From Squalus acanthias (lineage: Eukaryota): a DNA stretch of 64,000 bases. The stretch spans positions 32,552,001 to 32,616,000 of the forward strand of contig CM059432.1 of NCBI GenBank assembly GCA_030390025.1. Reading direction: 5' to 3'. Below the pieces are notes generated by a model. That model was not told the DNA's origin and ran no database searches. It saw only the letters and a list, made by a program, of their open reading frames with translations. How positions within the stretch are numbered: position 1 is the first letter of the stretch; each line of letters starts with the position of its first letter. The translations under genes and the position numbers were made by a program. Below, in pieces: positions 1-64,000 of this stretch.

Positions 1-1160
1 AAGTATTCATTAAAAACCATACCCACGCCTTGCACCTCCACACAGGTTACCTTTTTGGTCTCTAATAGGCCCTACTCTTTCCTTCGTTATCCTCTTGCTC
101 TTTATGTATTTATAAAGCATCTTTGGATTTTCCTTGATTTTACTTGCCAATATTTTTTCATACCCTTTTGTTGCTTTCCTAATTTCCTTTTTAATTTCAC
201 CCCTGCACTTTCTATACTCCTCTAGGCTTTCTGCAGTATTGAGCTCTCAGTATCTGAATAAAACTTTCCTTTTCTTTATCCTACCCTGTATGCTCCTTGA
301 CATCCAGGGGGCTCTAGATTTGGGAGTCCCACCCTTTTTCTTTGTAGGAACATATTTGCTCTGAACCCTCACTATCTCCTCCTTGAAGGCCCCCCATTGC
401 TCTGACACTGATTTACCTTCAAGTAGCTGTTTCCAGTCTACTTTTACTAAATCCCAACTCTGCTTAGTAAAATTGGCCTTTCCCCAATTGAGAACTTGTA
501 CTCCTGATCTGTCTTTGTCCTTTTCCATAACTACGCTAAATCTAACTGAATTATGATCACCACCATCAAAATACTCTCCCACTGATGCCCCTTCCACCTG
601 CCCAGCTTCATTCCCGAAAACTATGTCCAGAACTGCCCCCTCTCTCGTTGGGCTTGCTATGTACTGGCTAAAAAGTTCTCCTGAATGCATTTTAAGAATT
701 TTGTGCCCTCTATACCTTTTACACTGATTCTATCCTAGTTAATATTAGGGTAGTTGAAATCCTCCAATATTACTGCCCTATTGTTTTTGCACTTCTCAAA
801 TTTTGCCTACATATTTGCTCTTCTATCTCCCTCTGACTGTTTGAGGGTCTATACTACACTCCCAACAGTGTGATTGCCCCTTTTTTGTTCTTCAGTTCAA
901 CCCATATGACCTTATTTGATCCTTCTAACATATCATGTCTTTCCTCACAGCTGTAATTGTTTCTTTAACCAATATTGCAACCTCCCTCCTTTTTTTTATA
1001 TCCCCCTCTCTTGTCTGAAAACCCTGTAACCAGGAATGTTGAGCTGCTATTCCTGCCCTACTTAAGCCATATTTGAGTAATAGTTATATCATACGTGTCT
1101 TTCTGTGCCCTCGGCTCATTTGCCTTATTCGCTAGACACCTTGCATTGCAGTAGACCATT
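1..1160 (-). mobile_element. CR1 LINE fragment, degraded ORF2 endonuclease region
   Basis: Minus-strand ORF 247-690 (PTREGAVLDIV...DHNSVRF...LNWGKANF) resembles the APE endonuclease end/linker of the CR1 ORF2 at 6907; further degraded EN motifs upstream. Runs off the window edge. Confidence 0.8.
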
Positions 1161-1860
1161 AAGTACTGCCAAACTCCTATCTTGCAGAGAAGCCCTAAAC
1201 CAAGCCTTCAGCATGTACTGCTATCTAGGTTGAGACTGCAGTGCATTGTCAGTGGTACCTTCCTACAGATGAAATGTTAAACGGAGGTCCTGTCTGCCTA
1301 TTCAAATTAATGTTAAAGCTGTAGTAGAAAAATGTTAGCGTTGGTATTCTGGAAGAAAGAGATTACTTGGGCTTCATCCCAATCCATCTTGTGATCGCAG
1401 CTTATTTCTTTTAAGTAAATTTACGTTTCCCATCATTTTTAAATTGCAAGTATGTTGGTTGATATGGGAGAGAACTAAGTTCAGTTTTTATTTGTAGGAT
1501 ATTTGTGTATGACTTTGGGGTGGTGAATCGGTGTCTTAAGGCAGTGATGATGTTGCTGCCTTAGACAGTTCTGCAGTCAATTAAAAAAAAAACACACAAT
1601 GCTTTTAACTCATGCCTGTTGGAGCCGCATGAATTCCATGACTTAAAAGGAGTGGTTGGATAAAGAAAGTACGCAGTCTACTTCCTCTGTATTTCCCCAC
1701 ACTTATCAGACACCTTAACACAATGTATTTTGATAGTATGTATGTTAATTGATATTCTGAATTGAGCAGATTGTTTCAAGGGTGCAGAGAATTTAAAAGA
1801 AACACTTACTTCATTTGGACTGATTTGAAATCTGATTTGTCTTATTTCCTTTTATAATAG

Positions 1861-2006
1861 GCAGTTTATGGATTCTTTGAGGATTGACCCAGAGTCGATA
1901 GATAATTTAGACATGTTTAATCATATCCCTCCAGTCCTGATGGAAAAGTGTGCAGCACTGAGCGTCCGACCAGACACTGTGAAAAGTTTGGTTCAGTCCA
2001 TGCAAG
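1861..2006 (+). CDS. PTPN23: PTPN23 (HD-PTP) internal coding exon, Bro1/V-domain region
   Basis: Acceptor tttataatag| and donor G|gtatgt; encodes QFMDSLRIDPESIDNLDMFNHIPPVLMEKCAALSVRPDTVKSLVQSMQ, matching HD-PTP. Confidence 0.95.
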
Positions 2007-2451
2007 GTATGTTACTGTGCAAATGTAAACCCTTCCACCTCTGGTTAAGTGATTGACATAATATATTACATGGATCTTAGCGATATTAAAATTTCTATAT
2101 TTTCAAAGTTCAGATGGTTTATTTTTCATTTTCTGTAACATATATAACTTATGGTGTAACCTGTTTTATTTTTGTGTGTATATGTATGTGTGTTTTTATA
2201 AAAATTAGTGCATACTGCTAAAACGGTGTCACCTAGCCACATCTGTGGCTAGTCAGCAACTTCTATTGGACAACGCCGTCCTAGCTGAGAATGGCCAACT
2301 TGGCACAGACTGTTTGAACCTGGGACCCCTTCTGGTCTCTACCATTCATTGTGTTGAACATTGAAAGCAGGACCCCACATGTTGATGAAAAAGATGGCAT
2401 TGGTTTAGCTGCATCGTTGACTTATTCAATTTCCCCCCCCCCCCCCCACAG

Positions 2452-2748
2452 TTCTGTCTGGAGTATACACTGACGTTGAAGCATCATTGAGAGAGTTAAG
2501 GGATCTTATCGACCAGGATGAATTAATGGAGCATAAATTTCAAGAGGCCACTGGAAAAAGGACCCCGCCAAGCGGAACGTCTGAACTCAGCAAGGAGTGG
2601 TCCAAGTACATGGAAGTGCATGAGAAGGCCAGCTTCACCAATACTGAGCTGCACAAGGCAATGAATTTACACATCAGTAATTTACGGCTGCTGAGTGGAC
2701 CCTTGGAAGATCTTCGTGCTGCTTTGCCAACTCCCACTGTCTCCGACG
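2452..2748 (+). CDS. PTPN23: PTPN23 coding exon, V/coiled-coil domain
   Basis: Poly-C tract then acag|; 297 nt, phase 1-1; VLSGVYTDVEASLRELRDLIDQDE...EVHEKASFTNTELHKAMNLHISNLRLLSGPL; donor G|gtatta. Confidence 0.95.
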
Positions 2749-3353
2749 GTATTAAACTATATTTTCTATCTGTTTAGGTATATAATTTGAGAGTAAGAAC
2801 CATGTTTTTTTTCTTGCCAATTTGATGCCCTGGAGTCACTGACTCCTTGCTGAATTATGGTTTCACGTGCCCTTCACTTTGTAGTTCATGGGTTCATTTT
2901 TTACGTGCTCACCTTCACTGTAGATATTGGTCGACGATTCAACTGTAGGGCTTCATCATAAACGGGCCTGACCTTGTCTGGGCCCTATACACACATGACA
3001 CTGGATACCTTCTCTTTCTTCTCTTTCCCCCCCCCCCCCCCCCCCCCCCAACCCAGAGACATATATATAATTCTTGAACTGGTAAGAAATGGCAGCATGG
3101 GATATTCTGCACATTTCACCTAGCTTTACATACTTCTGGGTCAAGTAGCTCCCAGACAATTTGTAAGCGTACTTTCCCTCTTTCCCCACCAACCCTATCT
3201 CAGAAAAGCAATCCACACAGTATCCGTGACAAATTTATTTCCTATATGTACACTGAATTTGCCCTTGTGTGTCTCCGTGTCTTTATTCAGATCACCTGCA
3301 CTACACAGTAAAGCTGCTTCAGAGCAGGAGTGTCTAATCTTCTGTTTTTTATG

Positions 3354-3455
3354 AACTTGATTTCATATCAATCTCTGTTACCGTCACACTTGTCCTGTCC
3401 TGTTCTCATTCCTAGGTAAAATTTTTGCCACTTGTTAGTTGGGAGTACTGGCAGT
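3354..3455 (+). repeat. Intronic ~100-bp segment duplicated at 4168-4264
   Basis: Near-identical direct repeat aacttgatttcatatcaatctctgttaccgtc...gttagttgggagta(c/t)tggcagt at both positions. Confidence 0.9.
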
Positions 3456-3532
3456 GACCGTGCATGGTTGTCGGCATCCTTATCTGAATGTACAGTAATG
3501 CTTAGCGTTGTTTTTGGCCCTGTGTTTTACAG

Positions 3533-3687
3533 AGGAAAAGGGCATTCTCCAGAATATGAAGCGTATTCTGTTGAAGGTTGAGGAAATGAGAGACCAGCGC
3601 TCCTCGCTCATACAGCAGCTCAGAGATGCCATTCAGAAGGACGACATCACTACAACTCTAGTGACAACGGACCATTCAGAAATGAAG
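3533..3687 (+). CDS. PTPN23: PTPN23 coding exon
   Basis: ttttacag| ... AAG|gtagat; EKGILQNMKRILLKVEEMRDQR...KDDITTTLVTTDHSEMK. Confidence 0.95.
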
Positions 3688-4259
3688 GTAGATAAGCAGC
3701 TGCAGCACACTGACAATGTGTAACGAATAAAGACTTCAGGCCCGTGCAGTTCAGGACAGTTCAAGTGCAATGTTGAAAACAGCCTTCACCAGCCCAGCTG
3801 ATGCTAACTGGATCCTGCAGCTTACACGCTCAACTCTGACCAGACTGTGCTTGTCAGATCTAAAACTGGGCCCAGTCAGATGGACTGTAATGGTGTTTTG
3901 CTGTACCGTGCACTAGCTACTTGGCCTAAATATTAGCCATGTTAATTATTGCAAGTTTAGTCCATATATTTCTTATTGCTGTTGTTTTTTTTATATCTCT
4001 CCTAGTTCATTCTCTTGGCCCTTGCTCTGAGTTCAGCGAGGGCTTGCCTAATTAAGAATTGCTGCTTAATTCAATTCTTCAGTTGTAAGAAGATAGTGAT
4101 TTTACAATAGTTGGTTTGCGGCCAGAAGATAATTTACTTTTGGTGATGGAGGGAAAGACAAATAGATAACTTGATTTCATATCAATCTCTGTTACCGTCG
4201 CACTTGTCCTGTCCTCATTCCTAGGTTAAACTTTTGCCACTTGTTAGTTGGGAGTATTG

Positions 4260-6666
4260 GCAGTCACACCCCTTAGGTTAGGTAGTGGTCAGAGACAGGA
4301 GGGTGTGACCGCAACTCCGGCAGGTAAGGGGACCCCAGGTGCAGTGCTGGAGGCGCCTCAGCCTTTGTCCTTGCCCAACAGGTATGAGGTTCTTGCTGCC
4401 TGTGTGGATGAGGGAAAAGCCTGTAGGATGGATGAGCAGGCTGACCATGGCACCATGGTGCAGGAGGCCATTGTGGGGGGAGTGAAAGGGAATGTAGTTA
4501 TAGTAGGGGACAGTAGAGTCAAGGGGATAGATACTGTTCTCTGCGACCGAGAGTTCCGAAAGTTGTGTTGCCTGCCAGGGTTAAAGACGACATTTCATGA
4601 CTGGAGAAGAACTTGGAGGGGGAGGATCTAGTTTTCGTGGTCCACGTAGGCACCAACGACATGTAGAACTAGGAATGAGGTTCTGCTGAGGGAGTTTGAG
4701 GAACTAGGAGCCAAATTAAAAAGCAGAACCTCCAAGGTAATGATCTCGGGATTGTTACCTGAGCCACGCGCAAATTGGCATAGGGACAAACAGATTAGAG
4801 GTTTAAATGCATGGCTTAGAGTGGTGGGGGAGGGAAAGGGTTTCGGTTCATGGGACACTGGCACCAGTACTGGGGAAAGCGGGAGCTATTCCGTTGGGAC
4901 GCGCTCCACTTAAACCGGGCTGGGACCAACTTCCTGGCGAACCGAATAACTAGGGCAGTAGACAGGGCTTTAAACTAATGAAGGTGGGGGGGCAGGAGGA
5001 TTCAGGAAAGAGTAAATTTAAAAGCAGTGTAGTAGAACAGAGTAGAGTTTTGGGTAAAAATAAGCAGTGGGTCAGGAACGGACAGAGAGAGAGTAACAAA
5101 GGTAATAAGGCATCGGTGACACGGAAAAAGAGAAATAAGTCAAAGCTAAAGGCACTATATCTGAGTGCGCGAAGCATTCGCAACAAAATAGGTGAATTAA
5201 TAGCGCAGCTAGAAATTAACAGGTTTGATCTAATAGCCATAACGGAGACGTGGTTGCAAGGTGGCCAAGGTTGGGAACTAAATATTCCAGGTTACGTAAC
5301 TTTTAGAAGGAATAGGCAAAATGGAAAAAGAGGAGGGGTAGTCCTGATAATATAGGATGGGATAAAGACAGTAGAGAGAAAGGATCTTTGCTCCGACAAT
5401 CAAGAAGTAGAATCAGTTTGGGTGGAGCTAAGAAACCGCAAGGGGCAGAAAACATTGGTGGGAGTTGTTTGTAGGCCCCCAAACAGTAGTTGTAATGTAG
5501 GGCAGAGTATAAATCAGGAAATTAGAGGTGCATGTAACAAGGATAATGCAGTAATCATGGGGGACTTTAATCTGCATATAGACTGGGCAAACCAAATTTG
5601 CAGTAATAGTGCAGAGGCCGAATTCATGGAATGTATGCAAGATAGTTTTCTAGATCAGTATGTTGAGGAACCGACTAGGGAACAGGCTATTTTAGACCTA
5701 GTAATGTGCAATGAGAAAGGGTTAATTAAAAGGGGCCTTTAGGGAAGAGTGACTATAATATGATAGAATTTTATATTGAGTTTGAAAGTGACTTGGTTAA
5801 ATCTGAAACTAGGGTCTTAAATCTAAACAAAGCAAACTATGTAGGTATGAGGGGCAAGTTGGCTAAGGTAGATTAAAATATGACTGTGGACGAGCAATGG
5901 CAAGCATTTAAAGAATTAATACATAATTTACAACAAATATACATTCCATTAAGGCACAAAAACCCCACAGGAAAAGCGGTCCAACCGTGGCTAACGAGAA
6001 GTTAAAGATAGTATTAAATCAAAGGAAGAGGCTTCTAATGCTGCCAGAAAGAGCAGTAAGCCTGAGGATTGGGAGGATTTTAGAATTCAGCAAAGGAGGA
6101 CCAAGAAATTGATAAAAGAAAAATAGAATGAGAGTAAATTAGCAAGAGACATAAAAACAGACTGTAAAAGCTTCTATAGATTAGCAAAAGTAAATGTGGG
6201 TCCCTTACAGGCTGAGACAGGAGAAATTATAATGGGGAATAAGGAAATGGCAGAGAAATTAAACAAATAATGTTCTGTCTTCACGGAAGAAGACGCAAAA
6301 AACTTCCTGGAAATAGTGGTCAACCAAGGGTCTAGTGAGAAGAGCAACTGAAAGAAATTAGTATTAGTAAAAAAGTAGTACTGGAGAAATTAATGGGACT
6401 GAAAGCCAATAAATCCCCTGGACCTGATGGCCTAAATCCTAGGGTTTTGAAAGAGGTGGCTATAGAGATAGTGGATGCATTGGTTGTCATTTTCCAAAAT
6501 TCCATAGATTCTAGAACGGTTCCCACGGATTGGAAGGTAGCAAATGTAACCCCACTATTTAAGAAAGGAGGGAGAGAGAAAACGGGGAACTACAGACCAG
6601 TTAGCCTGACATCAGTAGAGGGAAAATGCTAGAATCTGTTATTAAGGACATGATAACAGGGCACTT
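4260..6666 (+). mobile_element. Outer (older) CR1 LINE, 5' part: ORF1 esterase remnant plus ORF2 endonuclease/RT start
   Basis: ORF1-like VIVGDS and DxLHLN (SGNH-like) motifs; ORF2 [47 protein letters not shown]; many frameshifts and stops. Confidence 0.9.
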
Positions 6667-6906
6667 GGCTAGGGTAAATAAAATCAGGGAGTTGAATGCG
6701 TGGCTCAAAGACTGGTGTGGGAAAAATGGGTTTTGCTTCTTGGGACACTGGCACCAGTACTGGGGCAGGAGAGAGCTGTTCCGTTGGGACGGACTTCACT
6801 TGGCCAGTGCTGGGACTAGTGTCCTGGCGAATCGAATAACTAGGGCTGTGGAGAGGGCTTTAAACTAATTAGTGGGGGGGAGGTTTCAAGAGAGCAAAAA
6901 ATAAAA

Positions 6907-9051
6907 ATGACAACAGAGAGGGTCATAGACATAGGTAGCAGTAGGGGAATCACAAATCAGAGCGTGGCAGGAAGGGACAGAGTGTGTGGAGTAAAAGGTA
7001 AACTGGTAAAAAGTGAAAAAGCAGGAACTAAGTGCCACAAAGCATATTTGAAAGTTCTCTATCTGAATGCACGTAGCATTCGTAACAAAATAGATGAGTT
7101 AATGGCACAAATAACTACATATGGTTATGATATTGTGGCCATTACAGAAACATGGCTGCAGGGTGACAATGCCTGGGAATTAAACATACCAGGTTATTTA
7201 ACGATCAGGAAGGACAGGCAGGAAGGAAGGGGAGGTGGGGTGGCTATGTTAATAAAGGAAGGAATCACTGTAATACAGAGTAATGATATTGGGTCAAAAA
7301 ATCATGATAATGAAACAGTTTGGGTGGAGATAAGGAATAATAAGGGGAAAAAAACATTAGTGGGCGTAGTCTATAGGCCTCCGAACAGTTGCAACTCTAT
7401 TGGACGGAGTATCAATCAGGAAATAGTTGAGGCATGTAATAAGGGAACATCTATAATTATGGGGGATTTTAACTATCATATTAATTGGACAAATCAAATG
7501 GGGCAGGGCTGCCTTGAGGATGAGTTCATTGAGTGTATTAGGGATGGGTTTCTTGAGCAGTATGTAACTGAACCGACCAGGGGGCAAGCAACCTTAGATC
7601 TGGTCCTGTGTAACGAGACAGGATTAATTAAAAATGTCCTAGTAAAGGATCCCCTTGGAATGAGTGACCATAACATGGTTGAATTCCATATTCAATTAGA
7701 GGGTGAGAAGGTTGGATCTCAAACAAGCGTGCTAAGCTTGAATAAAGGAGACTATGAAGGTATGCGAGCGGAATTGAGTAGAGTGGATTGGGAAAATAGA
7801 TTAAAGGGTAAGACGACACATGATCAGTGGTGTACATTCAAGGAGTTATTTTACAACTTCCAAAAAAAATATATTCCACTGAAAAGAAAAGGGTGTAAAA
7901 GAAAGGACAGTCATCCGTGGCTAAGTAAAGAAATTAAGGATAGTATTCGACTAAAAACAAGGGCATATAAGGTAGCGAAATCTAGTGGGAGGACAGAGGA
8001 TTGGGAAAACTTTAAAAGGCAGCAAAAAATAACAAAAAGATTGATTAAGAAAGGGAAGATAGATTATGAAAGTAAATTAGCAAAAAATATAAAAACAGAT
8101 AGTAAGAGTTTTTATAGTTATATAAAAAGAAAAAGGGTGGCTAAAGTAAATGTTGGTCCCTTAGAGGATGAGACCGGGAAATTAATGGTGGGAAATATGG
8201 AGATGGCAAAAACACTGAATGAATATTTTGTATCAGTCTTTACAGTAGAGGACACTAAGAATATCCCAACACTGGACAAACAGGGGGCTATAGGGGGAGA
8301 GGAGCTAAACACGATCAAAATCACTAAGGAAGTGGTACTCGGTAAAATAATGGGACTCAAGGCGGATAAATCACCTGGACCTGATGGCTTACATCCTAGA
8401 GTCTTGAAGGAAGTGGCGGTAGGGATTGTAGATGCATTGGTAATAATTTTTCAAAACTCCCTGGATTCCGCTAAGGTCCCGGCAGACTGGAAAACTGCTA
8501 ATGTAACACCCTTATTTAAAAAGGGCAGTAGACAGAAGGCTGGTAACTATAGACCGGTTAGCCTAACATCTGTGGTAGGTAAAATTTTGGAGTCCATTAT
8601 TAAGGAAACAGTAACAGGACATTTGGGTAATCATAATTTAATAGGACAAAGTCAGCATGGTTTTACGAAGGGGAAGTCATGTTTGACAAATTTGCTGGAG
8701 TTCTTTGAGGAAGTAACATATAGAGTGGATAAAGGGGAACCAGTGGACGTAGTGTATTTAGACTTCCAAAAGGCATTTGACAAGGTGCCACACAAAAGAT
8801 TATTGCTTAAGGTAAAAAATCATGGAATTGGGGGTAATATTCTGGCATGGATAGAGGATTGGCTATCTAACAGAAAGCAAAGAGTTGGGATAAATGGTTC
8901 ATTCTCAGACTGGCAATCAGTAACTAGTGGTGTTCCACAGGGGTCAGTGCTGGGTCCCCAACTCTTCACAATCTATATTAACGATTTGGAGGAAGGGACC
9001 AAGTGTAACATATCAAAATTTGCAGATGATACAAAGATGGGAGGGAAAGTA
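6907..9051 (+). CDS. CR1 ORF2 (APE endonuclease + reverse transcriptase), N-terminal 715 codons
   Basis: Open frame with [46 protein letters not shown] and FADDTK; interrupted only by the SINE at 9052. Confidence 0.92.
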
Positions 9052-9484
9052 ACATAGAAACATAGAAACATAGAATCTAGGAGCAGGAGTAGGCCATTCG
9101 GCCCGTCGAGCCTGCTCCGCCATTCAATACGATCATGGCTGATCATCCAAATCCAGTACCCTGTCCCTGCTTTAATCCCCACAGTACACATATCCCACCC
9201 TACCCCCGTAACCCCACGTATTTAATTCCCCCTAACATATCCCATCCTATCCCCATAACCCCACATATTTAATCCCCCCTAACACTAAGGGTCAATTTAT
9301 CATAGCCAAATCAACCTAACCCACACATTTTTGGACTGTGGGAGGAAACCGGAGCACCCGGAGGAAACCCACGCAGACACGGGGAGAATGTGCAAACTCC
9401 ACACAGACAGTCACCCGAGGTCAGATTCGAACCTGGGTCTCTGGCGCTGTGAGGCACCAGTGCTAACCACTATGCCACCGTGTT
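9052..9484 (-). mobile_element. HE1-like V-SINE (tRNA head, V domain, CR1-derived tail)
   Basis: Minus strand reads CACGGTGGCATAGTGGTTAGCAC (A box) ... GGTTCGAATC (B box), V-domain GGGTTTCCTCCGGGTGCTCCGGTTTCCTCCCACAGTCC, then a CR1 3' tail and (TTCTATGT)n. Flanked by gta/gta; internal ~47-bp tandem duplication near 9188-9283. Confidence 0.88.
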
Positions 9485-9487
9485 GTA

Positions 9488-10294
9488 GTGAGTGAGGAGG
9501 ACATAAAAAACCTGCAAGGGGACATAGACAGGCTAAGTAAGTGGGCAGAGATTTGGCAGATGGAATACAACACTGGAAAGTGTGAGGTGATGCACTTTGG
9601 CAGGAAAAATCCTAGAGCAATTTATTATCTTAATGGCAAGAAACTGGAGAGTACTGAAGTGCAAAGGGATCTGGGGGTCCTGGTGCACGAAACTCAAAAG
9701 GTTAGTATGCAGGTGCAGCAAGTGATTAAGAAGGCAAATGGAATGTTGGCTTTCATTGCTAGGGGGATAGAATATAAAAATAGGGAGGTATTGCTTCAGT
9801 TGTACAAGGTATTGGTGAGACCGCACCTGGAATACTGCATACAGTTTTGGTGTCCTTACTTAAGGAAAGACATCCTTGCTCTCGAGGCAGTGCAAAAAAG
9901 GTTCACTCGGTTAATCCCGGGGATGAGGGGGTGGTCATATGAGGAGAGGTTGGGTAGATTGGGACTCTACTCATTGGAGTTCAGAAGAATGAGAGGCGAT
10001 CTTATTGAAACATATAAGATTGTGAAGGGGTTGGATCGGGTGGATGCGGGGAGGATGTTCCCGATGACGGGTGAGACGAGAACTAGGGGACATAGTCTTA
10101 GAATAAGGGGCTGCTCTTTCAAAACTGAGATGAGGAGGAACTACTTCACTCAGAGGGTGGTAGGTCCATGGAATATGCTGCCACAAAAAGCTGTAGAAGC
10201 TACAACATTAATTAAATTTAAAACAGAAATAGACAGTTTCCTAGAAGTAAAGGGCATTAAGGGTTACGGGGAGCGGGCAGGAATTTGGACATGA
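9488..10294 (+). CDS. CR1 ORF2 C-terminal 268 codons (continuation after the SINE)
   Basis: VSEEDIKNLQGDIDRL...RDLGVLVH...LVRPHLEYCIQFW...RGDLIETYKI; in frame with 6907-9051 once the SINE is removed. Confidence 0.92.
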   Translation: MSEEDIKNLQGDIDRLSKWAEIWQMEYNTGKCEVMHFGRKNPRAIYYLNGKKLESTEVQRDLGVLVHETQKVSMQVQQVIKKANGMLAFIARGIEYKNREVLLQLYKVLVRPHLEYCIQFWCPYLRKDILALEAVQKRFTRLIPGMRGWSYEERLGRLGLYSLEFRRMRGDLIETYKIVKGLDRVDAGRMFPMTGETRTRGHSLRIRGCSFKTEMRRNYFTQRVVGPWNMLPQKAVEATTLIKFKTEIDSFLEVKGIKGYGERAGIWT

Positions 10295-10530
10295 GTCTAG
10301 GTTCGGATCGGTCATGGCCCTGTGGGTAGTGGAGCGGGCCCAGGGACTGTGTAGCCTGATTCTGCTCCTATTTCGTGTGTGCAATTCTGTTAGATGCAGG
10401 AGATGGTTCTGTGATAGATAGTAGATTGGCGGTTAGGATCAGATCAGCCATGATCTTATTGAATGGCGGAGCAGGCTCGAGGGGCCGATTGGCCTACTCC
10501 TGCTCCTATTTCTTATGTTCTTATGTTCTT

Positions 10531-11801
10531 AGGGCACTTAGAAAATAATAATAGGATTGGGCAGTCAACATGGGAAAGGGAAATTGTGTTTGACAAATCT
10601 TTGAATTTTTTGAGGTTGTAACTAGCAGAATAGATAAAGGGGAACCAGTGGATGTGGTGTATTTGGATTTTCAGAAGGCATTCGATAAGGTGCCACACAA
10701 GAGGTTAATAAACAAAATTAGGGCTCATGGGATTGGGGGTAATATACTAGCATGGATTGGTTAACGGACAGAAAACAGAGAGTAGGAATAAACGGGTAAT
10801 TTTCAGGTTGGCAGGCTGTAACTATTGGGGTACCGCAAGGATCAGCTATTCACAATCTACATCAATGATTTGGATGAGAGGACCAAATGTAATATATCCA
10901 AGTTTGCTGATGATACAAAGCTGGGTGGGAATGTAAGTTTGTGAGGAGGATGGAAAGAGGCTTCAAGGGGATATAGACAGGCTAAGTGAGTGGGCAAGAA
11001 CATGGCAAATGCAATATAATGTGGAGAAATGTGAAGTTATCCACTTTGGTAGGAAAAATAGAAAAGCAGAGTATTTTTTAAATGGTGAGAGATGTTGGTG
11101 TTCAGAGGGACCTGGGTGTCCTTGTACACAAATCACTGAAAGTTAACTTGCAGGTACAGCACTCAGTTAGGAAAGCAAATGGTATGTTGGCCTTTATTAC
11201 AAGAGGATTTGAGTATAAGAGTAAAGACGTCTTACTGCAATTATATAGGGCCCTGGTGAGACCACACCTGGAGTATTGTGTACAGTTTTGGTCTCCTTGC
11301 CTAATGAAGGATATACTTGCTGCAGAGGGAGTGCAACGAAGGTTCACCAGACTGGTTCCTGGGATGGGGGGATTGTCCTAATGAGGAGAGATTGAGTAGA
11401 CTAAGCCTATATTCTCTAGAGTTTAGAAGAATGAGAGGTGATCTCATTGAAACATACCAAATTCTTACAGGGTAGATGCAGGGAGGATGTTTCCCCTAGC
11501 TGGGGAGTCCAGAACCAGGGGTCACAGTCTCCAGAATAAGGGGTCGACCATTTAGGATTGAGATGAGGAGAAATTTCTTCACCTCGGGTGGTGAATCTTT
11601 GGAATTCTCTACCCCAAAGGGCTGTGGCGGCTCAGTTGTTGAGTATATTCAAGACTGAGATCGATAGATTTTTGAATATTAAGGGGATATGGAGATAGTG
11701 CAGGAAAGTGGAGATGAGGTAGAAGATTAGCCATGATCTTATTGAATGGTGGAGCAGGCTCGAAGCGCCAAATAACCGACACCTGCTACTATTTCTTATG
11801 T
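10531..11801 (+). mobile_element. Outer CR1 LINE, 3' part (RT C-terminus and 3' tail)
   Basis: Resumes at [31 protein letters not shown] and RPHLEYCVQFW motifs; tail ...ctatttcttatgtt about 55 bp upstream of the next PTPN23 exon. Confidence 0.9.
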
Positions 11802-11855
11802 TATAACGTTCATGATTATGTAACCTGTACAATTTGTACCTTTCTATAATTGCAG

Positions 11856-12007
11856 AAACTTTTTGAAGAACAGCTGAAGAAATATGACCAACTGAAAGTG
11901 TACATTGATCAAAACCTTGCTGCCCAAGAAAACATCTTGAAAGCCTTGACGGATGCTAATGTCAAATATGCTGCAGTTAGGAAAGCTCTCGCTGAAGCAG
12001 AACATAA
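11856..12007 (+). CDS. PTPN23: PTPN23 coding exon (not in the ORF track)
   Basis: ttgcag|AAA CTT TTT GAA...; KLFEEQLKKYDQLKVYIDQNLAAQENILKALTDANVKYAAVRKALAEAEH; AA|gtgagt; phase 0-2. Confidence 0.95.
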
Positions 12008-12404
12008 GTGAGTAGCTGCTCTAGGGAGAGGTGTTTGATGTTTAGTGAAACATTTTCTCTGCAAAATACACTGTGTTGCTGTATACACACCAGGAAAGTC
12101 CCATGTTTAATCTCTGGTCTGTGCAATAGTAGTGAACTTGGTTATAGTTGGCTTCTAGGCTAGGGCGCCAGAGTTACAGCTTCTGATCACCATTCAGCAA
12201 CCCCTGCATATTAATGGATGTTTTGGTGAGAACAGAGTCGGATTTACATGTGATCCCCACCTCAGTTGAATAGTCTTCCAGTGATTGCTTTCTGAGTTCA
12301 CACTAGGGTTGGCCAGTTGGATGAAGCACTTAGAACACTTGCAACCATAGTCCAGCAAGTGTGCCTTCATGTGAGGAGGTGAGAAAATTAGTGGGAAGAG
12401 TGTC

Positions 12405-13438
12405 GTGCTCCACTGGCTGGAGTCATACCTAGCACAAAGAAAGATGGTTGTGGTTGTTGGAGGCCAATTATCACAGTCCCAGGACATCGCTGCAGGAGTT
12501 CCTCAAGGCAGTGTCCTAGGTCCAACCATCTTCAGCTGCTTCATCAATGACTGTCTCTCCATCATAAGGTCAGATGCTGATGAATTGCACAGTGTTCCGT
12601 TCCATTCAGAACGCCTCAGATAATGAAGCAGTCCATGCCCACATGCAGCAAGACTTGGATGACATTCAGGCTTGGGCTGATGTGTGGCACGAATGTTACT
12701 TGCCACTTAAGTGCAAGGCAATTATCTCCAACAAGAGAGAGTCTAATCACCTCCCCTTGGCATTCAATGGCATTGCCATCGCCAAATCCCCCACCATCAA
12801 CATCCTGGGGTCACCATTGACCAGAAACCTAACTGGACCAGCCACATAAATACTGTGGCGACAAGAGTACGTCAGAGGCTGGGTACTCTGTGGCGAGTGT
12901 CTCGCCTCCTGACTCCCCAAAGCCTTTCCACCATCTACAAGGCACAAGTCAGGAGTGTGATGGAATACTCTCCACTTGCCTGGATGAGTGCAGTTCCAAC
13001 AGCACTCGAGAAGCTCGATGCCATCCAGCAGCCCACTTGATTAGCACCCCAGCCACCACCTTAAACATTCACTCCCTCCACCGTGGCTACAGTGTGTACC
13101 ATCTACAAGATGCACTGCAACAACTCGTCAAGACTTCTTCGACAGCACCTCCCAAATCAGCGACCTTTACCACCTAGAAGGACAAGGGCAGCAGGCGCAT
13201 GGGAACACTATCACCTCCAAGTTCCCCTTCAAGACACACCCCATCCTAACCTGAAAATATATTGCTGTTCCTTCATAGTCACTGGGTCAAAATCCTGGAA
13301 CTCCCTAACAGCACTGTGGAAGTACCTTCACCATAGGGACTGCAGCGGTTCACTGCCACCTTCTCGGGCCATTAGGGATGGGCAATAAATGCTGGCCTTG
13401 ACAGCGACATCCACATCCCAGTAACGAATAAAAAAAAA
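12405..13438 (+). mobile_element. 5'-truncated LINE of a second family (CR1/L2 group, poly-A tailed; 'family B')
   Basis: WLESYLAQRKMVVVVGG...[19 protein letters not shown] and YKAQVRSVMEYSPLAW; tail gggcaataaatgctggcc...cccagtaacgaataaaaaaaaa. Confidence 0.85.
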
Positions 13439-13909
13439 GCTACTCCAACTATAATAGATTATGTTTTTAAAAAAAAAATCAAATTGATGTCATGCATACT
13501 ATATATAGGACCAGGAATAGGTCATTCAGCTCCTCGAGCTTGTTCCGCCATTCAATTAGATCATGGCTGACCTGTACCTCTGCAAGCTAATGGAGGTTGG
13601 TATGTGCCTGCTGCACCTGAAAAGGTTCCATTGCACTGCACTGGATTAGCTCAAGTATCCTTTTTGGTTATAGCAAATCACAACTGAACAGCTGAGGAGC
13701 TTACCAATTAACATGTAGCAAAGAGAAACAAAAACTATCAATTAAGAGGTGCCAAAGGGGTTTGTAAACTACCAACTGAGGATCAGAAGTCAGCACAGTT
13801 ACCAGTAAAACAACTAGTGCAATTTCAAAAGTGGGCCCTTTTTAACTTGTATTGCAGACAGTTGTGTCCATAAATTATTTATATCTCGAATGATATGAAG
13901 GCTAATAAA

Positions 13910-14350
13910 TTGTATTCATTTAGCATCTTTCTCACAAGAAATATTTCAAGGCGCTTTACAGGAGATTAGAGGACACTGAGCAGTAAGTTACGGCATGGGA
14001 GGGGAGCAGGGGCATGGGGAGTTGATGGAGATTGAGGTCAGAGATGGGTTTTAATGAGACTTTTGACGTTGAGGAGAGAAATGGTAAAGAGTTCAGGAAA
14101 GAAGTTCTGGACTGCATGGGAATGCTTGCTGAAGGCTTTGCTATTGGTGGAGCTGCATGAGGAGTTAGAAGAGGGTGGACACAGATGTAGGACTGGAAAA
14201 GTTGTTGGGCAGTGGAGAAATCTGAAAATGAGCAAGGATTTTAAAATCCATGTGCTGAGGGATTGGAGCTAATGGAGGTGAGGATGGGGTGATTTGTATG
14301 CAGACATCGTACTGGATAAGATGCAAGTACGAAAGTTGGGGTCAATGTAA
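13910..14350 (-). mobile_element. Highly degraded L2-like LINE 3' fragment
   Basis: Weak similarity to the better-preserved L2-like copy at 30265-31020 (caaggcgctttacagg...gggttttaa...gaggag). Confidence 0.5.
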
Positions 14351-15150
14351 AGTGAAGACTGCTTCCTCCCACCTCCACAAATTCACCTGCCTGTGTCCCG
14401 ATCAAACGCTCACCACCACTGAAACCCTCATATAATCATCACCTTAATTTCTCCAAGGCTCTCCTCACTGCCCTGAAAGGTCGGCAGTAGGCTGCAAGTG
14501 TGGAGCCTCTACCCTTGCCAGGGAGAGTTATTGATTTTACATTAAGTAATGAGCCCACCAAAGCTAGTGTATGCATGTTCTTTACTTTTATAATATGTAA
14601 ACATAAGTTGAACTGATTGTCAAATGACCTTTGTCATACTCCGTGGTCTGTGTGTTTTATCTACAGTGGAATAAAACAACCTACGAACCGAACCAAACTA
14701 CTCTCCACCTAGTGTTAGCTCAGTCTGCCTTCAGAGAGATTAAAGGGGTTCATGTGCTTAAAACATGATAATCGGATCCAAGTCATAAGGGAGTTTCATT
14801 GTTGCACTTTTGTATCCCACTACTGTGCTAGCATGTGCAGTGCAGTGGGAGTCGACTTTTCTAAGAAGGCAGGCAGCCAAGACCACTTAATGGAGGGATT
14901 GACACCACTGAACCAAAGTAGATACCTGCGGCGGACCCGAATTTGTAATTGGGCAGCATTTAGATGAGGATAACCATGCAGGGGAGGACAAACGAGCTGT
15001 TGGAGGAGGTGTACTCACTATATTGGGACCGATGGGCGGTACCACAGAGGTGGACCGTAGAAGAGTGGCAATGGCGGAAGATGGAATGATAGCTTGTGTC
15101 GAAGATCATAGAAAGGGTAAAGAGAATGAGGATGGATAGCATGCTATACA

Positions 15151-15580
15151 GGGTACAGTAACATTGTGGTTATGATACTGGACGAGAAAGCCAGAGGCCT
15201 GGACTAATGATCCGGAGACATGAGATCTTACCATGGCAGCAGGGGAATTTAAATTCAATTAATAAAAAAATCTCGCATCAAAGCTTGTATCATTAATGAT
15301 AATCATGTAACTACCGGATTGTTGTAAAAACACATCTGGTTCACTAATGTCCTTTAGGGAAGGAAATCTCCCGCCCTTACCCGGTCTGGCCTATATGTGA
15401 CTCCAGACCCACACCAATGTGGTTGACTCTTAACTGCCCTCTGAAATGGCCAAGCAAGCCACTCTGTTGTATTCAAGAAGGCGGCTCACCACCACCTTCG
15501 TAAGGGCAATTAGGGATGGACAATAAATGCTGACCTTGCTGGTGACGTCCACATCCCGTGAATGAATACATTAAAAAAAA
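15151..15580 (+). mobile_element. tRNA-headed SINE with a Meta-domain-like body and a family-B LINE tail
   Basis: Degenerate tRNA-like head; body ctggttcactaatgtcctttagggaaggaaatc...gtgactccagacccac...aactgccctctgaa; tail matches the family-B LINE 3' end; poly-A. Confidence 0.75.
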
Positions 15581-16492
15581 AGTGGAATTTTGTTTATAAA
15601 AAGGCAAATTAATGTTAATTTGTTCAAAAACATTAGTGTAAAAGAGGTAAGGTGAAAGAAATGGAGGACCTAGCTTATATTTATAGTGTCACAAATAAAG
15701 TATTTGTGTGGAATTACTTGTCATGTATAGTAGTTAGGTAAGGCCAGGCCTTTTGATATTGCAAAGGCTGAGTGTTACATTTTTGAAGAATTTTATTGAA
15801 GTGTTGCTTTCCTGAAAAGCGCTTTATTCATTACTGATTTGAATAGAGAATGATAACAGTGTGAAATCTATCGTTCAGATGAGCTGGAGACGGTCAAAAT
15901 TTAGCATTGTAAAACAATTAGTATCCCATTTCCTTAAAGGCCACAACAAATGTAGAATAATTAATTGCCTCGGCCCAGTATTAGTTGAGTAACCACTAGA
16001 TTAATTCATTGTATTTGTTAAACATCAGTGGCTTGCAGAGATGCAAACAAACCTACGAATCGTGTCTGACCTACAATTTCAGCACTGAAACTGTAAGTCG
16101 TGCTAAAGGATAGTGCGGGAAGGTGGAGTTGAGTTAGAAGATTAGCCATGATCTTCTTGAATGGAAAAGTAGCCTCGAAGGGCCGAATGGCCTACTCCTC
16201 CTATTATGTCCTTGTGTGCTCCATTATCCTTGTTCAATTTCATTCATGTTTCCTGAATTTTATGGATTTGGGTGATGACACTTTAGATACTGTGGCAGTG
16301 GGGGGAGGGGTATTTCTTCTGTCCCAAATATAGCAAACACTTAAACTTGTTTATAAAGAATGGATTTATGATTTTGTTACATATAATGCGCAGAGGACAT
16401 TGTGCCCGTAATTCTGTACCTCTTCATTGTTTGGGTTAACGCCACAAGTTAATACTTTTTTGTTAAAATTAAATTTTCCCCTTTCTCTACAG

Positions 16493-16672
16493 GTGGAACA
16501 TTACTATCCAGATGCTAGTAGCATCGTATGAAGCTTATGAAGACCTGATGAAGAAGTCTCAGGAAGGAAAAGAGTTCTATGCAGATCTGGAAAACAAAGT
16601 AACAAGGATGCTGGATAAAATGAAGGGCATTTGTAAATCTCAGGAAGACCAAAGACAAATAATACTGGAACA
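16493..16672 (+). CDS. PTPN23: PTPN23 coding exon (not in the ORF track)
   Basis: ctctacag|G TGG...; WNITIQMLVASYEAYEDLMKKSQEGKEFYADLENKVTRMLDKMKGICKSQEDQRQIILE; CA|gtaagt; 180 nt, phase 2-2. Confidence 0.95.
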
Positions 16673-16812
16673 GTAAGTTCGGGTTTTTTTGGTTTTTACT
16701 TGAGAAACCAAATTGAAGAGTGAAGGCCCGTAGTTACAGGATATCATTCAGATTGGAGAAAAAAAGACACATACACAGTTTTGAGTTTCTGGGAAAGAAT
16801 GAATTGAAGTAG

Positions 16813-17203
16813 AAAGAACTTTTTCTTCTTTCACGACCTCAAGGCGTCCCAAGCGATTTACAGCCAATTTTGAAGTGTAGTCACGCAGCAGCCAATTTGG
16901 CGCACAGAAATTAGATGATCAGTTTTAGTGAATGTTGGTTGAGGGATAAATAATGGCCAGGACACCAGGGAGAACTCCCCATATCATCTTTGAATAGTGC
17001 CATGGGATCTTTTATGTACACCTCAGAGGGCAGACGGGCCTAGGTTTAACGTCTCGTCTGAAAGAGGACGTCTCCGACAGTGCAGCACTCCCTCAGTACT
17101 GCACTGAAGTGTCAGTCTGGATTATATGCTCAAGTCCCTGGAGTGAACTTGAACCCATAACCTTCTGACTCGGGTGAGAGTGCTACCACTGAGCCATGGC
17201 TGT
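16813..17203 (-). mobile_element. DeuSINE (SacSINE1/AmnSINE-like)
   Basis: Deu-domain core ctccgacagtgcagcactccctcagtactgcact and a tRNA-like head at the right end; similar copies at 25389, 31145 and 38118. Confidence 0.8.
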
Positions 17204-19568
17204 CATCAACAGTTGAAGAATCACTTTCACAAGATAAATGCAGATGAGAAAGGCCGTTTGACCCATTTTTAGGTCTTCTATCCAGAAAGACTCCACAGTC
17301 CCTTGACAGAGTGATGAATATTTGGCATAATCTGCAGATAGAAGTCAACAAACTGACCACATTTAAAATGGAGTCAGATAAGTTTGGACAGTTGGTATAT
17401 TAGAGGTACGAGCTTTGAGAGACTGAACAATCTTTTCTCATCCTTTCCATTCTTGAAATAATACATTAATATTCTATCAAACAATGCAATCCTTCCATTG
17501 TAGTTTCTTGCATGCCTCCACTATGCTATTTGGAAGTTCTTTCAATATTGATGATTCTCTGTGAATAAGAGCTTCCAGGCATCCGTCCTAAATTTGCATT
17601 TTTCTAGTTTGAATCTGTGCCCCCTTGCCCTACTGTCACAGTTTAGTTTGAAGTAGTATTTCAGATCTATCTTTTCTATACTGTTTACTATCCTACATAC
17701 CTGTACAAGCCCCCCCCGCTCTCCTTTGTCAACCTGATCTGTTGATGTTTTTGTTTGTCCTTTTATGTTCTTAGCTGTGGGCTATCTTTTGATAGTGTCA
17801 CTGAGGCACTTTTGCTGTAGGTTGGTTCCAAAAGACAGACTAATATTAAACATGAAACCACTGTCCACAATTACATCACCACAGTGTGTAAACTATCGTA
17901 TATGTTGCAAAGTCTCAAATTTTGTGTAGTGTGCACCGTGTTGCTCCAGACTTGAAGAACCCAGTGCCCTGTAGGAATTAGATGACTACAGTATAGATTT
18001 TGATAGCTCAGCACAACAGTGAACTAGTTGTACTGTTTGTTAAAACACTGGTAAGCTTACAATTTTAAGATTGCAAGACAAGCAAAGGATGGGGGGGAAA
18101 AAAAATAATTCAGCCTCTCTAAGCTCATGCCTCTCTAGTGCACTAACTCTCCTATCTCCTGCTGCATTTTAAATATCCCTAATGTCTTGATCTTTCAAAT
18201 ATTAATCACACTTTGAATAAAAAAGTTTTCTTTAATTGGTTTAAAATGTACTTTTTGCTACATTATCGGATATTATGCCTGTCATAAGTACTTTGTTCCC
18301 TATTTTTAACCAAGGCTTTGTCCGGTTCCATGTTCTACAGCCATTGCTGTGGCTTGGGCTTAATTTGTAAGCCTTCCACAAGGAGCTTTGTCAAAAGCTT
18401 TCTGAACATCTTAAGTAAACTATCATATCTGTCATGTCTTCAAAGAAGTCGAGGAGGTTTGGTGGGCAGAATCTTCTCATTCTATATCACGATGGCTGTT
18501 ACTGCTAACTGGCCGTCTTCCAGCCTACCCAATAGAACAATTTCCATTGCTTTACTTGTTAATGATTGACTAATGGGCATGCAGTTGCCTGGGCCAGATT
18601 TGTTGTGCCTTTTCAGTATAGATCACAAGATAAGTTTGGGTGAAGGCCCCTCTGACATTTGATCCCACCTTCCAGAATACTAACCCTACCGTTTCCCCGT
18701 TACAATTTTAATGTCCACTTAAACAGGCAAATGAGTCCTTGGTTTAAAGTTTCATGCAAAGGGCAGCTTGAAATGGGGCTACGTTTGGTTGATTCCAGTC
18801 TTGTGGAACCTAACCACTGCCCCAAAAAAAATCCTCCATGAGGGTAGGCAGTGTCTTGCAAATTCTAAGTAAAATTCATTCCACTCATTAGAAGATTGTA
18901 AATAATCTCTTCACTGTTCAACTAAGTTCTACATTACTTGCTGATTAATTCTCACGCATTGAAGTCTGTGGCGTCCCTTTGTGGCGCTCTAATGTCATTA
19001 CTTCAGATATAACCAGGGGTACTTCAAAATTTTCCTCACTAAAGCACAGTGCACTATTTTCTGAGCAATTCCTCCAAGTCTGTCCAAACAATTCGCTATT
19101 CAAATACTTCAGTAGCAATCACCTACCTTAGTACATGAGCTTCATCCCAATGGGCCATAACAATCTACACCTGCTGACCCTATACCCCATAATAAAATTT
19201 GTATATTTCCTATTTTCACCTAATTCACAACTTGCTGTGCTTCTCATCCCGGTTTAGTACCCATTATTGGCATCTCTTGTCCTACAGTCAGTTTGAGACA
19301 ACTTAAGTAAGTGGAGTGGGCTTTTGCCTTTGGCAATTCTGCAGTGTTGCAAGGAAGGCTTGTACAAAGCTGTTGATTCTCCACAGAATTGCGCATTACG
19401 ATCATGTTGCAGTATTTTTCCTTTAGTGGTTTCTGTGTCTCCTATGAAGAAAGATTAATGACGAAAGTGATGGTATATAATATACGGCAGGGGGGAGGAG
19501 AAACACAACTTTCACTATAGGGTGTAAAACGAAGGACACCATCACTTAATGTACTTTATATTTTGCAG

Positions 19569-22086
19569 GGAATTGAAAAAGAAGCCACCACCAAGGCCTA
19601 CAGCACCAAAACCGCTACAGAAAACTTCTGATGCAGACCTTGAATCTTTATCAAGTATCGAAGATTTAGATATGCAAACATTTAATGCAGCACTTGCTTT
19701 TAATGATCTTCCGAATGAATTGAAAAGCTTACCAGCAAACACTTTAGCTGCACACATAAGTGGAATGTCTGTAGATGGCATTGGACCATATCCCATGGAC
19801 CCTGCTGGTTTTCCGAGGATGAGGCATTCAGGGCAAGAGGTTTTCTTAGCTGCTAGGACTACCAGTCCACCGCTACAACCACCATTGCACGGTCAACAGT
19901 TTCCAGCCCCTACTTCGATATCTGCCCACATGCATCCATATTTTCATGGAGCAGTTCCACCACCAAGTTCAGTTGGTGGTATTCCCCAAGGACCTTGCAT
20001 GGGAATCAGCCATTCAGGGCCTCCTTCAGTTAGTGGTATATCTGGCTTACCTACTCGTGGAATGGGTCCATCTGTATCCTGCCCAGTACTCCCTCGACAC
20101 ATCTCTGCCTCTTCACCTCCGCCAGCCTATCCTGCTGTTACCATGATTAGAGATCCCAATCCAGGTCAGCCCCGGTTTACACCTGGTCATTTACCTCCAA
20201 GAGGGACTTCACCACAACACATGCCAAATTCCATATCTGTTCCCTCTTCAGTGGGTCATCCATACAGTGCTGCTGGTTCTACTGCATCTTATGGAATGGG
20301 GCAACACGTTTCCTCAACTGTGCCTGTGCCAGTTAACACTGGTTTGCACACACCAGCTCCACCTGTTGGGCCTACACTTGCATACCCTGGACAATTCTGT
20401 GGTCAGATGCCAGGAGGAAATATTGTCCCACAACCGAATGCAGGTATTAGACCTTCAACCACAACAGTAGACAGTATACAAACTCCAATTTCTAGCTTTA
20501 CACCAGATCCTCACTTAGTGAGTGGGCAGATGAACAGACAGCCACTCTATGATGCAAGAATGAGACAGCAGCCTGGTGTTCCTTTACCAGGTGGAGTTGG
20601 TGTTCCTCATGGACCTGCAGTGAGTGCAGTTGGTCAGTATCCATATCATTCCGGTGGTCAACCAATTAGCCAACCACCCCAGTCCCATTTCACTAATGTG
20701 CCATCATTTGCTGGTCCTGCTCTAGGACCGCAGCATGTGTTCCAGCATCCAACCCATGAACTTCAAATTAGGCCTCAAATGCATACTCAACAGCCTTATC
20801 AAACACAGTTCTTTCCCCAGACAAGACCTCAAAATCCAGCACCGATTCCACCCCATTCCCCAATCCCACTTCCGGTACAGCCTCAGCTTCATGCTCGGCC
20901 TCAGATGCAACCACAGCTAAGACCTCCTCTGTATCAGCATCCCGCTCGAGATAAAATTGCTCCACCAGGAATTCCAGCTCATCCAGGCAATGTTGTTTTT
21001 CCAGGCACTCCAAGTAGTGTGCAGCAACCAGGACCGAACATTCCTGCTGCAATGGTTCCACAATCTCAACAGTGTCATACATTACCATCTGCCACAGAAA
21101 CACAACCGATGACATTGCTACCTGGATCCTCAGCTCAAGGGGTCTCATGCATGCCGTTCACACCTGCCCCACCTCATCTTCATGTTGGACCACAACCTGC
21201 ACTTTTACCCAATCAAATTGGAGCACCTCCACCTGTCTCAACAGGTCATCTTGCTTCGCACCCAATCCAACCTGTGCCAAGTTCAGCTGTTGGCCAAATA
21301 CAGTCCAGTGCTATTGGACCTGGATCTCCATTGCCGCCACCTCCAGTTCCTTCCCCACAGCCTTCACAAGGGCAGGTCGGTACTCTGCCTGCAGCGATGT
21401 TGCCCACTGCAATGCCTGGATCCACTATCGTACAACAAAGACCGCCACCATCTCTTACACCTGGAGCAACTGCAGCAACCCAACCTGTCTCGGAAGTACC
21501 TTTTCAGAGACAAAACTCTTCAACTGACGATCTCCTGTCGTCCAGTCCAGACAGCCAGCATGGAGGGCCCCAGACAACTGTGACTCAGCCTCTTCTTCAG
21601 CCTACCAAAGCCGACTCAAAGGAAGGGCAAAAGCCAAAGGGAATTCAAATCATAGAGAAAGATCCATACGAGAAACCAGAGCATGTGAAAAAGTTGTTGA
21701 CTGAGTTGGAAAGCTTTAAGACCATCATTGACTCCTTGGACAGGCCATCATATGGAACCTTGACTGAATTGGATTGTAAATGGAAGGACTTGCAGGATGC
21801 GCAAGAGAAAGATGCCAGACAGTTGTCTATTGCCATTGCCCGCTGCTACACCATGAAAAACCGTCATCAGGATATCATGCCTTATGACAAAAATAGGATT
21901 ATAATCCAGTCAGGAAAAGATGACTACATCAACGCCAGTATGATTGAGGACTTGTCCTCTTACTGTCCAAGAATCATAGCTACGCAGGCTCCGTTGGTGG
22001 GAACTGCATCAGACTTCTGGCTAATGATTTATGAGCAGAAAGTGTCGCTCGTAGTTATGCTCGTCTCTGAACAGGAAGTAGAGAAG
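19569..22086 (+). CDS. PTPN23: PTPN23 large exon: Pro/His-rich domain and N-terminal half of the PTP domain
   Basis: ttttgcag|G GAA TTG; 2518 nt open; KKKPPPRPTAPKP, RPSTTTVDSIQTPI, DLLSSSPDSQHGG, KNRHQDIMPYD, DYINAS, IATQAPL, DFWLMIYEQKV; AAG|gtatgt. Confidence 0.97.
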
Positions 22087-23414
22087 GTATGTCACGATGA
22101 CACTAAATATTTGGCTAGACACAAGATTATTGAGTAAATTTGTGCTCGTTGAGAAAAACATCAGTGTTTGGGGAATGGAACAATTTTTGCTTTTTCATAA
22201 GTATCCAGCACTCCCAACTAGCTGAGGCTCAATGTTGGTTTTCCTTCACACTCCGCGTCCTCCACACTGCAGTGGGCCTGTACTGGTGTGCCCCAAAACT
22301 GTGTGGAGGACATTTTCGATTCAAAGAATGAGGACAATCCAAGGTAGATAATTTTTCTGATTATTTGCCTGAGGCAAGTGCTCGAATTTATTTGCCCGAG
22401 TATCTGTCTTAACTCGCAGCAACAATTATTTCACATTCCCCTAGTTGGTGAAATCCCAGGGTTCAAACTTGGCCGCTTGTCACTGCGGCACCTAATGGCC
22501 TGTAGTTCATGTACCTCAGCAATGCAGCAGCAGACCATAATTAAATTCTGTGGTTTAATTGAAAAAAGATTGTGGTGCTGCCTTATTATCCCTTCCATAT
22601 GCTGTCACGTCTGAATTTCTTTGGTCTCTCTTCATACCTTTTATGTAGTTTAATCCCTCGAGTTTTAAACAAAATCTGTAAATGCATAAACTGTATACAG
22701 GTACTGCAAAATTCTTCAATGTAGATTTTTTTCAGAAAAACACTCTCGACTGCTTCAGTGTGATACTTCTGTGTTCAAATTAACCAATCTTGTGGCCTCA
22801 CTGAATAATGTAAATCATGGGCAGTGTTGTGCTGTGTAGTTCAGCGCATTAAGAATGGTTTTGGGCTTCACCTGTTGGCTTCACAGTTTAAGGAATAGGT
22901 AAGCCATATGAACCAATAAGATGTCGGGGTTGATCCCCACTCTATAAGGCATAGTTGATCTTAGCTGGGCTATTGTCAAAGGGTTCTAAAATTGACCTTG
23001 GTGTCTTTGGGTTGGGGAAGGGGAAATAGGCACCGGTCCTTACTCCTGATTGTTATTTAATGGCCTCTTGCTAAAACTGGGTGCCAGATGAAGAGGTGCT
23101 CTGGCTTAGCTGTGATGCCCTGTGATCAACTAGCTTCTGATATTCACTGTATGGGCTCACATGAAGCATGGCCACTTGAGCAACCAGCACCTGTAAACCT
23201 GTTGTCCAACAAGGAGGCGACTCATTCAGGCAGAGCAGGGGAGAGAATCTGACAGGCGGGGTTGTTCTGTCCACATGTTTCACCTATGACTTCTAACAAT
23301 GGGCAAAGTGTGGGCAGGGTTCCAATGCCAGATCCTAGAGTTGAAAGGACAGTTTGAGTCCTTTAAGGTGAATGTTGAAATTTGGGAACATTTTCTGAAA
23401 ATTACAAGAAAGCC

Positions 23415-23690
23415 AGCAGCTGGTATCAGTAAAAGTGACCATGAAGCTGTTGGAAGGTTGTAAAAACCCAACTGGTTTGCTAATGCCTAGGGAAGGAAAT
23501 CTGTCCTTACCTGGTCTAGCATATATGCGATTCCAGTCCCACACCAACATGATTATCCTCTTAATTGTCCTTTTTGAAGTGGCCTAGCAATCCACTCAGT
23601 TGTATCAAAAGAAGACACACCATCACCTTCTCTGGTCAAATAAGAATGGGCAATAAATGCCATCCTTTCCAGTGACACCCCTGAATTTTT
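23415..23690 (+). mobile_element. Degraded copy of the Meta-like SINE
   Basis: Body and tail similar to 15151-15580. Confidence 0.65.
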
Positions 23691-24079
23691 TTTCAAGCAT
23701 CTTTTCTGAAACAAGTGAAAGGGACCTATTAAAATAGAACTGTTTGATAAAACTATTGGTGTCCTTCAGTTTGCCATTTTTAATCTTTCTTTGGCTAACT
23801 GATATCTGCTCAGCAACTATCCGCAATGGCATGATTGAAATCACTGGGTAATTGTGCATCCAGATCTACATCTCTGCAATCTGTGGGTACGGTGCATCGG
23901 AACATTTTTCAGAGAAGTCCTCGGCCAAAACTTTTGGGATTGAGGTCCTCAACAAAGAATTACTGAGTAGCACTGCTAGAAAAATAGTGATGGCACTGGA
24001 ATTCCACTTTGTGGAAGAAATTTATTTTGAGCAGGGTGACGTGTCTCACTGTCCATTATTCAATCTCCTCCTGTTACAG

Positions 24080-24264
24080 CAAAAGGTAATCCGTTACTTC
24101 CCAACAGAGCGAGGCCAACAGATAGTGCACGGACCAATCACCTTGACCCTGACAACGCAGAAAATAACCCAGACTCACGTGGAGCGAATGATTGGGCTGC
24201 AGTACCGCGATCAGAGCCTGAAGCGAACAATCATTCACCTGCAGTTTACATCGTGGCCTGAGCT
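24080..24264 (+). CDS. PTPN23: PTPN23 coding exon, PTP domain with WPE loop
   Basis: ctgttacag|CAA AAG; QKVIRYFPTERGQQIVHG...HLQFTSWPEL; CT|gtgagt. Confidence 0.96.
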
Positions 24265-24809
24265 GTGAGTTGGCTTGTTTGTTCATACTCTATTTGTTAA
24301 TCGAATGTTTAAAGTATCCAGAATGAGCCAAGTCCACTAAACCATACAGACTGGGAAGGTCCCAAGTTTGATTCCCAGTCTCTGGTGAGTTACTTGATCT
24401 TAGCTAGAGTAGCAATTTATTTTCTGCACTTGTCCACATCACCCTCTCCCTTCCCTAAACTACAGTGGGAAAAATCAAGCAGCTCTTGATCACGTAATAC
24501 TGGAAAATGTGCACGTTTGCCAGATTTGGTTGTGCTAGAACCCCTACAGTCAAATGGACTGCCAATGCTCACTATCTTGGCTTGGAACTTGGGTAATATA
24601 CTGGAGGGTTACTGGCATCCATGGAACCAGGTCCAACCTGCGTTCTACCCCTTTGTGGTGCAGTAATTTGGGTCTGTAGCATGCTGTACTGCTTTGTTAC
24701 CTTTATTGAGGGTTTGCTTTTTTGTGTGTTTGATGCATATTTTATATAAAATATCTGAATTTAAAGTAGAAATAATAACTCTGAAATGATTTTTTTATTT
24801 TCTCTGTAG

Positions 24810-24914
24810 GGGTTTGCCAGACAGTAAAAGTAACTTGCTGCGTTTTATTCAGGAGGTACATGGACACTATCTGCACCAGCGTCCGCTTCATACACCCATT
24901 GTTGTCCACTGCAG
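24810..24914 (+). CDS. PTPN23: PTPN23 coding exon, PTP domain up to VHC
   Basis: tctctgtag|G GGT TTG; GLPDSKSNLLRFIQEVHGHYLHQRPLHTPIVVHC; AG|gtaacc; 105 nt. Confidence 0.96.
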
Positions 24915-25388
24915 GTAACCCTGTTTTCTGACCTCATGGAGGCGGAGAATGAATGCGTGGAATATTATGTTGAGGGATTTAAGTGCCTCAGCTTAATTTT
25001 TTTTTTAAATTGAGAAACCAAGATGAATCATAGGGTTTTGCAGCACAGAAGGAGCCCATTCAGCCTGTAGATTCAGTACTAACTTAATCCCATTCCCCAT
25101 CCCTTTTAAAACGGTATGGCACACAGAGGAAGCCATGATCAAAGTTGAAAAAAGAAAGAGAATGCAGTCAATCAGAAGTACTGATTAGGTGAAGAGCTTG
25201 GATTTTTGTAAGAGGAAGGAAACTGTGAAGCAGAGTAAGAAGTTCTACAGTGTTGAGGTGCTCTGTAAGATAGATTATGATGAGTTTTGAGTTCAACACA
25301 CAGATGTGGGAGGAGGAAAAGTATGGAGGATGGTGTATTTGGAGCTTAGGAAAAATTCAGAAGTATAATAAAGAAGGAAAGAAAGAAA

Positions 25389-25840
25389 AAACTTGCATTT
25401 ATACAGTGCCTTTCATGGCCTCGGGATGTCCCAAAGCGCTTTTACAATTAAGTACTTTTGAACTGTAGTCACTGTTGTAATGTAGGAAATGCAGCAGCAA
25501 AGTTTGTGCACAGCAAGATCCAATAAACAGCAATGAGATAATGACCAGGTAATATGTTTGTGACTCTTGGTTGAGCGATAAATATTGGCCAGGATACCGG
25601 GGAGAACTCCCCTGCTCCTCTTCAAATTGTGTCATGGGATCTTTTGCGTCCACCTGAGAGGACAGATGGGGCCTTGGTTTAATGTCTGATCCAAAAGACA
25701 GCACCTCCGACAGTGCAGCACTCCCTCAGTACTGCACTGAAATGTCAGGCTAGATTATGTACTCCAATCTCTGGAGTGGGACTTGAACCCACAACCCTCT
25801 GACTCAGATGAGAGCGCTGTCTCTGAGCTGAGGCTGACAC
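25389..25840 (-). mobile_element. Full-length DeuSINE (SacSINE1-like)
   Basis: L2-type tail (acttgcatttata...), Deu core, and tRNA head with gggacttgaacccac. Confidence 0.82.
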
Positions 25841-26054
25841 CTGGCTGAGTTAACTGATTTCAACCAGGGCAGTGGTAGGTTCTACAGTTGGCCTCTGCTC
25901 CTGGGCTAAGGTTCCAGTTCCCAATCTCTGTCCGCTGCCCTCTGCTACTTGTGCATAGAATCATAGCTATTTATAGCACGGAAATGTGTGTGCTGGCTGT
26001 TTGCTAGAGCAATATATGGATACTACGTTAAGGTGATATCCTTGTCAATATTGT

Positions 26055-26345
26055 GCGGTAGTGTAGTGGTTATGTTGCTGGACTAGTAATCCAAAGGCGT
26101 GGACTAATAATTGTGAGGTTAAATCCCAGCATGACAGTCTAAGAATTTGAATTCAGTTTTTTTTAAATCTGGAAATAAGCTAGTGTTATCATAAGCAACT
26201 AGTTCACTAATATCCTTTAGGGAAGGAAACCTGCTGTCCTTACCTGATCTAGCCTATATGTGACTCCAGTCCTACACCAGCGTGGTTGACTCTTAACTGC
26301 TCACTGAAGTGGCCTAAGAAGCCACTAATTTGTATAAAACTGCTA
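26055..26345 (+). mobile_element. Meta-like SINE copy (head and body, no tail)
   Basis: gtagtgtagtggttatgttgctggactagtaatcc head; gttcactaatatcctttagggaaggaaacc body. Confidence 0.65.
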
Positions 26346-26715
26346 CAAATAACTAGGGCTTGATGTATGCATGATTGGGCAAATGGGCTGCTGTTGTAGC
26401 TCTATATCTGCATATGGTGGAACCACTAATGAGTGGCATATGTTGTGTGCCTCTGTTGTGGCCAGGAGAGTGGTGGCAATGAGACTCTTATCTTGAGGAG
26501 TTGTGTTGCTCACAATGCTACTTGAGAAGCTTGTGCTACCTGCTCTGCATTCGGGGAAATCTCAAACCCGTGCTTGTTAGCTGTCTGATAATCAATGCCC
26601 TCCTTGGGGAGGGGTAATCTCTTTGGGGTCTAGGTGGGACAAAGGTGACACATCTAAAAGTGGAAGCCTGAAACCAAGTCGACCATCTCTGGTAGACTTG
26701 GTAATCAGATATCAA

Positions 26716-27170
26716 ATGATACCGGGGCTAAAAGGGTTGAATTATGAAGATGGGTTGCATAAACTTGGGTTGTATTCCCTTGAGTTTAGAAGGTTGAGGG
26801 GTGATCTGATCAAGATGTTTAAAATGATAAAAGGATTCGATAGAGTAGATACAGAGAAGCTATTTCTTCTGGTAAGGGTTTCCAGAAAAAGAGGGCATAA
26901 TCTTAAAATTAGAGCTAGACCATTTAGGAGTAAAATCTGGCAGCACTTTTTCACCGAAAGAATAGTAGAAATCTCCTCCTCCCCCCCCCCCCCCCCCCCC
27001 CCCCCCCCAAAAGGCTGTGGCTGCAGGATCAATTGAAATATTGAAGACTGAGATATAGATTTTTGTTAGGTATAGGTATCAAGGGATGCGGAACAAAGGC
27101 AGGTAAATGGAATTGAGGTAGAGATCAGCCATGATCTAATTAAATGGCGACACAGGCTTGAGGGGCTGCC
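26716..27170 (+). mobile_element. CR1 LINE 3' fragment
   Basis: MIPGLKGLNYE...[14 protein letters not shown]...; tail gatcagccatgatc. Confidence 0.8.
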
Positions 27171-27612
27171 TGAATTATGGAGGTCCACAATACTCCAGGT
27201 ACTCTGGATTATTGGCCAGGCAGTCTGGCTCATTAATGGAACCTTGGAAGGTTAGACCTGTCCTGGTACCTGGAATTCTTCCCACACTGCTGCAGTTAAC
27301 CCTGCAAGCCAATGTCTCAACAGCTATGATATCCCTAGCTGGATAGTGACTCCAATGCGTTGCGCAGTTTTGATTGATTAAACTCCACCTGTACCCCTGC
27401 ATTCACGATGGGTGGGAGGATCTCCAAATCTTGGCTTTGCTAACCTGTGCTTGTGTGTCCCCCTGCATGGAGAGCGGATGCATTCCATATTAGGCAAATG
27501 GAATATGACAGTTGGGTGTAGATTTCTCAGACTCTTAAATGTGGTGATGACTTTCCATGTATGTCAGACAACTGGTTCACCTAAAATAAGTGTTGATTTG
27601 ATATTCTTTCAG

Positions 27613-27751
27613 CTCTGGAGTTAGAAGAACTGGTGCTTTCTGTCTTGTCTACGCAGCTGTACAGGAAGTAGAGGCTGGTAACGGGATCCCTGACATGTCT
27701 CAGATTGTGAGGAAAATGAGGCAGCAGAGGAAGCACATGCTTCAAGACAAG
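27613..27751 (+). CDS. PTPN23: PTPN23 coding exon, P-loop C-terminal half and Q-loop region
   Basis: ttctttcag|C TCT GGA GTT AGA AGA ACT; SGVRRTGAFCLVYAAVQEVEAGNGIPDMSQIVRKMRQQRKHMLQDK; AAG|gtgagg. Confidence 0.95.
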
Positions 27752-30095
27752 GTGAGGCGATGGGGGTTACCTTCCTGTCATTCGAGCATCCTGAAGGGGC
27801 AATACAAAAGCGTTTAACCCTGTTGCTTCTTAAAACAAGATGTCGGAGTCTTCTCCTTGAACATCATAGATTTTTGGATACTAAGGGACTCGAAGGATAT
27901 GGGGCTAGTGCAGGAAGGTGGCGTTGAAGTAGAAGATCAGCCATGAACTTATTGAATGGCAGAACAGGCTCTGAAGGGCTGAATGACCTACTCTTGCTCC
28001 TATTTCTTATGTTCTTATCAAATTTGAAGGGGAATGCTACACATTGGAGAGAATGAAACACCTAACTCTAGATTGTGACCTTTTATAAAGTCCTTCTTTA
28101 TTTATTTTGTCCCCTATTTTCCATTCCTCTTCTGAAGGAGTTGACTCTTGCTGAGATGTGGCAGCCCTCCGATATCTTGCCCCAGTAACCATTCCTTTGT
28201 GAGCCATACCGTCACCATCAGCAGCCGAACTCCGCATAAAACCGAGATCATATCTGGCATCTTCTAATCTGTACAGCTAGTATTACCCTGGGCAGCCCAT
28301 TTACCCATTGGAAGAACTACCATCTGACGTTTCTAAAACTATTTTAACGTGTTGTGGTGATATCCAAAAAAAAGTGTCATCAGCAGACCAGAAATGGTTC
28401 CACTGTAAAAGGTGGCATTCTAGTGAATTGAGGTTAGCGATCTGATTGGAAATCTCGTGCATTTTGTGCTTCTCTAATCTCGCAAGACAAAAATAAAAGC
28501 TAAGATTTTGCATGTAATTGTTTTGGAACTACTGCACATTAGAGATTTAATTGGTTGGGTGTGGGGCTGGCTAATTGCCATCATCCAAGACACGAGATCT
28601 CTGCATAATTTGCCCCTTGTGGTTCATGCCTGTGAAACAGATCAAGATGATCCATGGTTTGATTCCTGGTCTGTTAAGTTCGCTGATCTGTGACTGGCCC
28701 ATGGAATAGGGCTCTACGATTGGCCTTGGTGCTCTGACACTAGGAATGTCAACTTGGGCAAGATGCCGGTGCATATTTAACTGTACCCAGTAAGAGTGTT
28801 GTGCCTTCAGGGAAGGTGGGAATGAATTGGAAGGAGAGATACTACAGATATGGTGAGTTATAGTAAAGTGCTGGGTAGTCTCTACTTTTCTCACTTTCAG
28901 TGATGTCTCTTTTTTCCTGTTTTGGGGTGAATTCACAATGTATAAGTTACCAGCTTTTGGAAAATGTACATGTGGCTACTTCAGCAAATGTCAATGTTAA
29001 GAATTTTCAGATCATGTGTAGCCCTAACAATATACTGTAACTACAAACTCTGGAGGCCCCAAAACCTCTCCAGTGTGAAGTTTTTTTTAATGATTTTCCA
29101 ACACTCGAGCCAACCTTGTGGCATCTAAATGACACGGTCAGTTCATGACTCAAATGGTCGTTGTGAACTCAATCTCCTAGAAATTAGTTTGAGGCTGAAA
29201 TTTTTTTTAAGGGCTTCATGTATTTGGGAGTGACACCAAATATGATAGGAATGCAAACTTGACAAAATGCCTCTATCCACTACATGTATTTGTCATCATC
29301 AGACTTGTATGTCATTTGTAAAATGTGTGTAGGTGTACTTTATTTGCCAAAAATATTACCTCATGCATTTCACATTCTGCAAATGACATTTTTATCATGA
29401 TCAATTTCTCTTTTAGAAAAAAAATCACTTGCAAGCTAATCCAAATTATTGTAGGTTGATCAATACACTATATGTCACAGCAGATGGGGGAAAAAAAAAT
29501 CCAAAATAAAGTATGTTTTTACAGAGTGATGATTCATTTATATTACCTTTTTTTTATTAAAGCCACTGCCCATGGCAGGTGATTCCTAGTCTGGGCTGAG
29601 TTAGTTGTTGATGTCTCCCTCCTCCTCTCACCTGCCCCCCCCCCCCCCCCCTCCCCATGTTCCCTTTGGCATGGATGCATGATTGGATGTTGGGTGACAG
29701 CAAGATTGGCTTTGGCTATGGCCCCAGCACCATCAAATTGTCTGCTGACATTCACTCTGCCAGCTCACCGTGGCCATTTGTGTGATACCAGTAAATGTCA
29801 TGTTGTGCTGATTTTCTGCATACACTCTGCTGGTGCGGAACCTTAGGCTCACCCCCTCCTCCCAACGCTGGCTGAGCCTATCAACCACTTTATGTACAGA
29901 GAAATATTGTACTCCATAGAAACCTCGTCTATTTAAATAATTTACTGTATTGTTGGCTGGTTTGATGAAGTGCACTTTCCAGATTCCGGCAATTGTGTCT
30001 GTTTTGGGGAGGGTGTCGATGTATACATGTACAAGAAATGCAACCCTTGGAGACAGCTGCTTTTATTCTGATCTATGTTGTTCTATGGTTTATAG

Positions 30096-30209
30096 CTCCA
30101 CCTAAAGTTCTGCCATGAAGCCATCCTCAAGCACGTGGAGCAAGTTCTACTGAGGCATGGAGTTATCACTAGCTTTTCCAGCAAAGCACCCACCAGTTCA
30201 TCTCAAAAG
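30096..30209 (+). CDS. PTPN23: PTPN23 coding exon, end of the PTP domain
   Basis: tttatag|CTC CAC; LHLKFCHEAILKHVEQVLLRHGVITSFSSKAPTSSSQK; AAG|gtacat; 114 nt. Confidence 0.95.
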
Positions 30210-30264
30210 GTACATAAATAGACTTGTATTTATAGAGTGCTTCATCGTGTTTCTGAAACTACTA

Positions 30265-31020
30265 CAACTTGCATTTATATAGCACCTTTAATGTAGTAAA
30301 ACATCCCAAGGCACTTCACAGGAACATTATCAAACGAAGTTTGACACCAAGCCGCATAAGATATTGGGATAGGTGACCAAAGCTTGGTCAGAGGTAAGTT
30401 TTAAGGAGCGTCAAAGGAGATGCGAGAGGCAGAGAGGTTTAGGGAGGGAATTTCAGAGTCTGGGGCCTAGGCAACTGAAGGCACATCTGTCAGTGGAGTG
30501 ATGAAAATCGGGGTAACACAAGAGGCCAGAATTGGAGGAGCGCAGAGTTCTCTGAGAGTTGTAGGGCTGGAGGAGGTTACAGAGATAGGGTGGGGCAAGG
30601 CCTTGGAGGGATTGGAAAACAATGATGAGGAGAATTTTAAAATCCTAGCACTGCCATACTAGGTGCCAGTGGCTCTGCCAGACCAGGTACCAGTGTAGGT
30701 CAGCGAGCACAAGGGTGATGGGTGAGCAGGATGGTGCAAGTTAGGATACAGGCAGTAGAGTTTTGGATGAGCTCAAGTTTACAGAGGGTGCAAGGTGGGA
30801 GGCTGGCCAGGAGAGCAGTGGAATAGTCGAGTCGAAAGGTAACAGTGACATGGATGGGTGTTTCAGCAGCAGATGAGCTGAGGCGGGATGAAGGGACGAT
30901 GTTAGAGGTGAAAGTAGGCTTGTTTGGTGATGGAGAGGATGTAAGGATATAAGTACAGCTCGGAGTCAAATAAAATGCAAGTTGTGATGAGTTTGGTTCA
31001 ACCTCAGATGGTGGCTAGGG
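30265..31020 (-). mobile_element. L2-like LINE 3' fragment
   Basis: TFRLDYSTALLASLP...KLELIQNSTACILT resembles the L2 ORF2 C-terminus; the tail is shared with the DeuSINEs. Confidence 0.75.
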
Positions 31021-31144
31021 AATGGTGTTTGTGGCAGGAACCTCCTGTAACTAAGGGTACAGTGAATGTTGTATAGCAATAACTTCTACTCCAGAACAAC
31101 CCACAAAAGGCTACAGAACCCATTTTGATTTTGTACTTTCTACA

Positions 31145-31435
31145 GCAGTGCTAGCTTGGTTCGGTTGGGAGCACTCTTACCTCTGGGTCAGAAATTGGAG
31201 GGTTCAAGCTCCGCTCCAGGACTAGAGTTCATATTCTAGGCTGGCACTTCAGTGCAGTACTGAAGGAGCGCTGTACTATAGAAGGTACCACCTTCGGATG
31301 CGGCAGTAAACCAAGACTCCATCTGCCTGTAAAAGTTCCGATGGCACTATTTGAACACAAGCAGGAAGATTTTCCATTATCTCAGCCAATGTTAATTTCT
31401 CAACCAACACCACCAAATAGATTAACTGGTCATTT
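31145..31435 (+). mobile_element. Degraded DeuSINE
   Basis: tRNA-like head then cagtgcagtactgaaggagcgctg Deu core. Confidence 0.65.
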
Positions 31436-31828
31436 TTGCTCTTCTGAACTTTTGTTCCATTTTAAAGTTTCAAATGCATCCTCATACGCAGTCTTCCTGT
31501 TCTCTACATCCTTGAAGTTGCACTGCCTCCTACACTTGCATTCATTTCCTGAATCTCCAAACTATGAAACTCCATACTTCCTCTCTTTTCCTCCCACAAT
31601 CTACGGACTTCTAAAACCCAAGTTTGGTGTCACTGAATCACTGCTTCCTGATTAGCCTACTCTTCTAATCTTAATTTAGTGGTCAGCACTGTAGCTCATC
31701 AGGACTACTGGGTGGGGAGAAGGGGGAACTTAACATTGTGATTGTGTGTATGTGAAGAGTGTATTTGTTCAGTTAGAAAGAGGGCTGTTTTCTCTCCAGT
31801 TCATTCAAGCTTCTTTTCTGCCTTGCAG

Positions 31829-32455
31829 GTTTATACCCGCCAGGAATCACAGGACTTGGTACTCGGAGGCGATTTGCCAATTAGTTCCATCCAAGCCACC
31901 ATTGCAAAGCTCAGCATCAAGACGTCCGCTGGAATCATTGGAGATGGCAAACCGAACTCATTGCCTTCATTTGACCCGAGTTTTGGTATGTGGTCCGATT
32001 CTCAGACTGCTGCCTTACCAGTGTCTGCCGATAATCTGCTACAGCAGGACCTCATAGTTGAGGTCACCAGTGCAGTGACAGAACCGACTGCACCATCACA
32101 GATGGCACCATCAACTCGATCACTTGCCGCAGAAACAAACGAAGTGAGCTTGGAGAGTTGTGATTCAACCCAAGAGCTGGATAAAATGAAAGTGGGCCTA
32201 GGGAATCACCCAGTCACTTCTCAGCCGGATGCCACCAACCACGTAGCGAGCGCAGACAGCAAGGCTACCTCGCTGGATCTTTTGGCATCCTTGACCGCAG
32301 AGGCCTTCACCCTGGACACCAATCCCCGGAACAGGCAGAAGATCAGCAAGCACAACTTCTTGCAGCCCCAGGACGGCCAGGGCCTTCAGGCCACTCACAC
32401 CGGCGAGGACCCTCTGAGCCTTCTGGATCCACTCTGGACTCTAAACAAAACGTGA
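31829..32455 (+). CDS. PTPN23: PTPN23 terminal coding exon
   Basis: ccttgcag|GTT TAT; QESQDLVLGGDLPISSIQATIAKLSI...LDLLASLTAEAFTLD...SKHNFLQ...DPLSLLDPLWTLNKT-stop, the HD-PTP C-terminus. Confidence 0.97.
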   Translation, partial: VYTRQESQDLVLGGDLPISSIQATIAKLSIKTSAGIIGDGKPNSLPSFDPSFGMWSDSQTAALPVSADNLLQQDLIVEVTSAVTEPTAPSQMAPSTRSLAAETNEVSLESCDSTQELDKMKVGLGNHPVTSQPDATNHVASADSKATSLDLLASLTAEAFTLDTNPRNRQKISKHNFLQPQDGQGLQATHTGEDPLSLLDPLWTLNKT

Positions 32456-35202
32456 TCAATTGGTCTGAAGAACTTCTCCCAGGATGATGGACCAGAGTTC
32501 TTGGGACTTGCAGGATGCTTTTTTTTTTATATAAAGGGCAGGGTAACAAGAAACCTGATCGGCCTTCGTTTGGAAGTCTGCAAAATAGGGACAGAGTGAA
32601 ATTAACTGCCAGCTCGTTGCATGTAAACTGGAAAGAGCAGTGCCCAGCCCTGTATCATGAGCAAGTCCTGAATGTACAAAGATTAGGAATGGCCAGTTCC
32701 CTTCAAACCTACTATTGGTGCAGATAGTAGTAAATTCTTGCTTACATGCTTGAGTATATTTAAACTACCATCTCCCCCACTGATCCGGGGCAGAAATCTA
32801 TTTCTGAATGTCGACATTTGTTTGCCTGGTCTATTGAGACAGAAGGAGAATTTTGGTATGTTGAGACTCACTCCACCCTCTGCTCAGGATCTGCTCCTGA
32901 AATCCCACACAGGAATTTGTTTTATTTTAAAAGAATTCATAAAAAGTAATGGCCTGGAAAGTTCCCATATCCTCCATTTTGGCCTTTGACTGTTGTTCCA
33001 CTCTGTTATTCCCGGTGTTTGTGTGGCCCCTGTTTGGCCCGTAGCCCTGGTGGAGACCCACTTTAAGACATCTTTGCTCATTACCCTCTGGATTTGGTCC
33101 TCGATGATGCAGGTCTCTTCCCCTCGAGCATCTTAAATGTTGAGTCTTCGCCAAGCTTTATGCCCTCCCCATTACTTGGAAAGGTTGTTTTTTCTCCAGT
33201 GCCAGTCAACGCTGCTTTCCAGTAGATTGTCAGTGACTTTTTATTTGAAGGGGTTTGTTAGATGACACAGCTTCATTTATTTCCCTCAAGTTTTGTCACA
33301 TACTCTTCCTGAAGGCACTGACCTGTGCTCTGGTGCGGTTCCACAGGTACTGGCCATCCTACAGTACCTTGCCCAAGTCTGTACCCTTCCTCCTGAGTCT
33401 AGACAGTGAGTGTGACACTGATCAAAGGCCAGAAACAATTTTACTTCAGCTCCATGTGCGTCACTAGTGCTAAGTCCACCGGGGACTTTCCCTGATATTA
33501 CAGAACGATCTCTGCTGACCAGCAATGTCAAAATTCAGTGTTGACTTGTGTAGGTGGGCTGAGATCATCTCTTCCAGATGAGTGGACTGTCTGATGATCT
33601 CTCTCACTATAGATCTGTTCCAACACCATTAGAAGGTGCCGAATCTTCCAGCCTTGTGCAAATACCCAGGTGGATAGTTTGCCTGCTCTCAGATAATCTT
33701 TGTTTAATAGAAATGCTTGTTACTGCCAAGAATCTCTTGTAGCTTCAGCTGCAACTCCCACAGCTTCGGCTTCCGTTCCACTTTCAGGTCTTGTGTAAAC
33801 GGGTCACTCAATCACGTCAGATGTCGAGAGCCTGATGGAGGCCTGCCACAGTGCTACTGCCAAGCTACATACACTGCTGGTCCAGGGGTAGCTGAGCAGT
33901 GCGTCGATCCTGCCACCCATGCAAGGAGACTCATTGACCGCTGAGCCTCTGCTGTTGCTCTTCCGTTTTCCAAGCCACCAATGTGATGGATAAATTCCGT
34001 AGATGCATTACAGCGACAGTTTTGGTGGTATGGAATGCTGCTCGAGTGTAGTGCAATTATCCTTCTCATTGGAAACCTATTCATTCCCGTTGTTTAAAAA
34101 AAAAAAACAGCTTCCAGTGTATTGCACTTCCAAAAGCCCATGAACTTAGTGAGATTAGTGGCCAGAGTTTTAAAATGCGACTTTCTCAGAGCACCATTAG
34201 GAAGTCTGCAATAATGCTCTTGAATGATTTACACTTAGAGTAACTCAGTCAGAAACCTGGTACGTTGCTCTCTCAATAACTAGAGGTATAAGTTGGCTAT
34301 CAGCTGGCGAGGGAGGAGGAAGAGTTCTGTAGGGAGGAGATGGGGAAATGTGACTTGGGTAGTTGCTTGGCACTTGGGTGCTATTAAACATCATTTCAAT
34401 TGGCAGCAGAGCTTGTACTTAACTGCTTCCCCTGTCCCAAACAATGAATTTTTACAGGGTTATGCAAAACTAAAACCAACACCAATTACACTAAACTATA
34501 CCTGTAATAACGAACCAAATCCTTGTTCAGAGCAAGTGTCTGAAAACACATTAGAATTGTTTTACCCTTTCTGGTATTTCCAGTTAAATTGCAGTCCTTT
34601 GCTATTTATCAACTGTCCAGCAGATGGCAGTCTGGGAGCTCAGCTTTCACCTTCCTGCTTTTTTTAATGGCCGTTACATTTTTTAAAGAACAATTAAATT
34701 TGCAACAATTTTAAGGTGATTTTTTTTTCCTCCTTCTTGGGTCATTGTGCACTATCTCAGACATAAGACAGTTGACAGGCTCTTTAGGGTCACAGTTCTA
34801 CCTCTGTCACAGGTTTGTTCCCTCTGTTTCTGTCATATCCATCACCCCATTCCAACTTGTGCCTCTCTGTCACAATAGTACAGGGATTGTGGGGATCATG
34901 CCTCAGTGAAGCAACATGTCGGCCGCATGTAACACCACTTCACCTTGGTGTATTACAGACTGTTGCTGTATTGGTGAGTTTCTGCTTGTGGGGTCATTGT
35001 TCCCAGTAGAGACACAGCAGTACCCCAGACTTCATACACAATTACTGTGCAGGCGTTCAAACACAAACTAGATGTGTGTGTCAATAATTATAAAAGGTGA
35101 AAACTGGGAAGGGGAATGGGTAGTAATGAGTACTTTACCTTTCGCTGGTGTCCTGTTTAAATGTGGATAGACTTTTTGATTTATGAAAAAAAGCATTGCA
35201 GA

Positions 35203-35208
35203 AATAAA
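35203..35208 (+). promoter_or_regulatory. Candidate PTPN23 polyadenylation signal
   Basis: First AATAAA I find after the stop codon, followed by T/GT-rich sequence. Confidence 0.5.
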
Positions 35209-38117
35209 ACACCAAAGTTTAAATTCATGTTCATTGATTTGTATCCATCTCAACTTGCTGGTATTAACAGATCTTGGTTTTCTGATTAAAGATTTTTTCC
35301 ACCAGTAAGCCTGTGCCAAGAACAACTCGTTTTAAACCTCCTGACCCACCAAGTTCAAACAGGACAAACTAGTGAGTCAGAAATACAAGTGCAGATAGGA
35401 TTGGATTACCTAGAATTGAAGTACCAGATTCCCAGGCCTTTGATACCCCTTTCGTTCCACCACCCTCACTTTTATCATTTTTCTAAATTGGTCTTCCTAT
35501 GTAATTGAAACATTGTAAAAGCCAAAGATTTCAGGTACCAAGTTTGCCCAGATTTTCAGTAAAATGGCACTTGCATTTCCAGAAGTGCCTTATGACATTT
35601 AAAAAAAAAAATCGTCAAAGTATTTGGAGTTAACCACTTATGGAGAGCACACAGTATGCATCATAGAACAGATTGGAAAATCGTTACTAGTATGTATGAG
35701 GTCAAAGAAGGAGGAAAAGTTGCATTGTTAGATTGTCTATGTTTGTACTTCAGATGGGTCACATCAGAGACTATAATCTAGTTGAGTCGATTTTGCTGTG
35801 TTTATTGTCTTGTTTCAATCTGTAAAGAGAGCTGTGGGACATTATGATCTTATAGGTGAACTGACTTGATAACTGCAAGTGAGTTACGAGTGGAATTTCT
35901 ATTGTGTTTCAAGGCTCCTCTCATTCTATCTGAAATGCACAGTTGGGTTGCAGTAAAGTCCGATGGTGGGTGGGGGAGGGGGCAGTGGAAGATGGGAAAT
36001 AATGTTCTCACTGGGTCCACTTGAACTGTGGAAAAACATCCTCGGGACAATTCAAGATTTTGTCCTTCTGAACTTGGGTTGCATCTAGAGTGAATGTTTT
36101 CAACTGCAACAGTAGAATGGGTGCAGGTCTGTTACTGGTGGCAGTGGCGGGAACATTTTGATGTATCACGCAAGAAGTGTTTTAGTGCAACATTTAACGG
36201 TATTAATTCAAGTCAAATTTTTCCTATAGGGAATTGGTATGGGTGCAGTAAAGCCTCATTTTAAAACATACTCCAGGTGAAGGTCTTTCACTATGGGACT
36301 GATCGCTTCAATTGGGAGAGTACACTTGTCACTGGTGTCTTTAAATTAATCAGCAAGTCTACGTTAAAATGACATTAGATATAAGAATATTGGATGCAGT
36401 TGAATTGTGCTAACTGGTTTTATAATGTGATTATAACATTACTTCCAACTCAGTTTGTGCCAAATCAGTCTGTGAGGGAGGGATGGGGAGAAAAAGCCTG
36501 CACTGCTGTCTGTGCAACTGAGTATAGGCCCTACCCCAGAACCACACTGTGTCTCGATTACCAGACTGCAGAGTGAGACAAATTGATTCTGGCCATTTAC
36601 ATTCCTTCTCCTTCCTGTTAGCCCTCATTTAGCCTCTGGATCTAGGGAACAATCAGGAGGGGAGCACAATAATGGGAGGCCCTGACACCTCACCCTTTTT
36701 TCCCAAGAAACTTGAGAATCTATTTCGAGTTTACGTTTCTTGAAACATGCCATTATTTTGGTGGCAAACAATTAGAAATTGATCTCATTCCAAAAATTGG
36801 AGGAGGAGGCAAAGCCTCGAACTTGGGGATGAGTCAATTTGCACTAACTGCTGACCTCATTTCAATGGCTTCGATCCAAGTTTGAGTTCAGTGGCGATTG
36901 GTGTCTGGCCAGACCAGCCTAGTCCTCTTTACATCTGAGTGAGTTTAGGTCTTTTGTGGGTGCACAGTCACAAATGTTTGGGCTCGGGTTGGGATGGGTG
37001 TTGGGGGAGGGAGGAAACTCGTACCCTAACCCTGAAACTGAACTGCCATCTGCACTACAATCTGTTATTTTTTAAATTGCTCTTTAGACCTTGCAAACTG
37101 TGTCATTGTGGGTCGTGCACCTCCGCTCTGCACAAAGTACTGCATCATTACGCAAAGAATTACTAACGAGTCGTACGAGGAAGCTTTATTAATTGGTTTA
37201 ATTTTAGTTTGTAAAAGATATTGCTCTGCTATTCTGAAAAATGTGAGTTTCCATTCCTTTGTTTACAGCTCTTAACCATTTTCCTTTAATCTTTGTTCTT
37301 TTGTACACAGTAATCCTTCTTGTTACCTTTTAAAGCCTGGAATTCAGTGCTATCAGCACAGCGATATGTGGCAGTTCATTGTGATTCACTGTCTTAGTTT
37401 AGCACATTGTGAATGGGGGCGGGGCGGGGGGGGGGGGTGGTCGCAGCTGGGTGTTGGGTCTTTAATGAGACTGATCAATCTCTTGCATGTGTACATTGTC
37501 CAATAACAAACACTAAATTTCAATGGTACATTCCACTGTAATATAATTGTGCTATAAATAACTATTTGATTACCTTGTGTCTGGTTATTTGGAACCCCCC
37601 CCCTCCCCACACACACGCCAGAAACTCCTGACTATTGCTGACATACGTTGCTCTGGTCATGTGTGAACATCAGCACTGGAGCCTAGCGCCCATCCTGATA
37701 TCTAAATCTATGCAGTTTCCAGCAGTTATTGTTTGGGTTTTTATATAATTCAGTGCTGTCAATTATAGTGCTTCTGTTGCTGTCTTTACCGAGAGCAGCT
37801 AACTCGGTATGGACCGGGGATCAAACCTGAGTCTGTTATGGTACTTTAGGAGGTTGCTTGGGCCATGTATTAGGTTACAGGAATGCTTTGACCAGCTCTC
37901 TGTCCTCCCTAGGTTTAAATTGGTGAAGCATCTATTGTCACTTCATGTCTTCACCCTGATGTGCAGAAAGAGTCTACAAGGTGAGTGTGCAGTAATGGTA
38001 TCAAATTGGTAACGCAGAGTAGATCTGAGCCATATGGACCAAGAAGGACCCAGCTACAACCCCAGTTTAGCCCGAGTGATACATTTCAAAAGGTGGCAGA
38101 AAAGACCAGAGATGAGA

Positions 38118-38452
38118 AAAAGAACTTTCATTTATATAGCGCCTTTAACAACCTCAGGATATCCCAAAGTGCTTTACAGCCAATGAAGTACTTTTTAAAG
38201 TGTAGTCACTTTTGTAATGTAGGAAATGTGGCAGCAAATTTGTGCACAGCAAAGTCCCACAAACAGCAATGAGATAATGACCAGAAAATCTGTTTGTGAT
38301 GTTGGTTGAGGGATAAACATTGACCAGGACACTAGGGAGAACTTCTCTGTTCTTCAAAATAGTGCCTTGCAATCTTTTACATCCAGCTGAACGATGGCAC
38401 CTCTGACACAGTGCAGCATTCCCTCAGTACTGCACTTAAGTGTCAGCCTAGC
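38118..38452 (-). mobile_element. DeuSINE, 5'-truncated
   Basis: Same tail and Deu core as 25389-25840. Confidence 0.75.
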
Positions 38453-39504
38453 ATATAAAAAGATCAAAATTTCAATAGAGCAGAATTCATGGACTGAATG
38501 GCCAAATGTTACTTTGTTATAAACTCTAGCAGTTCTATCCAAATTGCTTCAACATAATGTTTTAACACCATAGGTAGAATTTATTTTAAACAGTCCTTTC
38601 TCGCACTGCTGACCCATAATGGAGTACGGGTCAATGGCTGTAGTCCGTTCTCTGGTGCCTGTTTTCCGTTCTTGGAATGTGGGTATATAAAGTGGTATAG
38701 TTAAAGTGAATGTATTTCAAGGTGAGATAGGCCTACATGACCAGAAAATATACATTCAAAGCACACCTTAAAGGAATTTATTCTAAGGCAAAGGATGATA
38801 CATTTTTAGAATAAACTGCCAAGAAAAGTGGAGTTAAAGAAAGGCCAGTTCATCATACAGTTGACTGCTAGGTGAGATTAGACAGAGTACTAGAGGGATG
38901 GACTTTGAGTTTGGTCAAATGGAGCATTTTCATAACTGGGCCTGTATAGGATATTCATGATCCTATAACTGTGTGTTGTATTTTGTGCTTCTGAAATGTC
39001 CTGTAGTTCTATAATTTCCCTGTAGATATCAAGATAGGTAATTACTCAGACCATTCAGCCTGCCTCGCCCCACTAAGCTACCAACTAACTCAGTGGGTAA
39101 AAACACAAAATGCCATAGCGTTGAACCAGACAGAAGGTCCCAAGTTTGATTCCTAGCATGAGCTATGTTAGGCAATCTTAGCTGCATTCGGACTACAATT
39201 GGCCATAGCGTCTTAAGCTTGTTAACCAAGATTTCTGTTTTACAGGGCACTTTTCAGTGCCCCCTGGTGGAACTGCATGACAGGCTGATCATTGCTCGTT
39301 TATTTCCACTCCAAAAACAACCAATATCAATAAGGGTTCACTACTTGTATTTCCTGTTTGGACAGTAGCTAATATTGTGATTGGGTATTGTATGTGATGA
39401 CGCACTTATGGACAAACAACCCTGGCATCACTCGCTATCTAGGCTCAAGCAAATAGATCAGCCACTTAGGCAAGGCACGAAACTCCGACTATTAATGGAA
39501 CTGT

Positions 39505-40601
39505 TGTAGGGGGGTGGTGTGTGGTGGGGTCACTTTCACCTCTGACTCAGTGAGCGGTTCGAATCGCTCCCACACCCCTGGTTCTGGACCTTGGACTTAT
39601 TTAGGGGTTGTGAATAAAGGTGCAGTAGACAACAGGTTTGATGAAAGACCTTTGACTTTTATTCAAGGAAGTAAAACGCAACACAAACACTCATCACTCT
39701 AAAGGTGGGGAACACAAGCGAGGGAAATAACATTAGAAGAATACTTCACCCCTCCCAATCCCACTTCACTAGCTTGGTTGGACTCTGGAGAACCAGGGAT
39801 AATGCTCACCAAACGAATCCTTGACGGTTTAGAGTTAGGGTTTAGAGTCTTTTGAGTAAGAGGTTTTGTGAGGCCCTTGTTGCCGCGAGGTGTCCGATGG
39901 TCACTGAGGCAGTCGCTCTGGTTTCTTCTTGCGTGTCGGTCTGCTTGTGAAGCTGTTGGCCTTCTTTGTTTAACTTCTTGCTGTAACTCTTGAGTCTGTT
40001 TAAACTGTCTTCTTCCAAGCTGTGGAACTGCCTTCTTGCAGAACTGGAAACTGCCTTCTGCCTGCTTGTCCTGAACTCTGTAACTCCATCCCTGACTTCT
40101 GTTCAACACAGGCTTTCAATTCTGTTGAACTTGAACTATTTTACTAGAGAACTTCAACTGCCGAACTTGTAACTCTTGTCACTGCTTGATGGGCCTTCAA
40201 TTGTATTAAATTGAAGTGGCCTTGTCAAAACCAAATCAAATCCTGGTCATTGTAAGACCTCGTTAACAGTAACGACTTTACTAAGTGTCAAATGGCTTGC
40301 GTCCTGTCGATCTCTTCGGTTGATTACAGGTGATTGGTTTCGTGTTTTGGGTTTCTAGGCTGGACTCGGGTTTTTCTATAGAATGTTCCTGAGCGATTTG
40401 AATTATGCATGGTTTGATGGGTCTGTGTTTTGGGTGGGGCTGCCTTCTCCCAGGGTCTATTGTCCAAATGTAAATGTTAATGCTTGCTGGGGCTTGAGTG
40501 AGGTCATCCTGATTCCTCAGACAATGCAATTTAACTGCAATACCCAAGACTGCTATTACAGAGGTTGATCCCACCTCCTGTGCAGCCTTTTCTCCCTTAC
40601 A
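39505..40601 (-). mobile_element. Possible LTR-like segment
   Basis: tgtagggg...cccttaca terminal inverted motif (TG...CA) and a minus-strand AATAAA near 39660; no TSD found. Confidence 0.3.
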
Positions 40602-41665
40602 GGTCCGGACATGTCTTTTTAAAATGCCAAAACTTGGTTTTTGGTCTTAAATTCCTTATGTTCGGCCCAAATGCATTTTTATCACTCTGGGGTAGTTCCA
40701 AAGTCCTTTTTCCTTAGGTTTTGGGGATCTGCAAATTTTGGCAATCTTACACTGTAGCCCTACAGGTCTTCGGCAGACAAAACACAAGGAGAAAAAGTTG
40801 TATGGGAAATATCTTTTAAAAAAATGCAGCTTGGCTATTGTTAGTGACGTAAACAGATAACTAACCAACCAAATCAAATTAGCTGTCGGGTTATCAGTTA
40901 CAGGGCATCAGTCTTGTCAATTTGGTTGTATGGTCAGCATAGGCATAACAACATCAGAACTAAGAACTTGTAGCACCAAGAGGAGACCATTAGGTCCAAC
41001 AGGATTGTCCCTTTTGATAGATTATGAGATGGATATATTTTGAGGTGTCATTCAGTCCATTTTACCTCATCCAGAATCAACATCACCTTTAAACCTGTCT
41101 GTCTCCAGAAACCCAGATTTATTTTGATAGCCTCTCCTATTAACTTGTTCATAGGAACGTAGGAATTGCTAGATGAAAAAAGACCAAGGTCCATCTAGTT
41201 TGCCTTCGACCATCCCTGGTAGCTGCATGATACAATAATGGAGTTGTTGACTAATCATAGCAATTAATCTCAATCAATTAGTCTGCAACAGACCCAGACA
41301 TTAGACGAGGAAAGCCCCAGTGGAGGAGAGCTTTGGGAACCATAGGTCCAAAGTCACCTGTTCCCCCTCAAGCATGCTACACTTAACACGTTATGTCTCA
41401 AATTACTCGTACTGTATTCCAAAATGTGTATTTGACTGAATCAATACTAACTGCTTTCACCGTCTCCCTAGGGAGCCTGGTCCGTAGATTGACCACTCAC
41501 TCACTGAAATATTGTTTCCGCAGAATATCTTGTCCATGAGACCTGCTCATTCGATTCTATTCCCACTAAACTGCTGACCACTGAACTTCCCTTCCTGGCC
41601 TCCATGGTAGCTGATATTGTTAATGGTTCTCTCACCGCAGTTACTGTCGCCATCTCCTTCAAATC

Positions 41666-44600
41666 TTTTTTTTAAATTTGTTTATGGGATGTGGGTGTTG
41701 CTGGCAAGGCTAGCATTTATTGCCCATCTCTAATTGCCATTGAGAAGGTGGTGGTGAGCCACCGCCTTGAACCGCTGCAGTTTTTTGTCGTGAAGGTACT
41801 CCCACAGTGCTGTTAGGTAGGGAGTTCCAGGATTTTGACCCAGCGATGAAGGAGGATCGGCAATATACTTCTAAGTCAGGATGGTGTGTGACTTGGAGGT
41901 GGTGGTGTTCCCATGTGCCTGCTGCCCTTGTCCTTCTAGGTGAAAGAGGTCGCGGGTTTGGCAGGTGCTGCCGAAGAAGCCTTGGCAAGTTGCTGCAGTG
42001 CATCTTGTAGATGGTACACACTGCAGCCATGGTATGCCGGTGGCGGAGGGAGTGAATGTTTAAGGTGGTGGATGGGGTGCCAATCAAGCGGGCTGCTTTG
42101 TCCTGGATGGTGTTGAGCTTCTTGAGTGTTGTTGGGGATGCACTTATCCAGGCAAGTGGAGAGTATTCCATCACACTCCTTACTTGTGCCTTTGTAGATG
42201 GTGGAAAGGCTTTGGGGAGTCAGGAGGTTAGACACTCGCTGCAGAATACCTTGCCTCTGACCTGCTCTTGTTGCCACGGTATTTATGTGGCTGGTCCAGT
42301 TAAGTTTCTGGTCAAAGGTGACCCCCCAGGATGTTGATTGTGGGGGATTTGGTGATGGTAATTCCATTGAATGTCAAGGGGAGGAGGTTAGACTCTCGCT
42401 TGTTGGAGATTGTCATTGCCTGGCACTTGTGGCGCGAATGTTATCTGCCACTTATCAGCCCAAGCCTGAACGTCGTCTAGGTCTTGTTGCTTGCGGTCAT
42501 GGACTTCTTCATTATCTGAGGAGTTGTGAATGGCGCTGAACACTACAGTCATCAGCGAACATCCCCATTTCTGACCTTATGTTGGAGGGAAGATCATTGA
42601 TGAAGCAGCTGAAGATGGTTGGGCCTAGGACTCTGGAACTCCTGCAGCGATATCCTGGGGCTGTGATGATTCACCTCCGACCACCACAACCATCTTCCTT
42701 TGTGCTAGGTATGACTCCAGCCAGTGGAGCATTTTCCCCCTGATTCCCATTAACTTCAGTTTTACTAGGGCTCCTTGATGTCAAGGGCAGTCATTCTCAC
42801 CTCACCTCTGGAATTCAGCTCCTTTGTCCATGTTTGGACCAAGACTGCAATGAGGTCGGGAGCCGAGTGGTCTTGGCGGAACCCAAACTGGGCATCAGTG
42901 AGCAAGTTATTGGTGAGTAAGTGCCGCTTGATAGCACTGTCGATGACACCTTCCATCAATTTGCTGATGATTGAGAGTAGACTGATGGGGTGGTAATTGG
43001 CTGGGTTGGATTTGTCCTGCTTTTTGTGGATCGGACATACCTGGACAGTTTTCCACATTGTCGGGTAGATGCCAGTGTTGTAGCTGTACTGGAACAGCTT
43101 GGCTAGAGGCGCGGCTAGTTCTGGAGCACAAGTCTTCAGCACGATAGCTGGGATGTTGTCGGGGCCCATAGCCTTTGCTGTATCCAGTGCGCTCAGCCGT
43201 TTCTTGATATCACGTGGAGTGAATCGAATTGGCTGAAGACTGGCTTCTGTGATGGTGGGGACCTCAGGAGTAGGCCGACATGGATCATCCACTCTGCACT
43301 TCTGGCTGAAGATGGTTGCAAATGCTTCAGCCTTGTCTTTTGCACACATGTGCTGGGCTCCATCATCATTGAGGATGGGGATATTCATGGAGCCTCCTCC
43401 TCCCATTAGTTCTTTAATGGTCCACCACCATTCATGACTGGATGTGGCAGGACTGCAGAGCTTTGATCTGATCCGTTCACTGTGGGCTCACGTAGATTTT
43501 TCTATAGCATGCTGCTTCTGCTTTTTAGCATGCATGTAGTCCTGTGTTGCAGCTTCCCCAGGACGGCACCTAATTTTTAGGTACGCCTGGTGCTGCTCCT
43601 GGCATGCTCTTCTACACTCCTCATTGAACCAGGGTTGGTCCCCTGGCTTGATGGTAATGGTAGAGTGAGGGAAATGCCGGGCCGTGAGGTTACAGATTGT
43701 GGTGGAATACAATTCTGCTGCTGCTTAATGGCCCACAGCGTCTGGTAGTGGTAGTGCCACACAACACGATGGAGGGTGTCCTCAGTGTGAAGGCAGGACT
43801 TCGTCTCTACAATGACTGTGCGGTGGTCATTGCTACCAATACTGTCATGGGCAGATGCATCAGTGACCGGTAGATTGATGAGGACGAGGGTCAAGTAGGT
43901 TTTTCCCTCGTGTTGGTTCTCTCACCACCTGTTGCAGGCCCAGACTGGCAGTTATGTCCTTCAGGACTCGGTCAGTAGTGGTGCTACCGAGCCACTCTTG
44001 GTGATGGACATTGAAGTCCCCCACCCAGAGTACATTCTGTGCCCTTGCTACTCTCAGTGCTTCTTCCAAGTGGTGTTCAACATGGAGGAGTACTGATTCA
44101 TCAACTGAGGGAGGGTGGTAGGTAGTAATCAGCAGGAGGTTTCCTTGCCCATGCTTGACCTGAAGCCATGAGACTTTGAGGTCCGGAGTCAATGTTGAGG
44201 ACTCCCAGGGCCAGGCCTTCCTGGCTGTATACCACTGTGCCGCCACCCCTGGTGGGTCAGTCCTGCCGGTGGGACAGGACATACCCAGGGATGGTGATGG
44301 AGTTTGGGACATTGGCTGAAAGGTATGATTCTGAGAGTGTGACTAGGTCAGGCTGTTGCATGACTAGTCTGTGGGACAGCTCTCAGTTTTGGCACAAGTC
44401 CCCAGATGTTGGTGAGGATTTTGCAGGGTCGACTGGGCTGGGTGTGCCATTGCCGTGTCCGTAGCCGGTGCCGAGGTCAATGTCAGGTGGTCCATCTGGT
44501 TTCATTCTTATTATTGTGTTCAGAGGGCAGTTAAGAGTCAACCACATTGCTGTGGGTCTGGAGTCACATAGGCCAGACCAGGTAAGGATGGCAGGTCTTA

Positions 44601-44698
44601 CTTCCTTAAAGGACATTAGTGAACCAGTTGGGGTTTTAAGACCATCTTTGTGGTCACTTTTATTGACACCAGCTTCTTATTTCAAGATTTTTTTTTTT
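41666..44698 (-). mobile_element. Near full-length family-B LINE (single EN-RT ORF remnant, SINE-like 5' end)
   Basis: Minus-strand fragments WVGDFNVHH, KAMGPDNIP, ANYHPISLLSII, QFGFRQDHS, ALDIK and MEYSPLAW; poly-T tail at 41666; frameshifted. Confidence 0.88.
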
Positions 44699-44939
44699 GC
44701 ACTTTAACATGGGTCAGAAACTTACCTTCATGAGTAATTAAAAATCATCACCCAAAAAAAGTACTTCAAAAGTACAAACTTTTTAAAAAAAAATCAGAAA
44801 TATGGAAAATATCTCCAATAAAAACCTTGTAACAAAATAAAACAGGCCAGGCCTGCTCCCTTTTAGGAGTTTCATCACATATGGAGCTTCCCTTGCCTCC
44901 ATTGAAGGCAAAAAGCCCAGTCCTGGAACAAAGGCTGGG

Positions 44940-45230
44940 AATTTTTTTTCCATTCTTGGGCTGTGGCGTTGCTGGCGAGGCCAGCATTTATTGCCCATTC
45001 CTAGTTGCCCTTGAGAAGATGGTGGTGGCCCTTCTTGAAATGCTGCTGTCCACGTGGTAAAGGTACTCCCACAGTGCTGTTGGGGGAGATCCAGGATTTT
45101 AACCCAGCGACATTGAAGGAACACTATGTTCCAGTCAGGACAGTGACTTGGAGGTGATCGTGTTCCCATGCAGCTGCTGCCCTTGTCCCTCTAGGTGGTG
45201 GAGATCACAGGTTTGGGAGGTGCTGCCAAA
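44940..45230 (-). mobile_element. Family-B LINE 3' fragment
   Basis: Matches 41670-41970. Confidence 0.75.
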
Positions 45231-45770
45231 GAATGATTTATTTAAATATGTTTCCTAAGCATTAAAGAAGCTATGGCAAGAAGTCCACATTAGAATTCTG
45301 GCATAGAACTTGCAGCTAGCTGGAGTGTTGCAAGCAGAAGGAAACTGGTTTAAATCTTGCCGAATGCCTACTCCCAAAAATCCGATCATTCTGCTTCTGA
45401 GTCGCCAGCGTAGCTGATCAGAAAATCTACCCAAGTGTACAAATGTTTCTCATGCAACAAGTTACTACATAAATGCAAGTCCTTTTCTCACCCCCCGGTC
45501 GCTGACTGACCTTGCTGTCTATTTGTAAAATTTCCTGTTGTAAAAGGAAGGGCCGTTTTAGCTTGGGTGAAGTTATGCTGCTTCTTTGAGCACCAGCATC
45601 ATTAGACACTTCATACTCTCCCGCAGCCATGTAATATGCTGGGAGAGGCAGAACAACAGGAGAAAAACCAGGGCCAATAAGGGGAAAAAATACTCTGGAA
45701 AATTCCTCTTCAAACCCCCTCAGGCAATTGAAACCAATGAGAAAACTATTTCCATATAGTTTAATGATTT

Positions 45771-47958
45771 CAGAGTCATGACGGCACAGAAGGAGGCCAT
45801 TCGGCCCATCGAGTCCGCGCCAGCTCTCTTTAGAGCAATCCAGTCAGTCTCATTCCCCTGCTCCATCCCCCGTAGCCCTGCAAGTTTATTTCCCTCAAGT
45901 ACCTATCCAGTCTCCCCTTGAAAACAATGAGTGTGTCCGCTTCAACCACTTCCGTCGACAGCGAATTCCAAGTCATCACCACTCGCTGCGTAAAAGTTTT
46001 TCTTCACGTCCCCCCTGTATCTCTTGCCCAAAACCTTAAATCGGTGTCCCCTAGTCCTTGTACCATCAACTAGTGGGAACAGCCTTTCCCCGTCTAGCCT
46101 ATCCAAACCCGTCATAATCTTCTACACCTATCAAATCACCCCGCAACCGCCTTTGCTCTAATGAAAACAAATCCAGCTTCTCCAACCTGTCCTTGTAGCT
46201 AAGATCCCCCATCCCCGGAACCAGTCTGGTAAATCTCCTCTGCACCCTCTCGGGCCTTCACATCATTCCTAAAGTGTGGTGACCAGAACTGGACGCAATA
46301 CTCCAGTTGTGGCCTAACCAGCACTTTATAAAGGTTCAGCATAACTTCTCTACTTTTGTACTCAAAAGCTCTATTTATGAAACCCAAGATCCCATATGCT
46401 TTGCTAACCACTCTCTCAATATGTCAAGCCACCTTCAGGGACCTATGCACATAAGGCAGGAGTAGGCCATTCGGCCCCTCAAGCCTGCTCTGCCATTTAA
46501 TGAGATCATGGCTGATCATCCAAATTAGCTCCCAGGTCCCTCTGTCCCTGCACACTCTTTAAAACTGTGCTATTAAGTGTATATTGCCTCTCCCTGTTCT
46601 TCTGCCAAAATGCATCACCTCACACTTCTCTATTAAATTCCATCTGCCACTTGTCTGCCCATTCTGCTAGCCTTTCTATGTCCTGTTGCAGTCGATTGGT
46701 ATCATCCTCACTTTGCCACACCCCCAAGTTTGGTGTCATCTGCAAATTTAGAAATTCTACTCTGTATTCCAATATCCAGGTCATTATATCAAAAAAAGCA
46801 GTGGCCCTAGAACTGACCCTTGGGGAACACCACTATCTACCATCCTCCAAAACAGCCATTTACCACAACTCGCTGTTTTCTGTCCTTAAGCCAATTCCTT
46901 ATCCAAGCTGCTACTGACCCACCTATTCCATGAGCCTCAATTTTGTTAACCAGCCTTCTATGTGGTACTTTGTCAAACGCCTTCCTAAAATCCATGTAGA
47001 CAACATCCATTGCATTCCCTTCATCGATCCTCCCTGTTACTTCATCCAAACATGATCTGCCTTTTACAAATCCATGTTGGCTCTCCTTAATTAGCTTAAA
47101 CCGCTCCAAGTGCCCATTCATTTTTTCCTTGATTATTGTTTCTAAAACTTTACCCACTACTGATGTTAAACTGACCGGCCTGTAGTTACTAGGATTGTCC
47201 TTGCACCCTTTCTTGAACAATGGTGTCACATTTGCCACTTTCCAATCCTCAGGCACCTCCCCTGCATCTAGGGAAGATTGGAAAATTATAGCAAGCCCTT
47301 CTGCTATCTCCTCCCCCAATTCCCTTAGCAACCTGGGATGCAAGCTATCTGGACCAGGTGACTTATCCACTCTAAGCATAAGTCTTTCTAGTACATCCTG
47401 TCTATCAATTTTCACCCCTTCCATTGCTTCTACCTTTTCCACTTCTACCGATATTTTGTCAGCATCTATCTCCTTTAGGATACAAAGTACTCATTGAGTA
47501 TTCTAGCCTTGCCCTGCGACTCTAAGCATATATCACCACCTTTGTCTCTCATAGACCCCACCCCACCTCTTACTACCCGCTTACTGTTTACATGCCGGTA
47601 GAAGATTTTTGGGTTCCCTTTTATGTTAACTGCCATTCTACTCTCATTCTCTCTTTGCCAATCTTATTTTCATCTTCATTTCCCCTCTCAATTTATTGTA
47701 TTTGGTCTAGTTCTCCCTTGAAGAATTCACCCGACATGCATCATACACCTTTTTTTGTTTCTTCATCTTCTCTATCTCCCTCGTCATTCAAGGAGCCCTT
47801 GCTTTGGTTCCCTTACCCTTCCCTCTTGTTGGAATTTACCTAGCCTGTACTTGGAACATCTCCTCCTTAAAGATCACCCATTGTTCCATTACAGTTTTTC
47901 CTGTCGGTCTTTGGTTCCATTTTACCCTGGCTAGATCCTTTCGCATCCCATTGAAGTT
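45771..47958 (-). mobile_element. 5'-truncated CR1 LINE (third subfamily), with a short CR1-tail insert near 46453-46525
   Basis: [34 protein letters not shown] and RPQLEYCVQFW; near-identical to 57481-58610. Confidence 0.88.
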
Positions 47959-48847
47959 AAAAAAAAAGTCTCAACATACAACAGGTATCAAAGCTTTATT
48001 TGAAATTAGTACAAAGTTTCTTGTGATAAAATATTAACAAAAATAGCACAGACTCTTCTACACAGTACAATGCCATCTGATAGAGGGTAGGTTACTACAT
48101 TAACTCTACCAAGCACTTTCCTAATCAAATATGTACAGCTAGAAACCCATAAATATTAAAATTCTGGTCTAAAAAGAAATATAAATAATGTACAAGATCA
48201 TCAAAAGGGGCTATCTTACCCAATCTTAGTTTGAGTTTTCTTTCCTTCCTTTCCCCCCTGGGACAATCACCTTGAGCCTGTTTGCTGGCTCTCTTTAAAA
48301 GCAGTAAGCTCAGGGTTACTGTGAATCAAGAAGGCACTGATATTTGGGGAGGATGCCTACTTCTAGGCAGTAAATTAAAGTTTAAATCTTTGAAAGTAAG
48401 GAACCATGTGAGCAACATTGAAATTGTTTCTCCAGCCCCAACACCACATCTCAGATGAACTGAGTGAAATATGCACTATTTTTGCACTTTTACCATTTTC
48501 TTATTTTCTTCATGTCTCTTGTACTATGTCAGGGTTAAAATGGGACTAGTTTTGATAGTCTAAAAGGATCAGGGAGGAATTTTCCAGAATTTTTTCCCTT
48601 AATTGGCTTGGTTTTTTTTAGTCTATTTTTTGCCTCTCCCAGGAGATGAAATGGCTTCGGGTGGGTAGGGAGTATCTATATTGAAGGTTTCACAACTATA
48701 TAGGGCAAGCTAGATGGATCAGTTGGTCTTTTCCTGTCCTACATTTTTGTTCATATATTCTCATCATAACCACTTGAGCAATTTTTCCATCTCTGCAGAC
48801 ATAATTTTCTGTTCTATGTTGCGGAGTGTGGTGTGAAAAGAATGAAG

Positions 48848-48991
48848 GGACTTGTATTTATATAGCAACTTTCATAACCTTTACACCCAACAAAGTACTT
48901 AAGTGTAGTCACTGGTAATATAGGTAAATCCGGCAGCCAATATGCACGCTGTAAGGGCCCACAAACAGCAATGAGATAATGACCAGATGAT
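48848..48991 (-). mobile_element. DeuSINE 3' part, continued at 51043-51078
   Basis: ...cacaaacagcaatgagataatgaccagat| continues as |aatctgtttcagtggtattggttgagggataaatat, as in intact copies. Confidence 0.75.
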
Positions 48992-51042
48992 GGGGGAAAA
49001 CATTTGTGGCTGCCATGAGAGTCACCGGCATCTTGGGCATTTACAACAGCTAAAATGAACGAAGCGCTACCGGAGAAAAATTCACGCTGGGGCCTAAAGA
49101 TTTTTTGTATAACGCCCTCCTGGTGGTGCTTAGTGAAGGCATGAAAGTCTAAGTTCCTGTCCTAAGTGGAGTTCCAGCTTCCAACAGCCTCTGGAAGGGT
49201 GGCTATGGAGTTTGCAAGGAATTGTGGGTAATTAAAAGGGCAATACATTCAGAACTAATAAAATGAAATGAAAAATGCAGTTTTCAGCCCTTACTCCCTT
49301 AAAAAAAAAAGTCTCAAAGGGGAGTCTTCAGCACTTAAAGCTGAATTCCCTTCCGTACCTCAAAAAATGAGAAAATTGCTTCAGTAAGCCAGGGACGGGG
49401 TACCCAGGGTCTCACATACAGCATTCCAGCTTTCTCCAGGGGATCAACACTGCAAGAGAGGCCCTCCAGAAAGAAGGACGTGGGACCAGATCACTGAGGC
49501 CGTCACTGCCAGCAGTGTCGCCCCCCACCACCTGGCTCCAGTGCCCAATGAAGCTTCTTAACCTCAGACCAGTGATCAAGGTCAGTGAATGCATCTTCAA
49601 AAGCCGTCTCCTACCAACTGCACCACTAGCCTCACACACTGCTCAATGCACGACTCCACCCCCCCGCATTACTCACCTACCAACAATCTGTACCAATCAC
49701 AAGGCACACTTCTCAGTCCTAATTTCACCTCACGCCTTTGGAGGAGACGGTGCAGGCCATTCTTGGCAGGGGCATAGCTGAGCCCTTGGCCAGTGGTGGG
49801 GTAGAAAGGATACAAGATGCTGGTATCCTCATATGTTATCCTCCTTCTGGAATGCACCTCTTACTTTCCCACCCTCCCCTCACCACAATTCCACCCTTGT
49901 GCCTTCCTCATTTTACACACCAAAGAAATGCAGCCTATCTAGCCAATGATTGGCCAAGAGAGGGAGAGGAAAGTGAAGAAGAAACACCATCACTTGATTT
50001 CACACTCCCAGCCACCAGCTCCTCAAGGTTGATCTGCAAGGCCATTTCCAATGTCCCCCACAAAGTCAGCAGCTTTCCACCAGCTATGCTGCAGCCACTG
50101 GGATAGCACTGCATGACATCAGTAGAATAGGCAAAGGCACAAACAAGACAGTCACTAATGGAATGCATAGGGTGATGAGTTGATTTCTAGATGTATGAAG
50201 TTAGATTGGAAAGTGTGCTTTGTGGTGTCTTATTTCAGCATCATGGTCAAGAGGACGCTGTGATGATCAGTAATAGAGGGAAGGTAAAGTGTGGGACTAA
50301 TGTTGAAAGGAGAATTGGGGTTGTGGTCACTGTTGCTGTAGACGGATGATTCCATCCCAGATATCACAGCCAGAAAGGGGCTGTCTGGGTTGCATCCTCC
50401 CTTCTGCTTCCTCCTCTTCGGTTTCTTCCTCTTCTACGTCTACCTCTTCCCTTTGCGAGCGGATGCTGTAAATCTGAACTGACAGCATAACATACTGGAA
50501 ATAATCAGCAGGTCAGGCAGCACCTTAACCTGAGATGTGAACTCTTTCTCTCTCCATGGATGTTGCCTGACCTGCTGAGTATTTGCAGCTGTTTGTCTTC
50601 TCAGACTCCTTCCTTTACCATCTGAGGCCTTGCAAGCATCCAGCAGCACTCCCTACGCACTTAAAAAACTTTTAACATCTATTGCAGCAAGCCACTACTT
50701 TAATAAAATCAAAAAAAACCAGTCCAAAAGCTTAAATACAAACTTGTGTGAAAGATGTTTGTGTCCCTTTAAGAGGTGTTGACAGCACTTCTGTGAGTCT
50801 GCTGCATGCTGGGGTTACCTGGCGAGCTCAGGACCCAGTGCTGGACTCAGCACAAAGGTCCAAGTTCGCCATGTGTCACCACCCCCTCATTTTACTTTGC
50901 AGGGCGATACATCTTAATGGCAGCGCTGCTGAGCCTGGGAAAATGGAGGACGCCACGAGACCCGCTACCAGCTGGCGAAAGAACGGCGGCCGCCCTCTTC
51001 GCGACAATAACGGGTGGCGTAAAGCCCCTGAATTTTTAGCCC
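48992..51042. mobile_element. Degraded PIF/Harbinger-like DNA transposon
   Basis: Splits a DeuSINE; imperfect TIRs gggggaaaacattt / aatttttagccc; 3-bp TSD gat/aat; Myb/SANT-like remnant WDQITEAVTASSVAP..TWLQC..K at 49481-49580. Confidence 0.6.
50462..50600. mobile_element. Penelope-derived palindromic terminal fragment
   Basis: Inverted pair cagcaggtcaggcagca / tgcctgacctgctg, similar to the 3' end of the Penelope piece at 59850-59930. Confidence 0.55.
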
Positions 51043-51078
51043 AATCTGTTTCAGTGGTATTGGTTGAGGGATAAATAT

Positions 51079-51617
51079 TGATGGGCAATGTGTCAACATT
51101 TCTTGGAAACCACATGACTCAGACTGCAGACATTGTGACCCCAAATAAACATGTTATTTGAAACCACAGGAGACATGATGTCTCGGACCTAGATGGACAT
51201 CTTGCCATTGTTGCAAAAAGACTTTGCAACCAGCAAAAGAACTTTGCAACTCGACATGGTTGCAAAAGGACTTTGCAACCAGCAAAAGACTTTGCAACCA
51301 GCAAAAGAACTTTGCAACCAGACATGTCAATCAATTGAAACCTGCCTGCATCAGAAAGATATAAAAAGACCCTTAGCCGGACTCTCAGCACTGCAGTCGG
51401 TGGGGAAGACAGAAGACCCATCTTGGAGGACGTCCATGAAAGAATACCGCGGAACTGATCATTTCACTGCCTTGACACAAAACTCTCAAAGGAAAAGGTT
51501 ATACATATTGTTGTCTATAAAATATAAACTTTGCTTTATTTTACTGGATTGTTGTATTATACTATTTGGCTTTCTATCGCTTGGGCCCATAAATCCTGGT
51601 CCAATAGAATCACTACA
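51079..51617 (+). repeat. 5' LTR
   Basis: Starts TG(ATGG), matches 60559-60928 over ~400 bp, TATA box at 51360, ends CA just before the PBS (exact 3' end uncertain by a few bases). Confidence 0.88.
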
Positions 51618-51621
51618 GGTT

Positions 51622-51639
51622 TGACACCCAAACAAGGAC
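51622..51639 (+). promoter_or_regulatory. Primer-binding site, tRNA-Lys(UUU)-like
   Basis: TGACACCCAAACAAGGAC versus canonical TGGCGCCCGAACAGGGAC: 14/18 identical, all mismatches G>A. Confidence 0.75.
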
Positions 51640-51719
51640 CTGACAAATAGATTGCCAAAGCAGACTATCTTGTCCAGTGGTAGAACAGAAATAGGGTTTT
51701 TGGCTGGGGACATAGCAGG

Positions 51720-52700
51720 ATACTAAAATGGAAGAAGCAATGTAGAATAGAAAAGAAGTTGCCTAGGAGAGAGAAATGGTTTCCAACAGAAGAGCACCAC
51801 GTCGAACCCTTTATGGCATAGGTGGTCATGTTGAAAGAATGGCTGGCTTTGAAGAAACAAGCTGTATGGTTACTGGCCCTCAAAAAGGAAAAAGATAATA
51901 AAAGGTAAAAAAGATAAGCAAGAACTAAAAACAGAAGTTGATAACCTAAAAGCGAGTTAGAAGGAGTAAAAGAGCAATTAAAAAAGACTCTCAATGCTTA
52001 GGATAGAGTGGATCAGAATACTGAAAAATGCATCCAAACCCTAGAAGGGCATGTAGAATATTTCAGAGCCAGGCTCTGGCTAAAGAGGGAAAACTAGCTG
52101 AGTCAGGCAGCCCAAGAAGAAACATTAGATAAAATGAAAACCAAAGGAATCATTTAAAAGCGGCCGTATGGGTTCAATTGAATGCCAATAAGGAAAGCCG
52201 TAGCGGGTCAGAGGCATCACACAATCGCTATAAACATAAAATCATAAAACTAGAAAAGGCCCTACAAGTGAAATATGGAATTATCTGTACTATGAAAGGA
52301 GATAATAGTGACAGCGATTTGGACGATCAGGACTGGGATGACCTAGAGCGGGAATCTGCGGAGTATGAACATCATGACCATGGGGTGAGTGTTCCCCCCC
52401 CACCCCCTGCAATGGCCCCAAAGGAACAAATCAAGTATAATGTTGACCCCAACACCGGCCTAAGGGGAACCATAGCCAGTAGGTACGCCTTTGCCAAGAG
52501 CCCACAGAACGGGGGGGCCCTAGAGATTAACTGGTTTTACGGGGAATACCCAAACTGGAGTTGAATCCAAGCCAATTCCTACAAAGATAGGAACTAGTGA
52601 GAGTACGTGGGTGTGTGTACTTATGAATCTGCTGAATAAGAAAGGGTTGTTGGGAGCAGATATACTGGTGGGTAGGTGAAGGATTTAGCAAACAGCGCTA
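51720..52700 (+). pseudogene. gag: gag remnant (N-terminal coiled-coil and acidic/Pro-rich region; distal gag and protease apparently deleted)
   Basis: Position between the PBS and pol; heptad-like DKQELKTEVDNLK..ELEGVKEQLKK and SDSDLDDQDWDDL...PPPPPAMAP; no recognisable CCHC or DTG motif. Confidence 0.55.
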
Positions 52701-53454
52701 TTTGGCAAGCTGAGGAGATAGAGATAGAGGAACCCCATAGTAATACCCGGATATGGAGAAATCTGAGTGATCACCAAGGTACGGGGTATGATTTGGACGG
52801 AATATCACGCAATCTACCCCCAAAATACAAGAAGTGGTGAAAGAAAACGAGGTGGCGTTCGCCAAACATAAACACGGTCGTGGTAGAATGAAGGGGGTGG
52901 TTGACATGGAAGGATCCGGCCTGCCCCATCCATTAATGCAATATTGCTTCCCACGAGAAGCGAATGAGCATATTAGAAAGCTTATTGACTCACTCTTCCA
53001 GCATGGTGTTTTGCACCCAATAGTGACAAACTCACCTATTTAGCCTGTCAGAAAATCCGATGGCTCCTAGCGACTATCCATTGATTATGGACAAGTAAAT
53101 AAGGCAATGCCCTCATGCGCTCCAACGGTGACATCAGCACCGATGGTGCTCATGAGACCGACCCCAAAATCCTCTGTGTTCACGGTATTGGGCATATTAA
53201 ATGGGTTTTGGTCCATTCCCCTTAATCAGGAACACCAATACAAGTTTGCATTTATATTCCAGGACCAACAGTATACCTGGATTTGCTTACCACAGGGGTT
53301 CCACAATTCTACCTCTATTTTCCACCAACAAATGGCTAAAGCCATAATTCAATTTAGCCAGCCTGAATGCTTGATACTGCATGTAGACAATTTGCTGTTG
53401 TATACATGGAAAGTCATGTGATATTGTTAAGCGAGCTGTTACAGTTGTTAACCA

Positions 53455-53553
53455 AAAGTGAGAAGTCGCACAACACCAGGTTATAGTCCAACAGTTTTAT
53501 TTGAAATCACAAGCTTTCGGAGCTGCTGCCCCTTCGTCAGGTGAAGTGAGTAG
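53455..53553 (-). mobile_element. 99-bp Penelope-derived terminal fragment inserted in RT
   Basis: 11-bp TSD gttgttaacca (53444-53454, 53554-53564); removal restores ELLQLLTREGLKINPIKAQ. Confidence 0.8.
53508..53543 (-). ncRNA. Minimal type I hammerhead ribozyme motif
   Basis: Minus strand: CAC CUGACGA A GGGGC-AGCA-GCUCC GAAA GCUU GUG; conserved core, 5-bp stem II, palindromic AAGCUU. Confidence 0.7.
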
Positions 53554-55425
53554 GTTGTTAACCAGAGAAGGCTTAAAGATTAATCCAATAAAGGCACAGA
53601 TTGCACAAGATAAGGTAACCTTTTTGGGAGTAAATTTTAGCAAAGGAGGGAAGGGCTTTGAAATGAAGATAAAGACCGTGCAGGAGTTGCTCTTACCAAT
53701 GTCCGTTAAAGCGGTACGATAATTTTTGGAATTGGTAGTGTGTGGTCGGGATTTTACAGACAACTTGGCGACGTTAAGTGGGCCCCTGTATGGTTTATTG
53801 AAAAAGAATGTCGAGTGGGAATGGACATTAGTCGGTACAGAGACAGTTAAAACAGTTAAAGGAAGCTTTACAGAAAACACCCGTCCTAGTCCCAGCCCTT
53901 CTACATAGAAACAGCAGCCAGCGAGTACTCAATATCGGCTGTCCCAACACAAAAGACCCATGAGATATAGAGACCAGTCGCTTATGCGTCACGTGTTCTC
54001 ACCCCGCTAGACATCAATTACTCCGCGTTGAGAAACATCTATTAACAACCTTTTAGGCCATTAAGCACTTTACCTACAGTGGGATTGGCACCGCTACACT
54101 TGTTGACCAATCGTTGTTGAGTTATTGCTGGATGGAAGGTTAAAAGATGGTTCAGTGACGAATGTCCGATTGGCCTGGTGAACCATATTACTGCAGAAAA
54201 GTTATATCCAGGTATACCATAACCCTAATCCACTGAGTCTAGTGGGGAATTTGATGTACCAAGGTGAAAGACATCAGTGTAAGGTGGAAAATCAAGCCCA
54301 TCCAGAGGGACTGACTAAGTCAGGAGTGTAGCCTGACACATGAGATATATATGTAGACGGGTCAAGCAAAATGAAAGATGAAGAAAAACAGGATGCAGTG
54401 TATTCGATCCTGATGGATAAACAGAACTAGCACATATGTCTGCTCAAGCGGCCGAGTTGGTATGTAGCGTATGTGGTAATACATCCCAGAGTTTCCGATC
54501 CCTTATACAATACAGTTAGACTCCATGTATGTCAGAATTCCCTAACAGAATATCTCCCAATATGGGAAAAGAGGGGGTTTATCTCGGCAGACGGGAAAGC
54601 TTTACCCTCCACTCCAATTTTACGGGTAATTTTTAATAAGGCAAAGGAAATGCCCGGAGACAGAGCAGTCCATAAAGTCAGGGAAAACACCAAAAACAAA
54701 TCTCTGCGGGAGGGGAAACGGAAAGCCGATGAATGGGCCAAGAAAGAAGGTGAAGAGTGAATGGATTAGGCTCCGGTAGAATTGTTTCCCCCAATGGAAG
54801 CCAATCAACCCGTGACAGTACCTGACCCAATTGATCCGAAACAATTGCAACATGGAGATCCTGAAATAAAAGCAGTAATAGCGGCATTAGAAAGGAAAGA
54901 AAATCCACATGGAAAATATGCTAATAAACCAAAATTGGAGGTGAAAGATGGAATCTTATTGTACGACCAAAAATGGGTGGTACCTCAGAACCAGAGGAAT
55001 GCTTTTCTCTATGCAACTACCTCGGGACATCCTCCACTCCAATTTTACAGGTAATTTATAATAAGGCAGAGGAAGTGCCTGGAGACATAGCAGTCCATAA
55101 AGTAAGTTCTGCGGTACCACCCTTGGAAAGACTCCTGGCTTGGTGGGCAGGAATACGAGGCTAAGTGGAGCACTACTGCCACAACTGTCTAATGTGTGTG
55201 CAACATAATCCCGATGTAAATACCAAAAAAGCACTGTTGCGCCACACACGGCAGACAACAGGGCCATGGACCAATTTACAAATAGATTCTATTAGATCGT
55301 TTCCCCCATCCTCAAGAGGAAATATGTATGTATTGGTGATAGTGGACAGCTTCTCCAAGTGGGTGGAGACATTCCCAAACCCCAATGCAACGGCGTAATC
55401 CACAGTAAAGATACTGGTGAACCAT

Positions 55426-56126
55426 GGGCCGTAATTTGCGACCCCTAAGGGCGTGTATGGGGTTTGTAAACGCCCGTAAGGGCCGTGCAAGTTCCGGGTT
55501 TAGGCATGCACTGCGCATAAACCCGGAACTTGCGATCTGTCAAGAATTCTCTTGACAGATCATCTGCATCCCCGGGAAAAAGGCATCTGTGGGCGGAGAG
55601 TTGGGCTAAAGGCCTGCTTTTACCAGCGTAAGAGTTTTAAAAAACAGCAAAATTAAATTTTAGCAATAATTTATACATTTAAAACTTGTTAAATAAAGTA
55701 AATTTATTTTTAGCCCCTCTAAAACATGTACATTTATTTTTTAAACATTTTTTTGTTTTAAATATTTAATTAAATGCCATTTTAATTAATTTTAAATATG
55801 TGATGGTTTTAAAAAAATATTTATTTGATGTCTAGGTGTATTTTTGGGGGTATTCCCATTCATACTTATGGGGTTTCTGTACATACGGAATCCCGATTAG
55901 AATGAATGGGGATTCTCTTCTGTCATTCGTTAGTCTGGCCCACGTGATCCCAGGGACGCTCGCGAACCGCCTGCACCCCGGGATACGTGGGCATCTTCCT
56001 GCGGGTACCCGGAGAGCCCCAGGACCGCGAGTCTCTGTATCTCCCAGACCATCAGGTAGGCGTGGATTTTATTTGCGGATCGCAGGCATTTCCCCGCGGG
56101 AAGCCTCCAACCGCAAATTCAGGGCC
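55426..56126. mobile_element. Harbinger-like MITE inserted in the integrase core
   Basis: TIRs gggccgtaatttgcg / cgcaaattcagggcc; 3-bp TSD cat/tat; AT-rich centre; removal restores KILVNH-VFTRWGLP. Confidence 0.8.
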
Positions 56127-56688
56127 TATGTATTTACCAGATGGGGTCTCCCAAAATCCACTGACTCGGTTCAGGGAAGCCATTTCACTGGAAAGATTAT
56201 GCAAACCGCAATGCAGCTGCTAGGAATCAAAGCGCGATTCCATATTTCACACAATCCTACATCATCAGGTATAGTTGACAGGATAAACCTCACATTGAAA
56301 ACAATGCTAAAGAAACTGATTGGACAATCCTGTTGGACATGGGATCAATTGCTAGCCTTGTCATTAATGGCCATGAGGTCTAGTGAGTCACATTCCACTA
56401 AGATCTCGCCTCATGAATTAATGACCGGGAGGGTTATGAGAACATCTGAACATTTAATGTACCAGGATATGTCTGAACCCCAATACCAGGCCCTGAACCA
56501 GGAATGGTATGTTAACCAGTTACATGACCAATTACAACAAATAATGATCTTTGTCGCCGCCAATATTGGTCAGTCTAAAAGGGCCAATAAAATGTATTTT
56601 GATACAACGGTTAAGGTAATAGAAAGGGATGTGGGGCAGACAGTCATGGTAAAAATATATCAATAGACTAATTTTGCTGGACCATATC

Positions 56689-56812
56689 CAATGTTCTCCC
56701 TAATTTTTTTGGGTGCACGGTCCCTTTAGCGCGCTGCACGGCCCATTCAAAGTTTTGCACATGCACGAAACTTCACATTCGAAAAGCCAGCCCGGGCTGC
56801 GCGGACTAGCAG
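56689..56812. mobile_element. Short hAT-like insertion in the integrase C-terminus
   Basis: 8-bp duplication accatatc/accgtatc; starts caatgttctccctaa; removal restores GPYPVAVKASPSVYKV. Right TIR not evident. Confidence 0.55.
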
Positions 56813-57480
56813 ACCGTATCCCGTTGCTGTTAAGGCTAGTCCATCTGTTTATAAGGTCGCCCTCCGGAAGGGGAAGGAAAAGTAGCTCCATATAACCCAG
56901 CTGAAGGAATATAAGGGAGGCATCATAGGTATGGTGGACATGATGGATGACACCCCCAGAATCGGACCCATCATGTGGGACAATGAAGGGATGGTGTTGC
57001 CTCCAGCTCGGGTACACCATGGTAGGGGGACAAAAGCTATGGATTTGAGACCACGACCAAACCCCACACTTCAGATTTTCAACAGTCTCAGATGGGCTAG
57101 AAAAAGGCGTAGACCTAGATAAGATATTAACCAAGAACAGCCACTACCTGATGTGTTTTTCCTTTTGCAGTATTCGGCTGATCTGCAGGAACAAAATGAA
57201 GATATTGTGGTGGTGGATTGTATGCGTTATTCTTATCATGTGTAATGTAGTGGGAATGATTGGAAATGTGTCTTGACTGTCTATACATCTACTTTCCTTA
57301 ATGGGATAACATGGGAAATACCCTTAGGAAATAAGGAAACAATTCTGTTAAAATACAGGAGCAAGAGAGTGTGCATTTAACCTGTTAATGCAGGGAGAGT
57401 GGACTGACTACGAAATTGGGATAGTATCGAAAACCATTATAGACTTGCCTCCAAACACAAAATAATTTATTTCCTGTGGG

Positions 57481-58610
57481 ACATAGTCATAATGGCACAG
57501 GTGGCCGCCATTCAGCCCATCGAGTCCGTGCCAGCTCTCTGTAGAGCAATCCAGTCAGTCCCATTCCCCCGCAAGTTTATTTCCCTCAAGTGCCTATCCA
57601 GTCTCCCCTTGAAAACATTGAGTGTCTCCGCTTCCACCGGCAGCGAGTTCCAGGTCCTCACCACTCGCTGCGTAAAAACGTTTTTCCTCACGTTCCCCCT
57701 GTATCTCTTGCCCAAAACCTTAAATCTGTGTCCCCTAGTCCTTGTACCATCAACTAGTGGGAACAGCCTTTCCCCGTCTAGCCTATCCAAACCCGTCATA
57801 ATCTTGTACACCTCTATCAAATCACCCTGCAACCTCCTTTGCTCTAATGAAAACAAATCCAGCTTCTCCAACCTGTCCTTGTAGCTAAGATCCCCCAACC
57901 CCAGAACCATTCTGGTAAATCTCCTCTGCACCCTCTCAAGTGCCTTCACATCCTTCCTAAATAGTGGTGACCAGAACTGGACACAATACTCGAGTTGTGG
58001 CCTGACCAGCACTTTATAAAGGTTCAGCATAACTTCTCACTTTTGTACTCAATACCTCTATTTATGAAGCCCAAGATCCCATATGCTTTGCTAACCACTC
58101 TCTCAATATGTCCCGCTACCTTCAGGGACTTAAGCACATTAACTCCCAGGTCCCTCTGTCCCTGCACACTCTTTAAAACTGTGCCATTAAGTGTATATTG
58201 CCTCTCCCTGTTCCTTCTGCCAAAATGCATCCCCTCATACGTCTCTGTATTAAATTCCATCTGCCACTTGTCTGCTCATTCTGCTAGCCTTTCTATGTCC
58301 TGTTGCAGTCGATTGGTATCATCATCACTGTTTGCCACACCCCCAAGTTTGGTGTCATCGGCAAATTTAGAAATTCTACTCTGTATTCCAATATCCAGGT
58401 CATTTATATATATCAAAAAAAGCAGTGACCCCAGCACTGACCCTTGGGGAACACCACTGTCTACCATCCTCCAGTCTGAAAAACAGCCATTTACCACAAC
58501 TCGCTGTTTTCTGTCCTTAAGCCAATTCCTTATCCAAGCTGCCACTGACCCACCTATTCCATGAGCCTCAATTTTGTTAACCAGCCTTCTATGTGGTACT
58601 TTGTCAAACG
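57481..58610 (-). mobile_element. 5'-truncated CR1 LINE inserted in env
   Basis: [27 protein letters not shown] and RPQLEYCVQFW; same subfamily as 45771-47958. Confidence 0.9.
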
Positions 58611-59298
58611 GGGGAAACCACATAGAGTAGACGAACCCCAGAAAGGAGAGTTTGTTCTCCCTGTCAGATATGGTAGACGGAATGAAAACTCTTGGGAAAA
58701 AGATTAGTGATATTATCATGGAACATAATAGAGAAATCACCTCTTACAAGGTGTTAAAGGCCATCACGTGCCATGTAAGGGGGATTTATGTTAAATCAAA
58801 TACAAAAAGGGTTAAATGACATTGAAAATAACCAGGATACCTAATTTTGTCACTAAAGAGAACATCGACAAATGGTATCAGGGCACAGAGAGGCTAGGGT
58901 CAATTAATGTAAGGTTAGAAGATATGGAGCTGTTTACTAAGTTAAGCAAGAGTGTGGAAATAGGGATACAGGATGGGGATTAATACCTGTCATGCTATGG
59001 TTGCCACACATTAGATAGCAGCAAAAAAGTTTTTAAGGTTGAGTCCATTGGTACCCTCGAAGTGAAGGCACATAAACAATATCCCCGTACCATAGTAAAA
59101 CATCAGGAAACATGGAGGGCCCCTGATCTAACTTCTTGTATTAAACAAGCAGAATCTTGGATAGGTAGATGTGATGGTACTAACCCAGGAGTATTGGCCT
59201 GTGGGTTTAATCTGGATGACCCCTCCCTGTCCTGTACAATACAACTCCAGCGGTGGAATGACCACCAGGTGTAGAGCACCTACTTAGAAAAGGGAAAG

Positions 59299-59935
59299 AG
59301 TGACCGATTTGCGGAACACCTCCGTTCAGTCCGTAAGGGTGACCTCGAGCTTCCGGTCGCCTGTCACGTTAATTCTCCGCTCCACTCCCACTCTGACCTC
59401 TCCGTCCTCGGCCTCTTACACTTTTCCAATGAAGCTCAACGTAAGCTCGAGGAACAGCACCTCATCTTTCGATTAGGCACTTTACAGCCTTCTGGACTCA
59501 ACATCGAGTTCAACAATTTCAGACCATAACCTCGGCCCCTATGTTTTTTTCATTTTTTTTCTCTCTCTCACATGGCAGCTGTCGATCATTCTGCCATTGC
59601 CACTTACACTTCATCTAGAGCCATCTTTTGTTTCTTAACTTGTCCCATTACCATCTCCTTTTGCTTTGCACCATCATCCCTTTTGTCTCATCTCTCCTGC
59701 CTTCCATCCGATCACAGACCTTCCCTTTTGTTCTTTCCTCCCCTCCCCCCTTTCACTGCCCCTACCACTTGCTTAAAAACTTGTTCCATCTCCAACTTTT
59801 TCTAGTTCTGACGAAGGGTCATCGACCTGAAACGTTAACCCTGTTTCTCTCTCCACAGATGCTGCCTGACCTGCTGGGCATTTCCAGCATTTTCTGTTAT
59901 TTCAGATTTCTAGCATCCGCAGTATTTTGCTTTTG
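59299..59935 (+). mobile_element. Penelope-like element 3' fragment (GIY-YIG C-terminus and 3' UTR) inserted in env
   Basis: DRFAEHLRSV...LPVACH..RKLEEQHLIFRLGTLQPSGLNIEF; 14-bp TSD tagaaaagggaaag (59285-59298, 59936-59949); removal restores STYLEKGKYCLSSTSE. Confidence 0.88.
59805..59839 (+). ncRNA. Minimal type I hammerhead ribozyme motif
   Basis: GUU CUGACGA A GGGUC-AUC-GACCU GAAA CGUU AAC; conserved core, stem II, palindromic AACGUU. Confidence 0.7.
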
Positions 59936-60548
59936 TAGAAAAGGGAAAGTATTGTTTGAGCTCCACCAGTGAGACGTATCAACATGGCAAGAGCCAATGT
60001 CTGGTTATGTATCCTACCTTTTGCTTCACCGCGACAGAGGTGACACAGGTAGGAAACCAAGTTGTGCTCCCTGTTGCTGCCCATAATGTAACACTTAAAC
60101 AGATCAACATGACCATACTCCAGGCTGAGGCCCTGCAAGCGGTTGTTCTGTTTGACATCCCACACCCCTTTATCTTTAACCTACAAGCTGTGATGACCAG
60201 AATCAGTACCTCACAGAAACACCTTGATACAATGTTACAACAAAACCGCCAAATTGAAAAAGGGATCCAAACCGGGTGATCAGGAGTGGTGGGAGGTAGT
60301 GTATAACACAGGGCAACATCCTTGGGTTATAATGATATCTATGTTAATTGTAATTGTGCAAATTATACTGGTGGTTGTTTTGATTATTATGATATGTTGT
60401 ATTAAGCAAACTTTAAAAAAGCATGTTAAGGAGTTGTGTATTTTTGAAATTCTCCAGGAAAACGCGAAGCTTGAACGCTAAGTGTTAACTTTAGAGTAAC
60501 ATATGTCTTGGCAAAAGTGAATCAGTCAGAAGCTCCGAAGACTCACTT

Positions 60549-60558
60549 GAGGAGGAAC
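60549..60558 (+). promoter_or_regulatory. Polypurine tract
   Basis: gaggaggaac immediately before the TG of the 3' LTR. Confidence 0.7.
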
Positions 60559-60928
60559 TGATGGATAATATATCAACATTTCTTGGAAACCATGTGACTC
60601 AGACTGCAGACATTGTGACCCCAAATAAACATGTTATTTGGGACCACAGGAGACAATGATGTCTCAGACCTAGATGGACATGTTGCCATTGTTACAAAAA
60701 GACCAGCAAAAGAACTTTGCAACCAGACCTGTTGCAAAGAGTTTGCAACCAGACATGTCGATCAATTGATGCCTGACTGCATCAGAAAGATATAACAAGA
60801 TCCTTATCTGGACTCTCAGGACAGTAGTCTGTGGGGAAGGCAGACCCATCTCGGAGGACGTCCAAGAAAGGGCTCAAGCGCCGCAGAACTGATCACTCCA
60901 CTGCCTTGACACGGAACTCTCAAAGGAA
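60559..60928 (+). repeat. 3' LTR, truncated at its 3' end
   Basis: Aligns to the 5' LTR up to ...aactctcaaaggaa, then similarity stops abruptly. Confidence 0.88.
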
Positions 60929-61414
60929 GTATGAAATGTTTGGGATTTTCTGGCATACACTCCAAAAACTGATATATTAACTCGGATAAGGAGTGTCCAA
61001 AAGTGGCAGCAGATGGGAGGGCCGGCGGAGAGCACAATCTTTTCAAAGAAAGTTCAAGCATGATAACCTTCGTATAGAAACCTGCTTACAAAAAAGAACG
61101 GAGTTATTTAAATGTAGAAGTAAATAAAAAACATGCAGTAATGAAAAGATTGAAATTGGATTCCAAGTCTTCATATCAAGTATATCCAGCCAGCTTGCCC
61201 CTGTCTGTTTAAAACCTTTTTAAGTGGTGAGGGATTCAAACCAGGATCTGCTGGTTCAAAACCCAACACCTAACCACTGGACCACACAAGACCTCATAAC
61301 TATGCTTTCTTCAGTCTTCTTACAACCTACGGCTTTCAAGAAACAAGTTTTGTGTCAATGTCTTGACTTCTCATCTCATTTCTGCTACTCTTTTCAATTG
61401 TGCTGTTCTACTTA

Positions 61415-61950
61415 GAATTATAGAATCTTACAGCGCAGAAGGGGCCATTCGGCCCATTGCACTTGTGCCGGCTCTTTGAAAGAGCTGTCTAATTTAGTCC
61501 CACACCCCAGCTTTTTCCTCATAACCCTGCAAATTATTTCTCCTCAAATACATGTCCAATTGCTTTTTGGAAGTTCCTATGGAATCTGATTCCACCACCC
61601 TTATGGTAGTGCGTTCCAGATCATAACAACCCTCTGTATGGAAAAAAAATCTGTTCATTTCCCCTCTAGTCCTTTTGCCAATTATTTGAAATTTATGACC
61701 TCTGGTTACCAGCCCACTTGCCAAAGGAAACAGTTTCTCCCTACTTGCTCTATCAAAACCCCTCATAATGTTATACCTCTATTAGGTTTCCTCTTAACAT
61801 TCTCTGCTCTAAGGAGAACAATCCCACCTTCTCCAATCTCTCCATATAATTGAAGTCCCTCATTCTTGGTTTCATCCTGGTAAACCTCCTCTGGACCCTC
61901 TCCAAGGCCTTGACATCCTTGCTAAAGTGTGGTGCCCAGAATTGTACACA
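61415..61950 (-). mobile_element. CR1 LINE 3' fragment
   Basis: MRGFDRASREKLFPL...TRGHKFQI; CR1-type tail at the left end. Confidence 0.8.
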
Positions 61951-62551
61951 ATCATCTTCAATCTAAGAGAGGGGGAGTGGGACTAATTGTTTAGCTCTTT
62001 CAAAGAGCCGGCCAGGCACAATGGGCCGAATGGCCTCCTTCTCTGCTGTAAGATTCTACGATTCACCCTCCAGACCTTATGCTCTTAACTCAGGTCTATT
62101 CGTGCTTGTCCAAAACTGGCTGCACGAGAACAGTACAGGGAGTCTTTTCTTCTAACATTCCCTTTTGTGGCCTGCACTTGATGTTAGGCAGTGTGGCGGA
62201 GATTAACTTATCATATTGCGGATCACTCTCATCGGTTAAGAAGATTGCACTCTTCACTCAGGTCCCAGATGCCCCGTTGCCCTCGTCACGCCGTTGTCAG
62301 CTTGCACTTTCAGCAAGTTATGGCAAAAAAAAGGTCTGATCTGAAGGGTGCAGGACAAAGTCTAACTAATGACTTACGCCGTGAGATGCCCCATTCTAGC
62401 AAGATCCTTCTCACTCCTCCTCCCACCCATGCCTCAACATTTTAGGGCTCCGACATTCTGTGTTTCTGAATAAAAACTGTAACTTTTCATATTACTGGAA
62501 ATTGTGGGTAAAATTAATGCATAAACCAGCCACTCAACGTAACAGTGACAT

Positions 62552-62698
62552 GGGCTGAATCTTGCTGTAAACCAACCAGCAGGTTCTGGAGATTTGCAAC
62601 TCACGCCTTATCTCTTAATCCCCTGACCTTGCTGGCCGATCTGCATATTATGGCGTGCGTCATTAACTCGCTGTTATTTTTCCAGCAAGATCTGGCCC
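62552..62698. mobile_element. Small Harbinger-like MITE
   Basis: Inverted ends gggctgaatcttgctg / cagcaagatctggccc. Confidence 0.55.
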
Positions 62699-63629
62699 AG
62701 TATCATCCCACATGTCATTTAGTCCAATGTTGGAAGGCCCTGACCAACAGCTGTACAGTAAACCTTACAGATCAGAAAGGTCCAGATTGCATTCTTGGTC
62801 TTGGGTGAATTAGCTGATCTGAAGCTGGCAGTGGTTAGGGCACTATACTTGGCCCCAGTGCCCCTGTGCAAAGGAGAGGGGGGGAAAAAATATCTTTCTT
62901 CCTGCTCCTGGTCACTGCCCACCCGCAATGGAAAGTGAGAACAGGAAAGGGCTTGTACAACATCCTCCACAAAACAAAACCAGACACCTAAGTGAGGTAG
63001 AGGAGGGCAGCAAAATCATACCCCAGTAACAGTCAGTGGGAAGGGAGAAAACTGGAGGAGAGCACAAAACAAAAGGCAAAATAAAAGTGAACCATTTAGC
63101 ATATTTTAGTATAAAAACCAAAATAAAACAATATTTGCATTTTTTTTATTAAAAACTTATTCCAAAAATGATAGATTAAGAAATGTTCTTTGGTTCTGTA
63201 CATTTCTCTAATTTTGTTTTTCTAATACTCTCTAACACTTTAAAAATATTACAAAAAAGTATGCAGATATTTTATCTATGTTCAAAAGAGCTATCCAGAT
63301 GGAAACCTGAAAAAAAACCTTTTCAGTGATCAAAGGGAGACCAGGGCTTGTTTAGAGACTTCTCAGATATAAGTTTTCAAATACTGGCAGTGTTTACAGT
63401 ATCCAGCCAGAACTTAATCACAATAAACAAATACATATTTACTTTAAAAAAAAACCTCTACACACAATTCTTTGTTTTTAAATATTAAACAATCTCTTGG
63501 TTTTGAATAAAAAGAGTCTGTATTTAGAAAGAGTATATGTTTAACGCAGCAGTGTTTTGGGGTCACAGATTTAACTTCCCAACTCAGCTCTGAATTCCTG
63601 GCCTCACTGGCATTGCTGTGGTGAGGTGC

Positions 63630-63955
63630 AAGGCAGAGGCTAGAGGGACAAAGGTAGAAAGAGGGGGAAAGATGGAGAGAGAGATAAAGATAGAAGAGAG
63701 AGAAACAGAGAGATATATAAAGAGAGGGAGGAGAAATGGGAGAGTGTTTATTATATATGAGAGAGAGGGAGAGGGAAAGGCACACACAGGAGAGGAAATG
63801 GGGGAGAGATTGCAAGAATAAATGCAACTCCAGAAGGAGAAAGAGAAATACAGAATGAAATATTAAGAAACAGCAGGGTACAGGGAGAAGAGATGGAGAA
63901 TAAGGAGAAACACAACAAGAAAAAATAGGAAGAGAGTCAGAGAGATAAGAAAATT
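63630..63955. repeat. GA-rich low-complexity tract
   Basis: Degenerate (GA)n/purine run. Confidence 0.7.
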
Positions 63956-64000
63956 GCACAGTAAGATGCCCCAGCGGCCAGCTAGGAGCAGGTCTCCTCC

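Follow-up and report, generated by a model that had tools for sequence, protein, structure and literature searches.

The window, the whole 64,000-nucleotide stretch of Squalus acanthias DNA that was analysed, holds between positions 51079 and 60928 what is probably an old, dead retroviral provirus of a cartilaginous-fish genome, belonging neither to the Ty3/gypsy elements nor to the lokiretroviruses and representing a deep-branching lineage. An endogenous retrovirus had been proposed at this locus in a sequence-only reading, and the provirus is real, with almost every motif listed there found in its place. The element comprises the following features.

51079–51617, plus strand: 5′ LTR (TG...CA), pairing with the 3′ LTR up to 51494
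51622–51639, plus strand: decayed primer-binding site of tRNA-Lys(UUU) type, 14 of 18 bases
51640–52466, plus strand: leader and stop-ridden gag remnant that has lost an internal segment between ~52343 and ~52519
52467–52673, plus strand: protease remnant, C-terminal part only (tblastn)
52774–53824, plus strand: reverse transcriptase (RT) in two frames, split by insertion 1 (Pfam RVT_1, E 1.1e-10)
53452–53549, unstranded: insertion 1, a dispersed element of ~98 bp with genome-wide copies 93–100% identical
53890–54111, plus strand: first RNase H-like (tether) domain (Pfam PF17919, E 3.5e-7; PF17917, E 2.8e-6; tblastn)
54317–54760, plus strand: second (acquired) RNase H, frameshifted, four stops (young-family RNase H, tblastn E 3e-20)
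54606–54681: RNase H end, source of a 76-nt internal duplication copied at 55031–55106
54770–55425, plus strand: integrase zinc-binding region and first half of the core (Pfam rve, E 0.003; tblastn)
55426–56129, unstranded: insertion 2, a 704-bp dispersed non-coding repeat
56130–56969, plus strand: second half of the integrase core and C-terminal domain (tblastn: P0001 residues 971–1158, young-family Pol 1004–1247)
57148–57481, plus strand: possible env start, with a hydrophobic, signal-like stretch at 57196–57240 and an unrecognisable remainder
57482–58610, minus strand: insertion 3, a 5′-truncated LINE fragment (minus-strand Pfam RVT_1, E 8.5e-13)
58611–59298, plus strand: env middle part, heptad region and F-like core domains, with stops and frameshifts
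59299–59928, unstranded: insertion 4, a 630-bp dispersed repeat interrupting the env alignment at P0019 residue ~550–556
59929–60481, plus strand: env C-terminal part, with a domain II-like region, membrane-proximal heptad, transmembrane segment and short tail
60549–60558, plus strand: polypurine tract GAGGAGGAAC, abutting the 3′ LTR start
60559–60928, plus strand: 3′ LTR, ending before the AATAAA-like region and U5

The paired LTRs, as had been described, align between 51079–51494 and 60559–60928 in five gap-free blocks of 87–94% identity and have diverged by a K2P distance of 0.131 over 363 aligned bases. Comparison with four other copies (L002, L004, L007, L008) and with the 5′ LTR of the sister copy on C11 (L005) corrects the LTR end to 51617 (...CTACA); since the full LTR reaches this position, the 3′ LTR is truncated at 60928 and its last ~123 bp are lost, a segment not found within 6 kb downstream. 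A target-site duplication of the window provirus is not readable. In the U3 of the 5′ LTR a ~19-nt unit is repeated in additional tandem copies (51216–51326), followed by the TATA-like GATATAAAAAG at 51358 and an AATAAA-like region near 51516. The Lys-type primer-binding site is complementary at 14 of 18 bases to the 3′-terminal sequence, CCA included, of the genome's own tRNA-Lys(UUU), whose gene lies at L114 83–156, and at 15 of 18 in the C11 sister copy, while the polypurine tract GAGGAGGAAC lies immediately 5′ of the 3′ LTR, again as had been read from the sequence.

The gag region carries 10 stops within 51665–52132, and no Pfam family matched the gag remnant. Its CA-C/NC part is deleted in the window and kept in a sister copy; at the deletion, the sister copy on C4 has about 1.6 kb extra that is similar to Gag residues 442–570 of a young related family in the same genome. 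The protease remnant aligns to residues 14–76 of the frog protein P0001 and to residues 49–112 of the young-family Pol (tblastn). The RT shares 49% identity with both P0001 and the young shark family, and presents NGFWSIPL at 53200–53223, YTWICLPQGFHNS at 53272–53310 and, at 53380–53397, HVDNLL, where HVDN is the decayed YVDD box. Both RNase H-like domains of the earlier description are present. The first contains FYIETAAS at 53899 and RPVAYASR at 53971 and matches PF17917/PF17919 at E values of about 1e-6; the Ty3-type box has the consensus TDAS and reads TAAS in the window, so the catalytic Asp is lost. The second displays IYVDGSS at 54347, SAQAAEL at 54439 and WEKRGF at 54563 across two frames, and this segment alone gave no Pfam match. 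The first half of the integrase holds the 76-nt duplicate (55031–55106) of the RNase H end, and its GPY motif is located at 56679–56687.

Env is likewise present as a gene of its own, in pieces and including a transmembrane segment. Judged from its translation, the region at 57148–57481 is possibly the env start, and similarity searches with it gave no match; sequence for about the first 350 residues of Env is not detectable in the window. The middle part matches residues 376–556 of Chiloscyllium P0019 (tblastn E 4e-18) and frog P0026, and the C-terminal part shares 41% identity with P0019 and, at E 1e-14, 32% with the young family's intact env. Four dispersed transposon insertions and the internal 76-nt duplication disrupt pol and env. 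Insertion 2 falls precisely at the junction of residues 1003 and 1004 in the Pol of the young relative (tblastn) and belongs to a repeat with full-length copies of 79–83% identity (9133 first-look candidates in the genome); the LINE of insertion 3 has copies genome-wide at 92–96% identity; and the insertion 4 repeat, for which no family was found in Pfam or Rfam, has copies 90–94% identical (7255 first-look candidates).

The window copy is more heavily damaged than the sequence-only reading conveyed and is non-functional: most of gag, part of the protease, much of env and the 3′ LTR end are gone, and each of 10 coding segments has 1 to 8 stops, counted in single frames although some segments are partly out of frame. 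A complete element cannot be recovered from this copy alone. The family is low-copy and old, with copies elsewhere in the genome at 68–83% identity, none seen intact. The related family is abundant and very young; its gag, pol and env are open over 643, 1495 and 836 codons, and 31 of 35 scored Pol matches are free of stops. Its representative has a genome of ~12.8 kb, long LTRs of 1689 bp with six differences between the pair, a 4-bp target duplication (CCTG), a CCHC knuckle in Gag, and gag and pol in one frame across a TGA read-through stop.

Placement of the lineage was examined in an RT tree of 62 rows and 263 columns that comprised gamma, foamy and delta references, two nearly identical lokiretrovirus Pol proteins and Ty3/gypsy outgroups, and that was built without Odin, lenti-, alpha-, beta-, ERV-L or walleye virus RT. 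The window and two sister copies group at 99/97, are joined by the young family at 100/95, and fall within a 13-row clade (96/94) that also includes frog and coelacanth Pol proteins named "NYNRIN-like". A 100/98 split separates Ty3 and the lokiretroviruses from all others, with the window lineage on the side of the canonical retroviruses; a first RT tree, without lokiretroviruses, agrees and places the lineage outside a clade that unites every canonical reference at 100/99. Branching order among the window clade, a reference virus of 10,688 bp, a pair from minnow, a turtle protein and the remaining rows collapses to a polytomy. Class I plus delta constitute a 99/96 clade from which the window lineage is excluded, and the branch uniting foamy viruses with class I received 90/53. 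A clade of the window lineage with the lokiretroviruses is rejected by the AU test (p 0.00345), whereas one with the foamy viruses is not (p 0.235). In the RNase H tree, to which a long-branch warning is attached, 17 rows (window lineage, lokiretroviruses and foamy viruses) are set apart from 28 gamma/epsilon-type rows at 98/97. The element is a dual-RNase-H, env-bearing retrovirus that nests, in the RT trees, in none of the gamma/epsilon, foamy, delta or Ty3/gypsy groups, and its lineage probably holds a basal position relative to the canonical retroviruses.

The structure of Env was modelled on the intact relative rather than on the broken env of the window. The model (pLDDT 74) is predicted to adopt a paramyxovirus-F-like fold in a protein 32% identical to the window's env piece: among the top PDB matches listed (ranks 1–50, with repeat chains of an entry left out), all are paramyxo- or pneumovirus F proteins (best E 1.8e-11), and in BFVD it matches arli/lispi/chu glycoproteins, baculovirus F and paramyxovirus F0, together with the predicted Env of WEHV-1 and WDSV and feline foamy gp130 (E 2.3e-4). 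PF00523 was found neither in the window env pieces nor in 21 whole env proteins (the intact env and 20 of 51 homologues). Foamy virus Env is F-like in solved structures, according to the available text of one study (PMC11468914). Since foamy viruses have such an Env and the predicted walleye retrovirus Envs were matched too, the fold does not discriminate between these groups. Env relatives of the lineage occur in skates, sawshark, houndshark and bamboo shark.

The likeliest identity of this lineage, held at about an even chance, is the published shark and frog 'foamy-like ERV' lineage (CmiFLERV/XtrFLERV), known from pol alone. In the available text of its description, XtrFLERV clusters with the shark CmiFLERVs, the hosts are cartilaginous fish and Xenopus tropicalis, the position is basal among foamy-like and canonical retroviruses, and foamy probes detected only pol in both hosts, which fits the gag and env without Pfam families seen here; a Lys-type primer-binding site is a further likeness, as in most foamy viruses (PMC5512871). 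The CCHC knuckle and in-frame gag-TGA-pol of the intact relative are non-foamy traits, and a clade of the window lineage with mammalian foamy viruses is neither supported by the RT tree nor rejected by the AU test. Comparison with CmiFLERV, XtrFLERV and the catshark ERV-Spuma.0-Sca was by description, so we infer identity with the published lineage from tree position and the pattern of hosts. The last of these, a multi-copy family of 293 elements in the small-spotted catshark, has paired LTRs, three ORFs and a gag lacking any recognisable domain; it is classed as foamy-like and reported to group with ray-finned-fish foamy-like ERVs and not with those of frogs (PMC10699275).

Life-cycle steps of this basal lineage are seen in its intact relatives, and we infer them for the window copy. 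Transcription would start in the LTR, tRNA-Lys(UUU) would prime minus-strand DNA in the window family and the polypurine tract the plus strand. Gag would bear one CCHC knuckle, and Gag-Pol would be produced through read-through of the in-frame TGA, with Pol ordered as protease, RT, degenerate RNase H (tether), acquired RNase H and integrase (HHCC, DDE, GPY). Integration would generate a 4-bp target duplication. Env would carry an Ig-like head at its N terminus, a furin-type site, and a class Ib fusion core like that of paramyxovirus F, held in the membrane by a single transmembrane segment at the C terminus. Members include the young family of the same genome, the cartilaginous-fish env relatives and the frog and coelacanth 'NYNRIN-like' Pol proteins. 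The foamy viruses (Spumaretrovirinae) share with the lineage the NGFW and LPQGF motifs, the RNase H group, the tRNA-Lys primer-binding site, long LTRs and a genome of the size found in the young relative, and the class Ib fold noted in the available text (PMC11468914). They differ in that the intact relative has no Foamy_virus_ENV or Gag_spuma match, carries the CCHC knuckle and a gag-stop-pol in a single frame, and places its receptor-binding head N-terminally and not inserted between two Env subunits.

It is possible, if doubtful, that the lineage is instead an undescribed major one, sister to or at the base of canonical Retroviridae and distinct from the published foamy-like ERVs; a combination of canonical-type RT, lokiretrovirus/foamy-type RNase H and F-type env as its mark is held just as tentatively. 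Its position outside the 100/99 canonical clade in the first tree and its own 96/94 clade in a basal polytomy in the second agree with such a lineage, as does the coelacanth member P0076, which on visual comparison is unlike the coelacanth foamy-like RT in print, and a limited literature search did not find the combination of features. Against it, a frog-plus-shark basal 'foamy-like' pol lineage whose host pattern fits is already described in the available text of PMC5512871, and a clade with the foamy viruses survives the AU test.

The sequence-only reading favoured an endogenous lokiretrovirus. This identity, which would make the provirus the first of its kind from a cartilaginous fish, is very unlikely. 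The parts of that reading that stand are the dual RNase H of the window and its grouping with lokiretrovirus and foamy RNase H, together with the predicted F-like fold of the intact relative's env, a fold also reported for lokiretroviruses; the hosts, too, are aquatic and amphibian. The Ty3-like tether does not discriminate, since PF17917/PF17919 match three fish/amphibian-type reference viruses and are listed for class I ERV proteins. The integrase of the relatives has an H2C2 zinc domain, as that of lokiretroviruses does, and the NCBI name NYNRIN-like, NYNRIN being presumably the same gene as CGIN1. Lokiretrovirus integrase is reported to be closest to CGIN1 (PMC7947760). The RT does not fit: the motifs that had been taken as lokiretrovirus-like are of canonical-retrovirus type (LPQGFHNS, YVDDLL-like), and they are unlike the consensus strings in the available text of that study, where PFGY.NSPAEF and YVDDIL stand against the LPQGF and YVDDLL of the lineage; none of six lineage motifs occurs in the available part of its supplement with 24 lokiretrovirus consensus sequences (PMC7947760). 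The proposed RT phylogeny with lokiretroviruses leaves the window outside them at the 100/98 split, and this split and the AU rejection of a joint clade disfavour lokiretrovirus identity, as does the want of a PF00523 signal in the window's env pieces and the 21 whole env proteins scanned. A 2020 screen, as given in the available part of the same supplement, found no lokiretroviruses in six cartilaginous-fish genomes (PMC7947760).

An ordinary class I (gamma/epsilon-like) ERV with a drifted RT is more improbable still, for although LPQGFHNS and YVDDLL-like motifs, gamma-like spacing ahead of YVDD, a best solved structure of MLV/XMRV RT (237 bits) and gag-pol read-through recall that class, the lineage nests in class I in neither RT tree, the class I plus delta clade excludes it, its RNase H lies across the 98/97 split from the gamma/epsilon type, and searches of its proteins for Gag_p30, MLVIN_C and TLV_coat were negative, so that the RT and RNase H trees both disfavour it.

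The nearest reference virus genome found is IMGVR_UViG_638276818 (IMG/VR, 10,688 bp; L046/L097), whose Pol is 33% identical over 785 residues. It shares NGFWSI and LPQGFH motifs, an H2C2 integrase domain, an in-frame gag-stop-pol, and gag and env without a Pfam family, but its RT does not join the window clade with support, its RNase H falls on the gamma/epsilon side, and its env similarity is not significant (E 0.08–0.12). This genome may be that of a fish retrovirus, such as the snakehead or salmon swim-bladder virus.

The provirus (51079-60928, plus strand of the window, which is C8:32552001-32616000 in a genome of 3.7 Gb) is bounded by direct repeats at 51079-51494 and 60559-60928 that align in five gap-free blocks of 87-94% identity, in keeping with the paired LTRs first read from the sequence. 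Between them, on the same strand, lie gag, protease, RT, two RNase H-like domains, integrase and env pieces, with stops and frameshifts in all. The motifs named by the sequence-only reading for RT, both RNase H-like domains and the integrase GPY were all found in place, as was a polypurine tract adjoining the 3' LTR; they are given here together with the insertions that interrupt the provirus.

53200, plus strand: RT motif NGFWSIPL (translation)
53272, plus strand: RT motif YTWICLPQGFHNS (translation)
53380, plus strand: RT motif HVDNLL (translation)
53452-53549: insertion 1, dispersed repeat with copies 93-100% identical
53971, plus strand: first RNase H-like motif RPVAYASR
54347, plus strand: second RNase H motif IYVDGSS
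54439, plus strand: second RNase H motif SAQAAEL
54563, plus strand: second RNase H motif WEKRGF
55426-56129: insertion 2, dispersed repeat with copies 79-88% identical, placed precisely at the junction of two neighbouring residues in the relative's Pol
56679, plus strand: integrase GPY
57482-58610, minus strand: insertion 3, LINE fragment with copies 92-96% identical
59299-59928: insertion 4, 630-bp dispersed repeat with copies 90-94% identical
Directly before the 3' LTR, plus strand: polypurine tract GAGGAGGAAC

In Pfam searches of the window, RVT_1 matched at E 1.1e-10, PF17919 and PF17917 matched the first RNase H-like domain at E ~1e-6, and the integrase core gave a weak rve match (E 0.003); gag, the second RNase H, the integrase C-terminus and the env pieces gave no usable match.

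Alignment of five other LTR copies of the family places the LTR end at a conserved ...CCTACA, equivalent to 51617 in the window, with homology running past 51494 in four copies (L002, L004, L007 and L008) and likewise in the LTR at the 5' end of the C11 provirus (L005). The 3' LTR is therefore short of its last ~123 bp; these were not found in the 6 kb downstream, and consequently no target-site duplication can be read. The primer-binding site (PBS) occupies 51622-51639, four bases after the LTR end, and is of the Lys type originally proposed, its complementarity to tRNA-Lys(UUU) plus CCA being 14/18 in the window and 15/18 in the C11 copy; the 3' end of the host tRNA-Lys(UUU) gene (L114, 83-156) is GTCCCTGTTCGGGCG. 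Two loci with the tRNA-Lys 3' end pattern contain no tRNA gene, and a third, from a tandem array, does. Such an array of tRNA-Lys(UUU)-type 3' ends spans C29:11697240-11721402 with a period of ~1.78 kb, one unit being a confirmed tRNA-Lys(UUU) gene. Within the LTRs, the 5' copy (51216-51326) exceeds the 3' LTR (60689-60731) and other family copies by about two tandem repeats of a ~19-nt unit, AAAAGACTTTGCAACCAGC. The homology of the window 3' LTR (at 60928) and of an independent LTR on C3 (L006, C3:18485780-18485982) ends in one and the same place, after ...CTCAAAGGAA and just before an AATAAA-like region, which may reflect a breakpoint that recurs or an LTR variant of shorter length.

The element had been thought reconstructable once five insertions were excised. 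The analysis gives four insertions of dispersed repeats and, in addition, an internal duplication: 76 nt from the end of the RNase H recur within the integrase zinc region. No complete element can be recovered from this copy alone; parts of gag, protease, env and the 3' LTR are missing from it. The window gag is reduced: a sister copy on C4 holds ~1.6 kb extra between window ~52343 and ~52519, with similarity to the Gag of the young family (residues 442-570). Of the protease the C-terminal part alone is left (52467-52673), and the detectable portion of env is a match to residues ~349-739 of a bamboo-shark homologue. The original observation largely stands, though the window copy is more broken than first described and is unable to represent the complete element; it is a fossil for which function is unlikely.

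Two of the insertions have features of their own. The ~98-bp element within RT (53452-53549) has dozens of 93-100% identical copies genome-wide, several as adjacent inverted pairs, and looks like a very recently active miniature element. The 630-bp insertion (59299-59928) includes an 84-codon ORF fragment, which presumably resembles the C-terminal endonuclease part of Penelope-like elements, and a tail motif 81% shared with 50542-50599, upstream of the provirus. The insertion and its ORF fragment had no Pfam or Rfam match, and since Rfam (E up to 0.1) had no match over 50500-62500, there is no hammerhead in it.

The family of the window is represented elsewhere in the genome by about ten further internal fragments of 68-83% identity and by solo or partial LTRs, read from short loci, with no intact copy seen among the fragments found. 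The insertion is old: its LTR pair diverges by K2P 0.131 over 363 aligned bases, which corresponds to ~30 My at a mammalian rate and to ~300 My at the slow elephant-shark rate of PMC4422223.

An intact relative was found in the same genome by searching with P0001, a frog Pol protein 49% identical to the window RT, which yielded 35 scored matches at 42% identity from 27,063 first-look candidates, 31 of the 35 being stop-free. Three copies of this young family read with their flanks are ~12.8 kb each, with LTRs of 1650-1689 bp that differ at 1 to 6 positions and a pol of ~1500 codons. In two copies gag is open for 602 codons from the first Met, bears one CCHC knuckle and is separated from pol by an in-frame TGA. 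The Pol order in a fourth copy (L022) is PR, RT, RT_RNaseH, RNase_H, Integrase_H2C2, rve and an SH3/GPY end, and single copies provided an env ORF of 836 codons and a 4-bp target duplication. The family served solely as an intact comparator, its RT being 49% identical to that of the window and its env C-terminal piece 32% identical (E 1e-14). Its PBS at L035 and L037, TGGCGACCGCGGCAGGAC, lies five bases after the 5' LTR and differs from the Lys(UUU) site of the window. L035 and L036 (C19) have 158 identical bases outside both LTRs, and at L039 and L040 (C2) two 99.9% identical copies of a 4.4-kb stretch of LTR and gag lie 11 kb from each other; these odd flanks suggest tandem or recombinant arrays.

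The position of the lineage was sought in an IQ-TREE phylogeny of RT (LG+C20+F+G4; 62 rows, 263 columns) with 10 Ty3/gypsy rows as the root, for which 13 redundant rows of a first 68-row set were dropped and broken sequences were read through with X at the breaks. Reference viruses came from IMG/VR alignment scans and were typed by Pfam on gag and env as gamma (Gag_p30, TLV_coat), foamy (Gag_spuma, Foamy_virus_ENV) or delta (Gag_p19, Tax), and were joined by three fish/amphibian-type genomes of 10,688, 10,305 and 10,207 bp; an IMG/VR scan with a single Pol protein returned no relatives among its six matched stretches. Lokiretroviruses are represented by two near-identical proteins only, P0193 (European sea bass) and P0194, taken as such because in RT and RNase H they agree with the published consensus strings in nearly every letter. 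The window and two sister copies form a group (99/97), which joins the young family and the protein P0002 (100/95); all of these lie with frog and coelacanth proteins in a 13-row clade (96/94). Ty3/gypsy and the two lokiretroviruses are split from the other 50 rows at 100/98. Within the 50, a polytomy links the 13-row clade with the virus of 10,688 bp, a minnow pair, a turtle protein on a long branch and a set of 33 further rows (foamy, class I and delta), and the branch joining the 33 has support of 90/53 only. In the earlier 68-row tree, built without lokiretroviruses, the lineage is a grade lying outside the clade (100/99) that takes in every canonical reference.

A clade with the foamy viruses is neither supported by this polytomy nor rejected by the AU test (delta lnL 5.8, p 0.235). 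In comparison with solved structures, the bit scores of the relative's RT-RNase H are 237 for MLV/XMRV RT, 224 and 206 for foamy PR-RT, 147 for Ty3 and ~60 for HIV. In an unrooted RNase H tree (45 rows, 138 columns) a split of 98/97 leaves 17 rows on one side, those of the lineage, of the two lokiretroviruses and of two foamy viruses, with a program warning that the long branches of foamy viruses and lokiretroviruses come together; the 28 rows opposite comprise all gamma/epsilon-type sequences and the virus of 10,688 bp. The turtle protein, three of five foamy loci and the three delta loci returned no match to the query and do not figure in this tree. The split agrees with the RNase H 'group I' of lokiretroviruses and foamy viruses in the available text of PMC7947760. 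The tRNA-Lys PBS of foamy viruses is likewise found in the window (Lys(UUU) type). The models for foamy Env (PF03408) and Gag (PF03276, PF20672) match the foamy references scanned but neither the intact relative nor the window. Foamy Gag lacks a Cys-His box, whereas the intact relative has one CCHC knuckle. Foamy Pol has an mRNA of its own, with gag and pol in different frames, and the two overlap in the foamy reference loci, whereas the relative has an in-frame gag-TGA-pol and presumably another mode of expression. As far as the available text of PMC5512871 goes, the Xenopus tropicalis element XtrFLERV clusters with elephant-shark foamy-like ERVs, pol alone being detectable in both hosts; compared by description only, that pattern fits a shark and frog clade with gag and env of no known family. 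A multi-copy catshark 'ERV-Spuma' clusters with ray-finned-fish elements in the part of PMC10699275 available, and a published coelacanth foamy-like RT differs by eye from the coelacanth member of the 13-row clade.

The lokiretrovirus diagnosis of the sequence-only reading fares less well. Lokiretroviruses are defined by RT phylogeny in the available text of their 2020 description (PMC7947760), and the lineage lies across the 100/98 split from them, with trees holding the two together rejected by the AU test (delta lnL 17.9, p 0.00345). The RT motifs, once thought to fit, are also of a different set: the Pol consensus in the same text reads GFWT.., PFGY.NSPAEF, YVDDIL, VDGCSF and SQYAEI (PMC7947760), whereas the window and its relatives carry NGFWS, LPQGFHNS, YVDDLL, VDGSS and SAQ.AEL, with HVDNLL in the window itself. 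None of six motifs of the lineage occurs in the portion of the supplement searched, which in its available part lists six cartilaginous-fish genomes screened and none positive (PMC7947760). In a literature search on lokiretroviruses and sharks, a single paper named both, and its mention of lokiretroviruses is about ray-finned and jawless fish. The relatives' Pol proteins are named NYNRIN-like by NCBI and carry PF17921 and PF00665, and CGIN1, to which the lokiretrovirus integrase is reported to be closest, is presumably the same gene as NYNRIN. The dual RNase H (degenerate tether and acquired RNase H) is indeed present in both lokiretroviruses and the window but is not diagnostic, because it is common to all retroviruses; the acquired RNase H falls on the lokiretrovirus side, as does that of the foamy viruses (98/97). 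An RT nested among gamma/epsilon, foamy or Ty3/gypsy sequences had been named as the sign of a wrong diagnosis; the RT nests in none of these and lies outside the lokiretroviruses. Judged from sequence, the lokiretrovirus reading fails its defining RT test.

A gamma/epsilon (class I) origin had already been doubted, and this stands: the RT lies outside a 99/96 clade of class I and delta, in a tree without walleye virus RT, the RNase H is opposite gamma/epsilon (98/97), and Gag_p30, MLVIN_C and TLV_coat have no Pfam match in the window or its relatives. Ty3/gypsy, discounted at first on the dual RNase H, forms a 100/100 clade of 10 rows that excludes the window in both RT trees, and the second RNase H is present. 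The ERV4 of crocodilians and turtles, with no GPY/F motif, no gag zinc finger and a 5-bp target duplication in the available text of PMC4299795, is set apart by description from the window GPY and from the CCHC knuckle and 4-bp duplication of the relative. Ovex1, without a zinc finger and with a degenerate GPY (PMC2717909, available text), is set apart on those two features.

The intact env has 51 relatives among 1.84 billion representative proteins; ten were looked up and eight are named, from skate, sawshark, houndshark, bamboo shark and three frogs. PF00523 and PF03408 matched none of the five window env pieces, the intact env or 20 of the 51 relatives, the PF00523 cut-off being E up to 10 for the window pieces and the intact env and E up to 0.1 for the 20 relatives. 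A PDB sequence search with the intact env and a 32-row env profile found no fusion protein, and the env of the 10,688-bp reference virus has no significant similarity to the shark env. An AlphaFold model of young env residues 270-836 (32-row alignment, mean pLDDT 73.9), compared with the PDB by Foldseek, gave solely paramyxovirus and pneumovirus F among the top matches listed (ranks 1-50, with additional chains of an entry left out), the best at E 1.8e-11 and probability 1.00. Among predicted viral structures it matched arli-, lispi- and chu-like glycoproteins, baculovirus F and paramyxovirus F0; among predicted retroviral Envs it matched walleye epidermal hyperplasia virus 1 (E 1.1e-9), walleye dermal sarcoma virus (E 1.7e-7) and feline foamy virus gp130 (E 2.3e-4). 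As modelled, the F-like env of the lineage is real, the model being that of the intact relative, to which the window piece is 32% identical. The F0 (PF00523) sequence similarity of lokiretroviruses is absent from this env, and the F fold is predicted in the intact relative. Solved foamy Env structures are F-like in the available text of PMC11468914, and because foamy Envs, solved and predicted, and the predicted walleye Envs also match, an F-like env is not diagnostic of lokiretroviruses.

The reading that holds is that of a deep, non-gamma, F-envelope retrovirus near the base of the foamy viruses and lokiretroviruses. It is possible, if rather doubtful, that the window element, the young family and the frog and coelacanth 'NYNRIN-like' Pols constitute a major lineage not described as such, situated between lokiretroviruses and all canonical Retroviridae and combining a canonical-type RT, a lokiretrovirus/foamy-type RNase H and an F-type (class Ib) env with an N-terminal Ig-like head. 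If so, dozens of open copies with near-identical LTRs would mean that the lineage was, or still is, infectious in cartilaginous fishes, and the sequence of steps by which retroviruses arose (RNase H swap, env capture) would become directly testable. If the lineage is instead the shark and frog 'foamy-like' group known from pol alone, this genome supplies the missing gag and env and many recent copies. The main value lies in a corrected label: the dual RNase H, the Ty3-like tether and the F-like env are common to several deep retroviral lineages, and a lokiretrovirus diagnosis comes from the RT tree rather than from any of these. The lineage is informative: it lies at the base of canonical retroviruses, its RNase H is of the type that foamy viruses and lokiretroviruses have, and its F-type env fits the idea of an old fusogen in retroviruses.

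The env of the young family has further features. Counting from the first ATG, ~55 codons precede a hydrophobic signal-like segment (L036, 516-3023), a stretch that recalls the leader peptide of foamy Env, and an Ig-like region lies ahead of the F-like core (weak Pfam Ig_3, E 0.34). Four predicted proteins (P0013, P0014, P0017 and P0046) contain pieces of the env of this lineage fused to host-gene domains: P0013, from sawshark, is named Niban-like, and the other three carry C2H2 zinc-finger, cadherin and F-box domains between them, the F-box fusion having a weak Baculo_F match (E 0.0011). These fusions may be annotation chimeras or exonised env fragments.
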